Shown here piece after piece: positions 1-14,656 of a stretch of DNA of 14,656 nt (positions within the stretch are counted from its first letter, which is position 1; each line of letters begins with the position of its first letter). The translations under genes and the position numbers were made by a program. The DNA is from a virus. Lineage: Duplodnaviria; Heunggongvirae; Uroviricota; Caudoviricetes. The notes under the pieces are model-generated. The model saw nothing but the letters and a program-made list of their open reading frames with translations. It had not been told where the DNA came from and did no database searches. Where the stretch lies: the IMG/VR virus record IMGVR_UViG_2713896903_000001; one strand, written 5' to 3'.

Positions 1-138
1 GTAAGCGCCTGCGGGTCAATGCCAGTTGCTCCGCAGCCGTGCGTGAGGCCACCGGCCCCACCCGCGTGGATAATGCAACCAGCCCCCGACTGGCAGACAC
101 CGCTGAGCGGGATTATTTCACCCTCAGAGAACGGCTGA
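1..138 (+). CDS. Rz1: Rz1 outer-membrane lipoprotein spanin (o-spanin), 3' partial, nested in the +1 frame of Rz
   Basis: Frame 1 translates to ...CVRPPAPPAWIMQPAPDWQTPLSGIISPSENG*, a proline-rich C-terminus matching lambda Rz1 as remembered; stop TGA at 136..138, wholly inside the Rz reading frame (the classic embedded-gene architecture). Confidence 0.8.
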   Translation, partial: VSACGSMPVAPQPCVRPPAPPAWIMQPAPDWQTPLSGIISPSENG

Positions 139-200
139 TGACAATGCAAAAGCAACTGGAAGGGGCACAGGAATATATCCGTACCCAGTGTATACCGTGA
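1..200 (+). CDS. Rz: Rz inner-membrane spanin (i-spanin), 3' partial
   Basis: Frame starting at position 3 translates to ...PRLADTAERDYFTLRERLMTMQKQLEGAQEYIRTQCIP*, matching the C-terminus of lambda Rz as remembered; stop TGA at 198..200. The 5' end lies outside the window. Confidence 0.85.
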   Translation, partial: KRLRVNASCSAAVREATGPTRVDNATSPRLADTAERDYFTLRERLMTMQKQLEGAQEYIRTQCIP

Positions 201-666
201 TGTTTTGTTATAAAGGTGTTGATGGTTGTGTTAGGGGGGATTTAACAAAAAGCCAGTTCCGGACTTTATAGTGTGCTCAGATCATGGCCAAAAACGATTT
301 CTGTGATAAATATTTTGAATATTATTTACAGGTAAATGACGTGGGTCGCATGAATGAAAATATTACAATAGAGTATTAAGTATATGTTCATATTGTATGG
401 GCTGAGAAGGCAAAACACGGTAATTCCTTATGTTGCTATGATACTTGATTGGCAGAATAGTTATTTGGTCTTGAGTATATAGTCAGCGTTTTTTGTTCAG
501 TAATAGTTCTTTCAGTAAAAAAACAATAAATAGCGTGATTATTTCTGTTTGTTATTTATATTTTTGTTTGTTGTTTTATTGTCTTTCTGTGGAGGGGGGA
601 GTATTGTTCCCTTATTAAGGGCAGGTAAATTTAGAATGGTAATCTGTAGATAATTGGAGGTCACTT

Positions 667-981
667 ATGCTACATGATCACCTGGCTGAATGTCTGGAGA
701 AAAAAGGACTGTACCGGCGAGCGGCTGAACGATGGGCAAAAGTGATGGTACAGCTAAGTGATGATCAGAAAAGAAAAATCGCGGCACAGAAACGAGCAGA
801 GTGTTTGCGTAAGGCGCGCCGGACTTCGGTTGCACCGGTGAATCTGACAGAAATAAAGCAAGCGGTCAACAGACTACATTCTGAGTTGGGAATGGGATTT
901 GAAGAGCGGCGGATATTCCGACGATATAAAGGGACAGGAGAACAGAATACGTCCGGAAACGCGCGGTCAAAAAAATGCTAA
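667..981 (+). CDS. Putative PerC/Pch-family transcriptional regulator (104 aa), prophage accessory (moron) gene
   Basis: ORF-track ORF of 104 aa; GGAGG Shine-Dalgarno at 656..660, 6 nt before the ATG; N-terminal motif LEKKGLYRRAAERW resembles the PerC-family signature as I remember it; basic, small, sits in an AT-rich island between the lysis cassette and cos; followed by a hairpin terminator. Family assignment is from memory, not a search. Confidence 0.5.
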   Translation: MLHDHLAECLEKKGLYRRAAERWAKVMVQLSDDQKRKIAAQKRAECLRKARRTSVAPVNLTEIKQAVNRLHSELGMGFEERRIFRRYKGTGEQNTSGNARSKKC

Positions 982-1017
982 AAAATATCTGAGAAAGTTA
1001 TTGCCTGTTACCATAAT

Positions 1018-1044
1018 AAAAAGCGACTTTAGTAGTCGCTTTTT
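1018..1044 (+). terminator. Rho-independent terminator-like hairpin downstream of the 667..981 ORF
   Basis: Perfect 7-bp stem AGCGACT (1022..1028) / AGTCGCT (1034..1040) with 5-nt loop, followed by TTTT (1041..1044) and preceded by an A-run (1018..1022), so it could act in either direction. Confidence 0.4.
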
Positions 1045-1495
1045 GTGTCATATATACGTCGTTTAAGTAAACCTGTCTGAACAGGTGCTCTGGTCGTGTT
1101 TGTTTTTGTTGGGTACAAATTGAGAATGTTTTTCATTAATTAGTCTTCTTCAGCAGACTTCAATAATCCACGCTGAAAAAATTCCTGAACCTTTCTGACC
1201 AAAAGCGATGTTAATTTGTTCAATCATCTGGTTTGGAAATCGGATGTTGAGGGCTGTTGTTCTGCGGGTTCTGTTCTTTGATGACATAATGTTGCCCCAT
1301 ATTCAGTGTTGCTGGTTTGTATTTTCTGAAGTTGCTTTTACGTTAATTTGATGTGGATCAATTGATGCAATGCCTGCGTCATAATTGATCATTTCTTGTG
1401 GTTAGATTGCGTACACACACGTTCTGATGAGTCATCATGCAGATGATAACTATTCTCATTTTTTGTGGGTCCTTTCCGGCGATCTGACAGGCTAC

Positions 1496-1507
1496 GGGGC
1501 GGAAGGC
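1496..1507. other. cosN-like cohesive-end site (variant 12-mer GGGCGGAAGGCG)
   Basis: Flanks (..GGGTCCTTTCCGGCGATCTGACAGGCTACG | 12-mer | CGCGGATTTTCGCTATTTATGAAAATTTTCCGG..) match the lambda right-end/left-end junction as remembered; the 12-mer left half GGGCGG matches lambda GGGCGGCGACCT but the right half differs at 5 positions. It lies about 190 bp upstream of nu1, as in lambda. Confidence 0.6.
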
Positions 1508-1547
1508 GCGCGGATTTTCGCTATTTATGAAAATTTTCCGGTTTAAG

Positions 1548-1661
1548 GCGTTTCCGTTCTTCTTCTCCGTAACGTCATGTTTTTATTTAAAACCCCCCCT
1601 GAAAAGAAAGGAAACGACAGGTGCTGAAAACGGGCTTTTTGGCCTCTGTCGTTTCCTTTCT
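1548..1661. promoter_or_regulatory. cosB: terminase small-subunit binding sites R3 (1548..1560), R2 (1605..1620), R1 (1646..1661)
   Basis: Three copies of the CGTTTCC(G/T)TTCT element: R3 GCGTTTCCGTTCT; R2 AGAAAGGAAACGACAG and R1 CTGTCGTTTCCTTTCT are exact 16-bp reverse complements of each other. Position between cosN and nu1 matches lambda cosB organisation. Confidence 0.7.
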
Positions 1662-1685
1662 CTGTTTTTGTCCGTGGAATGAACA

Positions 1686-2205
1686 ATGGAAGTCAACAAA
1701 AAGCAGCTGGCTGACATTTTCGGTGCGAGTATCCGTACCATTCAGAACTGGCAGGAGCAGGGAATGCCCGTTCTGCGAGGCGGTGGCAAGGGTAATGAGG
1801 TGCTTTATGACTCTGCCGCCGTCATAAAATGGTATGCCGAAAGGGATGCTGAAATTGAGAACGAAAAGCTGCGCCGGGAGGTTGAAGAACTGCGGCAGGC
1901 CAGCGAGACAGATCTCCTGCCAGGGACTATTGAGTACGAACGCCATCGACTTACGCGTGCGCAGGCCGATGCACAGGAGCTGAAAAATGCCAGAGACTCC
2001 GCTGAAGTGGTGGAAACCGCATTCTGTACTTTCGTGCTGTCGCGGATCGCAGGTGAAATTGCCAGTATTCTCGACGGGATCCCCCTGTCGGTGCAGCGGC
2101 GTTTTCCGGAACTGGAAAACCGACATGTTGATTTCCTGAAACGGGATATCATCAAAGCCATGAACAAAGCAGCCGCACTGGATGAACTGATACCGGGGTT
2201 GCTGA

Positions 2206-2231
<26 letters not shown>
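1686..2231 (+). CDS. nu1: Terminase small subunit gpNu1
   Basis: 181-aa ORF starting MEVNKKQLADIFGASIRTIQNWQEQGMPVLRGGGKGNEV, matching lambda gpNu1 as remembered (N-terminal winged-HTH DNA-binding region); immediately downstream of cosB; 3' end overlaps the start of A. Confidence 0.96.
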
Positions 2232-5912
<3,681 letters not shown>

Positions 5913-5932
<20 letters not shown>

Positions 5933-7232
5933 TCTCCCGCATATTGCCAGCATGGCCTTTAATGAGCCGCTGATGCTTGAACCCGCCTATGCGCGGGTTT
6001 TCTTTTGTGCGCTTGCCGGCCAGCTTGGGATCAGCCGCCTGACGGATGCGGTGTCCGGCGACAGCCTGACTGCCGGAGAGGCACCCGCGACACTGGCGTT
6101 ATCCGTTGATGATGACGGACCACGACAGGCCCGCAGTTATCAGGTCATGAACGGCATCGCCGTGCTGCCGGTGTCCGGCACGCTGGTCAGCCGGACGCGG
6201 GCGCTGCAGCCGTATTCGGGGATGACCGGTTACAACGGCATTATCGCCCGTCTGCAACAGGCTGCCAGCGATCCGATGGTGGACGGCATTCTGCTGGATA
6301 TGGATACGCCAGGCGGAATGGTGGCGGGGGCATTTGACTGCGCTGACATCATCGCCCGTGTGCGTGACATAAAACCGGTATGGGCGCTGGCCAACGACAT
6401 GAACTGCAGTGCAGGTCAGCTGCTTGCCAGTGCCGCCTCCCGGCGTCTGGTCACGCAGACTGCCCGGACAGGCTCCATCGGCGTCATGATGGCTCACAGT
6501 AATTACGGTGCTGCGCTGGAGAAACAGGGCGTGGAAATCACTCTGATTTACAGCGGCAGCCATAAGGTGGATGGCAACCCCTACAGCCATCTTCCGGATG
6601 ACGTCCGGGAAACACTGCAGTCCCGGATGGATACAACCCGCCGGATGTTTGCACAGAAGGTGTCGGCATATACCGGCCTGTCCGTGCAGGCCGTGCTGGA
6701 TACCGAGGCTGCAGTGTACAGCGGTCATGAGGCCATTGATGCCGGACTGGCTGATGAACTTGTTAACAGCACCGATGCGATCATCGTCATGCGTGATGCA
6801 CTGGATGCACGTAAACCCCGTCTCTCAGGAGGGCGAATGACCAAAGAGACTCAATCAACAACTGTTTCAGCCACTGCTTCGCAGGCTGATGTTACTGGCG
6901 TGGTGACAGCGACGGAGGGCGAAAACGCCAGCGCGGCGCAGCCGGACGTGAACGCGCAGATCACCGCAGCGGTTGCGGCAGAAAACAGCCGCATTATGGG
7001 GATCCTCAATTGTGAGGAGGCTCACGGACGTGAAGAACAGGCACGCGTGCTGGCAGAAACCCCCGGTATGACCGTGGAAACGGCCCGCCGCATTCTGGCC
7101 GCTGCACCACAGAGTGCACAGGCGCGCAGTGACACTGCGCTGGATCGTCTGATGCAGGGGGCACCGGCACCGCTGGCTGCAGGTAACCCGGCACCTGATG
7201 CCGTTAACGATTTGCTGAACACACCAGTGTAA
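5913..7232 (+). CDS. C: Prohead protease gpC (439 aa, GTG start)
   Basis: The ORF track begins this frame at an in-frame ATG inside B (5781), but the lambda-equivalent start is GTG at 5913..5915, preceded by AGGAGGAG (5901..5908), giving (V/M)TAELRNLPHIASMAFNEPLMLEPAYARVFF... and a 439-aa product; overlaps the B 3' end by 20 nt as in lambda. Confidence 0.9.
6627..7232 (+). CDS. nu3: Scaffolding protein gpNu3, internal in-frame initiation within C
   Basis: ATG at 6627..6629 is in the C frame, 714 nt after the C start, giving a 201-aa product MDTTRRMFAQKV... that shares the stop with C; matches the nested C/nu3 arrangement of lambda (coordinate arithmetic against remembered lambda coordinates). 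Confidence 0.75.
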   Translation: MDTTRRMFAQKVSAYTGLSVQAVLDTEAAVYSGHEAIDAGLADELVNSTDAIIVMRDALDARKPRLSGGRMTKETQSTTVSATASQADVTGVVTATEGENASAAQPDVNAQITAAVAAENSRIMGILNCEEAHGREEQARVLAETPGMTVETARRILAAAPQSAQARSDTALDRLMQGAPAPLAAGNPAPDAVNDLLNTPV

Positions 7233-7241
7233 GGGATGTTT

Positions 7242-7574
7242 ATGACGAGCAAAGAAACCTTTACCCATTATCAGCCGCTGGGCAACAGTGACCCGGCTCA
7301 TACCGCAACCGCGCCCGGCGGATTGAGTGCGAAAGCGCCTGCAATGACCCCGCTGATGCTGGACACCTCCACCCGTAAGCTGGTTGCGTGGGATGGCACC
7401 ACCGACGGTGCTGCCGTTGGCATTCTGGCGGTTGCTGCTGACCAGACCAGCACCACGCTGACGTTCTACAAGTCCGGCACGTTCCGTTATGAAGATGTGC
7501 TCTGGCCGGAGGCTGCCAGCGACGAGACGAAAAAACGGACCGCGTTTGCCGGAACGGCAATCAGCATCGTTTAA
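7242..7574 (+). CDS. D: Head decoration/stabilisation protein gpD
   Basis: 110-aa product [43 protein letters not shown]... matching lambda gpD as remembered; the ORF-track start at 7236 adds two codons (MF) and is probably not used. Confidence 0.94.
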
Positions 7575-7593
7575 CCTTACCCTTCATCACTAA

Positions 7594-7616
7594 AGGCCGC
7601 CTGTGCGGCTTTTTTT
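7594..7616 (+). terminator. GC-rich hairpin plus U-run between D and E (terminator/attenuator-like)
   Basis: Stem GCCGC (7596..7600) / GCGGC (7605..7609) with loop CTGT, followed by TTTTTTT (7610..7616); sits in the 55-nt D-E gap just upstream of the E start. Confidence 0.35.
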
Positions 7617-7629
7617 ACGGGATTTTTTT

Positions 7630-8655
7630 ATGTCGATGTACACAACCGCCCAGCTGCTGGCGGCAAATGAGAAGAAATTTAAGTTTGATCCGCTGTTTCT
7701 GCGTCTCTTTTTCCGTGAGAGCTATCCCTTCACCACGGAGAAAGTCTATCTCTCACAAATTCCGGGGCTGGTAAACATGGCGCTGTACGTTTCGCCGATT
7801 GTTTCCGGTGAAGTTATCCGCTCCCGTGGCGGCTCCACTTCTGAATTTACGCCGGGATATGTCAAGCCGAAGCATGAGGTGAATCCGCAGATGACCCTGC
7901 GTCGCCTGCCGGATGAAGATCCACAGAATCTGGCAGACCCGGCTTACCGCCGCCGTCGCATCATCATGCAGAACATGCGTGACGAAGAGCTGGCCATTGC
8001 TCAGGTCGAAGAGATGCAGGCCGTTTCTGCCGTGCTTAAGGGCAAATACACCATGACCGGTGAAGCCTTCGATCCGGTTGAGGTGGATATGGGCCGCAGT
8101 GCGGCGAACAACATCACGCAGTCCGGCGGCACGGAGTGGAGCAAGCGTGACAAGTCCACGTATGACCCGACCGACGATATCGAAGCCTACGCGCTGAACG
8201 CCAGCGGCGTGGTGAATATCATCGTGTTTGATCCGAAAGGCTGGGCGCTGTTCCGTTCCTTCAAAGCCGTCAGGGAGAAGCTGGATACCCGTCGTGGCTC
8301 TCATTCCGAGCTGGAGACAGCGGTAAAAGACCTGGGCAAAGTGGTGTCTTATAAGGGAATGTATGGCGATGTGGCCATCGTCGTATATTCCGGACAGTAC
8401 GTGGAAAACGGCGTCAAAAAGAACTTCCTGCCGGACAACACGATGGTGCTGGGTAACACTCATGCACGCGGTCTGCGCACTTATGGCTGTATTCAGGATG
8501 CGGATGCATTGAGTGAGGGTATTAATGCGTCTCCCCGTTATCCGAAAAACTGGAAGACATCCGGCGATCCGGCGCGAGAGTTCACCATGATTCAGTCAGC
8601 ACCGCTGATGCTGCTGGCTGACCCTGATGAGTTCGTGTCCGTACAACTGGCGTAA
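7630..8655 (+). CDS. E: Major capsid protein gpE (HK97-fold)
   Basis: 341-aa product MSMYTTAQLLAANEKKFKFDPLFLRLFFRESYPFTTEKVYLSQIPGLVNMALYVSPIVSGEV... matching lambda gpE as remembered; the ORF-track start at 7603 is an upstream in-frame ATG that lies within the preceding hairpin. Confidence 0.96.
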   Translation: MSMYTTAQLLAANEKKFKFDPLFLRLFFRESYPFTTEKVYLSQIPGLVNMALYVSPIVSGEVIRSRGGSTSEFTPGYVKPKHEVNPQMTLRRLPDEDPQNLADPAYRRRRIIMQNMRDEELAIAQVEEMQAVSAVLKGKYTMTGEAFDPVEVDMGRSAANNITQSGGTEWSKRDKSTYDPTDDIEAYALNASGVVNIIVFDPKGWALFRSFKAVREKLDTRRGSHSELETAVKDLGKVVSYKGMYGDVAIVVYSGQYVENGVKKNFLPDNTMVLGNTHARGLRTYGCIQDADALSEGINASPRYPKNWKTSGDPAREFTMIQSAPLMLLADPDEFVSVQLA

Positions 8656-8681
8656 AAATGGCCCTTCGGGGCCATTTTTTC
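8654..8681 (+). terminator. Rho-independent terminator-like hairpin immediately after E
   Basis: Perfect 7-bp stem ATGGCCC (8658..8664) / GGGCCAT (8669..8675), loop TTCG, then a T-run to 8680, with an A-run just upstream (8654..8658). Confidence 0.45.
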
Positions 8682-8696
8682 TCTGTGGAGGAGTCC

Positions 8697-9092
8697 ATGA
8701 CGAAAGATGAACTGATTGCCCGTCTCCGCTCGCTGGGTGAGCAACTGAACCGTGATGTCAGCCTGACGGGGACGAAAGAAGAACTGGCGCTCCGTGTGGC
8801 AGAGCTGGAAGAAGAGCTTGATGACACGGATGACACTGCCGGTCAGGACACCCCTCTCAGCCCGGAAAATGTGCTGACCGGGCATGAAAATGAGGTGGTA
8901 TCAGCGCAGCCGGGTACCGTGACTGATACGGCTGCTCTGGTCACGGTCGTGGCACTGGTGACGCTGCATACTGATGCACTTCACGCCACGCGGGATGAGG
9001 CTGTGGCATTTGTGCTGCCGGGAACGGCGTTCCGTGTCTCTGCCGGTGTGGCAGCTGAAATGACAGAGCGCGGCCTGGCCAGAATGCAATAA
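8697..9092 (+). CDS. FI: DNA-packaging accessory protein gpFI
   Basis: 131-aa product MTKDELIARLRSLGEQLNRDVSLTGTKEELALRVAELEEELDDTDDTAGQDTPLS... matching lambda gpFI as remembered; GGAGGAG Shine-Dalgarno at 8688..8694; the ORF-track start at 8658 is an upstream in-frame ATG inside the E terminator hairpin. Confidence 0.93.
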   Translation: MTKDELIARLRSLGEQLNRDVSLTGTKEELALRVAELEEELDDTDDTAGQDTPLSPENVLTGHENEVVSAQPGTVTDTAALVTVVALVTLHTDALHATRDEAVAFVLPGTAFRVSAGVAAEMTERGLARMQ

Positions 9093-9103
9093 CGGGAGGC
9101 ACT

Positions 9104-9457
9104 GTGGCTGATTTCAATAACCTGTTCGATGCTGCCATTGCCCGCGCCGATGAAACGATACGCGGGTACATGGGAACGTCAGCCACCATTACATCCGGTG
9201 AGCAGTCCGGTGCTGTGATACGTGGTGTTTTTGATGACCCTGAAAATATCAGTTATGCCGGACAGGGCGTACGCGTTGAAGGCTCCAGCCCGTCCCTGTT
9301 TGTCCGGACTGATGATGTGCGGCAGCTGCGGCGCGGCGACACGCTGACCATCGGTGAGGAAAACTTCTGGATAGACCGGATTTCGCCGGATGATGGCGGA
9401 AGCTGTCATCTCTGGCTCGGGCGTGGCGTACCGCCTGCCGTTAACCGTCGCCGCTGA
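9104..9457 (+). CDS. FII: Head-tail joining protein gpFII (GTG start)
   Basis: 117-aa product (M)ADFNNLFDAAIARADETIRGYMGTSATITSGEQSGAVIRGVFDDPENISYAGQGVRVEG... matching lambda gpFII as remembered; GGGAGG at 9094..9099 precedes GTG 9104. Confidence 0.94.
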   Translation: MADFNNLFDAAIARADETIRGYMGTSATITSGEQSGAVIRGVFDDPENISYAGQGVRVEGSSPSLFVRTDDVRQLRRGDTLTIGEENFWIDRISPDDGGSCHLWLGRGVPPAVNRRR

Positions 9458-9468
9458 AAGGGGGATGT

Positions 9469-10047
9469 ATGGCTATAAAAGGTCTTGAGCAGGCCGTTGA
9501 AAACCTCAGCCGTATCAGCAAAACGGCGGTGCCCGGTGCCTCCGCAATGGCCATTAACCGCGTGGCCACAACGGCAATGAATCAGTCGGCGTCACAGGTT
9601 GCCCGTGAGACAAAGGTGCGGCGAAAACTGGTAAAGGAAAGGGCCTGGCTGAAAAGGGCCACGGTCAAAAATCCGCAGGCCAGAATCAAGGTTAACCGGG
9701 GGGATTTGCCCGTAATCAGGCTGGGTAACGCGCGGGTTGTCCTTTCCCGCCGCAGACGTCGTAAAAAGGGGCAGCGTTCATCCCTGAAAGGTAGCGGCAG
9801 CGTGCTTGTGGTGGGAAACCGTCGTATTCCCGGCGCGTTTATTCAGCAACTGAAAAATGGCCGGTGGCATGTCATGCAGCGTGTGGCCGGGAAAAATCGT
9901 TACCCCATTGATGTGGTGAAAATTCCGATGGCGGTGCCGCTGACCACGGCATTTAAACAGAATATTGAACAGATACGGCGTGAACGTTTGCCGAAAGAAC
10001 TGGAATACGCCCTGAAACAACAACTGAGGATTGCGATAAAGCGATGA
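9469..10047 (+). CDS. Z: Tail completion protein gpZ
   Basis: 192-aa ORF MAIKGLEQAVENLSRISKTAVPGASAMAINRVATTAMNQSASQVARETKVRRKLVKERAW... in the Z position; AGGGGGA Shine-Dalgarno upstream; ATGA overlap with U. Confidence 0.94.
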   Translation: MAIKGLEQAVENLSRISKTAVPGASAMAINRVATTAMNQSASQVARETKVRRKLVKERAWLKRATVKNPQARIKVNRGDLPVIRLGNARVVLSRRRRRKKGQRSSLKGSGSVLVVGNRRIPGAFIQQLKNGRWHVMQRVAGKNRYPIDVVKIPMAVPLTTAFKQNIEQIRRERLPKELEYALKQQLRIAIKR

Positions 10048-10439
10048 AACATACGGATATCCGTGCAGCCGTACTGGATGCACTGGAGAATCATAACACC
10101 GGGGCGACGTTTTTTGATGGTCGCCCCGCTGTTTTTGATGAGGCGGATTTTCCGGCAGTTGCCGTTTATCTCACCGGCGCTGAATACACGGGCGAAGAGC
10201 TGGACAGCGATACCTGGCAGGCAGAGCTGCATATCGAAGTTTTCCTGCCTGCTCAGGTGCCGGATTCAGAGCTTGATTCGTGGATGGAGTCCCGGATTTA
10301 TCCGGTGATGAGCGATATCCCGGCACTGTCAGATTTGATCACCAGTATGGTGGCCAGTGGCTATGACTACCGGCGCGACGATGATGCGGGCCTGTGGAGT
10401 TCAGCCGATCTGACTTATGTCATTACCTATGAAATGTGA
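10044..10439 (+). CDS. U: Tail terminator protein gpU
   Basis: 131-aa [70 protein letters not shown]... matching lambda gpU as remembered. Confidence 0.94.
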
Positions 10440-10446
10440 GGACGAT

Positions 10447-11187
10447 ATGCCTGTACCAAATCCAGTAATGCCGGTGAAAGGTGCCGGGACCACACTGTGG
10501 GTTTATAAGGGGAACGGTGACCCTTATGCGAATCCGCTTTCAGACGTTGACTGGTCGCGTCTGGCTAAAGTTAAAGACCTGACGCCCGGCGAACTGACCG
10601 CTGAGTCCTATGACGACAGTTATCTCGATGATGAAGATGCGGACTGGACCGCGACCGGACAGGGGCAGAAGTCAGCCGGAGATACCAGCTTCACGCTGGC
10701 GTGGATGCCCGGAGAGCAGGGGCAGCAGGCGCTGCTGGCGTGGTTTAATGAGGGGGATGTCCGGGCCTATAAAATCCGCTTCCCGAACGGCACGGTCGAT
10801 GTGTTCCGTGGCTGGGTCAGCAGTATCGGTAAGGCGGTGACGGCGAAGGAAGTGATCACCCGTACGGTGAAGGTCACCAATGTGGGCCGTCCGTCAATGG
10901 CAGAAGATCGCAGCACGGTGACAGCGGCAACCGGCATGACGGTGACACCCGCCAGTGCTTCCGTAGTGAAAGGGCAGAGCACCACGCTGACCGTGGCATT
11001 CCAGCCGGAAGGCGCAACCGACAAGAGCTTCCGTGCGGTGTCAGCGGATAAAACAAAAGCCACGGTGTCGGTCAGTGGTATGACCATCACCGTGAAGGGC
11101 GTTGCTGCAGGTAAGGTCAACATTCCGGTTGTATCCGGTAATGGTGAGTTTGCTGCGGTTGCAGAAATCAACGTCACCGCCAGTTAA
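10447..11187 (+). CDS. V: Major tail tube protein gpV with C-terminal Ig-like domain
   Basis: 246-aa product [67 protein letters not shown]... matching lambda gpV as remembered; the C-terminal 80-90 residues ([31 protein letters not shown]...) look like the Big_2 Ig-like domain. The ORF-track start at 10417 is an upstream in-frame ATG overlapping U. Confidence 0.95.
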
Positions 11188-11202
11188 TCCGGAGAGTCAG
11201 CG

Positions 11203-11625
11203 ATGTTTCTGAAAACCGAATCATTTGAACATAACGGCGTGACCGTCACGCTTTCTGAACTGTCAGCCCTGCAGCGCATTGAGCATCTCGCCCTGATGAA
11301 ACGGCAGGCAGAACAGGCGGAGTCAGACAGTAACCGGAAGTTTACTGTGGAAGACGTCATCAGAACCGGTGCTTTTGTGGTGGCGATGTCCCTGTGGCAT
11401 AACCATCCGAAGAAGACGCAGATGCCGTCCATGAATGAAGCCGTTAAACAGATTGAGCAGGAGGTGCTCACCACCTGGCCCACAGAGGCGATTTCTCATG
11501 CTGAAAACGTGGTGTACCGGCTGTCCGGTATGTATGAGTTTGTGGTGAATGATGCCCCTGAACAGGCAGAGGACGCCGGGCCTGCAGAGCCTGTTTCTGC
11601 GGGAAAGTGTTCGACGGTGAGCTGA
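11203..11625 (+). CDS. G: Tail assembly chaperone gpG
   Basis: 140-aa ORF MFLKTESFEHNGVTVTLSELSALQRIEHLALMKRQAEQAESDSNRKFTVEDVIRTGAFVVAMSLWHNHPKK... matching lambda gpG as remembered; ends ...PVSAGKCSTVS*. Confidence 0.95.
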   Translation: MFLKTESFEHNGVTVTLSELSALQRIEHLALMKRQAEQAESDSNRKFTVEDVIRTGAFVVAMSLWHNHPKKTQMPSMNEAVKQIEQEVLTTWPTEAISHAENVVYRLSGMYEFVVNDAPEQAEDAGPAEPVSAGKCSTVS

Positions 11626-12032
11626 GTTTTGCCCTGAAACTGGCGCGTGAGATGGGGCGACCCGACTGGCGTGCCATGCTTGCCGGGATGTCATCCACGG
11701 AGTATGCCGACTGGCACTGCTTTTACAGTACCCATTATTTTCATGATGTTCTGCTGGATATGCACTTTTCCGGGCTGACGTACACCGTGCTCAGCCTGTT
11801 TTTCAGCGATCCGGATATGCATCCGCTGGATTTCAGTCTGCTGAACCGGCGCGGGGCTGACGAAGAGCCTGAAGATGATGTGCTGATGCAGAAAGCGGCA
11901 GGGCTTGCCGGAGGTGTTCGTTTTGGTCCGGACGGGAATGAAGTTATCCCCGCTTCCCCGGACATGACGGAGGATGACGCAATGCTGATGACAGTATCAG
12001 AAGGGATCGCAGGAGGAGTCCGGTATGGCTGA
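11203..12032 (+). CDS. T: Tail assembly chaperone gpG-T fusion (made by -1 frameshift at 11601..11607; T frame 11607..12032)
   Basis: The T frame has no independent start with a ribosome-binding site and overlaps the G 3' end in the -1 frame, exactly as in lambda, where T is expressed only as the G-T fusion; it sits immediately upstream of the tape-measure gene, the conserved chaperone/tape-measure arrangement in siphophages. Confidence 0.88.
11601..11607 (+). other. Programmed -1 ribosomal frameshift slippery heptamer G_GGA_AAG (G to G-T fusion)
   Basis: GGGAAAG at 11601..11607 lies in the G frame as G GGA AAG, 18 nt before the G stop. After a -1 slip the reading frame continues as VFDGELSFALKLAREMG..., which is the T ORF in the ORF track (11607..12032). 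Confidence 0.9.
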
Positions 12033-14604
12033 ACCGGTAGGCGATCTGGTCGTTGATTTAAGTCTGGATGCAGCCAGATTTGACGAGCAGATGGCCAGAG
12101 TCAGGCGTCATTTTTCCGGTACGGAAAGTGATGCGAAAAAAACAGCGGCAGTTGTTGAGCAGTCGATGAGCCGACAGGCGCTGGCTGCACAGAAAGCGGG
12201 GATTTCCGTCGGGCAGTATAAAGCCGCCATGCGTATGCTGCCTGCGCAGTTCACCGACGTGGCCACGCAGCTTGCAGGCGGGCAGAACCCGTGGCTGATC
12301 CTGCTGCAACAGGGTGGTCAGGTGAAGGACTCTTTCGGCGGTCTGATCCCCATGTTCAGGGGGCTTGCCGGTGCAGTCACCCTGCCGATGGTGGGGCTCA
12401 CTTCGCTGGCAGTTGCCACCGGAGCGCTGGCGTATGCCTGGTATCAGGGGGACTCAACCCTGTCCAGTTTCAATAAAACGCTGGTCCTTTCCGGTAATCA
12501 GGCAGGACTGACGGCAGATCGTATGCTGGTCCTGTCCAGAGCCGGGCAGGCGGCAGGGCTGACGTTTAACCAGACCAGCGAGTCACTCAGCGCACTGGTT
12601 AAGGCGGGAGTAAGCGGTGAGGCTCAGATTGCATCCATCAGCCAGAGTGTGGCGCGTTTTTCCTCCGTATCCGGCGTGGAGGTGGACAAGGTCGCTGAAG
12701 CCTTCGGGAAGCTGACCACTGACCCGACGTCGGGGCTGACGGCGATGGCGCGCCAGTTCCATAACGTGACGGCGGAGCAGATTGCGTATGTTGCTCAGTT
12801 GCAGCGTTCCGGCGATGAAGCCGGGGCATTGCAGGCGGCGAACGAGGCCGCAACGAAAGGGTTTGATGACCAGACCCGCCGCCTGAAAGAGAACATGGGC
12901 ACGCTGGAGACCTGGGCAGACAGGACAGCACGGGCATTTAAATCCATGTGGGATTCGGTGCTGGATATTGGTCGCCCGGACACTGCCCAGGAAATGCTGG
13001 AGAAAGCAGAAAAGGCTTTTGATGAAGCGGACAAGAAATGGCAGTGGTATCAGAGCCGGAGCCACCGGCGTGGTAAAACCTCAGCATTTCTTGCCAATCT
13101 CCGTGGCGCATGGGAGGACAGGGCGAATGCGCAACTTGGTCTTTCAGCCGCCACATTGCAGGCAGATCTTGAAAAGGCCAGTGAGATGGCAGCAAAAGAT
13201 CGTGCTGAGTCTGAGGCATCACGGCTGAAATATACCGAAGAGGCGCAGAAGGCTTACGAACGTCTGCAGACTCCGCTGGAGAAATATACCGCCCGTCAGG
13301 AAGAACTGAACAAGGCACTGAAAGACGGAAAAATCCTGCAGGCAGATTACAACACGCTGATGGCGGCAGCGAAAAAGGATTATGAAGCGACGCTGAAAAA
13401 GCCAAAGCAGTCCGGCGTGAAGGTGTCTGCAGGCGATCGCCAGGAAGACAGTGCTCATGCTGCCCTGCTGACGCTTCAGGCAGAACTCCGGACGCTGGAG
13501 AAGCATGCCGGAGCGAATGAGAAAATCAGCCAGCAGCGCCGGGATTTGTGGAAGGCAGAAAGTCAGTTCGCGGTACTGGAGGAGGCGGCACAACGTCGCC
13601 AGCTGTCCGCACAGGAGAAATCCCTGCTGGCGCATAAAGATGAGACGCTGGAGTACAAACGCCAGCTGGCTGCACTTGGCGATAAGGTCACGTATCAGGA
13701 GCACCTGAACGCGCTGGCGCAGCAGGCGGATAAATTCGCACAGCAACAACGGGCAAAACGGGCAGCCATTGAGGCGAAAAACCGGGGGCTGACTGACCGG
13801 CAGGCAGCGCGGGACGCCACGGAACAGCGCCTGAAGGAACAGTATGGCGATAATCCGCTGGCGCTGAATAACGTCATGTCAGAGCAGAAAAAGACCTGGG
13901 CGGCTGAAGACCAGCTTCGCGGGAGCTGGATGGCAGGCCTGAAGTCCGGCTGGAGCGAGTGGAAAGAGAGTGCCACGGACAGTATGTCGCAGGTTAAAAG
14001 TGCTGCCACGCAGACCTTTGATGGTATTGCACAGAATATGGCGGCGATGCTGACCGGCAGTGAGCAGAACTGGCGCAGCTTCACCCGTTCCGTGCTGTCC
14101 ATGATGACAGAAATTCTGCTTAAGCAGGCAATGGTGGGGATTGTCGGGAGTATCGGCAGCGCCATTGGCGGAGCTGTTGGTGGCGGCGCATCAGCGTCAG
14201 GCGGTACAGCCATTCAGGCTGCTGCGGCGAAATTCCATTTTGCGACTGGAGGTTTTACGGGGACCGGCGGCAAATATGAGCCAGCGGGGATTGTCCACCG
14301 TGGTGAATTTGTCTTCACGAAGGAGGCAACCAGCCGGATTGGCGTGGGGAATCTCTACCGGCTGATGCGCGGCTATGCCACCGGTGGTTATGTCGGTGGC
14401 ACCGGAAGTCCGGCGCAAATGCGGCGTTCAGAGGGTATCAGGTTTGAGCAGAACAACAACGTGGTGATTAACAACGACGGTACGAATGGTCTGCCAGGTC
14501 CACAGATGATGAAGGCGGTGTATGACATGGCCCGCAAGGGTGCCCGTGATGAAATCCAGGCACAGATGCGTGATGGTGGCCTGTTCTCCGGAGGTGGACG
14601 ATGA
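12025..14604 (+). CDS. H: Tail tape-measure protein gpH (859 aa)
   Basis: ORF begins MAEPVGDLVVDLSLDAARFDEQMARVRRHFSGTESDAKKTAAVVEQSMSRQALAAQKAGISVGQYKAAMRMLPAQFTDVATQLAGG... and ends ...KAVYDMARKGARDEIQAQMRDGGLFSGGGR*, matching lambda gpH as remembered at both ends; long alpha-helical, Ala/Gln/Glu-rich middle and a hydrophobic segment near the N-terminus are typical of tape-measure proteins; ATGA overlap with M. Confidence 0.95.
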   Translation: MAEPVGDLVVDLSLDAARFDEQMARVRRHFSGTESDAKKTAAVVEQSMSRQALAAQKAGISVGQYKAAMRMLPAQFTDVATQLAGGQNPWLILLQQGGQVKDSFGGLIPMFRGLAGAVTLPMVGLTSLAVATGALAYAWYQGDSTLSSFNKTLVLSGNQAGLTADRMLVLSRAGQAAGLTFNQTSESLSALVKAGVSGEAQIASISQSVARFSSVSGVEVDKVAEAFGKLTTDPTSGLTAMARQFHNVTAEQIAYVAQLQRSGDEAGALQAANEAATKGFDDQTRRLKENMGTLETWADRTARAFKSMWDSVLDIGRPDTAQEMLEKAEKAFDEADKKWQWYQSRSHRRGKTSAFLANLRGAWEDRANAQLGLSAATLQADLEKASEMAAKDRAESEASRLKYTEEAQKAYERLQTPLEKYTARQEELNKALKDGKILQADYNTLMAAAKKDYEATLKKPKQSGVKVSAGDRQEDSAHAALLTLQAELRTLEKHAGANEKISQQRRDLWKAESQFAVLEEAAQRRQLSAQEKSLLAHKDETLEYKRQLAALGDKVTYQEHLNALAQQADKFAQQQRAKRAAIEAKNRGLTDRQAARDATEQRLKEQYGDNPLALNNVMSEQKKTWAAEDQLRGSWMAGLKSGWSEWKESATDSMSQVKSAATQTFDGIAQNMAAMLTGSEQNWRSFTRSVLSMMTEILLKQAMVGIVGSIGSAIGGAVGGGASASGGTAIQAAAAKFHFATGGFTGTGGKYEPAGIVHRGEFVFTKEATSRIGVGNLYRLMRGYATGGYVGGTGSPAQMRRSEGIRFEQNNNVVINNDGTNGLPGPQMMKAVYDMARKGARDEIQAQMRDGGLFSGGGR

Positions 14605-14656
14605 AGACCTTCCGCTGGAAAGTGAAACCCGGCATGGATGTGGCTTCGGCCCCTTC
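14601..14656 (+). CDS. M: Tail tip assembly protein gpM, 5' partial
   Basis: ATG at 14601 overlaps the H stop (ATGA); translation MKTFRWKVKPGMDVASAP matches the lambda gpM N-terminus as remembered; continues beyond the window end. Confidence 0.85.
   Translation, partial: MKTFRWKVKPGMDVASAP

Follow-up and report, generated by a model that had tools for sequence, protein, structure and literature searches.

A PerC-family gene of the group-1 pch type between Rz and cos in a lambda-like phage sequence

Gene content of the locus

The window analysed here is the whole stretch of 14,656 nucleotides of the virus record IMGVR_UViG_2713896903_000001. At positions 667 to 981, on the + strand, it carries an open reading frame (ORF) of 104 codons that starts with ATG and whose translation begins MLHDHLAECLEKKGLYRRAAERW. 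On the basis of a match to the Pfam PerC family and of near-identity to PchA, both described below, we call this gene pch, encoding a 104-aa PerC-family regulator of the group-1 (PchA/B/C) type. As an earlier note on this DNA had claimed, the 104-aa ORF is preceded by a strong Shine-Dalgarno sequence with 6-nt spacing: GGAGG, read from the sequence at 656 to 660, is followed by the spacer TCACTT (661 to 666) and by the ATG at 667. The same Shine-Dalgarno sequence is present in four of the four pch loci that were aligned.

The gene had also been proposed to encode a member of the PerC family, from a PerC-like motif at the N-terminus, and profile searches bear out both points. The protein gives a full-length match to Pfam PerC (PF06069): residues 1-89 fall on positions 1-89 of a profile of 90, with a score of 144.4 bits for a cut-off of 22.6 and an E-value of 1.3e-42, which is far beyond chance. 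It also matches PHROG 994 (E = 5.6e-44) and further PHROGs labelled 'transcriptional activator'. Among 1.84 billion cluster representatives, searched exhaustively with HMMER, 78 relatives were retrieved, and the further-off relatives of the PerC family are at most 77% identical to the window protein. The alignment that we used for conservation is made of 43 of these 78, distant relatives at 25-75% identity. Its invariant or nearly invariant positions are A7, L10, E11, G14, R17, R18, A19, A20, R22, W23, C46 and G75, and all 12 are kept in the window Pch. Those from L10 to W23 lie within residues 10-23 (LEKKGLYRRAAERW), i.e. the motif noticed earlier, which is the signature block of the family in this alignment. 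NCBIfam has no specific model for the protein and its best matches are noise. They include a sub-threshold match to ANR (AraC negative regulator, Aar-like; NF033650), with 14 bits for a cut-off of 32 and an E-value of 0.033 over residues 7-48. Membership of this family was rejected, the score reflecting at most a faint resemblance between helical hairpins.

The earlier note had placed the gene in a slot between the lysis cassette and cos, and this is where it lies, since Rz ends at 200, cosN begins at about 1497 and Nu1 at 1686. The 3' end of Rz (spanin), the last gene of the lysis cassette, occupies positions 3..200 of the + strand. It is cut by the edge of the window and matches Pfam Phage_lysis (PF03245, E = 1.1e-25) from position 63 to position 125 of the 126 in the profile; its counterpart at matching E. 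coli loci is annotated 'lysis protein'. An AT-rich intergenic or leader region (201..666, + strand, 30-35% GC) separates it from pch. In the composition profile, the 30-35% GC segment extends over about 225-675, whereas the flanking phage genes have 50-62% GC. A low GC content of this kind is typical of acquired cargo cassettes and of H-NS targets.

Downstream of pch, an intrinsic terminator hairpin of 13 bp (1016..1046; arms AAAAAGCGACUUU/AGUAGUCGCUUUUU) begins 35 nt after the stop codon, in agreement with the claim that the gene has its own terminator. Its minimum free energy of -16.4 kcal/mol (z = -4.4) was equalled by 0 of 200 shuffles. A run of five A precedes the hairpin and a run of five T lies on the other side, as its 3' arm. 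The consensus terminator scan missed this hairpin because the T-run is absorbed in the stem. Given these two runs, the terminator could work in both directions, and it probably serves both pch (+) and an ORF that converges on it (-). The latter (1150..1287, - strand) encodes a 45-aa DUF3950 protein, a short relative of YlcI/YnfO (Pfam DUF3950, E = 1.6e-10). It is called at the same position in eight of the eight contigs that carry the exact Pch protein, and it is a second occupant of the cargo slot.

The interval from Rz to cos is a classic cargo position, occupied in lambda by bor. pch has in common with bor and with other morons of this interval the slot itself, autonomous expression signals and a composition unlike that of the neighbouring phage genes. 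However, lambda bor is a lipoprotein gene on the minus strand, whereas pch lies on the strand of the late genes and encodes a regulator.

The cos region (1497..1685, + strand), delimited by alignment with lambda cos, consists of cosN followed by a lambda-like cosB that extends up to the start of Nu1. The 12-nt cosN (about 1497-1508) reads GGGCGGAAGGCG. The window cos aligns with that of lambda, which reads ACAGGTTACG, GGGCGGCGACCT and CGCGGGTTTTCGCTATTTATGAAAATTTTCCGG in succession. The flanks of cosN are nearly identical to those of lambda, and 5 of the 12 cosN bases differ from the lambda GGGCGGCGACCT. Because of these five differences, the cohesive ends of the window phage would be incompatible with those of lambda. 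This divergence stands beside a lambda-like terminase, made of the small subunit Nu1 (1686..2231, + strand; Pfam Phage_Nu1, E = 3e-100) and the large subunit gpA (2206..4131, + strand; Pfam GpA_ATPase and GpA_nuclease). After gpA, the head and tail late operon, with portal, S49 protease, gpD, gpE and tape-measure protein, fills the rest of the window. Two overlapping ORFs (11203..11625 and 11607..12032) precede the tape-measure gene (12025..14604); their arrangement is like that of the lambda G/GT tail-chaperone pair, made by programmed frameshifting, and is ordinary. A scan of the whole window at Rfam gathering thresholds returned no RNA family. HnrS, a prophage sRNA, has recently been described in the late regions of Sakai prophages (PMC13502914).

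Relation to named Pch and PerC proteins and conservation of the locus

Comparison with named PerC and Pch proteins supports the identity that had been proposed. The closest known system is group-1 Pch (PchA, PchB and PchC, or 'PerC1') of EHEC O157:H7 strains Sakai and EDL933. The window Pch and PchA (ECs_1091), encoded by prophage Sp4 of E. coli O157:H7 Sakai, are both 104 aa long and align without gaps, with 99 identical residues out of 104. The five differences between PchA and the window Pch (L6V, I38V, S54P, A56S and I83V) are all conservative and none of them falls on a conserved position of the PerC family; they could in principle alter activity. The window protein is identical at 100 of 104 positions to the PerC-family copy of O157:H7 493/89 and is 100% identical to WP_059222289.1 from E. 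coli 377323_2f. Taken together, group-1 PchA and WP_001302717 show 95-96% identity with it at equal length (104 aa). PchD and PchE (groups 2 and 3) also belong to the PerC family and are also encoded by prophages or prophage-like elements, but by identity the window Pch goes with group 1, unlike them.

PerC is more distant, the copy of EPEC plasmid pMAR7 (NC_010862) showing 48% identity over residues 2-88. PerC of typical EPEC has in common with the window Pch the Pfam family and the invariant N-terminal LE..G.YRRAA.RW block. However, it is shorter, has no basic C-terminal tail, and is plasmid-borne (EAF plasmids pMAR2/pMAR7), being encoded by the third gene of the perABC operon.

The same succession of Rz, AT-rich spacer, pch, terminator, small minus-strand ORF, cos and Nu1/A was found at every related locus examined, namely those of E. 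coli 377323_2f and O157:H7 493/89 and eight contigs obtained by look-up of the exact protein. The Sakai pchA locus aligns with the window DNA from the Rz stop codon through the terminator. Conservation covers the 5' spacer, the Shine-Dalgarno sequence, the start region (first 60 nt of the coding sequence) and, with one change in its loop, the terminator. In Sp4, pchA likewise adjoins lysis genes. The segment that carries pchA and the lysis genes (L003 18365-21375) has the opposite orientation there with respect to the terminase and head genes, with copies of IS629 and ISEc8 on either side; therefore the order Rz, pch, cos seen in the window is rearranged at the reference pchA locus.

Most of the spacer (201..666) is conserved at the Sakai pchA and O157 493/89 loci. 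The exception is one short variable patch near 588-612, in a poorly conserved stretch that spans 553-612. About 60-80 nt upstream of the ATG, the window has a G-rich patch where the O157 pchA loci have a T-rich one. The G-rich run GGAGGGGGGAG...TTCCC is common to the window and E. coli 377323_2f, whose patch has an additional T-rich unit of 19 nt. An exact 46-mer taken from this patch had no match in a collection with one genome per species. Such differences might make the promoter or the leader behave differently from one allele to another. The minus-strand neighbour also differs, since the 45-aa DUF3950 ORF of the window is replaced in O157 by a 74-aa YlcI/YnfO protein.

The exact Pch protein occurs in 485 public contigs, under the name 'PerC family transcriptional regulator [Escherichia]'. 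Among 5426 complete E. coli genomes, 673 carry the pch ORF at a DNA identity of at least 95%, the median copy number in these being three, and ler with the LEE1 promoter is found, as a single copy, in 697 of the 5426; these nearly equal numbers are marginal counts, which say nothing of overlap. The closest prophage backbones are 97-99% identical to the window at the DNA level, none of them being identical; to judge by their accession series, several are probably from Escherichia albertii.

Expression of pch

A scan of positions 1-1750 for sigma-70 consensus sites gave no + strand site upstream of pch; the promoter and 5' UTR are presumably held by 201..666. The consensus scan of the same 1750 positions gave no terminator-like site between Rz and pch. 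Since pch lies on the late strand immediately after Rz, with no such site between them, Q-modified late transcription should read into it.

LEE expression in uninduced EHEC depends on the group-1 pch genes (PMC4764244), which implies that these genes are expressed in the lysogen. Furthermore, SOS or prophage induction enhances the group-1 pch genes (PMC6265319). The earlier note had described the gene as transcribed in the lysogen, independently of late-gene expression. The first half of this statement agrees with the behaviour of uninduced cultures; the independence is only partly right, because group-1 pch genes also rise on SOS induction. The window pch has a ribosome-binding site and a terminator of its own, and its low-GC cassette lies downstream of the late lysis genes, in their orientation; it would therefore be expressed in the lysogen and, at a higher level, through read-through upon prophage induction.

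Over pch -11 to +55, four positions differ from Sakai pchA. Melson and Kendall are said to have described, in 2019, a self-inhibitory SD:anti-SD structure of the pch leader that is relieved by DicF. According to two reviews, translation of pchA is inhibited by this structure and the sRNA DicF opens it under low oxygen (PMC7769764, PMC7873438). The predicted folds of the window leader pair the Shine-Dalgarno sequence or the AUG; the fold of -40 to +60 is no more stable than those of shuffles (z = -1.0). Unconstrained predictions of DicF:pch duplexes were discarded, being long, implausible pairings that differed between the window and Sakai.

Proposed role and alternative readings

The Pch family and gene, the place where the gene lies and what it does have been on record since 2004-2005. 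The window adds one more copy of a virulence regulator that is known and annotated already, at the site where it usually lies. Nothing about it is conceptually new, and public databases list the exact protein with its family correctly named. Its interest lies in what it says about the element: pch marks the prophage as a regulator-carrying lambdoid phage that links phage carriage to LEE type III secretion (EHEC, atypical EPEC, E. albertii), and its presence can help in the annotation and pathotyping of the source genome. Cross-talk of the prophage with virulence loci requires the LEE in the host.

EHEC O157:H7 has five recognised pch genes, and full expression of ler and espA as well as adherence require those of group 1 (pchA/B/C), not pchD or pchE (PMC6265319, PMC4332760). 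Activation of the LEE1 (ler) promoter in trans has been published for PerC (PMC4332760) as well as for PchA/B/C (PMC4332760, PMC4764244). Under many conditions EPEC expresses the LEE even without PerC, but in EHEC pch is indispensable (PMC4764244). Fukui (2016) reported that Pch activates LEE1 only when H-NS, StpA and Hha repress it (PMC4764244). In the same work, pch expression lowered H-NS occupancy at the LEE, and extracts containing PchA, as distinct from purified Pch, excluded H-NS from LEE1 promoter DNA in vitro; contact between Pch and H-NS was not detected, and Pch was found to bind many chromosomal sites besides the LEE (PMC4764244).

Its family, its near-identity to PchA, the anatomy of the gene and its genomic surroundings show the window ORF to be a pch gene. 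We read it as a functional group-1 pch allele (pchA/B/C, PerC1), carried as cargo in the Rz-to-cos slot of the lambdoid prophages of attaching-and-effacing Escherichia and acting, by homology, as an H-NS anti-silencer; judging from the sequence, we give this reading a probability of about 0.93. Its anti-silencing mechanism, its ler target and its expression pattern would be those of published PchA. The most likely mechanism is thus relief of silencing by H-NS, StpA and Hha at the LEE1 (ler) promoter. The protein would associate with AT-rich, H-NS-silenced DNA, above all this promoter, and lower the occupancy of H-NS, StpA and Hha, so that RNA polymerase could start. The Ler then produced would activate the remainder of the LEE type III secretion island, together with effectors encoded outside it. 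Ler itself, a LEE-encoded paralogue of H-NS, is a functional analogue of Pch, being a horizontally acquired H-NS anti-silencer at virulence loci (PMC4764244). However, Ler has a DNA-binding domain of the H-NS type, whereas the model of the window Pch is a four-helix TPR-like bundle, and the two are unrelated in sequence and fold.

This model was obtained with AlphaFold2 from the 43-sequence alignment and has a mean pLDDT of 84.7, with values above 94 at residues 1-50. It contains helices at residues 5-13, 16-29, 33-50 and 60-73, followed from about residue 80 by a basic tail of low confidence. A Foldseek search with the model gave no significant match in the PDB. The predicted fold is a generic TPR-like helical bundle devoid of a recognisable DNA-binding motif, TPR-like denoting here a fold class and not evidence of homology. 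The model agrees with a published remark that Pch has no similarity to known DNA-binding proteins. As the predicted fold lacks such a motif, direct DNA binding by Pch is not obvious from the structure, and fold and remark together may leave a small opening for a mechanism of the adaptor type. PerC and Pch proteins might then be TPR-like adaptors (about 1.5 repeats plus a basic disordered tail) that remodel H-NS complexes via a protein partner, rather than conventional DNA-binding activators. In a weaker form, the window allele, which we infer to reside mostly on E. albertii-like backbones, might have a target range unlike that of PchA. We regard this pair of proposals as speculative and rather improbable.

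Another reading is that the window gene encodes a PerC-family member inactive on the LEE. According to published work, neither PchD nor PchE activates ler, and PchE is a repressor of curli and flagella (PMC6265319, PMC7369912). The window gene might resemble these members of groups 2 and 3, acting on curli or flagella or having no known action. Such a reading finds its ground in the split made in the literature between active group 1 and LEE-inactive groups 2 and 3 (PMC6265319, PMC4332760), which Pfam membership alone does not separate. However, the window Pch is 95-96% identical to group-1 PchA and WP_001302717 and has their length of 104 aa, the DNA that flanks it is that of the pchA locus, and identities drop to 77% or less among further PerC-family relatives. 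We therefore consider inactivity on the LEE very unlikely.

Least probable, in our opinion, is that pch primarily serves the phage, for instance by relieving H-NS silencing of the AT-rich prophage, LEE activation being a by-product: pch does lie in the direction of late transcription with no terminator-like site found from Rz to pch, group-1 pch genes rise on SOS induction (PMC6265319), PHROGs include several phage families of PerC-like 'transcriptional activators' and Pch binds many chromosomal sites beyond the LEE (PMC4764244), but there is no evidence of an effect of Pch on phage development, pch tracks LEE-positive genomes in marginal counts (673 vs 697 of 5426), the slot is a classic position for cargo, as with lambda bor, and the low-GC cassette is unlike the surrounding phage genes in composition.

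Follow-up and report, generated by a model that had tools for sequence, protein, structure and literature searches.

A right-half cosN allele in a lambda-type prophage, very probably a natural variant with predicted function

The two halves of the lambda-type nicking site cosN differ markedly in how much change they tolerate, and natural variation of the right half as such has already been described. As summarised in PMC4669245, many mutations of bp 7-12 had a minimal phenotype but their symmetric counterparts in the left half were strongly deleterious, with G2C lowering the yield about tenfold and C11G being without effect (Xu & Feiss 1991). According to the same summary, this functional asymmetry depends on how close cosB is to the right half (Hang, Catalano & Feiss 2001), and R3-bound TerS places TerL for the nick in the bottom strand (Higgins & Becker 1994); bp 7-12 tolerate change because TerL is anchored in this way (PMC4669245). 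The two base pairs that flank each nick are highly conserved, and the conclusion drawn was that selection acts on cosQ, the left half and the flanking CG but not on bp 7-12 (PMC4669245).

Several natural variants fit this picture. Relative to lambda cosN, positions 9 and 12 are changed in phiD326 and N15, and positions 8, 9 and 11 in Gifsy-1 (PMC4669245); in all three the left half and the flanks are conserved. N15 further has a simplified cosB and a TerL that is only 65% identical to that of lambda, and lambda TerL gave equal yields on the lambda and the N15 cosN alleles (PMC4669245; PLoS One 2015, Feiss and colleagues). For mEp213 and LLS, the putative cos, which is lambda-like and belongs to a plaque-forming lambdoid phage, carries the natural right-half allele GGGCGGCGCGCT with changes at positions 9 and 10 only (PMC12315714); among the works cited there, Vahanian et al. 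2017 appears as a survey of cosN natural history.

The window analysed here, 14,656 nucleotides in length, corresponds to an entire draft-assembly contig (BBVN01000048.1, GCA_001514745.1). On it are the last part of a lambdoid lysis cassette, a pair of small accessory genes, cos and the lambda-type head and tail genes nu1 to H; the other parts of the prophage, its replication and lysogeny module among them, lie beyond the contig. We conclude that positions 1497-1508 are very likely the cosN of a lambda-type prophage with the natural right-half allele AAGGCG, predicted to be functional and to be cut at the positions given below. As in N15, phiD326 and Gifsy-1, variation is confined to the right half, but it amounts to five changes instead of two or three and involves different bases.

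The cos region of the window

The window was aligned against the circularised lambda junction (NC_001416), and all cos elements named in the following lie on the plus strand. The 7-mer GGGTCCT at 1467-1473, which we take to be cosQ, the packaging-termination element (Wieczorek & Feiss 2001), begins 30 bp ahead of cohesive-end base 1, just as bp 48473-48479 do in lambda. From cosQ through R3 and R2 the alignment runs without gaps, which bears out the base-for-base correspondence with the lambda cos junction described in the initial annotation, with three substitutions in the 23-bp spacer between cosQ and cosN.

The 12-mer GGGCGGAAGGCG occurs once in the window, at 1497-1508 (chance expectation 0.01 matches), with base 1496 being the G equivalent to lambda bp 48502, the final base of the lambda right end. 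The initial annotation had thus read the 12-mer correctly but had placed it one base too far to the left, at 1496-1507. The left half GGGCGG (positions 1-6; 1497-1502), which is the half under sequence constraint, is the same as in lambda, while the right half (positions 7-12; 1503-1508) reads AAGGCG where lambda has CGACCT. Compared with lambda GGGCGGCGACCT, the mismatches fall at positions 7, 8, 9, 10 and 12, with C11 retained, so that all five are indeed in the right half, as had been noted before, and the further change reported just downstream is likewise present, namely A in place of G at position 18 (1514), which turns CGCGGG into CGCGGA and represents a minor sub-allele in the spacer between cosN and R3.

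Both CG dinucleotides adjoining the 12-mer are kept. One (1495-1496) lies 5' of the top-strand nick predicted between 1496 and 1497, the other (1509-1510) 3' of the bottom-strand nick predicted between 1508 and 1509. Twofold symmetry is uninformative: it extends over 10 of 22 bp in the window and in lambda alike, and the 2/11 pair is preserved along with the CG pairs at the flanks. The G+C content of the cohesive end is likewise shared (10/12), and the predicted nearest-neighbour energy of the 12-bp end duplex is -17.8 kcal/mol compared to -18.2 kcal/mol for lambda.

R3, the critical binding site of TerS (Nu1), spans 1546-1561 in the extent defined in PMC9026076 and is the same as lambda bp 50-65 at an equal distance from cosN, its core occupying +53 to +59 in the lambda register. 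The remainder of cosB, comprising the I1 region, R2 and R1, covers 1562-1665 and includes the inverted R2 core GGAAACG (1610-1616) and the R1 core CGTTTCC (1650-1656). The spacer between R2 and R1 (1617-1650) is 1 bp shorter than that of lambda, and Nu1 consequently starts at cos position 190 instead of 191; this is the majority state in relatives with either cosN allele, and also in Perceval, an isolated phage with a canonical cosN, Nu1 starts at bp 190.

Of the features of a lambda-type cos, the site has cosQ in register, both CG dinucleotides 12 bp apart, the left half, R3, R2 and R1 as well as adjacent intact TerS and TerL genes, and its right half is AAGGCG and not CGACCT. The latter sequence is not a defining feature of this type of cos, as N15, phiD326, Gifsy-1 and mEp213 differ there, too.

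Recurrence of the allele and natural cosN variation

When IMG/VR was searched with an exact 21-mer spanning the site, the GGGCGGAAGGCG allele was found in 55 stretches, two of which (L023 and L040) match the window across the entire cos region. In the 57 loci with the variant allele, cosQ is directly preceded by at least 12 unrelated sequences and at least two cosB types follow downstream, which indicates that the DNA to either side was exchanged whereas the 12-mer itself stayed the same; the cosQ heptamer is conserved in 56 of these loci. In one metagenomic viral contig, IMGVR_UViG_3300045988_113976 (56,122 bp), two copies of the variant cos (L027 and L031) with the same upstream sequence are reported on opposite strands, which may reflect either misassembly of an inverted repeat or the presence of the prophage in two copies.

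Among deposited phage genomes with a lambda-type cos, two of 88 carry GGGCGGAAGGCG, namely PhiR46_1 (PV340565.1) and YDC107_1 (CP025712.1). Both have a lambda-type cosB and structural genes with about 96% nucleotide identity to the window, but differ from it in having G at position 18 and another sequence upstream of cosQ. They represent N15-like linear plasmid prophages with telL/telR, a protelomerase, ParAB and a large primase/origin-binding protein, so that the allele is common to integrating lambdoid prophages and to telomere phage-plasmids. PhiR46_1 is deposited as a complete genome with ECOR13 as host and with telL and telR annotated. According to the initial annotation, its proposal would be refuted by the same 12-mer at the cos of demonstrably viable phages; PhiR46_1 nearly amounts to this, its viability being read from the host field and the naming of its record. 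A search of deposited phage genomes and IMG/VR contigs for a record or contig that starts or stops at the variant 12-mer returned none; the nearest IMG/VR contig ends are 33-134 bp away, and the closest records that start at cos, Perceval and 2B8, have the canonical end. In the YDC107_1 record, a mirror-image duplication is centred near 36.7 kb (about 27-46.7 kb), with the protelomerase, BRO, gp31, gp36 and origin-binding genes present on both strands in reverse order, and it looks as if the assembly had read through a hairpin telomere.

To place the allele within Escherichia coli, 5,426 complete genomes were scanned with a 45-nt query, over only 73% of which canonical sites align. A lambda-type cos is present in 4,164 of these genomes, with 7,387 such places altogether and up to 7 sites per genome. 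In 180 genomes there is a place that covers at least 80% of the query, the first 30 listed all matching at 45/45; for the allele this number is an upper bound because sister alleles that end in AGGCG would also pass the 80% line. The GGGCGGAAGGCG allele is hence found in at most about 4% of the E. coli genomes with a lambda-type cos. Across species-representative genomes the exact allele was met in one Escherichia sp. genome only, and there is no evidence among these genomes for its origin in another genus.

GCA_048885725.1, two Logan run assemblies and NZ_CP039404.1, a complete genome, also contain the CGCGGA sub-allele, which is seen at loci L274, L276, L277 and L187. In the cosB comparison it was seen in the variant group only (3 of 20 distinct sequences), and the same flank is joined to the sister allele GGGCGTCAGGCG in two further loci (L305 and L306). 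The closest relative in a complete genome is a full-length lambdoid prophage beside tRNA-Ser/mtfA in E. coli 377323_2f (NZ_CP039404.1, 2900000-2949000). Its cargo consists of type III effector genes (espJ, nleC, an NleG-family gene and a HECT-type E3 ligase), four tRNA genes are located downstream of Q, and its integrase is annotated as frameshifted.

To what extent cosN varies in nature was surveyed in IMG/VR by two scans, one with the left half fixed and one with it free, whose pattern required conservation of cosQ, flanks of TACG and CG, and any base but A at position 9. At least 16 distinct natural 12-mers, lambda included, were found among the matches listed; owing to the constrained pattern, this is a list of alleles in which frequencies are rough. 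Among the 16 alleles in these matches, positions 1-5 are invariant and each of the positions 7-12 varies, which mirrors the functional asymmetry that has been published for cosN. The view that cosN is essentially invariant among phages with a lambda-type cos, on which the initial annotation had relied, is accordingly wrong for the right half. Position 6 is changed in three of the alleles among the matches listed, GGGCGTCAGGCG, which is frequent, and GGGCGACGTCCG and GGGCGACGCGCT, which are rarer, all of them with several different cosB types (L282-L314), and thus not even the supposedly conserved left half is invariant at this position.

Some of these alleles are close to that of the window, and others are as far from lambda. 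Five differences from lambda are also found in GGGCGGGAGCGG, all in the right half, and in GGGCGTCAGGCG, at positions 6, 8, 9, 10 and 12. GGGCGGCAGGCG is one step away from the window allele, from which it differs at position 7, and occurs with a lambda-type cosB, whereas GGGCGTCAGGCG, present in at least 25 loci, is two steps away and differs at positions 6 and 7, one of which is in the left half. The IMG/VR prophages with these two alleles (L264, L297, L305-L307) share the right end AGGCG with the window, some having a lambda-type cosB and some CGCGGA. Finally, PhiR70_1 (PV340577.1) carries GGGCGGAGACCT, in which C7A is the single right-half change and A7 is common with the window allele.

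Terminase genes and the working of the site

Nu1 (TerS; 181 aa, 1686-2231, plus strand) matches Pfam PF07471 (Phage_Nu1) and differs from its lambda counterpart by A75T, Q78L and L132I (178/181 identical, 98.3%). A (TerL; 641 aa, 2206-4131, plus strand) has the Pfam domains GpA_ATPase and GpA_nuclease and differs by N37S, T151S, D185E, P318S, I459V and T466I (635/641 identical, 99.1%). Both genes are intact, so that the near-identity to lambda proposed earlier for the two proteins was correct. From nu1 through H, all 14 genes are open and encode proteins with 91-100% amino acid identity to those of lambda, with W being identical. Within the window there is no sign of a defective prophage, neither decayed genes for packaging or morphogenesis nor missing cos elements: 14 of 14 genes are intact and the constrained cos elements are present. 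A full-length A of 641 aa is also encoded in 28 of the 31 loci with the variant allele for which enough downstream sequence is available; of the remaining three, two have a different cosB and the third is only a partial match.

A comparison of 24 distinct gpA proteins encoded beside the variant cosN with 32 encoded beside the canonical one revealed no position that separates the two groups. None of the six gpA substitutions in the window is specific to the variant cosN, and those in the nuclease part, I459V and T466I, are also present beside a canonical site. Likewise, no Nu1 residue is fixed differently between the groups, five Nu1 proteins being common to both, and the same is true for every base in cos positions 13-189 (cosB). 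It follows that the same terminase is paired in nature with both cosN alleles. A compensating change in the gpA nuclease, Nu1 or cosB, which had been considered as a possibility, is ruled out, as no residue or base co-varies with the cosN allele.

The site should thus work in the manner of lambda. Dimers of Nu1 would bind R3, R2 and R1 with IHF in between, as taken from lambda, and the gpA protomer held by Nu1 at R3 would use distance to place the bottom-strand nick between positions 12 and 13, with little regard to bp 7-12. The conserved left half together with the flanking CG would be read by another gpA protomer, which would nick the top strand before position 1. The packaged ends would then be complementary 5'-GGGCGGAAGGCG overhangs, fully so because both derive from copies of the same duplex in a homogeneous concatemer, and cyclisation should be normal. 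As judged from sequence, the variant 12-mer is almost certainly an ordinary one that is predicted to be cut and gives no sign of a broken phage.

The initial annotation had considered a tolerated variant, a nicking defect in a domesticated prophage and a sequencing or assembly artefact. Our results favour the first of these, since bp 7-12 are tolerant in published genetics (PMC4669245) and the allele is found in many prophages with intact terminase genes. An impaired bottom-strand nick, which would make the prophage packaging-defective or domesticated, might be suspected from the extent of the change, as five of six right-half bases differ while the variants that we found tested in print have one to three changes, and from the minority status of the allele (2/88 phage cos sites and no more than about 4% of cos-bearing E. 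coli genomes). The frameshifted integrase in the closest complete relative points in the same direction, yet the window prophage could on this account be immobile for reasons unrelated to cosN. We consider such a defect very improbable, as its premise is mistaken: the right half is the tolerant half, where TerL anchored via R3 cuts by distance and changes have minimal effect on cutting (PMC4669245), and natural phages differ there, with GGGCGGGAGCGG and GGGCGTCAGGCG being other natural alleles five changes from lambda. In addition, the allele is conserved without change in at least 12 genomic backgrounds in which the terminase genes are intact, it is present in a deposited phage genome for which a propagation host is named (PhiR46_1), and the morphogenetic genes of the window are free of decay. 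Even less credible, to the point of being negligible, is a sequencing or assembly artefact. It could have been invoked given that the window is an entire draft-assembly contig in which the changes are tightly clustered, but the identical sequence with CGCGGA in independent assemblies and one complete genome (GCA_048885725.1, the two Logan run assemblies and NZ_CP039404.1) excludes it, as does the presence of the allele in the 55 IMG/VR stretches and many complete genomes.

One could further speculate that the allele is not merely tolerated but functional and selected, with right-half alleles defining cohesive-end compatibility groups among co-resident lambda-like phages and N15-like phage-plasmids. 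A hybrid chromosome with the variant cos on one side and the canonical cos on the other would be mismatched at 5 of the 12 end bases and would rarely cyclise; single-crossover hybrids would consequently be lost and exchange be limited to double crossovers or to recombination in the prophage state. Positive frequency-dependent selection would then keep a few common and sharply distinct alleles, and heteroduplex ends might on rare occasions cyclise nevertheless and so carry the 12-bp cassette exactly from one background into another, which would explain a patch of five changes with flanks identical to lambda. In favour of this idea, a mismatch of 2/12 already reduces the viable yield about fourfold (PMC4669245), the lambda-type cosB is associated with two major haplotypes five changes apart, and possible intermediates are rare among the matches listed (GGGCGGCAGGCG once and GGGCGGAGACCT once), while neighbouring spacer positions of cosB, by contrast, carry common polymorphisms; moreover, the up to seven lambda-type cos sites per E. 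coli genome fit such a scenario. However, many different right arms are found attached to the allele, and its left arms are those that also accompany the canonical allele, which implies that exchange around cos is frequent, and neutral drift together with recombinational import of a diverged patch explains the same pattern. As the allele frequencies are also rough, being drawn from pattern-constrained scans and the matches listed, we regard selection for compatibility as unlikely, albeit less so than a nicking defect.

Consequences for annotation and accessory genes

With the right half of GGGCGGAAGGCG taken as a natural allele that is predicted to be functional, a lambda-like prophage should not be called packaging-defective on the grounds that it differs from lambda at bp 7-12. 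The DNA of phages with this allele will not anneal to lambda cohesive ends, and cos-mapping oligonucleotides as well as end-prediction tools that are keyed to the lambda 12-mer would miss it. If the idea of compatibility groups were true, the allele would modestly hinder the formation of hybrids among lambdoid phages; beyond annotation, the finding matters little.

The two accessory genes of the window encode a PerC-family transcriptional regulator (667-981, plus strand) and a DUF3950 protein (1150-1287, minus strand) and sit between the lysis genes and cos, which is the usual position of a 'moron'. Regulators of the PerC/Pch type control the LEE virulence genes in EPEC/EHEC.
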